Positions 1-64,000 of a stretch of DNA of 64,000 nt are shown piece by piece. The position numbers and the translations under genes were made by a program. The stretch's first letter is position 1, and every line of letters starts with the position of its first letter. The notes under the pieces were generated by a model. It saw only the letters and a list, made by a program, of their open reading frames with translations, was not told the origin of the DNA and ran no database searches. The DNA lies in assembly GCA_965113315.1 (NCBI GenBank), contig OZ220366.1. One strand, 5' to 3'. Source of the stretch: Podarcis vaucheri. Lineage: Eukaryota.

Positions 1-469
1 CACTTGGTCTTGAAACTTAGTAAAGGAAACGTTGCACTCAGGAAACCTTGCAGGCAGGAGGCACAGCTGTCAGGTCAGAGAGGAGGGGGCTGAAAACACT
101 GAGCGTAACCACACCGAATGCCACAAACAGCCAAGGGAACTCTTTGCACTGATGTCAGAAGCTAAGCTCCATTTTACCTCGAGCGCACAGGTTTCCTTTC
201 CTTTATAGTGACTTCCAATCTCGTGCTTCAACAAAACTATCTTGTTACAATGAAACTTCAGCAGGCTAATCTGTTGGGAAACAGACTGTTGTTGTTGTTT
301 TTAACCTGTCTCTTATGGGGGCTACCCTTCCTACTAGGGCTGAAAGAGTTCAGTATTTTGTTAAGCTATGCAAATTTTCATTCAGTAGTTTTCTCTGAAA
401 AGGATGCTCACACCTCATGGCACTGTTTTAAACCATAATTGGACAATTGCAAAGAAATTGACAGTTTTT

Positions 470-600
470 TTCCATCTAGCTTGGTACTGTCTACACCTAC
501 TGACACTGGCTTGCTGGCACTTCAGACAGAAGCTTTTCTCTGTTGTAGCTAGAGACTGAACCCACTACCATGTGCTCCAAGACTGAACTACAGCCTCTCC
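470..600 (-). mobile_element. Degenerate tRNA-derived SINE (Squam2-like) fragment
   Basis: Reverse complement resembles the SINE at 35592-35770 (gtagacagtacc...ctagatgga tail motif). Confidence 0.45.
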
Positions 601-874
601 ACACATGGATTGGAGCCAGCATGAGTAGGGCAGTTTCCCCAAGAATGGAAATTTATGACTGCATTTGATTGAAACAAAAAATCAAACCGTGTACATGTAT
701 GAGAGAGACTGTCCTCTTTAAATGTTGCTGTAACTTGACCTTGTTCCATGTGATACATACTCGTGTTTATTCTGATCAGCCTTTAACTGGCCTTCATTGA
801 GATTGTGCTTTAATCCTGTTGAAATCTATACTCAATTTCATGCAATTGTTTTAAGTTCAATTAATTTCATTTTC

Positions 875-1415
875 CTGAGGAGTAGCCAGATGAGGCTGTT
901 GCAGCAAACTGCCAACAAAGAGTTTTGCAGCACCTTAAAAGACTAATACATTCATTATGGCAGCAGCTTTTGTACAGTTGACTTCATCAGATGCATTCAG
1001 CATTATCCTGAGGTGCAGGTGTCTATACACATGGTAGTGGGGAGGGAACTGTAAACAGCCAGATCAAAAGGCAGTGGACGTGCATAAAAGTATACAAATG
1101 GCTATTTGGCCATTCACAAAAAAAGATGTTGGTGATGAGAAAACCCTGGCATTGGTAAGCCAATTAACGACACATAGTGTGATTAAAAAACCCTGCCCTG
1201 ATTCAGTCCACAAGTAATAGCACTGAGTCTCTTGATGAATTGAAATTCAGTGGTTTCACATTTCAGTCTCCCCTGGAAGCTCCTTTGTTCTAGAATGACC
1301 AGTTAAGGATTAGAGCCAGAGTGCGGCCGTTGGTGTTTGATCATTGTCATTTGAGACTGGAATTCACAAAAGCTGCTGCCATAATAAATTTTTAAGGTGC
1401 CACCATACTCTTTTG
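875..1415 (-). mobile_element. Penelope-like retroelement relic (GIY-YIG C-terminus, pLTR and inverted partial pLTR)
   Basis: Minus strand ~1300-1175 translates as VILEQRSFQGRLKCETTEFQFIKRLSAITCGLNQGRVF*SHY, like the end of Penelope endonuclease ORFs. 920-985 and 1360-1415 are inverted copies of each other. Boundaries approximate. Confidence 0.7.
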
Positions 1416-2105
1416 AATATCTTCACTGGGACTTTAGTGTGACTTCATTTGGATCTGAGTCCCTGAGTACTGAATTTTCCTCTAATCCCCACCTCTGATT
1501 TTTCTCTGCTGCTGCTGCTTCAAAGACAGCACCATAATCTTTCCTCTAGAGTAGGCAAATGTGAATATGGATATACAGTATACTAGCATCCTTTTTTGTA
1601 GTGTTTCTCTAGGAACCGCTGAGCAGGCTGGATGAGTCTTTAGATAGGGGTGGGGATATGCATCTCAGTCTAGGCAACTGTTACTGTAAGCAGCACATCT
1701 GGGAGTAACCAGCAGTCAGATAAGGGGGTGTTTTTTAGCAAAAAAACCAGCATGGTCTCGCAATCTAGGCAGCTTGCTGAGCCAGAATTGGGGCTTGATG
1801 GGTGTTTTTTTACTCCAAAATAAAGTGGAGAAAAATTTGTTTGTTAAAATATATGACTGACCCAATGTGGAGTTTGGTCCTTTAGCTGCAGGAAAGTGGG
1901 ATGGGGCAGCCCTTAGTGTTTGTGTCACCCATTAATTGTTTAATTTGATAGCACATTGGTACCGATTCATGCAAATGTTACTGTCTTGTGAACTGTTCAA
2001 TCACATCTCTAATGAAACCCGGAGGTGGTCATTCTAAGAAACCCATCAACCTCTTTGTCTGTTAATTTGCCCAATTAGCATTTGTATTATTGATCTCTAG
2101 TCACT

Positions 2106-2300
2106 AAAGGTAAAGGTACTCCTGACCATTAGGTCCAGTTGTGACCGACTCTGGGGTTGTGGCGCTCATCTTGCTTTACTGGCAGAGGGAGCTGGCGTAC
2201 AGCTTCCAGGTCATGTGGCCAGCATGACTAAGCCGCTTCTGGCAAACCAGAGCAGTGCACAGAAACGCCGTTTACCTTCCCGCCGGAGTGGTACCTATTT
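2106..2300 (-). mobile_element. Sauria SINE, 3' part
   Basis: aaaggtaaaggt is the reverse complement of the (ACCTTT)n tail, followed by gggtcatgtggccagcatgac-like and gtttaccttcccgccggag body motifs. Confidence 0.85.
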
Positions 2301-2410
2301 GAAGCCATGAAGAGCCACTGAGTGAGGGGAACCAGTAGTTTGACTCTGGACTCAGTACAGGGCAACCTTCTCAATAATCAACACATGGGTTTGTTTGTTT
2401 TTTAATGCAG

Positions 2411-2514
2411 ATGCCAATGCCCTAGGCCTGACAGATCCAAGACTCTGCTACATTCTGGATGGGATCCTCTTGATTTATGCTATAATCATCACAGCCTGTT
2501 TCGTAAAACTAAAG
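2411..2514 (+). CDS. CD247: CD3 zeta exon 2 (ectodomain and transmembrane helix): (D)ANALGLTDPRLCYILDGILLIYAIIITACFVKLK
   Basis: tgcag acceptor, gtgagt donor, 104 nt; conserved LCY.LDGIL..Y....T motif with the dimer Cys and membrane Asp. Confidence 0.97.
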
Positions 2515-2932
2515 GTGAGTCCTAAGCCTCTTTAAAATGGGAAGACTCTTGATCTTTAACATACAAGGAATGACCTGTGAAACTTGTATTTTTATTTGTA
2601 AACTCCGTGTCTTCAATTTCCTGCCCCAATTCCACCCACTTTTTCCAACACGAGAATAAGGATGAGCACCGATGAGCTGTTGGACACTTGGATTCATTTG
2701 AGAAACCGGTTATCCATGGTGTTTGGAAACTTCAGCATTTCAACAGAGCATTCCACTGGGCACCTGGTATGCTGGACAATGCTTTGGATGGTTATACAGT
2801 CATGTATAACCTGAGGAAATCAAAGATGCTTTGTGCTAAGGAACTTCTCACCACTCAGCAGTAGGTTTCTTTAAACTTGCTGGATCCTCCCAAGCCCTTT
2901 CTGGGATCAGTAGATGGAACAACGAAGTTGTG

Positions 2933-3068
2933 CAAGGATGGTAAACTGGTGTCCTTGCTGGACTTCAATTCCCATCACCCCTGACCACTGGCCATGCTGA
3001 CTGGGCACCTGGGGTGATGACAGTTGAAATCCAGCCACATCTGGAGGACCACAGGTTCCCCATTCCTG
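2933..3068. mobile_element. Short hAT-like MITE (quasi-palindromic family)
   Basis: caaggatgg...ccattcctg termini; related copies at 9849-9986 and 10467-10608. Confidence 0.6.
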
Positions 3069-4963
3069 AAGGAGGGTATCCTGAGAAGTCACTGGAGATG
3101 CCTGGCACTTTGCGGTCTCTTCATTGATTCCTTAGGACCAGGTGGGAAATCTCTGGCCTGCAAGCTAAACTTCACCTGCCAGTCTTCTCCATTTGGCTCA
3201 AGAGACTTTTTTTTCCTCTGAAACCATACACACCTGCCCTACCCCTGATGTCAGGTATGAGGTTGCAGAAAGCAGGACTGTATATCCTGTGTATCTGCTG
3301 ATGTGCAGAGTTCAGTCCTGTGTGGGTGTGGCTTGGCCAAAATGGCCTTGCCGGCCGAATGGAGAAGTGTGGCTGACCTAATGAGGCAGATGGGCTGGAA
3401 GTTCCCCCTGCTGACCTATAAGCAGGAAGCAACAATATGACTGTAAACTTGGTCCCTTTTCTCACGGGCATTAAATACAGAAGAAGAAAGCTTTAAATGA
3501 AGAAGTGAAAATATAGGCAGTGGGCAAGAAGGGGCCGCGATGCTTGAGTCCAGCAGAAAACAGCTGATCTTAACATTGGAAACCTTTCATGAGCTAGCCT
3601 GAGGGTAAAGAAATTGGTTTACATTCCCACTGCCTGATACACATTGTTTATAACTACTGGAGTCAAAACTTCTGCCCATTGCCGAGTCAAGAAGGTGATC
3701 ATTAGGGAGGGCATGGTAAAGTACCCTAGTGAAAGGGTTTCTCTGTTTTACCACTGAGATTCTGATCGAGGAGTAAGTCAATTGACAACCAGCTGCTTGC
3801 TTCCAGCCCCAGATATTGGCCAAGTGAAAAGCAAAAACCATCCCTTCAAACCTAATGAAAGACATTTTAAATGGTGGCAGCTGCTGTTTGTGGTCCTCTG
3901 GTGACTCCTTTGCAAGCTGAGTTATCAATGCAAAGACTGAATCTTTTGCCTTTCCCACTCTGTATTCATATTCACACACAGGTAAGCAATGTATACAGAG
4001 ACAAGAAGTACAAAGAGAGAGAAGGGAAGATGCAGACCTGTTGCAACTTTCCCTCTTGTGTACACTGTAGTGGGGGTGTTTCTGGTTTTATCTATTTCCA
4101 CGTGTACCCATTTGTTTCATTCTGTCTTCTGTGGGATTATGTGGTGCACTTCGTAGGTGATATAGCATAGTTCTGTGTTGGGAATTCCCCATCATTCTGA
4201 GGATGGGAGGTACAGGAATGTGGAGTTTATTCATGTTTTTTGTGAGAGAAGTTAAATGAGTGTAGTTTTTTCTGCCACTTATGCCCCCCGCATAATGTCT
4301 ATGACAACGGTACCTCATAACGAATGTAAACGAACTGTGAAAAAGACTCTATGAACTGAAAGTGGAGATGCTTTATGTACTTTTTTTATTACACAAGAAA
4401 ACCTTTAGTAATAACTAATTAAAAACAAAACAGCAAAACAAAACACTTTCCCTCTTGGAAATTTGAGATTTCATACCTGCCATTAAAAGGTGCCTGATGA
4501 ACAATACTTACTTTGGAACCATTTTTCCATTTACCAACAAATGGGTAAATCTCTACCATTGCCACTAGGAGGTTGTTTAGCTGCAAATAAAGTTAGGATA
4601 AGATTGCAAGAACACTGCAGATAAACTTTTCAGTACTCTATTAATATCCTAAAACATGTTTGATCTTCTTAACGGCTTGGTGCTCTGCATATCACAATGT
4701 ATGCATAGTTCCTGAGAGTTTAGGAAAAGATGACCAAAGATCTAGAAATTCTATGATGAATCTACATTTTTACATGCTTTTTTAATATGCAGTTTTCATA
4801 CACTTACGTAACTGGCGTTATTCGAGTTTGGGAACAAGAGAATATTGGAATCGCCATGAAATGTGTGGGTTGTAGGTTTATAAAGCACCATTTATAAATC
4901 ACTAGCAGAAATTATCCTGTTAAAGTCACATTCAGAGATAGAAATGGGCTTTGTGTTTTCCAG

Positions 4964-5020
4964 ATATGCAAAGGCTCTCCTGAACCTCAAACTTCTCAGA
5001 ATTCAGAGGACCTATATAAT
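4964..5020 (+). CDS. CD247: CD3 zeta exon 3: ICKGSPEPQTSQNSEDLYN
   Basis: ttttccag acceptor, gtaagt donor, 57 nt, phase 0/0; ends in LYN, the first ITAM1 tyrosine. Confidence 0.93.
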
Positions 5021-6169
5021 GTAAGTACTAAACTTATGTCTTCTTGAAATTGAATGATTTTTATTTCACAAATAAAATAATTATAGTAGGACAGACAATT
5101 AAATGAGACCAGATTTCGTGGATCTGCCCTCAAGATTCAACTAGGACTCCTCCAGAGTCAGGGCAAATCCTAAGCAGATTTTTAAAATTCATTACCCCTT
5201 TTGTTCAGAGTCCTCTCAAGTTCCCCCAGCTTAGCAAGGGGGTAGAGTTAATGGCAGTGAGATCTTCTGGCAATAGAGTGGGTCTCAGGAGTTAGGTTTA
5301 AATCAGAAGTGGAGAATCTTTTCTGTCTGGTGGACCAGATCTTAGTCTGTTCTCCTGGTGGACCAAATCAAACAGGTGGCCTTAGGGATGTCAGATGCTG
5401 CTGCGGTTTGAAGCCCCAATAGTTGGGACTTCAAAGCACAGTTTGGGTGGCAGCCCCTCCACAATGAGGAGCATGCAGACCCAGTTTTATATCAAATAAA
5501 ATTACAGCATCCAGTAGATCGCCTCCCAATTAACTAGATTTAAACTATATTCCATTTGGAATATACTCTTGTCTTTCAGTGTGTGGTCTTCTCCATACTA
5601 ATTAAAATAGTGGTTTTGCTTTGCTGCATCCTCACTTTAATAATTTGAAAGAAACATACATTCTAAGGAGTTTCTGGATAGGGCAGCACTCTCAAGCGTA
5701 TTCTTCTATTTTTAATCACTAGATTAAAGTCTAGAGTTAAGGCAACCTTTGGCTTACCTGGCTTACCTATTTGCTATGAAAGTGATGGCAGTGCTCTGTT
5801 CTGATACAGAAATACTCAAGAGTGTCTCCATTGCCCCACCCATACTTTACCTTTTGCATGTTACTTCTGCACATTCCTCCATTATGTCAATAGCCCAAAA
5901 CTGGAATGTAGCAAGTATTTGATAGGTGCTCACCACAGGCAATCATCTCCCAACCAACCAGGTGTATGCCCATTGCTGAGAGGGGATTGCGCCAGGCAAT
6001 CAGCTGGCAATCATGTTGGAGGCCCTGTGGGTTCCTAGGTCCAGGAAACTGGTCCATCAGCTGTTCTGGGCAGCTGTGTAATTGGAGCATTGCCGCTGGA
6101 AACTCAGATGCATTCCATGTCCAAGAGTGCTTTTTGCCAGCTTGGGCTGGTATGGCAGTTGCAACCATT

Positions 6170-6690
6170 CTTGGACCAGTCTTGGAGAAAGTGACCCACA
6201 CATTGGTAACCTCTAGGCTTGATTACTGGAACACACCTTACATGGGGCTGCCCTTGAATTTGGTCCAGAAACTGCAGCTATTGTTGGTCTGTGGGGCAAC
6301 CTGTCAACATATGACACCTCTGTTGAAAGCATTGCATGAGTTTCCAGTTTGCTCCTGGGCCATATTACAGTTCTGGACCAGGATATCTGATAAGCCAGTC
6401 ACTTAGATCTGTGGATGAAGATTTCTTGACAGTGCCACAGTCTCATGCAGTAAAGCCTGACATGACTTGAACATGTTGGGGTTTTTTTTAAAACATTATA
6501 GCAGCAGTTCTCTGGAATTCTTTCCCTCCAGAATGCTATTGCCAATATTGTTTGGTTTAAACACTGCCTGTTTGTGGAACTTACACTTTTACATGTGGTT
6601 TTTGTTTTAAATACACTATGATTTATTTATTTTTTGATATTGTGTAAAACACTCTGGATATTGTGTAAACCTATAAACACTGGAAACATA
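6170..6690 (+). mobile_element. L2 LINE 3' fragment, degenerate
   Basis: Translates VTHTLVTSRLDYWNTPYMGLPLNLVQKLQL...HMTPLLKALHEFPV, matching the L2 ORF2 C-terminal motifs (SRLDYCN, LHWLP). Confidence 0.8.
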
Positions 6691-6834
6691 AAATGGTTGC
6701 TTTTGGTGTTGATTTACACCCATGGAAGGAAATCTGTGTGTTGGATGTTTGCAGGAGACTGCATGGCTGTGTCGGTAGAACATGAGACTCTTAAGAACAG
6801 GGTTGTGGGTCCGAGCCCCATGCTGGGCAAAACA

Positions 6835-6905
6835 TTCCCACATTGCAGAGGGTTGGACTAGATGACCCTTGTGGTCCCTTCCAACTCTACAGTTCTATAA
6901 TTCAA
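6835..6905 (+). mobile_element. CR1 LINE 3' end fragment
   Basis: ggttggactagatgaccctt...gtcccttccaactctacagttcta, the typical CR1 3' terminus. Confidence 0.75.
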
Positions 6906-7699
6906 TGAAAAAAACTCTTCTCGAATCACCCTTTTTATTTCTGCAGCGTTTTATTCTAGCTGGCTTTACATTTTGAATATTGTTTAAAAATTCATATTAT
7001 ATTTCATAATAACACAGGTTGTTCCAGCAGAAGCCAGTGCAAGAAATTCCTTTAGTGCAATGGAACTTCTCCCCCTACACCCTACATAAATCTGCTTGGG
7101 AGAGTCAAGAGGAGGAGAGGGAGATCATTCTATCAGGAAAGCAGAAATGCTTGCACTGACAAAATGATGCCCTTAGCCTGACATAGTATCCCACCCACAG
7201 TCTATTTTTGTACACCACTCAGGTATTCTTTTACTGTAGAGCAATTTCTAAATTCTTAAATCAGTCAATAAGCAAGGAAAGCCTTGTGTAGTTATGGGGA
7301 AATGGCTACACATGTAGTGGTCCTATTCTGGCCTAAAGTCTAGAGACAGGTGGTTTGTGGGCTTTGAAGGAGGAGAGAGCGCGACCTACATGAGTTCTTC
7401 ACAGCAGTGTCCTATGTGAAAGCAGGGTTAACCTTGTTTTCCTGTTCAGAATCAAGAGATTCTGGTTGGCTCCTGCTAGAAGAGAGAATGAACTTGCACG
7501 TGCAGCTTACACCATGTTGCTGCCATGAAGACTCTATGTGTGGCCAGCTCGGTTTCCTGTTTAGTATAAGAGCCAGCAGCTCTAATGCTAGAAGGAAGGT
7601 GAAGAGAGAGGCCTGTTGTACAAGGGCTGTGCATGGGACTGTGACTATGGCTAAGAGGCAGCCCTGCAGTAGCAGAGAGAAGGATAATTGGCAGAAAAC

Positions 7700-8055
7700 T
7701 TTGGGATGGCCCTTGTGAATGGAAGGGTTTATATGAGAGGTTACTGGGAAGCCTGCATTGGCATCCCATGAAAGGTGGATGGTGGGAGATTCAGGAAGCA
7801 AGTACTTCTCAGCATAACACAAGAGTTGAATTATGGGATTTGCAGCCCCAAGATGTACATGGTCACCAATTTATGAGTTTTCAAAGGTGTCTAGACAAAT
7901 TCCTGGAGATCATCAACAGCTACTAGTTACAATGCCTCTGGCATTGGGGGCAGTATGTCTCTGAATACCTGGTATGACCCAGGTATGGTCCAGAAGAGTG
8001 TTGTGCTCAGCATAGGCCACGGAGAGAAAATAATGCTGGATTAGATGGGCTTTCA
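7700..8055 (+). mobile_element. CR1 LINE 3' fragment, degenerate
   Basis: Similar to the 3' end of the CR1 at 39950-40340 (aagtacttct...ctagacaaattc..ggag...ttagatggg). Confidence 0.7.
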
Positions 8056-8293
8056 GTTTCTTAATTAATCCCTTGACTGCGGAAGGATTGGGGAAAGTGT
8101 TAGCAACTTGTGTCTAGGACCAGGATTTTATGGGATGGTTTTAACATAACAGAATGTGATTTATTGAGCTCATGTTTGTTTTTGAGTCTATTTTGAAGAC
8201 ACAGTACTGGTCAGCCCGTTAGGAGCTCGGGACTGCAACTTACCAATGAGCTGTCATTCTTGTAAATGTCCCCATCTATATATTTCATTTCAG

Positions 8294-8380
8294 AGATTGT
8301 CTCATGGAACCAGAGATGAATATGCATCGCTGGGAGCGAAACAGACAGATGCTGACATTGAAGTAGGGGGGAAAGCCCAG
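8294..8380 (+). CDS. CD247: CD3 zeta exon 4: RLSHGTRDEYASLGAKQTDADIEVGGKAQ
   Basis: tttcag acceptor, gtacct donor, 87 nt; completes ITAM1 YNRL-x7-YASL. Confidence 0.93.
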
Positions 8381-8498
8381 GTACCTTCACTCATCTCATC
8401 CTGGTCCTTTTATTGAATTCAGGCCACTCTTTTCTGTGCAGAGAAAATGTCAGCCCAGCTCAGGCAGCCACTGGGACATGGCATCCCTGACCTCTCCT

Positions 8499-8582
8499 AA
8501 AACGGCAAAGAATCTGATGGCACTTTGAAGACTAATAGATTGTTTGTGGATTACAGTCCAGTTCCTTAAGTGCATGAAGTGC
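8499..8582 (-). mobile_element. Second degenerate Penelope pLTR fragment
   Basis: caaagaatctgatggcactttgaagactaatagatt resembles 915-955. Confidence 0.5.
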
Positions 8583-8950
8583 TACTCTGAGTTACAGGGG
8601 TGGGTGGGTGCACACGTATGTGGTTTGGTTAAGCCATTAAATTGCAATGTTTCAGCCCCATAGCCTGTGGGCTGAATAGAGACAAAGGATCGTTCACACA
8701 TTATATATGTCAGGATGTCGGTGCTATCAACAGCTGTTGATAGCCCCCTTTCCACTGCCATGTGTACATATACCAGCAACTCAGTATAATGCTTCATGCA
8801 TCGTCAAATGCAGCTAGAAATTTTGTGACTAATCCCAGACTAGCATCTCTGTAAGAATCTCTGCAATGCCTTGCACATCCCCAAATATTTTTTTGATATT
8901 GTCTGCAAGAACTGTTCCAAGAACTGCTTGTTTATTCTTCCCCTTTTCAG

Positions 8951-8986
8951 CACAGAAGAAAACAAGCTCAGGACAGAGTTTACAGT
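8951..8986 (+). CDS. CD247: CD3 zeta exon 5: HRRKQAQDRVYS
   Basis: ccttttcag acceptor, gtaagt donor, 36 nt; basic stretch plus the first ITAM2 tyrosine. Confidence 0.93.
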
Positions 8987-9848
8987 GTAAGTAAAACCAA
9001 GAACTGACCATTTCAGAAAAGCATTTTGGTTTCTTGCCATATTGTCTAGAATTTCTCTAAATTGCTTTTCAGTTTTCTGAAATGACCAGCCACCTTCACA
9101 TAAAACCCACCTAAAGACATCTGAAACAACACTGGGAAGTAAATTGTGCTACCATGGAGGCATCACCCTCATTAATTTATCTCGTTTTGCACACAAATGA
9201 CGATTTGCCAGTGTATTTGTTTGATTGTTTGTGAGCGCATGGGTGCAAAATACCTCTCCCAGAATGTGTTTCAAGACCCAGCTTGTTTTCATGCTGTTAA
9301 TGAACCCCATAAGCAGTTTGCTTTGGTTTACAAAAACTGATATTCCTGTTGCATTTTAGCCTCACTCTGCTAGAGTCCACTTTTTCTTTCTTTTTAAAGA
9401 ATGTTTTCTGCACCTGCATGCAAACTTTTTTTATATGTGTGCATGTCTGTTCCTATGCCATTTCAGCAGCACGCTACTTTTGTGATCTGTTTTCCTCTGC
9501 TGCAGCAAACAGCTGCCATGAAATAGCTTATTTCCTCTCCTTGTGAGGTGTGTAAATGAACCTCTCTCTGCCTCCTCCCAGCCAGGTTTATCTTCTGTAT
9601 TCCTACTCCTTGTTTCTATTTAGCTGCTGCATCCCTCCCTTAGTGTAACTTGAGGGAGAGAAGAAAAACTATTGCTGGAATTGCTGCTTCTCAGGCATTG
9701 AGGTGCTACTACGGTATCAGCAATTGGTTCCAAAGTCACAAGCACTGAACTTTAGGAAAGCAAAGCATAAGGCTCCATGTAATCACTTTTCAAATGAATT
9801 GTATGCCATTAATGACAGGTAGAATGTGCAATTGAACAGACTGTATGG

Positions 9849-9986
9849 CAGGCATGGGAAACCATTGGCTCTTCATATCATGTTGGACTCCAAGTCCCAT
9901 TAGCCCCAGCAAACATGGCCAATGGCCAGGGATGTTGGGAGCAGAAGTTCAGCAACATGTGGAGGGCCAGAGTTTTCCCCAACCTG
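9849..9986. mobile_element. Short hAT-like MITE
   Basis: caggcatgggaaac...gttttccccaacctg inverted termini; same family as 2933-3068. Confidence 0.6.
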
Positions 9987-10466
9987 CTCTGTGGGGTAGT
10001 ATTCCCCAGCACCCGCCCCAGTTGTGGTAGTGCAAGTTTGTTGTACAGGAGGAAGTACTGTTGACTACAGCAATCTGCTGTGTGACCTGCCACAAGGCTT
10101 CCTGCCCTTTCCTTATGCAACTAGTAGCCCACCAAGGGATGCTCAATTAGTGCAACATTGAAATCCTCCCATGTCTGTAGTATGGGAGTAGCAGGGACCT
10201 ATTTGACATGGGGGGAAATAACCAAATAAAGAGAGTATAAAGCAAGAGTAAGTGCTGACCTGCAGGGTCTCCTCATCTGGCCTGCAGCATCCCCCCTTCT
10301 GCAAGTAGACTTGAAAGGAGTTTTTTTTACTGTACTCAACAAGTGGTTTCTTTCAAGTCTAACTGCAATGTGAAGGAAGAAACATTGCCTTAGTCTGGAC
10401 CACCAATCACATCTCCTCTCCCATGAATGAACACAGGGAAAGTATTGTTTTGTTATATCTATATAG

Positions 10467-10608
10467 CAAGGATAGGGAACCTGTAGGTGGCTCTCTAGAT
10501 GATGCTAGACTACAATGTTTATCGTCCCTGACCACTGGACATTGCTTGCTGGGGTTGATGTGAGCTGGAAGAACATCTGGAGGGAGAGTCCATGGTTTCT
10601 TATCTCTG
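10467..10608. mobile_element. Short hAT-like MITE
   Basis: caaggatagggaacc...ggtttcttatctctg; same family as 2933-3068. Confidence 0.55.
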
Positions 10609-10687
10609 ACAAAGAGGAGTGGTATGACAGAAAACAGTACTTTAATTTTATTCGTGCTGACACTATTTTCTGATCTTCCATGGCCAG

Positions 10688-10744
10688 GCTCTACAGCGGG
10701 ATAAGATGGCTGAAGCATACAGCGAAATTGGAAAGAAAGGAGAG
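10688..10744 (+). CDS. CD247: CD3 zeta exon 6: ALQRDKMAEAYSEIGKKGE
   Basis: ccag acceptor, gtaagt donor, 57 nt; DKMAEAYSEIG hallmark; ITAM2 YSAL-x8-YSEI. Confidence 0.98.
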
Positions 10745-11110
10745 GTAAGTGACACTTCGTGCCAATTTGGCTCTACACATAAGGTGCCAAGGTGGCTTCA
10801 GGCACTACTCTGCCTGCTTTTTTCCTACCCTTTATTTAAAGTAGTACTGTCAAGCAAAACAGAAGTTATAGTATCCTCCTCACCCTTTTGATATTGTTTG
10901 AATGACACTTCTGTGCTTTATAATTTTTATTTATTACTGATTAAGGGGCAGTTGAGTCAGATTGTGCAGCACCTTCTTAAAAGACCAATCAGAAGCAAGC
11001 CTCCCACTTCCCCCAGTTAAATTGAGCCACGTGTGAGTGTAATTATTTGCATGGGCAAAAAAGATTTTGGCGGGGAGATTTTGTATTGATGCTGGGCTTC
11101 TTTTTTTCAG

Positions 11111-11146
11111 AGACGACGTGGCAAAGGCAGTGAAACAGTTTATCAG
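11111..11146 (+). CDS. CD247: CD3 zeta exon 7: RRRGKGSETVYQ
   Basis: ttttttttcag acceptor, gtaagg donor, 36 nt, phase 0/0; RRRGKG basic stretch. Confidence 0.97.
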
Positions 11147-11654
11147 GTAAGGCACAGCAATAGCAAGCCTATCTCCCTACAAACTTCAGGGTCACAATCC
11201 TATGGAAGCAAGCTGCACAAAAGCAGCTCACACAGGAATCTTGTTTGCCTTTGCTAGTTTCTGGCATACATGCACCCTGTCAATTTGGATCACCGTTCTA
11301 CAATGGGAGAACAGAGCAAGTGCCCTGTTCCTCACTTTGAGCCACCTAAGAGAATATTTTTGCTTGCCCAGAGGTGTTAATGCAGTCTGTGAAGGAACAA
11401 GTACAGAGGCGCGTCTGAGGGCAGTATACATCTTTGCTTCCTCCAACAAACAATGGACCAGTCACATTCTTCTCCTAAGCAGGACTTTTGCCTTGCTATG
11501 AGTATCAGCCTGTCACCTTTATTTACTCTGGATAGAAAGCCAGAATTGCTGGGCTTATTTTTAGCAGGGGCATATGGACTTAGTACTTCTGATTAATAAC
11601 TACAGTTATATTGATTTAGTTATAACTTTGAGTCATCTCATCTTTCTTTATCAG

Positions 11655-11723
11655 GGTCTCAGCAAAGCAACGAAGGATACATACGATGTCCTTCAAATGC
11701 AGCCCCTACCACCTCCTTACTAG
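11655..11723 (+). CDS. CD247: CD3 zeta exon 8 coding part: GLSKATKDTYDVLQMQPLPPPY*
   Basis: tttatcag acceptor; completes ITAM3 YQGL-x7-YDVL; TAG at 11721-11723. Confidence 0.97.
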   Translation, partial: GLSKATKDTYDVLQMQPLPPPY

Positions 11724-12280
11724 CTACAGTTGAGTCTAGCAAGAGGAGAACTATTTCCATGGCGAGCGGGAATCTTGATTACCATTCTCAAGATGATCTG
11801 TTCAGAAATCTGTTGCCTTCTACAACAAATGCCACTTTTACATGAGCATAAAAACCAAAGCTCCTTTTTAAAACTAATTTCAAGTTGTAGCTTTCAAAGT
11901 GTACATAGCTATAGAGCTTGGGCACCATGTTGTTGCTCAGTTAAAATTTAAGACCAGCTGCTGCGATGGCTATTTCAAAGTCATTTTCTTTTCTGGAGAA
12001 AGATGTTTTTTGAAGCTAAATGTGCATTAAAAAATATTGCTCATGTGGAAGGATTTCGTTCCAAAACATCAGATAATTCTGAGCACCAACAGGTTAACTG
12101 CCCCCCGCCCTCTTGTTATAGGTTTGGGTTTTTATTTATAAATAGCAACTGGGGTTTGGGGGAGGAGATATACAGTGTATCACCATTGCCCCGAAGGACC
12201 TTTTTAAACACTCTTTTGCCAAGATACAAAAACATGCACCACCACTGACCTTGGACTGAGTGCAGTAGGGCATTCTTTGG

Positions 12281-12286
12281 AATAAA
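12281..12286 (+). terminator. CD247: Candidate proximal poly(A) signal of CD247
   Basis: First AATAAA seen after the stop codon, ~560 nt downstream. Confidence 0.45.
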
Positions 12287-12817
12287 CATGCACTGCTAAA
12301 GGGATTTAATATGAAAATTGACTTCTGCTGCATGAGAAGTATACAGACAGTATGTTCCCATAGTTAAGAGAATAGAAGTAGGTTCTTCTTCCACAGGACA
12401 TATGGTTGGTTGAAATGAGTAATACATTACCTCCTGTTTTAAATGTAGATGCTTCAAATTCCTGTTAAGACAGAATCCTGATCAAACTTGTCAGGTGCTG
12501 CTGTCCTGGTTAAGTGAGCTTAATACCATTATGCTTTTTTCCCAGGCAAATGCCTATTGTGAGAATTTTATACCTTGAATCTATTTCCCTTACCTAGTTT
12601 CACAGAGGATTTTTATTCCTTCTGCCCATCTTATCAGACTAGTTGATCCAAAAAGGGTTCACATACATCTCTATCGGCAAAATGGAAGTGAGAGTCTGCT
12701 TATCAGAACTCATACTGGACTAAGGCTGCATACACCCACTTCCCAAACTCAGGGGCTGTAGTTTATCCCTTACAGAGCAATTCCCAGCACCCTTAAACTA
12801 CAGATCCTAGAATTCTT

Positions 12818-13338
12818 GGGCTGGATTTAGGTTTGATGAGGCCCTTTGTATATGCTATATGGTAATTTATGGACCTAATAGGTATCTAAAGCCATTTGCA
12901 CATAACAAAATATGTATTTTATCAAAGTAATTGTTAAACATCTTCTCAATTGTATTTCAGTTCATCTTATATATTGGAAATATACATCCAGTTTTTTCCT
13001 TTAATTTTTTTGGAAGCCTCCAAGAGAGTAGGGCCCCAAGCTATATAGCTCTTTTTAGGTTATACAGTGGTGCCCCGCAAGACGAATGCCTCACAAGATG
13101 AAAAACTCGCTAGACGAAAGGGTTTTTCAGTTTTGCGTTGCTTTGCTAGATGAATTTCCCTATGGGCTTGCTTTGCAAGACGAAAACGTCTTGTGCTTTT
13201 TTTTTTTTGAAGCAGCTTGAAGAGGCGCAGTTGCGATGGACCGTGCTTCGCAAGACGAAAAGCATCGCAAGACGAAAAGACTCGTGGAACGAATTCTTTT
13301 CGTCTTGCGAGGCACCACTGTATGTAAATCTGGCACTG
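12818..13338. mobile_element. hAT-like MITE (middle element of the nest)
   Basis: gggctggattta ... taaatctggcactg inverted ends; interrupts the outer element. Confidence 0.6.
13065..13320. mobile_element. Tc1/mariner (Tigger/pogo-like) MITE (inner element of the nest)
   Basis: TIRs cagtggtgccccgcaagacgaa / ttcgtcttgcgaggcaccactg with TA on both sides; internal cgcaagacgaa repeats. Confidence 0.9.
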
Positions 13339-13493
13339 GGCAGAGGTGGTTAAATGTATGGGGTGTGCACAGCCTAAATCTGATCTTTCAAAAATACACT
13401 TCTGGAGCTTTAAATCTATAAATTAAGTTGAAAAGAACAAAGAAAATGCTTTTCTATCTAAAGAACTGAAACCATGTGTTCTGTGTATTTTTA

Positions 13494-13499
13494 AATAAA
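13494..13499 (+). terminator. CD247: Candidate distal poly(A) signal of CD247
   Basis: AATAAA with upstream tgta and a pyrimidine/U-rich downstream tract; further AATAAA at 13761 and 13806. Confidence 0.5.
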
Positions 13500-14195
13500 A
13501 GCTTCTTAAATATACCTGCTTTTCCCTCTTCTGGTCTTATTCTGCATTCGTTTGAACTTCATAGTGCCATGTTGCAGTGGAAAGTAAAAGGGGAAAAAGA
13601 GCTTAATGAAAAGGAGCAATAAGTCCTACAAAACCTTAAGATTTAAAGATAAACAAGGGTCCACAGATCTCACATCACTGACTTTTAGGACAGTTTAGAA
13701 GGGCAGCAATATCTATTGTAGGACCAAACAAGTAGTATGCATGACACATGCGCCTGTAGCAATAAACAAATTATCTTGTCAAGGACACAAATGTAGAGAA
13801 TACTAAATAAATGTGCATTACGATGTTGAGCTAGTTAGACAACCTGCACATGGTGGTTACTTAACTGAAAGAATTTAACACATCCTGTTCAACATGGAAG
13901 CCGTAAGTTACTAGTAGTGTAAGCTTTTAAAATGAATCTGGCATATTTATTTTCTGCAGAATAACAGAACTGAGTGGCTTACCTGTTTCTGCTGTCCAAT
14001 TATGTGAGTCTTCTAACCTGAGATGTCTTGTAATTTGTAGTTGGGAGAAAATAAGGAGGAACATCCTTCAGCTCCGGATTGTCAGGTTTAAAACAACAGA
14101 AATACAAGGTTCTGCCATTTCTTTTCAGCCATTTCCTTTCACTTGTTCAAAAACCACAAACCAGTGCATGCATGTTAAAACACTTGGAAAAATGG

Positions 14196-14201
14196 TTTAA
14201 T
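14196..14201 (-). terminator. POU2F1: Candidate distal poly(A) signal (ATTAAA) of POU2F1
   Basis: tttaat on + strand; on the - strand it is preceded by several UGUA motifs and followed by GU-rich ggtttgtggtttttg. Confidence 0.6.
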
Positions 14202-15591
14202 GATGTTTACAACAGAAATGAACTGTACAGTTACAGTAAGTTTTATATATATAAAAATTACAGCAGACAAATGCATCTACACAAAATCTACCATTTTCAT
14301 CCTGATTCACTATAATCTACACAGTCTCTCTCAATGCCCACAGCCACCTGTAGGCAGCCACTAGGGAAAAATAGAAGGTATATTTAAAGAGACAGCATCC
14401 TTTTCATCTCCATTTTGGAGACACACACAGTTTCAAATTAGGGCCTTACAGTTCTCAAATTTAAAGTTAGGCAAGAATGCATTGTATCTTAATATATTTA
14501 TCACAGTTAGATACAAAGTGTTCATGTAAATTAAGCTGTACAATTGACCACATTAGCAGGCCTGAGGAAGATATAAGCCAACTTGATGGTTGACGACAGG
14601 GAAGCTCTGTAATCAACGCAAATCTCTCTTTTTTGCCATAGGAAGAGCTCAGGATTTTATAAATCAATTTCCACAAACCATAGCTTTCTTGGCAAGATGC
14701 CTCCCCCCCCACTATAAAAACAAAAAGCATAAATTCCTAGCATAGTAATATCCGTGCTTTTAGTTGTTCAATTGCTATACTTTGAGTCTTGCCTCACCTT
14801 TCAAAATTAAAGGACGATGTTTTCAGGGAACTGGACCTTTATGGGAGGGCAAAAGTACAATCTCACTGTTATAAGCATGCTGTCTCTTTAAAAAAAAAAA
14901 GGAATAAAGATCCCCCTGTTGGGAATGGCAATCAGAGAAAATGCAATCTAAATCGACAATCTGGTGGAAATCACAGATTATGTACACTTTTTCTCAATTA
15001 TGAACACCTAGGCAGTGAAAACTGTTGTGTTAATACATACATTGACACACCCAAAACATACAAAAATACTATTATTTCAAACTACTAAGAATAAGACAAT
15101 TCAGTTATCTCCATGCTATGACTTTAAGAGCATTACACTGAAACAAACAAGAATTTAAACGACATTTTTAATATCCCAGAAATATACCAAAATATACATC
15201 TAAGCTTTGGAATTACTGAGGTTAGACTAATGCAAGTGCTGGGTAATTGTACTTAATACACAAGTCTAAGGTTCTGCAGGAACGAAATTATCTTTGGTAT
15301 CTGCATCAGGCTAATATTATTAACATTTGGATTTTGCTTTGGGATAGAGCTTGTATGACCCTAGAACCAAACACCCCCTAATCAACTGAGATTTAAAAGA
15401 TCCATGTAAAAAGTTCCTTCATTGGCAACCCCCCCTCCCCCAAAGTTTAAAAAGTCATAGGCATCTACCTACCTAGCACAAAAGGTTGAGAAATACAATG
15501 CATAGTTGCACAGTGGTGCTGCAAAAATAATTAAAAGAACAAAAAAGAAGCGGGGGGGGGGAGAGAAAGAAAAACAAAACTTTTTTTTCAG

Positions 15592-15882
15592 AGATTTTGC
15601 ACAACAGGACAGCCTCCTCCAAGCAGTGGCGGGGGGGGGGGAGAGCTCAGAAGTGCACCTCAGCGTGTATTAATATCACCCAGCTCCCAAAGGGTTAAAA
15701 GCACCCACCAGAGCCGCCAGTCATGCACCAATGTCTTCAGCTTCACAACCAATCTGTGGAGTCCATCACTTTCCCCCACTGAACTCTCCCTCCCAATGGC
15801 TGTGCGCCTTTGGATTTGTGGAGGTCAAACAGAACTTGGTCTCCCAAGCAAGCTAGCACAGGATGGGACCGAGCCATCGTAG
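15592..15882 (+). CDS. CD247: Putative CD3-eta-like alternative terminal exon of CD247, antisense within the POU2F1 3' UTR
   Basis: Acceptor ttttttttcag|15592 opens a 96-codon phase-0 frame containing KSTHQSRQSCTNVFSFTTNLWSP; acceptor acaacag|15608 reads DSLLQAV. Both resemble parts of the mouse eta tail as recalled (DSHFQAV...ESTQQSSQSCASVFSIPTLWSP). Expression is not shown by the sequence. Confidence 0.5.
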   Translation, partial: RFCTTGQPPPSSGGGGGELRSAPQRVLISPSSQRVKSTHQSRQSCTNVFSFTTNLWSPSLSPTELSLPMAVRLWICGGQTELGLPSKLAQDGTEPS

Positions 15883-17839
15883 AGATATGATTGGTGCTGA
15901 AGACGCCCCTTTTGTCTTTGGTTTGTTTGTTTGTCTGTTTTGAGTTTATACAATCATTAGGAAATCTTTGGTTTTGGCTGGAAATTTCTAAAAGAACAAA
16001 ACAAAACAAAGAAACCGCCCCCCTTGGCATATAGCAGTGCACCGTGACCTGGAAAAGCTTCTCTTTCCAAAGGGTGGGGAAACTACATTCAAAGTAAAAT
16101 GGCAGAAGGGACAGGGATGCAGCTTCTGGTTAGCCTAGAGGCGGGGACGGGGAGGAACAAGATTGTCAAATAATAAACGAAGGAAATTAAATATGGGAGG
16201 AGCATGAGAGAAACAAAATCAAAAAGTAGCGAGCAATATGCATGCAGCACTTGGCTGCGAGGAGCTGTCAGGGTCCTGCCTTGACCCTGCAGTACATTAT
16301 AGCCCTGACATCTCACCAGGGGGGAGGGAGAAGGCAGCATGGAGGTTTCATGCACGGATTGGGAGTGGAGATGGATATTCACAGACTACGAGAGGACCCC
16401 TGGTAACCAAAAGAAATAGAAGATTGCAATTTGCCCTCAGTTTGCAGTAGCTTTTAAGCAGCGACATTCAGAGGCTTTAAGGGGTCGCCCCCCAGGTTGC
16501 AGGTCACAGGATGCTATAAGCCAGAGTTCCACGTTAATCAAGGGAGGGAGGGCAGTCTTGGCAACTCTGTAGGGTTTGGAGAAAGTTAAAGCAAGTTACT
16601 CAGTTATGAGTTAGAAATGAGGTATACGACAGCTCCCGTACCTGTGGCGGATAAACACCCAACACTTACTCACACCTAGCCTTAGACACTACCACAGAAG
16701 AAGGAAATGGAACAGCGACACGGTGGGACCAGGGGAGCGCAAGCAAAACGGCCGGAGTCCCGTGATGCTCTCAAATGCACTTGCACCTGACCTCTTATCT
16801 CCTGGATTTTAGAGAAAAGCCTATATCTTCCCTCCAGGGAGGTTCAAATAAATGGAAGTGACTTACCAATCAGTATATGGGTATCTGCTGTGGCTTCTTC
16901 CTCAAATTCAAATACAGAAACTGGATCGAAAATGCCAATGTGCTAACATGGATTAGATGGGACAAGTGACAGTTTCCCCCCAGCCCTGACAAAAGGTGTT
17001 TGTTCCAAGGCTGTTGGCCAGGCTGGCTGGCTTGTATTGTGCAGATATTAATTTGACACAGATCTGTACTCCTTAATATTTACCACTATTCCTGTGGTAC
17101 TCTTGCCAGAAACATTCACCATTTACCCTTATAGCCCCCTGGTGGGTTAAAGACATTTCTGCTAGAAATACTTCAGGAAGGCTTTTGTTTTGATGGGTTC
17201 TACATTGTAAAAACAGAGAATTTTTGGTGAGAACAAAGATCAGAGTTTTAGAAATGTTTGGGGAAAGAGCCAACAACAAACTATTAAACCCATATTTTCG
17301 CCTGAGTGAGGTAAAGAGAAATAAGGCAGAAGAGGGGAGACATTCCAACCTTCCTCATAGTACTAAGGATCTTCCTCTCATGATCCCATCTCCCAACTGG
17401 TTGTTTCATTTCCTTCCTCAGATTTGTTTTCTTTTAAAGCACACCTTGTTTTCCACATCTTTTGTTCCAAGTGCTCTTATCTTTGAGAGGTCATTTTCCA
17501 TTTCCCTATTACCTACTTATAAATCTACCTAGCTCTTAGAAAAGTCACACAATATTAATACCACTTTACATAATGTCAGAACAATAAGTCTATTAGTAAA
17601 GCTTTCCAGGGAAGTTCTGCAACCCAGCTGATTTCCAGAGGAAGAATAGCTGGACAACTAATATATATTTACCTTCTCCCTTGCTTCCCACGTGAACATG
17701 TCAGGCTTGACTGATGCAATTCATCAAGCCAACAGCATGTAATGTGACAATGCCCAAAGCTATTCCGGGGAGGAAAGAAAGACGTCTCCAAGGTTTTCCA
17801 CTATGAAAACCCACAGGACTTCTGAAATGATGTGAAACA

Positions 17840-17889
17840 GAGGACAATGCAGTTTTGATATTTAGGAGGACAATGCAGTTTTGATATTT
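17840..17889. repeat. Tandem duplication of a 24-nt unit
   Basis: gaggacaatgcagttttgatattt at 17840-17863 and 17866-17889. Confidence 0.9.
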
Positions 17890-20800
17890 TAAGAATAAAA
17901 CCAAGTTTTCCCTACGTCCAACAGTTGCTTGTGATCTTGGGTGTTGAACTTGCCTCCAGTATGTCCTCAGAAAAAGTATCCAAACCAACCCTGTGCATTA
18001 AGAAGGTAGGAAAACCAACACATGAGGAGATCCTCCAAGTCAAGAGTCATCAAATCAAACCTCTAAGACCACACAATCTTTTGCCGAAGACATCCTGAAA
18101 ACAGCAGAGCTGCCAAAAACTAAGCAGTATACCTTTGGTTCCTATCAAAACATTGGAAATTCTCCCCCTCCAGCTGAAGCTCAGGTTTTCCTTTCCCACC
18201 GCCGGAAATATACTTCCTCACACAAACACACACTCTGTATTCTTCTGCAATCAGAGAAAGGAGATGCTTCAGAGTCAGGATGGAAGCAGATGAAGTCTCC
18301 CAAGAATGCCATCCAAAATCTGAACCATGTCCTGTGAAAGAAAAATGACTCAACCTTCCAGAAAAAGAAACCCACATCCAATATTGCCTCTTTTCTCCTG
18401 AAGTCTGCCTCACAGAATCTTATCCCTTTCAGGTACTCTATACTTAGGTACTAGGAGCAGGGTAGCATTTAGTTTGGTTTCTCTTCTGCTATTTTTGGTC
18501 TAGACAGGATTAGCATTGCTATTAGAAAATTAAATTAATTACCACATACTACATTCAATAACAAGACAAGCAGGGATAAAAAGAACTGTTTCACTTTGTT
18601 CTCCCAAATATCCTCCTCCTTTTCCAAATGTAAAAGTCTTGGCCCAGCTGCAGCCCTAGTGCAACTACGTGGACTAAAATGGGTTGCTAATTCATCTCCT
18701 TGTATGCCCCCTCCAAGCACACAAACTTGCTCAATATTTACATCCCCACCAAGGCCCTTGGTTTGCCAATAGAAAGAAAGCAGGGAGGCAGAGGTCATGC
18801 ACACCTAGAAGGACCCTGGAAGCAATACAGCAACTCAGTTATGTCTGCTGTTATGTAGCGTGTTGACAACGATAGCCAATGACAAAGTAGAAAAAGACGT
18901 TGCAAGCAACATTTGCCTTCTAGCACAGCTAACTCTCTCTCCTTCCCGCCCCCACCCCATACCCTATAAAGTTGTAGCCTAAATACAGAACTGCGAATAC
19001 ATACAGCATAAGTCAGGGTCTTCAAAACTAAACTCTACAGCTAGAATTACTTCCATTATTTATAAAGTTTCTCTCCCGATTTTCCATTCTGCAAATGATA
19101 CTAAAGCTATGCTGAGGTATTTTTTTTATAAAAAAAAGGTGCCAGAAAGCCAGCTGCTACCAAAAAGCATTGTTCCTACAACCCTGTAACAATGCCTGCT
19201 TACTGAAAGAGAGACAAGAAGGGGTGGAAGGAGACTCCTAAGTTATGTCAGAGGAGAAGCCTTCATTTTGCTCCTTAGGGTCAAAAACATTTGGCATGCT
19301 TCATGCCAACATTCAGCCCAACTACATGTATACCGCATGTTTGGACAAAGGTCAGTAAAGGTCATAGCAGTAAAGCAATGTCAGGCAGTGTGACTACGAC
19401 CTTTCTTTCTCTCGAGAATAAAGCTAATTTAATTCCAGTGTGACTCAAGAGTCACTTCACACACTGTAATTTGCCTTCACAGAGAATGTCTATGCATAAA
19501 ATAGCAACAGGCACTGCACATTATGATGCAATTTCCTAAAAGGATGCTATATCTGTATGTAGGAAAGTGAAATGTGTGGAACAGACCTCTTATCATCCTG
19601 CATATTATCCCAGGAGGATTAAAGACTACTGTGATCTGTTGATAGTGAGGCTGAACTCAACATTGCAAAACCGATTCAGAAATGTATTAGGGATAGGCTG
19701 CGGCAACTAATCAATGCTAGGTCCAATATATCTCAAGTTTTCTTTCACAATCTATATAGATGTCTGTATTAAGAATTTTAAACTTTTGAAAGTCTCCCTA
19801 GAAAAGTGGAAATGAAATATAGGTTTCATTTTTCCATTGACTATTAATCAAATGCCTTTTGATTAAATTTGTGTAATCTGAAAATGTTTTGGGCACACAG
19901 GAAAAAGGCAGAGCGGACTGGCATGACTGGGCATCTGTCCAAGGCCCTCTGCTGCCAAGAGTCTCCTTGTTCTGCTCCAGTGATAAGGGAGATTTGCTGA
20001 GGGAGGAACCCATGGAAGATCTCCTGCTCAAGGGCCCTTCCAAACATGAAGCCAACACTGGGGAGGGTGAATGTTTACAAATTGGACAGTACACCATCCC
20101 ACAACACTCACAAAAGTAAGAAGACTCTGGGTAAATTGGCACTAGTTCCAGGTGCATTCCTTTTTTTCTGAAGCTGTTCATACAGGGCACGGACTTTGGC
20201 ATCAAAGTCCATTCAAGAAGCTCAGGGATCTCAGCCAACTTTTATCACTTAAGCCAATAGAAAAGCTCCCTACTGGCAAGTTCGACTTGGCCTAATAACT
20301 GCATGGAGCAAGAACTTTGCAAGTGAATGTCTTAAAAGAGTGTATTGCTTAAAAAAACATTAGATTGTAACTTTGTAAAAAAATTGGCTAACGAGTCCTG
20401 AGAAGTTTTGGTTAGAGATGAATAACCATAATCAGCCAGCCAGATTCTCCTTTGGTAGTGTTTTCTCTATAATGGGTTATACCTATATACATTTATGAAC
20501 CTCTAGAACCCTTTTAGAATTCATCTTCTAAAAAGTGCATGTAGGCACATACAGATCGAGCATAAACAGACTCCTAATGTCAGAGAGAAAGGATTACATG
20601 TTCAAAGCAGAAGAGAGACTTCTACGTGGGATGTTGTTTTTTTAAAAAGGTCATTAACAGCACGAATATGATGAAATGATGTATCTGCCTAAATGTGCAC
20701 TTCCATTACAAGAAATTATGTTACTGAAAAATATAGGCATCGAAAAGATATTGTTAAATAATTCTACCTAACAAAAGTGTCGTCTGAAAGGTTAATAAAG

Positions 20801-21064
20801 GAACTTTTATGGTAAATATAGCTGCTACACTTGTGTGGCTCCAAAAGCAACAAGGCCATAGCAAAAGCTTTAATTATACCAAACACTAATCAAGTCAGTT
20901 AGTGGATTTTGCATCCTTGTGATGCTAACTGCCCCTGCAGCTCAAACCCCAAGCATAACTGTATGGCCCCACAGTGGAACCAGTGCAAGATTACATTTAA
21001 ATTGGGGAAAATGTTCATAAAGCAAGACTTGAGTGATATTTTCCCACATCTTATCACTTACAAA

Positions 21065-21087
21065 AATGAATGAATGAATGAATGAAT
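21065..21087. repeat. (AATG)n microsatellite
   Basis: Directly visible. Confidence 0.9.
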
Positions 21088-22614
21088 CTATGTGTTATCT
21101 GTTCAGTGCTCACACTTCCTATGTAATATTTGATGCAAATATTTTCGTTTTGAATGTGGTCTCACAAAGTTCCTACCAGATCCTGAACATAAATAAATGC
21201 CCCCATGCAAAAACCACGTGAACCCTCCACCTCAGGTGCCAAACACTGCACCAGAGCCAGTCTTTGCTTAGGCTGCAGTGTAGCCCAACATCCAGTAACT
21301 GAAATAAGCCATCAGTGTGGTAGCAAATAAAATACAGGCTTTATCTTGTAATGGGCAGCCTACATTCTTCAAGGTTTTTAGAACAGCAATTAGAAAGACA
21401 GTTAAAGCATGATATTACCAACCTAACCCCACGTAATATACAACTGAAATAGGGAAGGGAAGGAGATAAGGCAACAATGGACTCTTAAGCCTGGTTTCTG
21501 GCACCGGAAATTCAGCAATAAGTACTTCTGTTCTTCCTTTATAACTTCAATCAATAATATCTTTGGTTGAACTTATCCAGTAAAAATGCCTTAGATGACA
21601 ATCAACATAAAACTAAACTTAACCTATCAGGTATTTTCCTTGGCAATTGAAGCTTAGGAGTTATTTTTAAAATATAGCATGGATTCACCATTCACAACTG
21701 CTTTTCCATCACAGGACACCCAGGCGACCCATTTTTATAACATCACGTTTGTAGCTTTTCCTAGCCGTGTTTATACACAGGCTCAGGCATCAGGGTTCTG
21801 GTAACTCACATAAATATGTCATTGTAAAGCAACTTTGTAATGTTTCTGAGCAGGTACAGACTTAGTGCAGAGCAGGTTGTAGGACTGCAATTCCCCTACC
21901 CTCTTTCTGTCAGCCTTAAACACGGTTAATGTCTGTGCTGGCACTCACCTGAGCCATGGTTAACATGAACGCAGGGATCCTGCAGCCCACCTTCCTTAGT
22001 CAGGGTTAAGATATTGGGAGTATTACATCTGATCCAACTCTATACATCAGGGGAAGTGACATTAAATGATCACTGTCCATTCACATTCACGTGGCATGCA
22101 TATTTAGGTGGCAGGTGGGAAAAACAGCAAAAACTTTTCAGATCCTCCCTTTTATGAGAAATTGTCTCCATCTCATTTCTGTCATATGTTGTAATCCACT
22201 GCACTGCTACTCCTGAATGCCCTGGGTTAATGACAATTCCTACATTAGGCATGCTTGCTTATCTCCAAGGTAAACTAATTCATGGCCCAGACATCTTACT
22301 GCCGGTGCTACTGGGGCAGCATGCAGGAAGAGTGAACAGTTGGGCTGATCTCTGCTGCTCTGGCACTACAAATGGTCATAATAAGGTGACCCAAAGAGCC
22401 AATAAGACTCCACCCTTCTTTATATAACCGTTGTCTCAGCCTTTGCTCTTCAGTCTTAGCAATCTATCACTCAAGTGAAGGTTGAGATGCTAGACTGCCT
22501 GGAAGACTTGCTTGGACCTGCAGAATTATTGGTTAACCTCCCATCCACCAACCCTGACACAGATATATGGAGCAGTTATACATTCTCAAGATGGCAAAAT
22601 AATGTAGAGATATA

Positions 22615-22733
22615 GGGTGGTACTCAACTAATTTTTATGCAGAGTAGACGCACTGAAATTAAGGACAACGACTACATTAGGTCCATTAATTTCAATGGGC
22701 CTACTCTGGGTAAAGCATAGTTGAGTATCACAC
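22615..22733. mobile_element. Old palindromic MITE
   Basis: gtggtactcaacta...agagtagacgcactgaaattaa pairs with ttaatttcaatgggcctactct...tagttgagtatcac. Confidence 0.6.
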
Positions 22734-23824
22734 ATAGTTTACATTTATAACACTTCATAAGCACAAACCTTACAAAGGAAGCGGTCTATTATATCTACAC
22801 ACACTGCAAAGTAAGGGCACATTCAGACATTACTCGTACGTGTGAGCCTCATACATGGGAATGTGTAATGTGCAAATTGGTATATATGGGCAGATTCAAA
22901 AAGGTGTGGAAGAACAACTTTACTTTGAAATTATGAACCTTGCGAGTTTGTCCATCAGTATGATAAGCCATGTATTCAGCTGGAAGAACAACTCTCCTAC
23001 AACAGAAAGTGTCCACACTGGCCCTAAGTGCACACAACTTAGGGTAAATTGAATAGATGTTTTAACTCATCTGTCAATGGTTTGTCTGCTCAATATATCC
23101 CCATTTTTCACACCTTTCAAGGAAGTAGTATTTGCACCCAATAAGGTTCTGGCACTCTGGCTTCTCTAAAATCAATAGAAACATTCCAACTCATCTGAAA
23201 GGGACACGGACTGAACTCTGCCATTTTCGTAAGTAACCTGCAACTGTGGAAACTGCAGGTATGCGGATTAACCTACTGATTTCCTTTTTGGTAATAAAAG
23301 GTGTACTGAAATCTCTCAAGTTTGCAAGCAAACGTTTCAGACTTTGGCCTATGAAACAGATCTGAAACTGTGTGAAATGAAATGACAGCCTAATAACCCA
23401 TGACTGAAAAAATGAAAATAAAATCAACAATCTCTAGAACACTGGAATGCTGGAGTAATTTGTTCAACTAATGCAGTAATGGAAGAATGGTTAGTACTGG
23501 ATATTAGGGACACAGGTATCACACATTGTTTTGGATTACAGGAATTGCACTTGGTAGTGACCAGAAAATTTTCACTATACCAGAACGTTCATGACTTTTG
23601 TGATTATCCTTGTAGCTTTGTGGTAAGAGAAATGTATTATAACTGTGAGGTTCCAGGGCAGATTCTCCAATTATCTGGATCTGATTTTCTGTTGAAGTGT
23701 GTATTGCAGAAGCTGATTATCTATCTATCTCTCTAGAATAGCCTTTCTTCCAGAACAGCTAGGACCCATGGGAATGGTACTCTGGAGGGCACCAGCTTGG
23801 GGCTGGCCGCTCTAGAATGGGAAG

Positions 23825-23826
<2 letters not shown>

Positions 23827-23866
<40 letters not shown>
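23827..23866. repeat. (GT)20 microsatellite
   Basis: Directly visible. Confidence 0.97.
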
Positions 23867-23868
<2 letters not shown>

Positions 23869-26547
23869 ATATGGCCATGTGAAATATATAGCCAAGATCA
23901 ACACAAAATAGTGACAGCTATTCAGATCCTGGTATCTCTGTGCTGCTGCGAACAAGCATCAATGCATTAGGTATGAGCGATATGAGGAATGGAATATGTA
24001 AAGTAGGATGAATACAATTCAACCAAAGCATTTTAGCTGCATGTTTTTAGCTTCCAGTTTCTTTCACCAGAACCTGCTGTGAAACCTGCTAGTAGTGTGG
24101 CAGTGGCGTGAATCTAAGAGAAATAAAGATTAAAGGTGCTCACACCAACAATATGTGAATACTGTGAATACTACAGCAAGATTTTTATGGCCATCATCTG
24201 AGCTACATTAGTGTTCCAGATTCATCATGTCCTCTAACTGCAAACAGTGAACCCAAGAAGAGGCAGCCAGTCAACTGAATAAACAGCTTCCCTTAATCCT
24301 TGAGAGTTTTGGGGCGATTTACAGGGCTGTGTTCTCTTTATTTTTTGTACATAAATATGAAGGGCTTATTTCCTCCTTGATGTTTGAAATTCATAGCTAA
24401 ATAAATGCCACAGTTCAGAAGTCATCACCATCTCCTCTATTAAAATATATACGTATGGATGTGTGCACGCCAAAAAACACAAGTTACATAGATCTAATTT
24501 CAATGGACGAAAAAAAATCAAAAAAAAATCCATGGGATTGATATTTCCTTTGGTAGAAACTAGTCAACACTATGGCCTTGAGACCAACATAGTGGGTACC
24601 TGTCTCTCCTCTGCCATCCTTTCATACATTTGACTGCTCCAAGCTGTTGCTATGGGCCACTTAAAACCTTAACACACAGTATTATTAATAGCCCTATATT
24701 TTTAAACTGAGACTGAAATCATGGAGACAGTCACACCACAGTATATAGATTGAGCCAAACTGCTAAGGAGGATGTGGGAACAGTTGAATTAGTAACCATC
24801 TGCCATTGCCATTCTATTTACACACCAAACCATGGAAATTAGATAATAATCAAGTTGAGATTTTGTCTGCCCCAAGGATATATAAAAGACCACCCCACCC
24901 CCCAAAAAAGATTAAAACAAGCAGCAATTTTTATATAAAATAAAAAATGAAAAGAAATTGTCAGTAGCATCTATCACCTCTCTGCATCTGAACTGCACTT
25001 ATACAAACTAGTCCATTAGTACAGCAGCTTGCTAGAAATTGACTTTGGTTCAAGCTTAGTTTTAAAAAAATAAAACATTAAAAAAAAATCAAACACACAT
25101 AAGACGGTGGACGGACATTTGCTCACTTCCCTGCTTACAGTTCACAAGTTTTTAAAGTTTTAGGAAGAATTCATTATTTTTAAATAGCTTGTGAAACAGG
25201 AAGTTGGAAATTCAGAGACGAACAGAGAGCAAACAGCATGACGGTATGCGAGAAGAGACAAAGATTTCTGCTAGTTGAGCATTAATGCCAGCTCTCTGAA
25301 TTGGGATCAGCAGCCAGAGAAGGAATTGAGAATAAAGTTACTGCCATCATGATATCAGGTGATAAAGGATATCAGGTGATGAGAGGTTAAATAATTACCT
25401 TTGGCATGAAATGCAATATAATTACATGAGTGCTAGAACTCCCCTTCTCCCCAGGCTTAGTGAAAAGAAAAACTGGGCAGCTCCTCCTTCTTGAAGATAT
25501 TTTTCAATTCACCTTAAAAAGAGATTGGAGAGTTCCAAGTACATTGCAGTCATCCAATCTCTTCTCAGCAGAAAAATTTAGATTCAGACCAGCATAACAT
25601 TTAAATTCATCTTTGTCTCCTCAGTCTCTCTCTCATCCATTTGTCAGCAGCTGTTTGCGCATACCACTTGTTACGTTGCTTGGAAACATTTCCCCCTCTC
25701 TAGTAGAGGTGTTTATTACTGCCATAAATGATCTAGCTAGCAGCAGCATCACCCAGAAATAGCATGAAATATTGCAAGACGCATGCAACATGCCAGTGTT
25801 CACCAGAAAGACAACACTCTCCACGGCACACTGGTCAGCTTTCTGAGAATTCCTTACCAACTTTTTCCAGAGCAGTGAACAGTGTCAAAGAACATTACAA
25901 ACTATTTAGAATGGAGCACGCTCTGCTGTGTTGGCATAAAACAGGACTTGTTCACATGACCTAGTTTACTTCTGGAATAGAAATGTTTTAAGTTGAAAAC
26001 ATTTTCAGTACAATCATATTGGAGACACTGGAAAAAGTAAGTTCTTAGAGATGAACCAAGGCAGCGTTCAGAAATCCTATGCCAAACAGCTGGTAGGAAG
26101 GTTCAACAAATGCATATGAATTATCACCAATACAGGCAGCCTCCTGAGAAAGTAAATAACAGAAATATTCCCAGTTGTAAAGTGGCCATTTCCATGCAAT
26201 TATGAGACAAGACAGTGGCCAGCACAGATGCTGAAGACAGAACCTATGGGCCAAATCCTTCCTCCCTTGGCATCAACAGGAGCCAAAGACGTGCAAATGA
26301 GAGCTAGATTTGGCCCAAGTGTGCTGAGCAAACAGCTGTCCAATCAGAGCGCCCATCTCACAAGCATGGACTATCTTTGCACATTACCCTCTGTATGTTC
26401 ACTTAGCCGCCAACACTTCTGAGAGAATCCCGAAAAACATACCGCCAGGGAAAAGGAAACTAAAGAACATTCGCAATTCACATGCTTTCCTCTCTTTGCT
26501 CCTCCCTCTGTGTGGCATGGGAGCTCACTGAAACTGTTCCAGGAGCA

Positions 26548-26687
26548 NNNNNNNNNNNNNNNNNNNNNNNNNNNNNNNNNNNNNNNNNNNNNNNNNNNNN
26601 NNNNNNNNNNNNNNNNNNNNNNNNNNNNNNNNNNNNNNNNNNNNNNNNNNNNNNNNNNNNNNNNNNNNNNNNNNNNNNNNNNNNNNN
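26548..26687. other. Assembly gap (140 N)
   Basis: Run of n characters. Confidence 1.
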
Positions 26688-27120
26688 TAAACACCTTGTA
26701 TGACATTATGGCCTGTACAACAGACCAATAAATGATAATTAAAAAAAGATATTTAGATCAAAAAGAAAGAAGAAATCCCATTCCTACGTTTGAGTTGATA
26801 ACCCACCTTAACTTGTCATTGATACTGCTGGAAATGATAAGTAGTCCTTTTTTGTTTTATACATTTTTGGTTAGAAAGTTCTCCAGTCAATGAAGCAATC
26901 CTGAAAAGACAGTGTTTATTATAAAATTAGGCAAATGTTTGTCCCAGTTTTAAATCCTTCTTCTTGGTTTTTTTTTTCCTTTTGTATTTTTCCTTCTCTC
27001 CCTTGTCCCCAGCAACACGGTGAGAGGAAACCAATCACATTTTGCAGTTTGTAAACCCAGCTGGCAGCCCATCTCACTGCAGAGTAAAATAGGCTATGGG
27101 TAAGCACAGCTCAGTCCAAC

Positions 27121-27431
27121 TCACTGCGCCTTGGAGGCAGTAGTAGTGGTGGAGGCAGCCCCGCTGGCCGAGGCCACGGTGAAGAGAGAGTTCTGGATAG
27201 ACTCTGCTGAGGTGGAGGTGGCATGAAGGCTGGCAACTGGTCCAGAGGCCCCTGCGGAGGCTGCAGCTGCAGAGACCAAGCTAACTGGGTTGCTGGTGAG
27301 CAGTGAAAGGTTCTGAGGGTTCAGGAACAGAGGGGCAGTGACGATGTTCGGCGTACCTCCAGCATTGGCAAATACCAAGTTCCCAGTTGCATCCAGTGAT
27401 GTTATTGGAAGAGAGCCACCAGATGCAAGAG
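27121..27431 (-). CDS. POU2F1: Oct-1 terminal exon 16 coding part: (A)[25 protein letters not shown]...TTTTASKAQ*
   Basis: ctctctag acceptor, 311 nt, TGA at 27123-27121; Oct-1 C-terminus ASKAQ. Confidence 0.98.
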
Positions 27432-27693
27432 CTAGAGAGGGGCAGAAGAAAATGTCAGCATTCGCAGCCCCACACATCAGCAGCACTGAAGTTTTTCTTC
27501 TGACTACCAACGGATGCTAACACACACACACACACACTCCAAAAATAGTAAACGAAGCCATCTCAACATCAGGAGGAAAAGCTGGATTGGATTCAGAGTG
27601 ACTGAGGATTGAGAACTGACCATTTTATTATCCAGATAAATACACCATTTTCACCACAGAGGAAAAAGCAGGTGCTGTGAAGACCCATTAAGG

Positions 27694-28086
27694 CAGGGAT
27701 GGAGAACCCATGGCCCAAACGGCCCAGGGCCCAAATGCAGTTCTTGGGGCCTTTCTACGTGTCCCTTGGGGCTCTCTCCCCTGGCCACATCCTGTCCCTG
27801 TGCCATGCCCCTCCCCACAGGCTCCACCCCTCCCCAGCCCGGCTCCACACCCTTTTCGAGTGCTTTTGCCTAGCTGAAATTCATCCTTCAACTGCAAACA
27901 TGCCTGGTTGCAGAGATGCGATGGCTAAGTGTGTGCACCTACTGAAACCTTTGAACTTTCCACACTCTGCACAAAGGCAAAAGTCCCATCCATTGTTATG
28001 CCCACTGTTATGCCAGTGGCATGTGGGCCTCACAAGGCTCCTTGAGGGGATGAGGCCCCGGGGCTGAAAAACTTCCCCAACCCCTG
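27694..28086. mobile_element. hAT-like MITE
   Basis: cagggatggagaac ... cttccccaacccctg termini, GC-rich body with ggccc repeats; target duplication only partial. Confidence 0.65.
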
Positions 28087-29144
28087 CATCAAAATATTAT
28101 AAAGGCTCATGCATAAAGATATATGGAGTCAGATTTCAACCACCTGAAGAATGCTTAAGCCATTGTGTATTATTCACCTTCTGCGCTCTGATAATTAATT
28201 CATGGAGGACCTGTTCACTTTGAAGAATCATTTCATATTAAGAGTAGGTCAGTTTGCCGCCTGGCTTTTTTGTTGACTTGCAAAGCCTGATCAGTTGCTA
28301 GCTTGGTTTGGTGGAGGGAAATATATGCAAACAAATGAGGTGCTTGATTATGAATATATTAATAAAAGGAATTTTTGTGCACCTAGAACATTTGCACATA
28401 TATGTACTTTTCTTTTGTAAAAGAGCTACATATCGCTATGAATAAAATGTACTTGTTTGTTTATGACTGTGCAGGCAACAATGTCTTAGATGGGACTACA
28501 TTGTTGCAGAATTTACACAGCACTGGATTTTCAAAAAATGCACTGGGGTGAAATTTTATCCCCAAGGACTAGGTTAGGATTTAATAGTCTGCTTTTCTGG
28601 TCTCAGCATGGCACTGGAATTGTGTTGGCAGCCTCTCTGAACTATCACCTCCTATAAAGTGATAAGAGGCAATAGCAATCATGCAGTTGATGCTTCAGGT
28701 TTCTTACCAATGTATCAGGAACTCACAAGTGTTTGAGTGACAGCCTTCAACTGTGTTGCATTCATTCCTGAAAGAAGGTCTGAGAGGATCCTGATGTATG
28801 AAGGTTGATCATTTCCCTGGAGGCTTCTAAGTGAAAATCCTCACAAGGGTGTTTTCATATACTGATTTTACTCAGACTAGTTATTATCTCTGAATGTCAA
28901 AAGGAGTTTGGAATAAAATATGTCACCCCTTCATTGTCATGAGTGTGAAGTGTGCATGTGTGGTTGATGGAGATTTGAATATATAAAGGTAAATGTTTAT
29001 GTAGAACAAGTCTCTTCAATGTGACATTTCCAAGCAAGGAGGTTTAGGATTTGTAGCCTCTCTCTCTCTCTCTTTGTGGGGGAAAGAACCCTATGAAAAA
29101 CACAAACATAACAGACATGGGAAGAATGGTGAAAGTCCACTGAC

Positions 29145-29233
29145 CTTGAATAGTTGCCAGAGTGCTGTTACTCATCAGAGCTGGGCTGAGAGCACCGCCT
29201 AGTGTCCCTGGATTGAGACTGAGTAAGGCACCT
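29145..29233 (-). CDS. POU2F1: Oct-1 exon 15: [29 protein letters not shown]
   Basis: AG/GT boundaries, 89 nt, phases 2/1 consistent with neighbours. Confidence 0.97.
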
Positions 29234-29667
29234 CTGCAATCCCAAAACAGGAAACAAAAAAAAACTGAAGACAGAGCGACTTTCCAGGTGAGCAGTCTTA
29301 GACACAGAATTAGAATTTAAAAGTCAAATTCAAATTTCCCCCGTTGTTTATCACAAAAACGGACACAGATCCTTTCAGCAACATTTCTACCTAGGATTTA
29401 TTATTGACTGGTTGCATTCTTTAAAATCGATCTTAAAAGTGGCAAGAAGTGTAAAAACTTGCATCCAAACATTTTTATACCTGAAAAGTGCCAATAATCT
29501 CTGATGGGCTGAACTACTGAATTAAAAGAAAGAATTAAGGCAATCTTTATTTTCAAACAGCACTTATTTTTAAGTAAAGGTACTAAATGTGCAGTGTATT
29601 GACATCTGATGCCTGAAGGCTAGATAGTTAAAATGGCAAGCAAATTTTATGAATGGCAGATACCTAC

Positions 29668-30010
29668 CCAGCTGCAAACTGTGAGGATGCCATCAAGCCT
29701 GGATTTAGTCCTGCTGCTGCTGCCATGGCAGCAAGACTTGCATTTGCAGGCAACTGTGCAGCTCCTTGGAGTGCCGCTGCTGCTGTTTGCAACCCAGAAG
29801 CAGTTACCATCACCTGGCTGGTCCCAATTGCTGAGGACATGGGGGTGGAGGTTGTCTGTGTTGTGCTGGTCTCACTGGCACTCGATGCCTCAGAAGTGGA
29901 AGCGGAGGCAGAAGGAGAGGGACTCAGGGAGGGTGATGTCACTGCTGAGGAAGCCGGGGGTGCGGTAGAAATCACAGTCGCTGAGTTGTTGGGGATGGTT
30001 TCTGTGGTGC
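29668..30010 (-). CDS. POU2F1: Oct-1 exon 14: (G)[21 protein letters not shown]...SQFAAG
   Basis: AG/GT boundaries, 343 nt, Ser/Thr/Ala-rich C-terminal region. Confidence 0.97.
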
Positions 30011-30364
30011 CTGAAAGGATGGTTTCAATCAGACTAAAATAGTTAATACTCCTGGAAGAGATCTAAAACTACAAGACAGACAGAGAACAAAAGACACCAT
30101 TCCAATGGAATGAAAGGGCAATGCGCCAAAGTGTAAGGAAAAGAGGACTGATTAACTCAATGGGCACTGTGTGTTAGTGCAGTATTGTGAACAGAACCCA
30201 AAAGGCACTGTTTATCTTGGATCTGAGTGTATTAAAACTTGTTGCTTAACAAACAACCCTGGATACAAATGATTCTAGGGATTCTCTGACATAATAGGTC
30301 ACTAAACTTCAGTCTTTGTAACAGCAAGTACTTCTGCGCTGAGGAAGTCTGAATATTCTCTTAC

Positions 30365-30470
30365 CTGTGACTGCCAAACTAGTTACTGCCGCGCTGGTTA
30401 GAGGGAGCACAGGGTTGACAGTCAGGGTTGTAGCTGCACTGCTTGTCACAAGGCTTGGTGTGGTTGCCAC
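30365..30470 (-). CDS. POU2F1: Oct-1 exon 13: [35 protein letters not shown]
   Basis: AG/GT boundaries, 106 nt. Confidence 0.97.
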
Positions 30471-30906
30471 CTAGAGGTCAGAACAAAACAGCTAAGCTTT
30501 CTTAGAAAGGAAAAGAAATCAGATTTAAATGTTTACTACTTACCTACAGATACAGAAGCTAGCAAACACATACTATCATATAGCTTTGGAATTTTATTCA
30601 TTGAAGCTTAGAACTATGCTACAGTGCTACTTGTAATGAGAAAATCATTAAGCTATGTATAACGCAAACACCCATGTGAATCACCCAGCTCAATCCAGCA
30701 ACAATTCATGTACTCAAAGCCCTCTGGAGGATGTCTTCTTCAATATGGACCAAAGTAGAAGCAATAAGTGGTGTACTGAACACAGCAGTGACCACTAAAG
30801 ATAAAAACTTAAGATTTTGAAATCTGCATTATGTTAACCTCATTACCAAGAGGATAGGAGTGATTTTAATTTCTTCCAGTCTGGTATAACTCAAGTTAAT
30901 TCTTAC

Positions 30907-31086
30907 CAATGAAGTTGGGCAAGGGAAAATTGCTTTGATGGGCGAGCTGCTGGTTCCACCACTACTCGGTGGGTTAATCCTTTTCTCCTTCTGGCGCCGG
31001 TTACAGAACCAAACGCGGATCACCTCTTTCTCCATGTTCAGCTGGTCAGCTATCATGGTGATCTCTTCCGAGGTAGGCTTTTGGTT
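30907..31086 (-). CDS. POU2F1: Oct-1 exon 12 (POU homeodomain helices 2-3): [40 protein letters not shown]...
   Basis: [11 protein letters not shown] signature; AG/GT boundaries, 180 nt. Confidence 0.99.
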
Positions 31087-31430
31087 CTGAAAGAGTAGTA
31101 ATTTGAAGAGAAGAGCTCAGTTATAGTTTGGACACAGGGTGAATTCCCATTTTACAGGGAAGCTGCAACAATGAAAGCCAGCAGCTACCTATAATTGTTG
31201 CAGATACATCTGAAATATCTCTCTCATAGCAGGGAAGATGCACCAGTTCCTCTTCTACTTCTTACATGGGAAGGACAGAAGGTGAAGTGATTCATATAGT
31301 CATAGTGTGTCAGGTAATATAGTATTTTATAATGTTATTTAATTGTTCTTATGCCATTTTATCATTTCATGCTATGCTGAAACTACTCAGCAGCCGTTAG
31401 AGTAGCACACAGTGCAACAGATCGACTAAC

Positions 31431-31576
31431 CTCCAGGAAACTCTTCTCTAAGGCCACACGTATGTTGGTCTCTATGCTGGTGCGTTTCTTCCTCCTGCGG
31501 TTCAAGCCCTCAATCCCCAGCCCTGGGGAATTCAGGGCACTTGGGCTGGAGAGAGCTGAATCTGATGAGAGGTTTT
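31431..31576 (-). CDS. POU2F1: Oct-1 exon 11 (linker and homeodomain start): (E)[48 protein letters not shown]
   Basis: [10 protein letters not shown] motif; AG/GT boundaries, 146 nt. Confidence 0.99.
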
Positions 31577-32843
31577 CTGAAAACAGTCAACACAAGTCAA
31601 GGTCACTAAAGCATGCTAATAATATATTTTTAAAAGGTACCACTCACAGTTAAACAACTACACATTAACTCATGTAATGGCCCCTCAACCTCAACCTAGG
31701 AATGACCAGCAATGGGCCTCCTGATGCCAGACTACACTCCCATAACTAAGGGTGTTCTCAATAAGGGTACCATGATTGTGGCATGCCCTTCCCTTACAGA
31801 CCCGACTGACACCCACCTTAATTAGTTTCTAGCACCAGTTTAAAATGTATCCCAGGCCTTTAGTTAAGGGGTTTGTAGGCTGCCTCTGCTGACCTTATTC
31901 ATTTGCTGTATGCGGTGTCGGGTTATTGGTTTTGTACGTTGTGTATTTCATGCAGTTATTGTACATAGTGTATTTCATATTGTAATTTAATTTCCTTTAT
32001 AATGTGAACCACTGTATAGTCCTGAAAGGTAGCATACAAACAAACAAATATCCAAAAATTCTATGGCTTGGATCTCAAGTTCCCTTGAGCAGAAATCCAT
32101 TCATGGGACCTTCCCATCAAGTTTCACCAATTATCCCTCCTCCCAGCAGCCCCCTGTTCCTCCCCTCCTCCAAATCTGCTCAAGCAAGTTGAGGCACCCT
32201 CCAGAACAGAGCGGGAGGTGGTGTGTGGCAGGCTACAGGATGAATCGCATCACTACCATTGGATCGAAAGCCATTCTGCAAACAGACTGAGCCCTTCAAT
32301 TTGTGGAAGGGACATCTAGTATCTAAGCCTATGGGTCCTATGTAGCAGAAATACTGAAACTAACAGTACTTGCTATTTAAAAAGCCATACTATACAGCTT
32401 AGATGGAAAGTCAGTTCTCAAGATCTGAAGGAGAAAAGGTTTGATCAAACCTAATTGCACATGGCCACATTTAGGGTTAGCCGCTAACTTTTTATATGCA
32501 CCAGCCAATAGTTTTGCTCATGTATTTTTGAGCATTTTTTTGGTCTTAAGAATAAAAAGTGCCAGAGTAAGCTTATGATTAGTGGTTGAAAAACACTGCA
32601 TATGTGCAATTATTTTCACATCAGAGCCAGTGCCGTACAAACGCTTCAGAAAGACCGCTCAAGTAAGTAACTATTTATGCTTCTTCAATCTATTCCACTT
32701 GCATAACAGACTGAACAGAATGAAAATATCTGTTGTAAGTATAACAAAATTGAACCCCACCACAAAGAGCATTGGAATAAAAATCTTTACGAAATTCATA
32801 ATTGTTCTGCGGTGTTTCAGGAATTTCTAAAGGAAATTCTCAC

Positions 32844-32985
32844 CTGCATCATTGAGCCACTTTTCCAGAAGTGGTTTTAACTTGCACATGTTCTTAAAGC
32901 TGAGGTTCAAGGCTTCAAAGCGAGAGATAGTAGTTTGACTGAAGTCATTTCCATAGAGTTTACCCATAGCGAGCCCAACATCACC
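32844..32985 (-). CDS. POU2F1: Oct-1 exon 10 (POU-specific domain): [47 protein letters not shown]
   Basis: POU-specific signature; AG/GT boundaries, 142 nt. Confidence 0.99.
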
Positions 32986-33404
32986 CTGCACGGTTGAAAG
33001 AAAAGAAGATGGGAATAAAACAAGTTGCTCAACGACATATACTTCTATAGGACAGATGTAATAAAATAAATCTCATTACAAAGCTATTGACAGATACAAC
33101 GGAGACACAATCAGATTTCTTCCGTCTTGTTGATAGACGTATGCTAGCTTCCCACTGAATTAAACTGTCCTTTTGATGAATTTATGTCCAACACATGCTT
33201 TAAAATTGGTATAAGATAGACCATCTTGCAAAAGTGTTACTCAAGAAGGAATAAAGATGTTATCTACAGGTCACCAAATTCTGCATCTTCAAAGGCCAAT
33301 TACTTGATTAGCAATGAACTGTTTCTAAATTTTAAAGTTAGCGCTTGGTCAAAGTATCTGACCCGCACCCTGTTTGGTGAGGAGGCCTGGTGAAGTGTTA
33401 TGTA

Positions 33405-33607
33405 CAGTCAAACCTCAGTTGTCGAACGTAATCCATTCTGGAAGCCCATTTGGCTTCCGAAATGTTTGACAACCTAGGCACGGCTTCCAATTGGTTGCAG
33501 GAACTTCCTGCACCCAGTGGAAGCCATGTCGGACGTTCGGCTTCTGAAAAACGTCTGAGAACGTAAACGTTCTGAAATGGAGGTGTTCGGGATCTGAGGT
33601 TTAACTG
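33405..33607. mobile_element. Tc1/mariner-like MITE
   Basis: ta|cagtcaaacctcag ... ctgaggtttaactg inverted termini. Confidence 0.75.
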
Positions 33608-35591
33608 TTTAAGGGATTCTGCCTCAACACAGAGGGCTAAATCAGTTTTCACGGCCTTCAAGTCCAACAGTTAAGTGACGTTAAGCACTTTCTTCCAACG
33701 TTAAGGGATCTCAGCTCAATGAATGAGTGCCTCTGCATATAGTCACATAAAAAGTATCAGGGTCAAGTACATAAACTCATTTAATTCATGTACAACTCAT
33801 GACAGATCAAATTGACAACAGCTGGGAAACAACTGGGATAACAAACTGAATTATTTTTGTTTATGTAGGACATCCACCACCATTTTGGATACAATGAGGA
33901 GTCTAATGACCATACTACTTAATCTCCTACTTTAGATATTTATTTTAAATTGTAAAGTCTTCTTTTGATTTTTTTTTAACTTGAGAATTGAACTGCAATA
34001 GGCAATTAGTTTATTAGTCTTCTATATAAACCTGAACCGAGTAATTATTTCTGAGAGACAGAACAATAAATCTATAAGCATCTGAAAATAACTTACTGTA
34101 CCACCAGCAAATAATTCTCTCTCACACACATACTTTGATAAATTAAACATTTATTACTTCAGTTTTCTAATTACTATCCTCTCACATAATTAAGCAATCA
34201 CTATCATTAAAAACTAATTATGTATATAGCTTGTGCAATATAATTGTTAAGTAAATACTATGCTGTTTGTCATCCTAGTGGTACAATGTTTTGCTGCAAA
34301 ACAGAGAAGTACAAGGTGCCCCTTTGACTTGGGGGCGGGCTAGATGAATTTCCATCCACAATTGAATTTTTGCCCATCTCAGTTAAGGAAAGATTGATTA
34401 GGTTGTCACATAGGATACAGTGGAGTTTGAAGTGCATACATCTGAAAAAGCTACAGAAGCATGGATCATCCATATATGCTTAACATAAATAAGTTGATTC
34501 TCATTAAAGTCTGCTCAAACAGATTTTATTGGGAAAATTATGATGATCCTTTCCTAGCATTGCTTTTCTGTATGTATGGACCCACAAGACCACTTTAAAA
34601 ATCTCATAAGCCCAAAATATTATATCAATACAAGGAAAGTCCAATCTTCAATTACTACCATGCTTTTCTCAAAAGGTGGGGGAACCTTAAGAAAGACATC
34701 TCCAGGTAAGCTCAGAAATGGACAGGTTTGTACAGGAGTAGGCAGTCCTTAAGAAAGCCTGTAAAGCCCTTTATAGCTACAACGCTCAGCACTAAGCTTA
34801 GAAATGTATAAGGAACCAACAGAGCTCTTTTAGAACTGATGAGATATCATCTCCCATAAAGTGTGTTGCAATGGGTCATTTTGGTTATAACTTTTCTCAT
34901 AGAGAAAAGTGGTCAGGCTATTCTTTGCCCAGGAGGATCACAGCATGTGCACCAGCTTAAGCTTGTAAAAAGAATTTTATACCACTGATATTTACTTCTG
35001 CGTACAAAGTGAAGGCCATGGACTCACCACATCTGAAACTCTGATCTTCAGCCCTATTTAGAATCAAACCTCACTAGATTTGATGGAGGTGTTCTCAAAT
35101 AAGTATAGAGGTATTCTTTTCTGTACAATGCACACAAGGCAGCAGCCCACCAATTTCTTCTCAGATTTCTGCTCCAAGGGTGGGCATGGGGAGGTGAGCA
35201 AGGAAAAAAAGGGGGAAGTAGAGGAAAGAACTTTGATGGGATGGAGGAATGGGGCAGCTTTAAGAGGCACGAGGAACAGTTTGTCTACCTGTGATGCAGT
35301 GGTAGCCAGAGGGACAAATTAGAAGCCTATGGAACCCCACAGGATACATGCTATGGTGTGGAGCCATAGTCTTGCAGAACCACTTTCTGAACCTGACCCA
35401 CCAGGTAGTAATAAAACAACTGTGCCATTCACTCTCATCCCAGCCAGGCAGTCCAAAAGGATGCTGTGGATGATGGCACCAAAAGCTTCCAAAAGGTCCA
35501 GGAGAATTTGTAGCAGCAAACTCACCTTGATCTCCTTGCAAAGCTAATCCATTTGGATAACTAAAGTGGTTTCTGTACAGAAACCATCTGA

Positions 35592-35770
35592 AGTGGCAGC
35601 TCTGTAGTTCAATGGTACAACACATGATTTGCATGCAAAATCCCTTCTACCTCCAGGTAGAACAGGGGAGTTCTCGTTTCTGTAATCTTGGAGAACTGCT
35701 AGCAGCCAATGCAGACAATACTGAACTTAAGGACCAATGGTATGGCTCGGTATAAGGTGGCTTATGTTTG
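35592..35770 (+). mobile_element. Degenerate tRNA-derived SINE with CR1-like tail (Squam2-like)
   Basis: ctgtagttcaatggta A-box-like head, gacaatactgaact...accaatggt tail. Confidence 0.65.
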
Positions 35771-35946
35771 TTTGGCATTAATTAAAATGCATTTCACTTG
35801 GAAATTCACAAATCCTCCACAGACACTAATAAAAACCCACATAAGAAGTCAGGATAAATTAGGAAAAGTGATATAGACCCTGTCCTTCCAGATCTGAACA
35901 CTGGTATTTTACCCATTGTGAAGGGATCTTAAATCTTCCATTTTAC

Positions 35947-36120
35947 CTGAGTGAATCCAAGTTTGATCCGTCTTTGTTTGAAAGTCTTGGCAAATTGCTC
36001 AAGCTCCTCAAGATCACTGGGCTCTTCCAAGCTGGGGGTATCAATTCGCTTTGGTGTTGACTGGCTCTGTGGAAGTGGCTGAATAGGGGTCGCTGCTATT
36101 GTGCGTGTTGGGGTTGCTGG
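35947..36120 (-). CDS. POU2F1: Oct-1 exon 9: [58 protein letters not shown]
   Basis: Start of the POU-specific domain; tandem TAGCAG acceptor (alternative boundary 36123), 174 nt. Confidence 0.98.
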
Positions 36121-36899
36121 CTGCTAAGAAATATAAGAAAGCAAAGAGTGAAGTCAGAAAACATATAGAAATAAAAGCATGGTTAGGAAAAAAAGTATGG
36201 CTTTTCTTGGTAAATGCTAGTCTCTACTATTTTCTAGCATACGCATTGTATTTTAATTACATTCAACTCTAAAATAGGTATTGCAATCTAGAGTATTCTC
36301 AAAGGAAATTTTATTCAACAGAGCAATTCTTTTAAAAGGACAATAAAAACAAAGGTGTCTCCTGATCCTTTAATTTTTCTGCTTAAGAATGAAGTACACT
36401 TTCTCCCAATTATTCTCACTATGCAAAAAAGAGAATGACTGAACAAAGCAAAGGGGTGAGTGGGAAGAGTAAAGTCCCAAAAGTCCAAAACAGCTCCAGA
36501 AAGAGTTTATGGCTTTTCTGCTATAAAGCTTTTTAGCAAGTGACAAAGTGTTATCAGGTGGACTTAGGACTGGTTCAGAAGTTGCATCTAAGCACAATTC
36601 CTATTCTGACAGTAGCTAGATGCGTTATTCTGACACTGCTTTCCAGATGCGTTAATACATTTTCCAGTAATTTCTTGATACGTAAAATATAGCATGACAC
36701 ATACACACTGTGCTCAACATTTTCCAGCGCAAGTGCAAAGGTTTTTAGAATATGTCAACAATCTCTTAAGTGAGAGGTAGCCACCAGTTCATTGTCTCTC
36801 TAGAATAATAAAATGGACAACTTTTGCTATGCACCATGGCCTGAATTCTCTCATCCTACCCCCACCAAGTAGGAATAAGAAAATTTATCGAAAACTGAC

Positions 36900-36994
36900 C
36901 TGAGAAGTGAAAGTGATGCTTGGCTGAGACTGCAGGAGGTTGGCTTGGCTTTGCTGAGGTAGTTGCGTTAAGAGATTCTGCGCTTGCAGGAGAC
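36900..36994 (-). CDS. POU2F1: Oct-1 exon 8: (G)[31 protein letters not shown]
   Basis: AG/GT boundaries, 95 nt. Confidence 0.97.
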
Positions 36995-37499
36995 CTGAAA
37001 GAGAGGAGACCTGAATTTTAAAAATTACATAAATGCAAATTACATAAAATTACAAACTGATTTACTGCAGTATGGTGTCTTATGGGCACAGACCATATAG
37101 CTCCTTAGTATTTTATGCAGAAGTCTGCTGAAGGAAATCTATTTCAAGTATATCATTTCCCAAAAAACCAATGGAACTGAACTGCTTACTGGGCTCTGGG
37201 AAGCTCTTGCAAGATCTACCAAAAACCAGTAAGCAAGTCTTACAGCTCAGAAGCTCTTTCTGCACTGGGAAAACACTGTGTAAAAAGACTTTTAAGCTCC
37301 TGCCTTCTGTGCTTTTAATTTGTGTGATTTCAACTGACCAGCCTTCAACTGGGCAAAGTTGAAATTGTACAAGTTAAAGGTCCATAAGTTACCCGTATTC
37401 AGAGGAGAGAGGGATAGAAATAGGCATTGAGAGTGAAGGGGCACATGATAGCAATTCAAAGGTTTGAAGCACTGTAGGGTAACACATGTGCTGAAGACA

Positions 37500-40341
37500 C
37501 TATGTATAAGTATTTATATGATAATGCTAGAAGACAAGCTAAGTTAGATGACAGAATAGATACAGTGGGTATAATGGAAACTTGGTGGAATGGAGAGTGC
37601 CAGTGGGACATGATGATCTCTGGACACAGACTCTATACATGGTCTAGAACTGAGGCTGCTCTGTTTAACAGAGAGAACACAAGTCCAACAAGCTAGAAAC
37701 CCCAAAAGGGGCAGGTTCCTTCACAGAAATGGGGGGGGGGGCATTATACAGCTCCCAAAAGTAATTTAGCACTGAGGATCCCCCGGACCAAAATGCCCAG
37801 GGTAATATTAAAATAAAGGATTAAATCAATGAGGCATCCAAATGAGAAAATGCCACAGTAATGGGAAATTTCAGTAACCCACGCATATAATGGACTACAT
37901 GCATTTTCTAGTAATAAAAAAGAAATAAAATTTCTAGATATCCTAAATGACTGTTTCCTAACAGGTGGTCATTGTACCAACTAGAGGGGTGGCAACCCTA
38001 GACTTAGAACTTAAGCAAAACTCAGGACCAGGTGGAAGATGTGTTAAGCAGATTGGAAACAATTGCCGCAGTGCTATCAAATTCAACATATATTTAAATT
38101 GCCAAGAAAAATCCAACACAGTCACATTTTATTTCAAAGGAGGAAACTTTGCCAAAATAAGGTGATTGGTAAAATGGAAGCTGAAAGTCAAGAGGGACAA
38201 GTCTCTCCAGAATCCCCAGGGTTGTTCAAAGCCACAATAATAGAAGCCTAGCTAGAATATATTCCACAGATCTGGAAAGGTACCACCAGGGTCATTAAGA
38301 TGCTGGTGTGGTAAAGAGCAGAGTCAAGGAAGCTATCAGGGGCAGGAAGGATTCCCTCAGAAAATGGAAGTCTAGTCCAAAAGAAAGGCAGACAGACCAA
38401 TAAATAATAAACCAATGAAACCAATAAATGATAAAAACAAGGATTGACAAAAATTATTTAATTACATTCAAAGCAGGTGACTGCATAGGGAGGTAGTCAG
38501 GCCTTTGGATGACAAAAGAGCCAAATATGTGCTAAACAAGTAAAAGGAGATTGCAGAGGAGCTGAATCAATTATTTGTCTTCACTGTGCAAGATGTAGGG
38601 AAGACACCTGTGCCTGAATAAACTTGCATGGAGGTTTTTTTTAAAAGAAGAAGAAGTGAGGCAAATGGTGGTGACAAGTTCTAGGTCTTTTTCACAAATT
38701 AGAAACTGAAAAATCATCTGGTCCAGATGGCACCCAAGAGTTTTGAAATGTGAAATTGCTGAACTTATAACAAAAACATGAAAACTGTTAATTAACCTCC
38801 ATACCTGAGGACTCGGCAGTGGATTTTTAAAAAAGGATCTGGGGTGGGGTTGGGGTTCCTGGGAAACTGCAGGTCAATTATCTTAACATCTGTTCCACAA
38901 AAACTGGTGGAAAGAATTGTTATGCCTTGCTGAAGCAGAACCAGAAGAGTTTCTGCAAGGGCAAGTCCTGTGTTATTACAGTTCTCTCTTTGAGTATCAA
39001 CAAGCATATAGGAAGAGGTGATCCAGTTGACATGCTGTCTTACTACCTTAAAAGTTGACTTAATAATTTCAAAAAGCTGCAGGTAAGTATCCAGTTGACA
39101 TGCTGTCTTACTACCTCCAGTTGACATGCTGTCTTACTACCCAAGACTCCTGAATAAACTTAGCAATCATGGAGTAAGAGAAGTCCTCTTATGGATCAGG
39201 AATTAGTTAAGAAACAGAAAGCAGAGTAGGAATAAATGGACAGTTCTCCCAATGCAAGGATGAAGAAAGTGAAGGCCAACAAGGATTGAGGCCTTTGCTT
39301 TTTACTTTTTAATGACCTGGAGTTAGGGGTGAACAGTGAGGTAGCCAAGTTTGCTGATGATACCAAATTGCTGAGCTCCAAAAGGATCTCTACAAACTGG
39401 GTGAAAGAGCAGTAAAACGGCAAATGCAATTTATTGTAAGCAAGTGTAAAATGATGCACATTGGGGCAAATTTTTACCCCTCATTTAACATATAGGCTAA
39501 TGGGGTCTGAAATGGCAGTGACTGACCAGGAATGAGACCTTGAGGTTGTAGAGGGTAACTCGATGAAGATGTTGACCCGACCCAGTGTGCGGCAGCTGTG
39601 AAAGAGGCGAATTTCATGTTAGGGATCATCACGAAAGGGACTGAAAATTTAACTGCCAATATCACAATGCTGTTATAACAAATATATGGGGAGACTACAC
39701 TTGGAATACTGTGTACAGTTTCTGGTCACCTCCCCTCAAAAAGGATACTGCACAGCTGGGACAAAAAATTCAGAAAAGAGGGAACTAAAGTGATCATGGG
39801 GTTGGAGTAACTCCCCTGAGGAAACATAAAGGGATTTTAAGTTTAGGGGGGAAAGATGAGTGGTGGGAGTGGGGACGTGAGAGCGGTGCATAAGATTAGG
39901 TGTGTCATGGAAAAAGTGGCAGGCAGAAAACTCTCCCTATTATATAGTACTAGAACTCAGGGGAAGTCAATGAAGCTGAATGTTGGAAGATTCAGGACAA
40001 AAGAAAGTACTTCTTCGCATAGCGCATAGTTTAAACTATGGTATTCGCTCCCACAAACGTAGTGATGGCCACCAACTTGGATGGCTTTAAAAGAGGATTA
40101 GACAAATTCATGGAGGATCAGGCTATCAATGGTGTCTAGCCACGATGGCTATGTTCTAACTCTACGGTTGGAGGCAGTATGCCTCTGAATATCAGTTGCT
40201 GGGAATCGCAGGAAGGGAGAGTGCTGTTGCACTCAGGTCCTGCGTAGGGGCTTCCCATAGGGATCTTGTTGGCCACTGTAAGAACAGGATGCTAGATTAG
40301 ATGAGTCTTTGGCTTGATCCAGAAGAACTCTTCTTATGTTC
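37500..40341 (+). mobile_element. CR1 LINE, long degenerate ORF2 (endonuclease to RT) and 3' end
   Basis: IDTVGIMETWWN endonuclease motif, VAKFADDTKL RT motif near 39340, CR1-type tail ending cttcttatgttc; many stops and frameshifts. Confidence 0.9.
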
Positions 40342-40743
40342 ATTACAATCATGACACTCGAAGCACTCTAGCAATTGAAGAAAAAGTGGGACAGAATTTT
40401 TTTTAATGAATTTTTGTAGCTTAAGGTTTTAACCCAAATAAAGGCATATAGGGAAAAGAGGTGTCCTGTATACTCACTATTTCAAAACTTGTCAAAAAAG
40501 GGGGAAAAGAGTACTATATTAAAGAAGGGAAAGGATAAGGATTCCAGAGAAGCCATGCCTGCATACTTATTGGACTTCTGCTCATGCGATGGATAAATTC
40601 ACCCAGATGGTCCCTACTCTATAATAACAAACATCTTCCCTAAAATTTACGTGCCTGAGTATTAAATACCTCTGGTTGCTTGTTTGCCTGCAACAAAATA
40701 TCTTTATAAAGAACTTAAGTCCTTTAGGAAACGTCTTGCTCAC

Positions 40744-40870
40744 CCTGCTGCCCCTGCGGCGTCTGTGAGATGATGAACTGTGCTGGTTGCAAGTTGGTTG
40801 TTGGATGCACCAACACAAACTGTTGCAGGTTGAGATTCTGTTGTTGGAGCTGCTGCAGGTGCTGCAAATC
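40744..40870 (-). CDS. POU2F1: Oct-1 exon 7: [42 protein letters not shown]
   Basis: AG/GT boundaries, 127 nt, Gln-rich activation region. Confidence 0.98.
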
Positions 40871-42218
40871 CTTGAAGAAGCAAAACGGAATTAAGAGTTT
40901 TTCAAACTTAAACAGTCATTCCCTCCCCTTCAAAAGCAAAACAAACCCATTAGGAAAAGAACCGTGATCCAAAATTCTTACTCTGCAAACACAGGGCATC
41001 TGAATTTAATAGCACATAAAAAAATGAACATATACTAATTCATAGAATCATAGAATGACCTGGAAAAAGTTGCTAACGCAAAGGAACAACAGCAAAGTAT
41101 TGATTTAAGGATGTAGTCCTCCTCTTGAGGGTTTCAGCATATCATCAATTTCACTAATAGAAACAAAATTTTAGCATCAGCAAATGTTGAAGTTTTAGGC
41201 TGCCACGGAGCTCTGCTTGTCCCCAGGCTCCTTCAGTTTTTGTATCTGCCCGCAGGTGATGGGGGCTTTGGTAGGAAATGACTAGTGCAGCCATCAACAG
41301 CCCACCAGGCTCATCAACCCTGCTCATAAGGAGACCTGCTGGAATTTTATGCCAGCTGCATCATTCAAGCAGAGGGATGCTACTGGAAATCTGCCTTTGC
41401 TTTCTCATACATCCGCTTCCAGGCAAGCAGCAGCTACAAAACAGTGGTGAGAGAAAGTACATACCATCTCCTTCCTCTTGGCCCTAGTCTGCCCCACCCA
41501 CAGAAGTGGATCCCACAATTGTTTATGTGGGGACATGTTCATCATATGGGAGGGGGAGGGGAAGTAAACATGGAACAATATGGTGTCTGGGCAGTAATCA
41601 ACCTCAATCTATGGCCATGTTTCACACATCAGAGAATTAACTCTCGGAATCCTACTGACTTGATGGCTTTTGTAGGTCTGGTAAGAAGCCAACAGACTCA
41701 AAACACTAGCCCATTGTACCACCATGATAAAAAAGAGATAGCAAGAACTTGAGTGGTAAGAACATATTATGAAAAATGAGAAACAATTTCCTCGCAGCAT
41801 GCTAAATTGTGTTTTGTTATGTACCTTCTATCTATCAGGATGTGGTATAATTTGTATTAGCTCTGTAAACTGCCTTACCAGTAGGTGAACAGAGAGCTAT
41901 AAACACTACTATATAAATGTTAGGGAAAAAACCCTGCTAGCATTTATTCCATTTATTCATATTCTCACAGAAGATTTCTTGCAATGATCGCAGCTAGAGT
42001 TGTGTGTGTAAAATCAGTTAAATATAATGATGTGTCTGAAACGGAGATCAGGTCAGTGAATCAATTATTCAAGAACAGGGCTATAAAAACAAACAATTAT
42101 TTGGATAATGTATTTATAATAGTAATCCAAACAAGCTAAGCAGGGCTCTGTTGTAAGCGATTGATGAAGTCCATGTACTCCAAATATCAGTGGAAAAAGT
42201 GACGGACTTCAGATAGAG

Positions 42219-42244
42219 ATATATATATATATATATATATATAT
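42219..42244. repeat. (AT)n microsatellite
   Basis: Directly visible. Confidence 0.95.
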
Positions 42245-42519
42245 CAGCAACCCTATAAGGTAGATTAAGGTGACAGGTAAGGAAGTGGTCCTAAGTGACC
42301 CAATGAGTAGGTAACTGAACTCAGGTCTCCCAGGTTTAATTATAATACTACACTGGCTCTCAACTTTCATTTTTGCTCCTTGTGACCATGGTCTACCAGA
42401 ATTATTAACTATACTTATATGCCACTCAAAAGCAGAGTTCACATGGAGACTTGCAACTAGAAATAAAATAATTAAAAATTCATTAGCAATGTGCAGCATA
42501 CAAGTCCAAGAAATTTAAC

Positions 42520-43910
42520 TTTACATTGATTTCATATACATCTCAAAGTGATTCATACCATACACTAAAAATCACTAAGAATAGGCTTAAAAACAATATA
42601 AAGGTACCCCTGCCCTTACGGGCCAGTCGTGTCTGACTCTAGGGTTGCGCGCCCATCTCACTTATAAAAACAATATACAAATCAACTAAAGATAGGCAAG
42701 AAACCTAGTTCCCATCCCTACTCACGCCCAGCTGGAAAAGCTTGTTGAAACAAGAATGTCTTCAATTGTTTCTGGAAATTACAAACAGAGGGCACCTGCT
42801 GTATCTCAACAATGATCCTGTTACACAAACAGTCACACTGAAAACCCTGCAACATATTGTCATGGCTAGAACTTCTGATATTTTTAGGGTTTCAAGAACA
42901 GCCCCAATTGCAAAGAAATAACTTGCTGGGCATATGGAGGGTAAGGCAGTCTCTCAAATAACTTGGTCCAGAGATGCTTAGGGCCTTATACATTAGTACC
43001 GAAATCTGTATTGGCTGCCTGGACTGGAAGCAGCTTGGCAGCCAATGCAGATTCCAAAGACAAGGAGATATATGCTGGCAGTAGTCTGCCCCCACGAATT
43101 GGAGCATACTTCCAAGCATCTTGTTTATGTCGGCAGGCTGCAAAAACTGAAACTGATCTCACAAAAAGGCTTAGTGGATGACTGGAAATCTCACTTGGAG
43201 CTGCATAAATCATGGAATCAAGCACATTATGGAGGTGAGTGACTTCATTCTCTAAAGTGTCTAGAAAGCAAAAGTCCCTGGGGGCTCCTGAGCTCCATTC
43301 ACTAGTACAGGAGTCCAGAGCCAACAGACCACTCTGAAGAACTCTGCTATGTAGTTATTCAGTGGTGCAATGGAGACAGTGAAGTAGGCCCTCCTTGCTG
43401 CTTTCACTACTGCAAAGTAGGCATGATTATGTGCTCTAACACAGCATTTGAGAGGATGCTCAGAAGGAACCATATCTATGGCCCTCCACATCTCACCATT
43501 CCCCAGTGAAATGAGGGCCTTGGCAGGTTTGCCTGTTTCACCCATCAGAAAATACCTATAGCATTCAGGAATCCCTAAGTGGTCCACCCTAATTGGTCCT
43601 CCACCCCTGCAGGGGGGAACTGGTGTCAGCTCAAGCTTCACCAGGAAGTGGTCTGATGATGACAAAAGGGGCACAGAAACACCTCCTCATTTCCAGGCAT
43701 CCAACCTCACCACCAGGAGCAAAAACCAAATCAGGAGTGTGTTCTGCATTGTGTGTCAGGTCAATGATCACTTGAAACAACCCCATGGTTGCCATGAAGC
43801 CCTGAGTTGGATCAAGAACCAAACTGCATATGTGAGTCTCGTTCAGATTTAACAGCCGAATCATGGTTTGGTTCTTGTGAACAGCTTTGTGCCCACAACC
43901 TCCCTTCAAT
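42520..43910 (-). mobile_element. Degenerate, internally deleted L2 LINE
   Basis: Minus-strand ORFs give HISPCLWNLHWLP (ORF2 C-terminus) and MATMGLFQVI...HTPDLVF, SDHFLV (endonuclease). Boundaries approximate. Confidence 0.8.
42600..42664 (-). mobile_element. Sauria SINE 3' fragment inserted in the L2 tail
   Basis: aaggtacccctgccc...gactctagggttgcgcgcccatctc; flanked by repeated aaaaacaatata. Confidence 0.7.
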
Positions 43911-44380
43911 GTCCTCTCTCATTTCTGGGTTTGAAATACTACATTTTATTACCAAACCAGAATTAGAAACTCATTTCAAACCATGGTTGTCTCCAAACCA
44001 GAATGGGAAAATAATGGTTTGCATAAACTTTAATTTACCCACTTTGGATGTCACACCAAATTGTTGCTTGCAAAAATCAGGAAATGAGGAAAGGAAGCGG
44101 AGTGGAAAGAGCAAGTTCTCAAATGTAAAAACTGTTTATAAGAGCCAGATTATTTGACCTGAATGTTGCCATGCCTGCATTTTATAAAAGGAAACTTGTA
44201 GCTTTCAGTAACAGGGATGTGTGGTCTTTGGAAATCAGAGGACCAAGCAGACTATGTTGCCAAGGTATTCAAAACACTGCCTTGTGAGCCCTTATTCAGT
44301 TGCACTGCGAACAAAAGAGTAACAAAAGAGACATATTAGGGCAGGCCAACATGATCAATGGTTCGAAAGACAAAGCTCAC

Positions 44381-44560
44381 CTGTGCAATTTGTATCGGTT
44401 GAGATAGAGGGATTTGTGTCATGGGCGTTGCAGCAGAAGCTGAGATGGTGGCGCCTGCAGCATTGTGCTGCTGACTGGCTGAATGCTGCACTGCAGCTGC
44501 CAGCAACTGTGCCTGTGCCTGTTGTATCAATAATTGCTGCTGGGCTGGTGTTAACGTGAG
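44381..44560 (-). CDS. POU2F1: Oct-1 exon 6: [60 protein letters not shown]
   Basis: AG/GT boundaries, 180 nt. Confidence 0.98.
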
Positions 44561-45992
44561 CTAGGAACAAGTTTTAGGACAGTAGTTAATAGCACGAAAC
44601 ATCATCCCTTTTACAAACCATCGCTATTTATTTCTGACCAGTTGCCTTCAAACAAGCCACCGTATACAGGGAGCAGATGTTTATTCCAGGTAAGATAAAA
44701 ATCAACCAATCTATCAACCTATATTTCACCTCATCTAAATGGTACTGGCATAAGCATTGTATCATTGTGACCACTGCATTATTGTGGCACTGCTTCAATA
44801 TTAATGTGAAAAAGGTAATTAGCTAGCAAGCAATGGAAAGAAACAGCCCTGACAGGAAATAGCAAGCAAAAGAACAAGCCATCACTGACAGGCTTTGAAA
44901 GGAAATTTACACCCACCAGAAGCAGAAGCGATTAGCCAGATGAATGAGAAATAGCAATACTGGCTGTGGTTACCAAACAAACTGATAATACTCCAGCTGC
45001 TTCACATTAGCATGAATCCCTGGCATGTTTCATCATTTCCATTATGCCTTAAGATATAGCTGAGGAACATGTGCACCATTTGTTCCCCTCCAAGTCAACC
45101 CCCCTCTTCCGTCTGCCTTTTTGTTTTGATAGGATTGAGCTGGTAGGTTGACATCTCTGCAGGTTTCCAAACACACATTATCTCTATGAAACAGGTGGCG
45201 TTGGACTCCCTTCGATACATGAATATTCTTCCCTGTTTCTGTATAGAAAGAGCCCTTACCTTCAAAGACCTGGATCTAGTTTCAATGTAGCAAAGAGCAG
45301 TTAGGCAAAATGACATTTAATGCACTTGGACTAATTTTTACTGTATGCTTATAAAAAGTGCTATAAGTAAAAGCCATGAAAAAAACTGTATTCAGATTAC
45401 AGCAAAAGCCCACTATATATGGAAAACAGCCATCTGTAGAGCTTTAAGGCGAAGGATCTGGCATAAATAGAAAACACGGCCAGTCAATATTGACAATACT
45501 AAGGTAGACAGACCACTGCTCTGAGTTGGTACAAAGCAGTTTTCTATATGTCTATAAATAGAACTAAATTCAAAGCAGTGTCATCTGATTTACATGTTAC
45601 ATATACCTTTCAAAGATAAATAATATAGGGAGAAAAGTCTCTGATTAACTGCATGTCTCAAATTTTGAAAACAGCAGAAGTGATTTATCAGTTTTTAGTC
45701 TCCCAAGTTGTTGTAGCATACTTTTTTTTTGCAATTGAAAGAAACACTGATAGCTTACATAAAGAGTTCTCCATCCAATGAGAACTGTTAATAGGTGGAT
45801 TTAAACCTCATTTTGTGTATGGAAAAGGAAATTCCAGAAAACTTAAGAGTGTGGTTACATCAACAATAGCACTGTGGTAAAATGGTTGATCAAACAGTCA
45901 TAAATATGATCGAGACATTGTAACAGCGATACTAACTTCTTTTCCCTCTTCACTGTGACTAGGTCACAGAAGAAAGCAAATATGGAGCAAGA

Positions 45993-46263
45993 CAGGGGTC
46001 AGCAACCTTTTCCAGCCGTGGGCCGGTCCACCGTCCCTCAGACCATGTGGTGGGCTAGACTATGGTGGTGTTGTTTTTTTTTTTTTTGGGGGGGGGAAGA
46101 TGAACGAATTCCTATGCTCCACAAATAACCCAGAGATACATTTTAAATAAAAGCACACATTCTACTCAGGTAAAAACACACTGATTCCCGGACCGTGCAC
46201 GGGCCGGATTGAGAAGGCGATTGGGCCGCATCCAGCCCATGGGCCTTAGGTTGCCTACCCCTG
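45993..46263. mobile_element. hAT MITE with perfect 8-bp target site duplication
   Basis: TIRs caggggtcagcaacct / aggttgcctacccctg; GAGCAAGA at 45985-45992 and 46264-46271. Confidence 0.93.
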
Positions 46264-46941
46264 GAGCAAGATAAACACTCCCTCCTCCACCCCCGAAATT
46301 AATCTAAAAGAAGAAATTCCCTATAAATTGTTGACTTCTTGAATCAACATACTGTGTTAAAAATCACCCTTATACTCATCAGCAAAGTAGAGAACTAGCA
46401 TCTGATATGGTAGGTTTCATATTGTATATATCAACTTTCCAGATAGATTACACAGCAATAACCACTATATCAAAAATAAAATTACAGAATTTAAAAACTA
46501 CTCCCCATCTACAATTGTATCAGCTAATTTCTAATATATCAACCTGATTTCTAAAAGATAGTGGTGGAAGGATTAACAGAGCCTCCCTAGACAGAAAGTT
46601 CAAAGAAGGTAAGCTACAATGGAGAGGGTTCTACTTTTGCTCCCGAAGACAACTTTTCTCATGGCATGGGCACATAGCACAAGGTCTCCTCCAGCAAATC
46701 TCAAGAGATGTGGCAATTTCTCCAGATAGGCTGAACTCAGACAATATAGGCCTAGAAGAAAACAGATCCATGGATTGGGATACCATAATCCACAGCATCA
46801 AGTGCCACTGAGAGACCCATCAAACCAATAGGGAGATTTTCTCCGGCCACATTCACCTGGAATGATAAAGCAACAATCTACACTGTCTAATACAACAACA
46901 TGAGTTGGTGGCTCATTACAATTCACTTGGACTCATCTTAC

Positions 46942-47061
46942 CCCAGTGATCTGTCCTCCGGCCAGCATGAGCTGGGTCTGGGGTATGGCCGCCTGTACTG
47001 AAGGCTGCTGGGAAGGCTGGCTTGGCTGCTGACTGTCCCCAGATTCTTCATTAGGTTTAGA
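46942..47061 (-). CDS. POU2F1: Oct-1 exon 5: [40 protein letters not shown]
   Basis: AG/GT boundaries, 120 nt. Confidence 0.98.
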
Positions 47062-47112
47062 CTAGGAAAGAAAATATACAAGCTTTTGTAGAACAGAATG
47101 GGCATCACTGTA

Positions 47113-47363
47113 AAGAAGAAGAGGAGTTTGGATTTGATATCCCGCCTTTTACTCCCCTTCAGGAGTCTCAAAGCGGCTAACATTCTCCTTTCCCTTCCTC
47201 CCCCACAACAAACACTCTGTGAGGTGAGTGGGGCTGAGAGACTTCACAGAAGTGTGACTGGCCCAAGGTCACCCAGCAGCTGCATGTGGAGGAGCGGAGA
47301 CGCGAACCTGGTTCACCAGATTACGAGACTACTGCTCTTAACCACTACACCACACTGGCTCTC
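47113..47363 (-). mobile_element. Full-length tRNA-derived SINE (Squam3-like)
   Basis: Head gagagccagtgtggtgtagtggtt (A box), ggttcgcgtct (B box-like), (CTT)n tail. Confidence 0.9.
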
Positions 47364-48589
47364 ACAGCCATTATCATAGTTTATTGTAATATGAGGAGGG
47401 ATGATATTAACAAGATTTTTGGTTATCAATAAGATAAAAAGCTGCTTATTTCAACAACTTGTTTTCGTAGGTAACTGTAGATAACAGGTAGGAGGAAGAA
47501 ATGCTAATTTGGTATTGTAGCCCTAAGCCAATATTTCCACGTATCAGAATGGAAGAAAAAAACGCTGCTGTTACTTTAAATCATTAACAAAAACAGGGGC
47601 TTGATTGTAGTTGGAGAGAGACAGAGGACCTCCAGTTCTGCCCCCTCAAAACACATATACATATGCTCAAGAAAATTTCCTATTTAGTACTTGATTTGAA
47701 GGCACGGCCTTTAAAGTTTCTAAGCTGTCCCAGTCATTGCCATACTACAGACAGATCTGCACACACCTGTACCAAACTGCCCAATTCCTAGTCAATGTGA
47801 AACTCAGTAATCAGCAGCATGCAAGTTTTGGATTAGTGCAGTAGATTTTTCTTTTATACATTTTATAATAATTCATAAACATAGTATTTCAAACTAAACA
47901 AGGTACTAGCTTGAAAAACCTTAGGTGTTGAATTGCATCCAGGAACAAAAACAAACACTCGCCACACATCTTGTCTCCAAGAAACAGAGTTTGGTATTTA
48001 TATAGGCAAACACAGTTCATTTATTTAAAACCATCTTATGAAAGATGAAATTACTGTAGCCATGAGGGAAAAATGCAAGTGAGAAAGCACATGAAAAGGA
48101 AAAACAAGGAGAGGGGGTTTATGGTAATTAAAACTGCTTATGCAGAACATTAAAATTCTGCATAGATTTGCATATTTTCCACCACCTGTTTTGGGGACTG
48201 CAGAGCAGGCTAATTAACATAGAGGCTCTGATTAATTCTGCCAGTCATTGAGAGATAATTACAGCACAGGACTGTAAACATTCTGCACTGGAGATATAGC
48301 CTGTTTGCCAACATATCTCTCAGGGACTCAAAGTTTGCCATGGCAACCAAGGCAATTTTCAGCCTCTCTCTTTTAGAGAGGAAGGTCACTATCTCGCCTC
48401 CTTTCAAAATTATCATATGTAACTAGGTGCATGTTCTAGGGGGTTTCAAGAATGCTCTACCCTAGTTCCTTAGCACTCATAGAGAATGACACCACTTCAC
48501 AATAATACTATTTTCCTTCCCCTTTGATGCATTGCCTGAATATTTTAATGAAAGGCAGCAAGCAGTAGATTATAACGCTTTAAGGCATC

Positions 48590-50014
48590 CTACACCTTCC
48601 AGTCGGGATTCAGGCCTCATCATAGGACTGAAACTGCCTTGGTCGCACTGACCGATGATCTCCAGCAAGCTAGGGAAAAGGTGAGAGCTGTTCCCTACTT
48701 TTGCTGGATCTCTCAGCAGCTTTTGATACCATTGACCATAACATCCTTCTGGACTGTCTAGAGGGGCTGGGAGCTGGAAGCACTGTTATACAGTGGTTCC
48801 GCTCCTTCCTCTTGGACCATGTTCAGAAAGTGGTGGTGGGGGATGAGAGTTCAGATCCCTGGGCTCTCACTTGTGGGGTGCCTCAGGGGTCTGTCCTCTC
48901 CCCCATGCTTTTCAACATCTACATGCAGCTGCTGGGAGAGATCATCAGGGGATTTGGGCTGGGTGTTCATCAATATGCGGATGATACCCAGTTCTACCTC
49001 TCATTCAAATCGGAACCAGTGAAGGCAGTGAAGGTCCTGTGTGAGTGTCTGGAGGCGGTTGGAGGATGGATGGTGGCTAACAGATTGAGGTTGAATCCTG
49101 ACAAGACAGAAGTACTGTTTTGGGGGGACAGGAGGCGGGCGGGTGTGGAGGACTCCCTGGTCCTGAATGGGGTAACTGTGCCCCTGAAGGACCAGGTGCG
49201 CAGCCTAGGAGTCATTTTGGACTTGCAGCTGTCCATGGAGGCACAGGTTAATTCTGTGTCCAGGGCAGCTGTTTACCAGAGCCAGTATGGTGTAGTGGTT
49301 AAGAGCGGTAGTCACGTAATCTGGGAAACCGGGTTCGCGTCTCCGCTCCTCCACATGCAGCTGCTGGGTGACCTTGGGCCAGTCACACTTCTGTGAAGTC
49401 TCTCAGCCCCACTCACCTCACAGAGTGTTTGTTGTGGGGGAGGAAGGGAAAGGAGAATGTTAGCCGCTTTGAGACTCCTGAAGGGGAGTGAAAGGCGGGA
49501 TATCAAATCCAAACTCTTCTTCTTCATCTTGTACACAGGCTGAGATCCTACCTGCCTACGGACTGCTCACCAGAGTGGTGCACGCTCTGGTTATCTCCCA
49601 CTTGGACTACTGCAATGCGCTCTATGTGGGGCTACCTTTGAAGGTGACCTGAAAACTACAACTAATCCAGAATGCGGCAGCTAGACTGGTGACTGGGAGA
49701 GGCCACCGAGACCACATAACACCGGTCTTGAAAGACCTACAATGGCTCCCAGTATGTTTCTGACAGTTCCCTCACTGCAAGAAGCCAAGTTACAGGGAAG
49801 CAGGCAGAGGGCTTTCTCGGTAGTGGCACCCGCCCTGTGGAATGCCCTCCCACCAGATGTCAAAGAGAACAAGAACGACCAGACTTTTAAAAGACATCTA
49901 AAGGCAGCCCTGTTTAGGGAAGCTTTTACTGTTTGATGGATTACTGTATTTTAATATTTTGTTGGAAGCAGCCCAGAGTGGCTGGGGAAACCCAGCTAGA
50001 TTGACAGGGTATAA

Positions 50015-50015
<1 letters not shown>
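48590..50015 (+). mobile_element. 5'-truncated L2 LINE with RT domain, interrupted by a SINE
   Basis: ORF 48701-49396 has LDLSAAFDTIDH, GVPQGSVLSP, QYADDTQ; 3' end followed by a (TTA)n tail. Confidence 0.93.
49278..49525 (+). mobile_element. Full-length Squam3-like SINE nested in L2
   Basis: Near-identical to the reverse complement of 47113-47363; splits the L2 ORF2. Confidence 0.92.

Positions 50016-50016
<1 letters not shown>

Positions 50017-50064
<48 letters not shown>
50017..50064. repeat. (TTA)n microsatellite (L2 tail)
   Basis: Directly visible. Confidence 0.95.
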
Positions 50065-50065
<1 letters not shown>

Positions 50066-50351
50066 GTTTAAGCAGTCAGCTGCATCTTGCAGACAACAGA
50101 AGAGCAACCAATTTCAGATTTTAACTATAAATCTTTATTATTATAAAGAAAAACCCAAAGTGATTAAAGTAAGGCCATGCTGACCATCTTATTTCAGCTC
50201 CAACTCTTGGGAGTTTTTCAAACATCTTTTAATGACAAACAGGACTTCTGTACTGAACGACATTTGTTAATGGCTGCCAAACTCTCCCATTGGTACTGCA
50301 AAAAGAAAAGTAGAAAGAAAAAAATGTTGATGCAGACGCAAAAGCACTTAC

Positions 50352-50405
50352 CTGTACATTTAAAGACTGGGCAGCAGCCTGTAAACTTGATCCAGGGAGC
50401 TGAAC
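50352..50405 (-). CDS. POU2F1: Oct-1 exon 4: VQLPGSSLQAAAQSLNVQ
   Basis: ttttatag acceptor, gtaagt donor, 54 nt. Confidence 0.96.
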
Positions 50406-52097
50406 CTATAAAAATGATGTACTTTTAAAAACACAAAACTGGAGAAAAGTAAAATAGCTGAAAAAGAAAGTATCTCTAGTTTTCGAAACACCTAAGACCA
50501 CTGAGATAATTAGAATTTTAAAATATAATGATTGATTCTGATCTAATGCCAGAACATGGTTTGCCCTAACTATAGCTTATACTCCAAATGATAATTTGCA
50601 TTCCAGAGGTTCAGACAAACAATTATTTGGGGTTACTTTCTCCTCCTGCCTTTCCCAAGAATCCCCAGATATTATCCAAACAGTGGTCTCTTCAAAGATC
50701 CTTTAGAAAAAGGCAAAGGATTTATACGATCTGAAGAGAAACCAGAGTATATGAACTTTTCAAAAATCCTGGTTTGGTGGACATTCACAAACCATGGATT
50801 GATGGCTGGTGGTGCTACAGGCATTATGACAAGCCATGGTTTGGCAAGGTATCTGAACTATCCTGCTCCATTTAAAATCTTTAGGTGGAATCTTAACTTT
50901 GAGTGTCAGTTTTTTTACAAACAGAAAACTTTTGGGAGTAGCCACAGTTTATCCAGATATTGAAGGTGAAAGTCAAGTGAGAAAAAAGGAATGTAACTTT
51001 TATGAAAAGGTATTCCAAAACATATGTTGTTAGTCTGCACTCCATGAGCTGTGACACAGTACTAATTCAAGACTACCTTTTGCATAACCTAGGCAGAATA
51101 ACAACACAAGGAAGTGTTATGCCATGTCTTCAAATGGTTCCTACATTTCTGGGTTTGGATTCTACAAGATTACAACATGCCATCTGTCACCAAGCAGGCA
51201 ATTTGTCTCCAAAAAAGCTCCTATCTCCAGTGCCAACATCCAGTTTAATCTTCTGCCCTGTAGTATTCTGAGATAGCAACCATATTAATTAGAGAAAGGC
51301 TTCCAAAGCATCATCATGCACAGCTGTCTTAGAGAATTGGCTAGGTTAATAAACTACCAGTTTTTGGCCTTTTCAGCTCTTTTTGCAGCATAAGCTTATG
51401 AACAAAGGCCTCTTAGGTACTGATTGCAAAGGCCTAAAAGCCCATTTTAACCAAAGCCTGAGCTGAAGTTGCTCCAAAGCAAAAACTTTCTGCTGTAAAT
51501 AGTGCCTTGCAAAAAAAATAAATAAATAAAAAATTAAAAAAAAATACTGCACAGGGATGGAATGATAAGGTGACTCTGGCTTGTTTTACCATGGGAAACT
51601 GCCAACTCAAGATAAACATATAAACACAGTAGCCACTTCAAAGTTCAAGATTCATTATACCCTGGCACTTGAGATTTAAGAAATATAGCATGCTAAAGTC
51701 AAAGGCAGCTGTATGTTATCTTTTAGAATTTTTTGATAAAGAGATGAACGTAGTATTAAATAAAAGTAGTGGCTGAATCAGAGAAGCTTGAGAAAATAGA
51801 ACAACTTTCAGTAGATATGTGTTGCTGCCTTTGAAAACTCTATAAGCTATTGGTCATAAGGAGACTAGCTTCAGCTGCTCGACATGAACGCTGCTCAGGG
51901 TTTAGCTGCTCAGGGGTACAGAAGGTTTACAAACGGCCTTTTAAGTTTCAAAATTAGTCAGCATGCAGGAATTAGGGGCAGAGGGTGGTGTACACTCTTG
52001 ACAGGCAGGTGTTTGGTCGAGAGGGTCAAACCATTGGGTCAACTGTTGGACTGTGCATGCGTGATAATGATATGTGAAAGGCATGCATGAATAGTGT

Positions 52098-52500
52098 TAT
52101 AGAATCAAAGAACTGCGGAATTGGCAAGGACCCTGAGGTTTATCTCTTCCAACCCCCTGTGATGCAGGAATAATACATGACAGATGACCACCCAACTTCT
52201 GCTTAAAAATATCCAAGGAAGGAGAGTCAACCACCTCCTGAAAAAGTCTGTTCCACTGTCCAACAGCTCCTACTGTCAGAAAGTTTATCCTGATGTTTAG
52301 TTCATTTCTTGTAACTTGAAGCCATTTGTTTGGGCCCTAACCACTTTAGCAGGGGAAAACAATCTTACTCCATCTTCCTTTATATATTTGAAGATAGTTG
52401 TCATATCTGCTCTCAGTCTCCTCTTTACCAGGCTAAACATACCCAACTCCCTCAATTGTTCCTCATAAAGCTAGGTTTCCAGACCCTTTATCATCTTGGT
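52098..52500 (-). mobile_element. CR1 LINE 3' fragment
   Basis: atagaatc-type tail; ttccactgtc...actgtcagaaagttt.tcctgatgtttag CR1 motifs in reverse orientation. Confidence 0.8.
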
Positions 52501-52561
52501 CTGTGCATATTACGGCCATCATGTCGGCATCACCATTCACCAGCCTATCTACTTTCCTCTT

Positions 52562-52564
<3 letters not shown>

Positions 52565-52598
<34 letters not shown>
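52565..52598. repeat. (AC)n microsatellite
   Basis: Directly visible. Confidence 0.96.
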
Positions 52599-52602
<4 letters not shown>

Positions 52603-54058
52603 AGCACACTCCACATTAAGGAACATTATAGGAACCAAGGCAAGCATAGAAAGATGAAAGAGTGAGACTATGCAAATATTTTCTTTTATTTATTTTTATT
52701 CCCCAAGGCTGCTAAGCACCACCAGCAACAATGGAAACAACATAACAAAGCACACAATTTATACAGCAGCATCAAGCAGCACAGCAAATAAATTTTAAAT
52801 GATGCGAAGAAAAATATTTCACTACTCAAACCTAAGTGCAATGAAACAGCACTGGCTTTATTAGTGGCTCTTAATACAATAACCAGCACTTTTAAAATGG
52901 GCTTTGAAATGAACTGGAAGCCAATACAGCAGAAGTTACCTGGGGCGGGGGGAAAACCTTTGGCATTTTGCACCAACTGATTTCTGAATACTTTTCATAG
53001 GCAGCCCCATGCCAAATGCAAGTAACACAATATGAAAGTGATTAAGGCACACCTGACATGTGTAGAACATAGCTAGATCTGCCTTCAAATGGTTCCTACT
53101 GACTTCAAATTGTACAGATAAGCTGAAGTCTTGGTGTCGGTTAATAAGGGATCATATCTGACCTCTTAAGACACTGGAACCAGCAGGAAACATGTTTTTA
53201 TCTCTGTGGTGTTTCGCCTTCATGGTAACCATAAGTTCATACTGTTCTTTTCTACTGTATTTATTTATTGCATTTATATACTGCCTTTTGACCAAGCTGC
53301 CCAGGGTGGTTTGCAATTTAAGATATTAAACATAAGCAAGCAGTACAAAATATTCACAAGCTGACTTTGGGAGCAGATGCAACTATCTTCTTGGCCTGGG
53401 TTTCCTGTCTGATACTTTCTCTCAGGGCATAGTAGGTCCAATGTTCCCTAGTGGTTATGTGCTACCTAGCCTGGGTATATACGTAAACGGCTGCCATTCA
53501 TTCCTATCAAGAAGAGTATAAACCAATTTGGGGACAACAAACCTGCCTACACCCACAACAGGAACTTATGGGAAGAATGGTATGCCCCTCCTTCAGGCAA
53601 CTCCAAGGTTATGGTGGACCAATGTTTCTCATCATCACTAAAACAAAAACAAAAACCCAAAGCACCAGATTCAAAAGGGAAAGAGGCAACACAGAGCACT
53701 ACTTAAGCTGCTCTTCCCTACTTCAAATGCAACACCTGAGATGGGTGGGGAATGGAAACATTTTTCATCTGCTTCTCAGAGCCTGGAAACAATGTTTTGT
53801 TTAGGGAGGAGAAGCAGCAAGACTTGGAAACCTAACTTGCCTCTACCATGTCAGTAGATGCTGTGATGGACAAACGAGTAGGCAGAGGAGGTGGACGAAG
53901 GGCTGGGATTCTCAGTTGCTTCCCTCTTCCCTCCCCAAGCTTGAAAGACTCTTATTGAGTCAAAATCTAAGACAGAACACACATTAGTCACAGTCCTTTC
54001 AGATTAGATGGCTTTCAAGTTTTGCCAGGAAATCAGCAGGCATGCATACTTCCAAGTA

Positions 54059-54291
54059 CAGTGGTACCTCGGGTTACAAACACCTTGAGTTACAAACACT
54101 TTGGGTTACAGACTCCACTAATCCGGAAGTAGGACCTCGGGTTAAGAACTTTACCTCAGGATGAGAACAGAAATCGCCCGGCAGTGGCGTGGCGGGCCCC
54201 ATTAGCTAAAGTGGTACCTCAGGTTAAGAACAGTTTCAGGTTAAGAATGGACCTCTGGAACAAATTAAGTTCTTAACCAGAGGTACCACTG
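54059..54291. mobile_element. Tc1/mariner (Tigger-like) MITE
   Basis: TIRs cagtggtacctcgggtta / taaccagaggtaccactg with TA on both sides. Confidence 0.9.
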
Positions 54292-55161
54292 TACTCTGAG
54301 GAAAGGACTCCCCGTCTGCAGAACTCTGCCCAGGCCACAAATACCCAAACCTACCTACAGCCTCCTGAACTGCTTTTGCCTGGCTATAATGTATAATGAA
54401 GTCTGTCCATGCCTCTCGTTTGCCAGAATGAATGATATTGGTCAATGGGTGGGGTGGATGTGAAACCACGGGCTTTTGTGTGGCTGGAAAGTTGCCTGCT
54501 GTGTGAAGGTAAGAGTCCCATCAATTGCTCCACCCACTTTGTCTCTACCCACATCTGCCTGTAGGCCTACTTGCCAATGACATGAAACCCCCATTAAGGG
54601 AACATTGCCCTCAGGCTGAAAAACATTTCTCACTCCAGCTCTAAAGAAATGGATTGCTCTTGCTCCTCCTAGGTAAGAATATTCACATTTCTCAGAAGAA
54701 AATAGAAATACAGACATAGAATGGTGAAAACAAGCTCTATTTCCAGATATGCCTACCATACAGGTTGACACATAGAATGATAGCTTTGATTCTTTGGAAA
54801 CCCAATTGAAAGTAGCCTACTAGTCCCATACGGTCAACTGGTCCCATCTATTATCCAGTTGTACAAAAAATGTCCATGTACTGTGAAATTATGTTTTAGG
54901 TCACAAAGACCTCTAAATGGCCATATGAGACACTGTGCAATGTGGGCCTACTCAGAGGGCATGTAAATCATCCTTTCTTATGTTGAGAGAGAAGTCACTG
55001 CTGCTCTTTCTAAAGCTTTGGTAGCCTCTATGCATACCTCCAAAAGAAGACACCAACCTTGCACTACTTTGTTGTTTCTGGTTTTGCCGACATAGTGCGG
55101 AGAGAGAGAAACCCTTTATATTACCTTCCAAATTTCAGAATTAAAAGAAAGAAATGTTTAC

Positions 55162-55256
55162 CTGATGAAGGTGTCCAAGGAAGGCCTGGGCTGTAGATAT
55201 TGCCCCCGCGGCAGGCACAGTCTGTTTCTGAAAGTCCAGGCCATTTGTCTGTGTGC
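55162..55256 (-). CDS. POU2F1: Oct-1 exon 3: (G)[31 protein letters not shown]
   Basis: AG/GT boundaries, 95 nt, phases 1/0. Confidence 0.97.
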
Positions 55257-55944
55257 CTGGGGATGCAAAGAAAGATATATTCTATTAAAATTACCCTCAA
55301 AAGTCAAGTCTGAAAAATCTGTAGATTCATTCACACCTTTGTTGCCAATTTATCTACGTGTCAGCAAGAGCAGTAATTCAGGGCCAATAAGCCTAAGTCA
55401 CCACCTTTTCACCTTATCGCCCCCCTGGGCTCAACAATCAACTGGCAGTACCTTCAAGACATGTAGAATCAAGTAGAATCAAGACACGTGTTATGGGGGG
55501 GAGAGAGAAAAGGGGCTAAGGCTCTATTAGAAAGATTTAGAAATGTTATAAAGATGAAAATGACAAGTTTAGCATGAGAGTAAATACTGGAAGAAAAGGG
55601 TAAAACAAAATCTAACATGGCCACACAAATTACAGGCTTGAAAAGAACATGAATAAAGAATACCACTGGGGTTAAGGGAGAAAAGGATAAGAGGAATGGA
55701 AAGAGATTAAGAATTTAGCATTGCTGAGCTTAAGTTCAATATGATGCTGGGTCATCCAAAATGTGACAGGGAAAAGCTAAAAGGTTGGCTTATGTCTAAC
55801 AATGTAAGACGGAGACAGCATGGAAGCAAAAATAGTATTGAATGTTGTCACTACATAAATGATATAGACTATGACAATATGTAAGCTCTGGTGTAATCCG
55901 ACCTCATGCCTTCAGAAAGAAGAGGAGGGTGGGCTTTGTTCCAA

Positions 55945-56972
55945 TACTGTTATTCCAATTCTAGAGGTTACCAGAGACAGAAGTCAGGCTATCCCTGTCC
56001 AGAAAGGGGCACATCTGAGCCACTAGCCAAAGTGGATAGAAGGCACTCTGCGCCACCAAGGTCACCTGAGCCTCAAGTGACACAATGGATCCAGATGTAC
56101 ACAAGAGCAGGTCACCTCCCACCCTCAAGTCTATGGAATTGCCCACTAACAGTGCCTTAGTCTAATCCAGATAGAGTTTCAGTTTATTGGCTCTCATCCA
56201 CTCCATTATTGAGGCAATGCAATGGTCCAGCACATCCACTACCACACCTGTAAAGAAGTACAGCTGTGTGTCATCAGCATATTGCTGACAATGAACTCCA
56301 AAACTCTGATGACCCCACTTGTGTAGATGTTAAACAGCATGGAGAATAAAATCGAAACCTGGAGAATCCTGCACTGAAGGCTCTACAGGGCCAAAGGGCA
56401 CTCCCCAAGGACTACCTTCTGGAAACACCATTCTAATAGGACCCAAACCACCACAAAGTGGTGGTGCCATCCACCCCAAACTCAGAGAGCTGCTCCAGAA
56501 GGATACCATGGTCGATGTTATTAAAGCCATTGAGAGGTTCAGAAGAATTAACAAGGACATATTTCCCTGTCTCTCTCCTGACATAGGTCATCGTACAGGG
56601 CAACCAAAGCTGTTTCTATGTTGAAATTCCGCAGAAACCCCAATTGAAAAGGAGCTAGAAAATCAGTTTCCTCCTAGAGTGCCTGGACATGATCTATGAC
56701 TACCTGATCAAGAACCTTGCCCAAGAAGGGGTAGTGGCAACTGGCCAGTAATTACCAGTAATTTCTGAATCCAGGGAGGGTTTCTGGAGAAGTGGTTTTA
56801 CCACTGTCTCCCTCAAGTCGACAGGGACCACACCCTCTCGAAGGGAGGCAAGAATCACCTCCCTGGCCCAGCGAGCTGTCCCCTCCCTGCTAGTTTTTAT
56901 CAGCCAAGGGGGGCAAAGGTCCAGAGCGCAAGCGGTCGTGCTGACCAATCCATGCACTTTGTCCACATCTAG
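55945..56972 (-). mobile_element. Degenerate L2 LINE RT fragment
   Basis: Minus strand reads TTACALDLCPPWLIK, VVKPLLQKPSLD and QYADDTQLYF (near 56290-56255); frameshifted. Confidence 0.88.
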
Positions 56973-59900
56973 GTATGTTTATTTTAAAAAACCCTGTTCA
57001 GTGTATTATTCGGCTTCATACTGTGCTTGTTTTGATAAAGGAAGAGTCAATATTATGTAAGTTGCTATGCCTTAAACTCAGGATACTAATAACATTTTTT
57101 AAAATTAAAAATCTGATTGTAATAATGCATTATAATAGTGATCTCAATTGTTGGAGTGTTGGACCTCATGCATCTATGGATAGGACGACTTATAGACTTG
57201 GGAGAACTCAAATTCCCCTGCCCCCTGAGACAGTGCAATGAGGTCTGAACCTGCTCAGGATACTGCACAGGATACTGGCTGAATGTTGGGAGAACAGAAA
57301 ATTGGGTGATTGGTGGGATACAACAGAGTATCCTGGAAAGAGGCATAACTGGAATGCTGAATAGCTGCAGACAGCAATGCAACAAATTTTGTTGCAGGTC
57401 CACTTCCTCATTCCAAATATATGGCAATATATCGGAGCAACGAGCAGGGAATTTCCCTTAGGAACATTTGGCCAGAGCCTATAAAAAACTGCAATGATTT
57501 CAAGAATTAGGACATACTAGTGATGCTTGGTATTAATGTGCTAAATAATCAGTTTTTAAATTATGCTGATTTAGAAAGTACAACTCTGTGGAATTATTCT
57601 ATGGAAACAAAGACTGGGGTAATAGCCACCCAAATTATACACAGAGTAAACTTACTGAAAACAATGGGCTAAGGGTATCACCCTAGAGGTTTAATGTATC
57701 AGTCACTGGTATAGAATTTTAATTCTATCATTTGACCTACTAAAGAAGAGGCAGGGAACTGGATCTAGCTGGAGGACCAGTAATAAGTATTTAGCCACAG
57801 CTTTTCACCTAACTTTGTGTTGCACAACGTTCTAAAAAGTTTCTTCCCCTCTGGAATCCCACAGGCTCTGAGACTGCTAGTTAGAAACCATGTGTGTGGT
57901 GGTCGTCCAATGATGTAAGGGCTCCTGCTCCATTGATGACTGCTGCTTTTAGGAGATAAAAAGAATAACCTACTTGGGGTTGTATTTAAATTAGGACATT
58001 GCTGCTTACCTGACAGAATTAACTACCGTTTCCTTCCACACACCCCATTTTGGGGGTTCTCCTGACTCTTCAGAGAAGATCTTGGGAAGGGGCAGGTGGA
58101 GGAGGGGTTTTCTGGTTATGCTAGAAGCATTGCTAGTGCAATGATTTAGTTGAATACAGCCCCAGGCTTTCCTAGCAGCAATCATAATCATGTGGATGCA
58201 ACCTAAAAGGCAGTTAAATTGACATAATGCCAATCTTCCATCATGGCCACCAGAAGATAACTACAATTTATTGAACCATCTTGGCTCTTACAACCTTGAT
58301 AAATAATATCAAACAGCTCTAGAAAACTGGCTGAAATCTCTCCTACACAGTACACAGCTGTAAAAGCAACATTACAGTATACACAGTGTTATTTCTCTAG
58401 AAAAAGAGCAACTCACCATGAACGCCTCCCTTGTTCTCTTATAATGACAATGGTGCCCACCTGAGAGGGGCCGGAACTGATTTCCGGTCAGTTTGGGCTG
58501 AAAAAAAGCCCTGTGTATACCTTCTCGCTTCCCCATTGAACTAGGGATTAGTAACTGAAGGCCCATGGGCAGAATTCAACCTGCATAATACTACCAGATA
58601 AATATTTTAAATAAATAAAATAGGCTATTACCAGTTCTTTATTGCCAAAGCCACCCCAGTATTGATTACATTAAAATCAGTGCAAAATACATATAGATAG
58701 AATGAACAACGATCTGCTGAAGAATTGAGTCTTCAGCTGGTGCAAAATCCTCAACAGAGTTTGCACGAACCTTATATGAGAAAGGAGGGAGTTTTATAAT
58801 CAGGGCATTGCTACTGATCCTAGAGATTGTGTCTATGTTCACACTTCAATTGGCACTTTAAATCAAAGAAGGATGCATAACAATTGTGTAACTTTCCAGC
58901 CGTGTTCGTACCAGTTAGGACAATAACAGGTAAACAGGTAAGGGAAAGAGGGGAAATAACATTTCCTAGTCCCATAATACTTCTACAGCTAATTTCAAGG
59001 AAAGACTTAGCAATGTTTCCACCTTTTCTCCCCACTCTCCTTTTGCAGCTTAACTCTTACTAGCCCAGTCTATTTGAGCCCAGGTAGAAAGTTATGAATC
59101 AGTCACAATTCAACTCAACGAGTAACATCAATGTTGGTGATACTTTCAAGGACTGAAGGGAGGAGAAAATATATTTCTCAGAGCTGAATAATCTGCTGAC
59201 CAATCAGGCTGCTTTACATTACACTAGACTAGGGGTGGGGGATTTCAGCAGCCAAACCCAGCTCTTCCAGCTTCTATATCTGACAGGGAACTTCAGACCC
59301 AGGGACCAAATATTGTCCCTCGACCCTGCCCAATCCTTATTTTGCACTATCCTCAAGTACTTTCAAGTTGTCTGGAATATGACCTTGGTCTACGATAGTG
59401 AGTTTTGCATGCCTGGACGGAAAATGTCTATGTTTATGTGCAAACCTCCAACTTTGTAAGGCTTGGACATAGCCTACTGCAAAAAGGTAATAGTGGTATC
59501 TGGGCACTTCTCACTTTTGCCTTCTGTCCACCAGTGGCATGTAGCCCCTAGAAGGCTGCCTACAACAGAATGCAATCCTCTAGCTGAAGGGCCCCCCTCC
59601 TCATCCCTGCACTGAATGCTTCAGAAGTAATATATAAACTATAACAGAGCAGAGGCAGCTGCAGTAAGGGAGAAATTGGCTGCTGCCAAAACAGCAGTGC
59701 CAGGTTGAATCCTCCCTCCTACCTTGCATAACAAATACAACAACCTCCCTTGTTCTGAGGTTATTGCTCTGCATTTTTCTGTTCCTACTCCACATTGTTA
59801 GTTTCTCCTAACCAGTGGTGGTGGTGCATTTCAGGAAATTAGTCCCAAACAACCAACATTTATTTCCCAATTCAATCACTCTTGCAGTTGAAAGTATTTC

Positions 59901-61390
59901 TGCAACACCAATGACCTCATCGTAAATATGTTTAAATTGTAATCCTAACACACAGGAAGAAAGTCCAACAGAATATTGTGAGACATATTTGTGAGTAAAC
60001 AGGTTAGAATGAGGTGGGAGCCTGCTTTCCTGGAATCATGGCTTCTTGTTCATTTTACTCACAATGTGAATATTGAAAAATAATGTTTATGATAATGGAT
60101 GAAGGAGTACCACAGTTGTTGACTACAGACAAAATTACTGCAAACTCATTTATAAAAGGATAACGTTTTCTCAATGAACCAACTACCTGCAAAACCTGTT
60201 TTCAAATGTATCATAAAGAGATTAACTAATACTTATATCTTCTTGTAAACTGCTTTCAGGGTTTTTCACAATCAAGTGGTGCATAAATTTAATGAAATAA
60301 AAATAAAATATCTTTCTTATCTAGCCTGTATTGGTACAAAAAGATTAAAAATGCAAAAACCACATTGGAATGGAATTACTATGAAATGAGAAAGTGGCTG
60401 TCATCCAGGGGGAAATGGTATGCCGTATGCTCAACGGAAATAGGGGACACAGTTACAATGTGAGAAAGAACTGGAAGCATGGAGAGGACATACAAGAACA
60501 GATGGCTCTGCAAACTCAACGATGGTAACAGATGTGCACACAAAATTAGGGCCCCATCCAAATGTATGGAAATTGCAGAAAGTAGATATTACCCTTTATG
60601 AACTCATATCACAACACCTCAATACTGTGTCAGTTTCTGTAAAAGCTAATCATTTTATATTTCAAAGGACACCAATGTCTTCAACAAAAAATTTTGGGAT
60701 GCACTGCTATCACTGGCAAAAACACTTCTGTGATAGGTTAAGGTCATAAGCAGCCACAGAATTTCATATCACCATCTTGAATTCATTTAGGGTCAAGAGG
60801 CAGGGTATATTTATTCATATTTAGAAGGCTACATGATCCCCAGGGAAGAAGACGAAGGTATCCTGCTTAATGAATGAGCTGTGACAACTACAATATTGAA
60901 GAAAGGGCCAATTAAGAAGTCATAAGGAAAATAAAACATCAGGAGCTCTAACACAGATACACCAGTATGAGTACCTGGTAGCTGTACTAGGAAAAAAGAT
61001 ACTGGGAATATCTAGCCCTTAAGTCATAGCAGATCAGTAGCTCATTGTACCCAGCTTCTACTCCATAGATAGTGGTGTTTTCATCCCTTATCAGCAACAC
61101 AAAAGTGCCAGGAAGTAGCTAACCAGTGTCACAGAATGCTGACTGCTTCCTAGATAGAACAGTCTCTCTAGTGCAAGAAGAAAATTCAGAGATGGGGATT
61201 TGATAAGAAAGAATATGAAAAGGGGATCTGCTAAGGCCAGCTCTTTGCTTGGAGGCTCCAGGACACAGTATCTATGATAATTACTAGTCCCCATTTACAC
61301 AGTACCAATGTATAGGTCCCATACAAAACAAACACTGAGTAAAGAACTAAGAAGTAAGTGCTGTTTCATATACTTAGAAAACACTACCAA

Positions 61391-61476
61391 GGCTGCAACC
61401 CTAACCCAACTTACCCGGGAGTAAGACCCAGTGAATTCAATAGGACTTATTTCTGATTATACACGGTTAGGATTTT
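61391..61476. mobile_element. Short palindromic MITE
   Basis: caaccctaacc...ggagtaagacccagtgaattcaataggacttatttc...ggttaggatt hairpin centred on gaattc. Confidence 0.6.
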
Positions 61477-61583
61477 ACTGTAACATACCATTCTTCAATG
61501 TATTATAAAACCAGACCAGAATAAAATTGTCCCTTCCAAATCCATGAATTCATTAGGAAATCACACCATTATTTTATTCTTAC

Positions 61584-61652
61584 CTGTGTCCCCATCACCA
61601 CTCTCCATTTTTACAGGTTTACTGGTTTCTGACGGAGTGTTCATTCTTGAGT
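61584..61652 (-). CDS. POU2F1: Oct-1 exon 2: (D)SRMNTPSETSKPVKMESGDGDT(G); internal ATG at 61644-61642
   Basis: taatgcag acceptor, gtaaga donor, 69 nt, phases 1/1; first exon(s) not identified in the window. Confidence 0.96.
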
Positions 61653-64000
61653 CTGCATTAGAAGCAACAGAAAATATGGTTTTAAAAATCCTACTCACAC
61701 CGTCCTCTTTACAGCACAAAACAGGACATTTTATATTGGTGAACAGGGGGCACTATAAACTGACCAAACTCAACTGATGGGTATGGACCCTGAAATATCA
61801 AAAGGAAATTAGGACACAGCAATGTATCACTGTAAGATACTATATATTGGATATAGTCAAAAAGCTAATTGAAAAAGGCATACTTGAGGTGCTTCATAAA
61901 AACAGACCAATTATGTTTGCTACATTTAGAAAAAAATAGTGTCCAAACCTGAAGGATTGTATTAAAATTTCATTTGGATTATTATCATAATTTTTGTCTG
62001 AATTCTTATAAAATTTCCCAAAGTTCTGCTTAGACCTCTGATCTGCCTCTCCTCACCCACCCTTTAGGTGTTTCCAGTGGTGCTGCTAGATCCTTTTCTA
62101 AACAGTACACAGGCATGTTGCCATGAGACTTCCATGCTACCACTATGTGATTACATGACTATGCTAAACTGAATATGATGGTGCATGATGGTGTTCAGGG
62201 TATATATAATTCATTGTATCAGACCAGGAACAACAGCATGGTGATGTCACTGTGCAATGGCAATACTACGGCAATGTAATAGCAATAAACTCTTTACAAG
62301 ACGTAGTTCTGGCAAAAGGAGAGACGCAACTTATCTGTTAAGACTTCTGAAACAGGATTTAAAAATGGAGGCTGGGGGATGAAAGGCTGCTGATAATAAG
62401 CGGCAAAAATAATCTAAACCACTGAAAACAATTTTGACAGGTCCTAGTCCTATCATTCACTGTGCTTTTCGTTATAGTCGTATCAAACTCCTTTTGAAAC
62501 TAAACTGATGCTTGTTAGTATGGTACTGAAAAAAAGCCATTGCTGATGCCAACAGATTTATTCTCATTACAGAATACCACCCACTCTTGGTCTTCTCCAA
62601 CTGGGATAAGCCTCTGAGTTTTTAATTACTACAACCCATGTGGACTCTTGTTGAATATTTTGTAAAAATAGGACACAAAACGTTCAACTAATTTTCTCCC
62701 TTGGAACACTGTAATTAATTTTTGTAAAATTCAATTTTTGTTGTAAAAGTTACCTTTTCGGGGGGGGGGGGTGTTTCATGAAAAGCACCACCTTCCTTTC
62801 TTTTGCAGCTATTTTCTGTGCCTGTTCACAACCATTGTTCACCTGACCTCTTGCTGAGTGATTTGGGGGTGGGGTTAAGCATGAAAAAGAGGGCACCACA
62901 GTTGTGAAAGCTGCCATCACACTGATATACACATCCTGTTGAAAGTAATGCAGAGGAATAACCACTGTATTTGGATGCTCACTTGGATTGTGACTCAGTT
63001 TATGTGGATTTTTTCACATCATGAATTTTCACAAAGGTAATGGCTCCCAGTTTTGGTGCACTAGTTAACTATTCACATCAAAAAGGATGACAAATCTCAC
63101 AACACACAACCTTAAACTGGTTTGAACATTCTCCCAGACTTTTCTAAAAGGCTACTGAAGAAACTAGAGTTAAATAGTAGTTAGTTATAGAAAAAATCTA
63201 TTTAAGTTGCCATACTAAAAGAACAGCCATCAATAGAAACAAGGAGACGGGGTACTACATTAGAATTACAGCAAATATTCACTAGCAAGGCTGGCAGATC
63301 CAAAACTACAAAGGTGGTGAGACAGATGAATACATATATTGTGGCAGATGGCAACAGATCATGGGAATGAGCAAACCAATATGCCAAAAATAGAATAAAA
63401 TTGTGAGCAACGACCAGATCCAGAGAAGACTGGACTATAAGAGAAAAGCGAAAGAAGAGGAAAGAAAGTTAAGCACCAGAAACCTGACTAAATTAATATA
63501 GTCAAAATAATTTGTTGCCTTTCCTAAACACACTATAGCCATAATCCAGGCAAGAAAGTACTTCAAATTTTTAGATATTCCCCCATGTAACAAGCAATCT
63601 AGGATTTCTCCAGCTCTGCTCATAATTAGCAATAGCAGAAAGAACCCCCTTCAACATTTCCGATTGTCAGATTTCACCTGTTGAAACTAAATCACTGATG
63701 TTTACAGAAAAGCATTTAACAATGGAATTTGGCAGTGAAGAATACATTATTGCATTCTTTACAATTTAGCTGATGCTAGAGTTAAAACATATGCCAGAGG
63801 TTAGGGTAACAGTATAGATGTGAAAGTATTATTAAGAAGTGCTGCAAAAGAAATCCATTTGTCATATCCTATTTCTTAAAGACATTTGCACCAGTCAAGC
63901 CTCAGAAACAGTAGGCAGGTAGGAAAGATTACTTCAGCAGCTACTGCTCCACCAACAATGCAGAATCTTTTCCTGTTGCATCATGCATGCAGTTATTTGC

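What the first reader, a model, noticed from the sequence alone, without database searches (positions are those of the whole stretch)
15592..15882. A CD3-eta-like alternative last exon for lizard CD247, hidden antisense in the Oct-1 3' UTR
Seen: 4.4 kb after the phase-0 donor of CD247 exon 7 there is an acceptor ttttttttcag|AGA at 15592. It opens 96 stop-free codons: RFCTTGQPPPSSGGGGGELRSAPQRVLISPSSQRVKSTHQSRQSCTNVFSFTTNLWSPSLSPTELSLPMAVRLWICGGQTELGLPSKLAQDGTEPS*. A + strand AATAAA follows at 16172 and another at 16847. The ORF track does not list this frame. Known: in mouse, CD3-eta is made by splicing exon 7 to exon 9 instead of exon 8, loses ITAM3, and exon 9 lies antisense in the long Oct-1 3' UTR. 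The mouse tail as I recall it contains ESTQQSSQSCASVFSIPTLWSP, which aligns with KSTHQSRQSCTNVFSFTTNLWSP here. Inference: the eta exon sequence and a usable acceptor date back to the amniote ancestor, and lizards may make a two-ITAM zeta isoform. I know of no description of this in reptiles.
Basis: partly seen in the sequence, partly recalled or inferred. Interest (0 to 1): 0.9.

Follow-up and report, generated by a model that had tools for sequence, protein, structure and literature searches.

The report
Eta-like open frame in Oct-1 UTR
The open reading frame downstream of lizard CD247 is really there, but it sits in DNA conserved across vertebrates without a stable reading frame, so it is most likely the far end of the Oct-1 (POU2F1) 3' UTR read backwards; whether lizard T cells ever splice to it could not be tested.

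Summary
These are the exon 7 phase-0 donor at 11146, ttttttttcag|AGA at 15592, 96 stop-free codons to a TAG at 15880-15882, and AATAAA at 16172 and 16847.

The open frame alone is not beyond chance. Each strand of the window has 28 stop-free stretches of 96 codons or more.

The stretch 15565-16194 matches ten ORF products called on unidentified contigs in public assemblies. These products follow the lizard DNA in order, but each needs 3-8 frame changes. That is conservation of nucleotides, not of a protein.

All of them that reach this point are 1 nt shorter than the lizard at about 15695-15699. This extra base is what brings the 15592 frame into register with the mouse-like "STQQSSQSC..VFS" block.

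From my memory of mouse eta, the AG matching the mouse acceptor is the second one, at 15608. Its frame stops after 21 codons.

Best reading: this is the POU2F1 3' UTR seen antisense, the explanation already given for the mouse eta exon. The open frame is an accident.

Low-level eta-type splicing in lizards therefore stays open.

The scan had noted only this same stretch before.

The parts
11111..11146 (+). CD247 exon 7 (RRRGKGSETVYQ). It has a phase-0 donor, CAG|gtaagg.
   Evidence: read directly from the sequence
11655..11723 (+). Coding part of CD247 exon 8. It carries the second half of ITAM3 (YDVL) and the stop TAG.
   Evidence: PDB CD3 zeta chains, residues 144-163, E 3e-5
12281..12286 (+). 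First AATAAA after the CD247 stop. It is the likely zeta poly(A) signal. Transcripts would have to read through it to reach the eta-like frame.
15533..15591 (+). Sequence just upstream of the first acceptor. There is a T8 tract directly before the CAG. Before that lie about 45 nt of almost pure purine, including a G10 run at 15552-15561. No T occurs from about 15534 to 15580, which makes a poor branch-point context. On the - strand this is a long pyrimidine tract.
15592..15882 (+). The reported open frame: 96 codons plus TAG. It is reached from the first AG (15590-15591) in phase 0.
15608..15673 (+). Frame reached from the second AG (15606-15607): DSLLQAVAGGGESSEVHLSVY, then TAA at 15671-15673. 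The antisense peptide PRHCLEEAVLL is identical in foreign product P0013, so this AG and its first codons are deeply conserved. From memory, this start matches the start of mouse eta (DSHFQAV).
   Evidence: the mouse comparison is recollection only
15631..15641 (+). G11 homopolymer inside the open frame. Its length modulo 3 agrees with P0013, where the run is interrupted.
15695..15699 (+). The lizard is 1 nt longer here (GGG-TTAAA-AGC) than every sampled foreign sequence that reaches this point. This base joins the 15592 frame to the mouse-like block.
   Evidence: frame change at 15699 for P0011 and P0007; by eye for P0013; the stop of P0006, P0008, P0009 and P0012 fits a sequence 1 nt shorter
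15565..15804 (-). Conserved blocks B and C of the presumed POU2F1 3' UTR. They cover most of the open frame. Block B is the antisense of the STHQSRQSCTNVFSFTTNLWSP stretch.
15884..16194 (-). Conserved block A, just past the stop of the open frame. Its core peptide SSQNQRFPNDCINSKQTN (about 15926-15985) is identical in all ten foreign products.
16172..16177 (+). + strand AATAAA 290 nt after the stop of the open frame. A second one lies at 16847.
13946..13951 (-). Candidate - strand AATAAA for the end of a long POU2F1 3' UTR. Another lies at 12612-12617. Either would put the open frame inside the UTR.
   Evidence: no RNA support obtained
27121..27432 (-). Last coding exon of POU2F1, with its stop at 27121-27123. 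The 5' limit is approximate.
   Evidence: Pfam POU2F1_C, E 3.7e-32

Best explanation
The 291-nt open frame lies inside at least 630 nt (15565-16194) of deeply conserved non-coding DNA.

This DNA is most likely the distal 3' UTR of POU2F1 (Oct-1), which is transcribed from the - strand, tail to tail with CD247.

The resemblance to the mouse CD3-eta tail comes from shared ancestry of that UTR DNA. In the lizard a 1-nt length difference happens to put it in frame with an upstream AG.

The frame itself is accidental and is not a conserved coding exon.

Shown here: the positions of the features, the conservation, and the frame changes between organisms.

Inferred: that the conserved stretch is POU2F1 UTR, and that the open frame is not translated.
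For: - **Gene order.** The order and strands of CD247 and POU2F1 are as in mammals.
- **Foreign matches.** The - strand ORF window:15746-16042 found eight ORF products from Logan and JGI assemblies. Their clusters hold two longer members.
- **Frame changes.** tblastn places single products in two or three lizard frames one after another. P0005 matches frames 0, 2 and 1 at E 5e-6, 1e-10 and 3e-15. P0011 matches frames 1, 0 and 2. A frameshift-aware alignment needs 3-8 frame changes per product over 16194 to 15565. Inside the ORF span they fall at about 15699, 15731/15737, 15768-15772 and 15876-15881.
- **No matching protein.** No protein in 1.84 billion representatives matches the open frame, apart from spurious tandem-repeat products. 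Of three word-sharing candidates in the length-limited search, none scored E <= 10. The Atlas recognition value is low, 1251 against 2300.
- **Chance level.** The open frame plus acceptor is within chance.
- **Features unusual for a constrained exon.** There is a G11 run inside the frame. The roughly 45 nt before the T8 tract contain no T, so a branch point is hard to place.
Against: - No RNA data were seen, so neither the strand nor the extent of transcription here is known.
- The source organisms of the foreign products are unknown. Their DNA could not be fetched, so indel positions are inferred from protein-to-DNA alignment.
- The T8-CAG is a reasonable pyrimidine tract plus AG. The second AG is deeply conserved. 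Eta-type splicing is reported in mouse and swine (PMC8416054).
- Lack of frame conservation does not rule out a lineage-specific tail.
- Some frame changes could be assembly errors in single Logan contigs.
Confidence: 0.65

Rival explanations
1. It is a real alternative last exon. Some CD247 transcripts read past the zeta poly(A) site, and exon 7 is spliced to 15592 (96-residue tail) or to 15608 (21-residue tail). Either product lacks the second half of ITAM3, as mouse CD3-eta does.
For: - The donor is phase 0, and a T8-CAG acceptor with an open frame follows.
- AATAAA lies 290 nt downstream.
- The second AG and its first codons are identical in antisense translation in P0013.
- Eta is described in mouse and swine.
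- The position antisense to the Oct-1 region matches mouse.
- Possibly RNA-derived runs hold about a third of the words of 11100-16300.
Against: - No junction evidence was obtained.
- The frame is not kept between organisms.
- The 15592 frame needs a lizard-specific extra base.
- The mouse-like frame stops after 21 codons.
- The branch-point context is poor.
- No annotated or predicted protein carries this tail. Both searches could miss one, however.
Confidence: 0.25
2. The conserved stretch is not POU2F1 UTR. It is another conserved non-coding element, such as an enhancer or a separate non-coding RNA, lying between the two genes.
For: - The conservation is at the nucleotide level.
- The end of the POU2F1 UTR was not mapped. 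Candidate - strand poly(A) signals also exist closer to the stop, at 26915, 25712 and 24337.
Against: - In mouse the eta exon lies opposite Oct-1 transcription (titles).
- Rfam finds no known RNA family in 11000-28000.
- Candidate - strand signals at 13946 and 12612 would include the stretch in the UTR.
Confidence: 0.07
3. The resemblance to mouse eta is pure chance, and the stretch has no counterpart elsewhere.
For: - The mouse fragment is only recalled.
- Open frames of this length are common in the window.
Against: - Ten foreign ORF products match this stretch at E down to 1e-15 in tblastn.
- The recalled fragment aligns at E 3e-7.
Confidence: 0.02

Closest known systems
Mouse CD3-eta (CD247 exon 7 spliced to exon 9), whose exon lies antisense to the Oct-1 (Pou2f1) 3' region (Clayton 1991, Ohno 1994 and Koyasu 1994, as cited)
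   Same: - The gene order and strands are the same.
- A conserved AG lies downstream of exon 8.
- Any splice from exon 7 would drop the second half of ITAM3.
- A block of about 22 residues reads alike (recalled mouse fragment).
   Different: - The lizard frame from the mouse-like AG (15608) stops after 21 codons.
- The long frame starts at another AG, 16 nt upstream. It reads a different frame for its first 35 or so codons.
- No transcript evidence was obtained.
- The mouse sequence could not be obtained from any tool.
Conserved distal 3' UTR of POU2F1 / Oct-1
   Same: - It lies downstream of the POU2F1 stop on the same strand.
- It is conserved as nucleotides, with frame-shifting length differences between organisms.
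- It has long pyrimidine tracts on the sense strand.
   Different: - The extent of the UTR in this lizard was not mapped.
- The source organisms of the compared sequences are unknown.
Porcine TCR eta chain (Yamamoto 2005, cited in PMC8416054)
   Same: It is a second species in which exon 8 is replaced by a downstream exon. Use of this region is therefore not confined to mouse.
   Different: The paper is not held, so the exon position and tail sequence could not be compared.

Membership tests
CD3-eta type alternative last exon of CD247 | Lies downstream of exon 8, on the CD247 strand, opposite the POU2F1 3' region | tested here: met
CD3-eta type alternative last exon of CD247 | An acceptor that gives an open frame with the phase-0 donor of exon 7 | tested here: met
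   This is within chance expectation.
CD3-eta type alternative last exon of CD247 | Sequence orthologous to mouse exon 9 | tested here: inconclusive
   Only a recalled 22-residue fragment could be aligned. The stretch is conserved in other, unidentified organisms. None of these is identifiable as mouse.
CD3-eta type alternative last exon of CD247 | Reading frame kept between species from the acceptor through the tail | tested here: not met
   There are frame changes at about 15699, 15731/15737, 15768-15772 and 15876-15881 against the foreign products. The 15608 frame stops at 15671-15673.
CD3-eta type alternative last exon of CD247 | Exon 7 to alternative exon junction present in T-cell RNA | not testable with these tools
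CD3-eta type alternative last exon of CD247 | The product loses ITAM3 | tested here: met
   The second YxxL of ITAM3 (YDVL) is in exon 8. The loss follows for any exon 7 to downstream splice (inference).
Conserved POU2F1 3' UTR element | Conserved as nucleotides, with no single frame kept | tested here: met
Conserved POU2F1 3' UTR element | Lies between the POU2F1 stop and a - strand poly(A) signal | tested here: inconclusive
   The stop is at 27121. Candidate signals lie at 13946 and 12612, but also at 26915, 25712 and 24337.
Conserved POU2F1 3' UTR element | Transcribed as part of the POU2F1 mRNA | not testable with these tools
   only shows that possibly RNA-derived runs hold about a third of the words. 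No reads were laid.

The most novel reading that the evidence does not exclude
Eta-type splicing could be as old as the tail-to-tail CD247/POU2F1 arrangement. The conserved AG at 15608, kept because it is part of the Oct-1 UTR, or the AG at 15592, would then be used by lizard T cells. The result would be a zeta isoform with two ITAMs and a lineage-specific tail. The UTR of one gene would thus have repeatedly supplied a signalling-modifying last exon to its neighbour.
Probability: 0.15. Interest if true: 0.55.

Novelty: already known. Interest (0 to 1): 0.25.

Why it matters
If lizards made an eta-like chain, changing ITAM number by alternative splicing would be an ancient amniote feature rather than one seen in only a few mammals. 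It would also be a clear case of one gene's conserved UTR supplying an exon to its neighbour.

As the evidence stands, the finding mainly extends to a squamate what is known from mouse. The eta-exon region looks conserved because it is Oct-1 UTR. An open frame in such DNA is not evidence of a protein.

Tried and rejected
- **Reads.** A local script that listed poly(A) signals printed seven of them as context. The local BLAST left them out.
- **Protein searches with the open frame.** The search of protein representatives returned only spurious tandem-repeat proteins. In the search for homologous proteins, none of three word-sharing candidates scored E <= 10. The - strand stretch 15472-15669 found no candidate. 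These blanks are weak. The first library is clustered at 50% identity. The second tool has length limits that exclude a full-length isoform of about 206-236 residues.
- **Metagenome scan.** The pattern GTCTTCAGCN{6,15}CTGTGGAGTCC gave 8 microbial chance hits with no other similarity to the window.
- **Other database checks.** Rfam found nothing in 11000-28000. Pfam gave only a sub-threshold LAX match (E 0.059). The protein atlas gave no usable hit.
- **Papers.** Clayton 1991, Jin 1990, Ohno 1994 and Koyasu 1994 are not held. No held paper prints the eta tail.
- A genome-contig scan was not run. Any vertebrate contaminant in bacterial assemblies would most likely be human, and I could not have told.
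- **Human origin of the foreign products.** Their source organisms are unknown. They stand on only 1-6 contigs each, so I do not take them for human. I did not look for their contigs.
- **Idea dropped.** I first thought one more or one fewer G in the G11 run would restore a mouse-like frame. P0013 is in frame with the lizard across this run, so the run length is probably right modulo 3.

Full report
**What is in the sequence.** CD247 runs on the + strand.
- Exon 2 (the transmembrane part) is near 2434 and exon 6 is near 10715.
- Exon 7 is 11111-11146. It ends ...TAT CAG|gtaagg, so the donor is in phase 0.
- Exon 8 is 11655-11723. It reads GLSKATKDTYDVLQMQPLPPPY and then a stop. This product matches residues 144-163 of solved CD3 zeta chains.

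POU2F1 runs on the - strand. An ORF ending at 27121 carries the Pfam POU2F1_C domain (E 3.7e-32). The two genes are therefore tail to tail, as in mammals.

At 15581-15591 the + strand reads cttttttttcag. From 15592 there are 96 codons without a stop, up to a TAG at 15880-15882. AATAAA follows at 16172 and 16847.

**Is it more than chance?** Taken alone, no.
- The window has 28 stop-free stretches of at least 96 codons on each strand.
- Between 11724 and 27000 there are 1081 AG sites. Eight of them open 90 codons or more in phase 0.
- 55 of the AG sites have a good pyrimidine tract, so about 0.4 such coincidences are expected. One is seen.

The acceptor is mixed in quality. It has a T8 tract right at the AG. 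Before that come about 45 nt of nearly pure purine, including a G10 run, with no T. This leaves no ordinary branch-point motif. The frame also contains a G11 run at 15631-15641.

**What the stretch is.** The open frame itself found no protein.
- Among 1.84 billion representatives there were only spurious repeat proteins.
- In the length-limited search, none of three word-sharing candidates scored.

The overlapping - strand ORF (window:15746-16042) found eight ORF products called on Logan and JGI contigs. Their clusters hold two longer members, P0012 and P0013. None has a name or a source organism. Each stands on 1-6 contigs, so I do not take them for human. I did not look for their contigs.

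These products are translations of the same DNA in other organisms, presumably vertebrates. They share three blocks with the lizard:
- **Block A (15884-16194).** Its core SSQNQRFPNDCINSKQTN is identical in all ten.
- **Block B (15665-15804).**
- **Block C (15565-15690), through P0013.** PRHCLEEAVLL and LIHAEVHF are identical to the lizard.

The whole open frame therefore lies in old, conserved DNA.

**How it is conserved.** Single foreign products match two or three lizard frames in turn.
- P0005 matches frames 0, 2 and 1 at E 5e-6, 1e-10 and 3e-15.
- P0011 matches frames 1, 0 and 2.
- A frameshift-aware alignment needs 3-8 frame changes per product.

Several of these changes fall inside the ORF span, at about 15699, 15731/15737, 15768-15772 and 15876-15881.

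This is the pattern of a conserved non-coding element, not of a protein. It fits the distal POU2F1 3' UTR. Candidate - strand AATAAA signals at 13946 and 12612 would place the stretch inside that UTR. The end of the UTR was not mapped.

**The frame in detail.** Every sampled foreign sequence that reaches this point is 1 nt shorter than the lizard between GGG (15692-15694) and AGC (15700).
- P0011 and P0007 change frame there.
- P0013 does so by eye: its FNPLGAG matches the other lizard frame.
- The stop codon that ends P0006, P0008, P0009 and P0012 fits a sequence 1 nt shorter.

This extra base lets the frame from 15592 run into the mouse-like block.

The second AG, at 15606-15607, is the one inside the identical PRHCLEEAVLL block. 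Its frame reads DSLLQAV... and stops at 15671-15673 after 21 codons.

From my own memory, which no tool confirmed, mouse eta starts DSHFQAV and continues ...RPKGESTQQSSQSC. If so:
- the mouse acceptor corresponds to 15608, not 15592;
- the mouse frame is broken in the lizard by a stop and by length differences that are not multiples of three.

P0013 is in frame with the lizard across the run, so the G11 length is probably right modulo 3.

**Comparison with what is known.** Reference lists in held papers give the key titles:
- Clayton 1991: eta and zeta are splice products of one locus.
[quoted passage not shown] A 2021 review says eta is seen in mouse and swine (PMC8416054). The originals are not held. 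That the eta exon region is Oct-1 sequence on the other strand is therefore established for mouse. The lizard shows the same arrangement.

**What could not be done.**
- No junction reads, no strand information and no foreign DNA were therefore available. Indel positions rest on protein-to-DNA alignment. The parsimony DNA leans towards the lizard.
- The run search shows only that possibly RNA-derived runs of related species hold about a third of the words of 11100-16300.
- The joined model of exon 7 plus the open frame was not built or searched.

**Verdict.** The best reading, at about 0.65, is conserved POU2F1 3' UTR seen antisense, with an accidental open frame. A real but minor eta-type splice in lizards remains possible, at about 0.25. 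It would give either a 96-residue or a 21-residue tail. Nothing here supports a conserved eta protein.

Noticed in passing
window 15926-15985 (- strand): About 60 nt whose - strand translation SSQNQRFPNDCINSKQTN is identical in the lizard and in all ten foreign ORF products. It looks like an ultraconserved element of the presumed POU2F1 3' UTR.
   Followed up: partly
window 15533-15591 (- strand sense): A long pyrimidine tract on the POU2F1 strand, including a C10 run and an A8/T8 run. A similar short motif recurs at 15982-16006 (direct repeat D2).
   Followed up: no
window 26548-26687: A run of 140 N about 430 nt downstream of the POU2F1 stop codon. It was left as it is.
   Followed up: no
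window 23827-23866, 27520-27537, 52565-52598: Dinucleotide (GT/AC) microsatellites. The second lies just upstream of the last POU2F1 coding exon.
   Followed up: no
window 37731-37741 and 62760-62771: Further G11 and G12 homopolymer runs in POU2F1 introns. Long G runs seem common in this window.
   Followed up: no
   Followed up: no
window 15674-15855 (+ strand, frame of 15608): A second + strand frame stays open for about 60 codons alongside the reported one. Two of the three + frames are therefore open across block B, which again fits chance openness in this DNA.
   Followed up: partly
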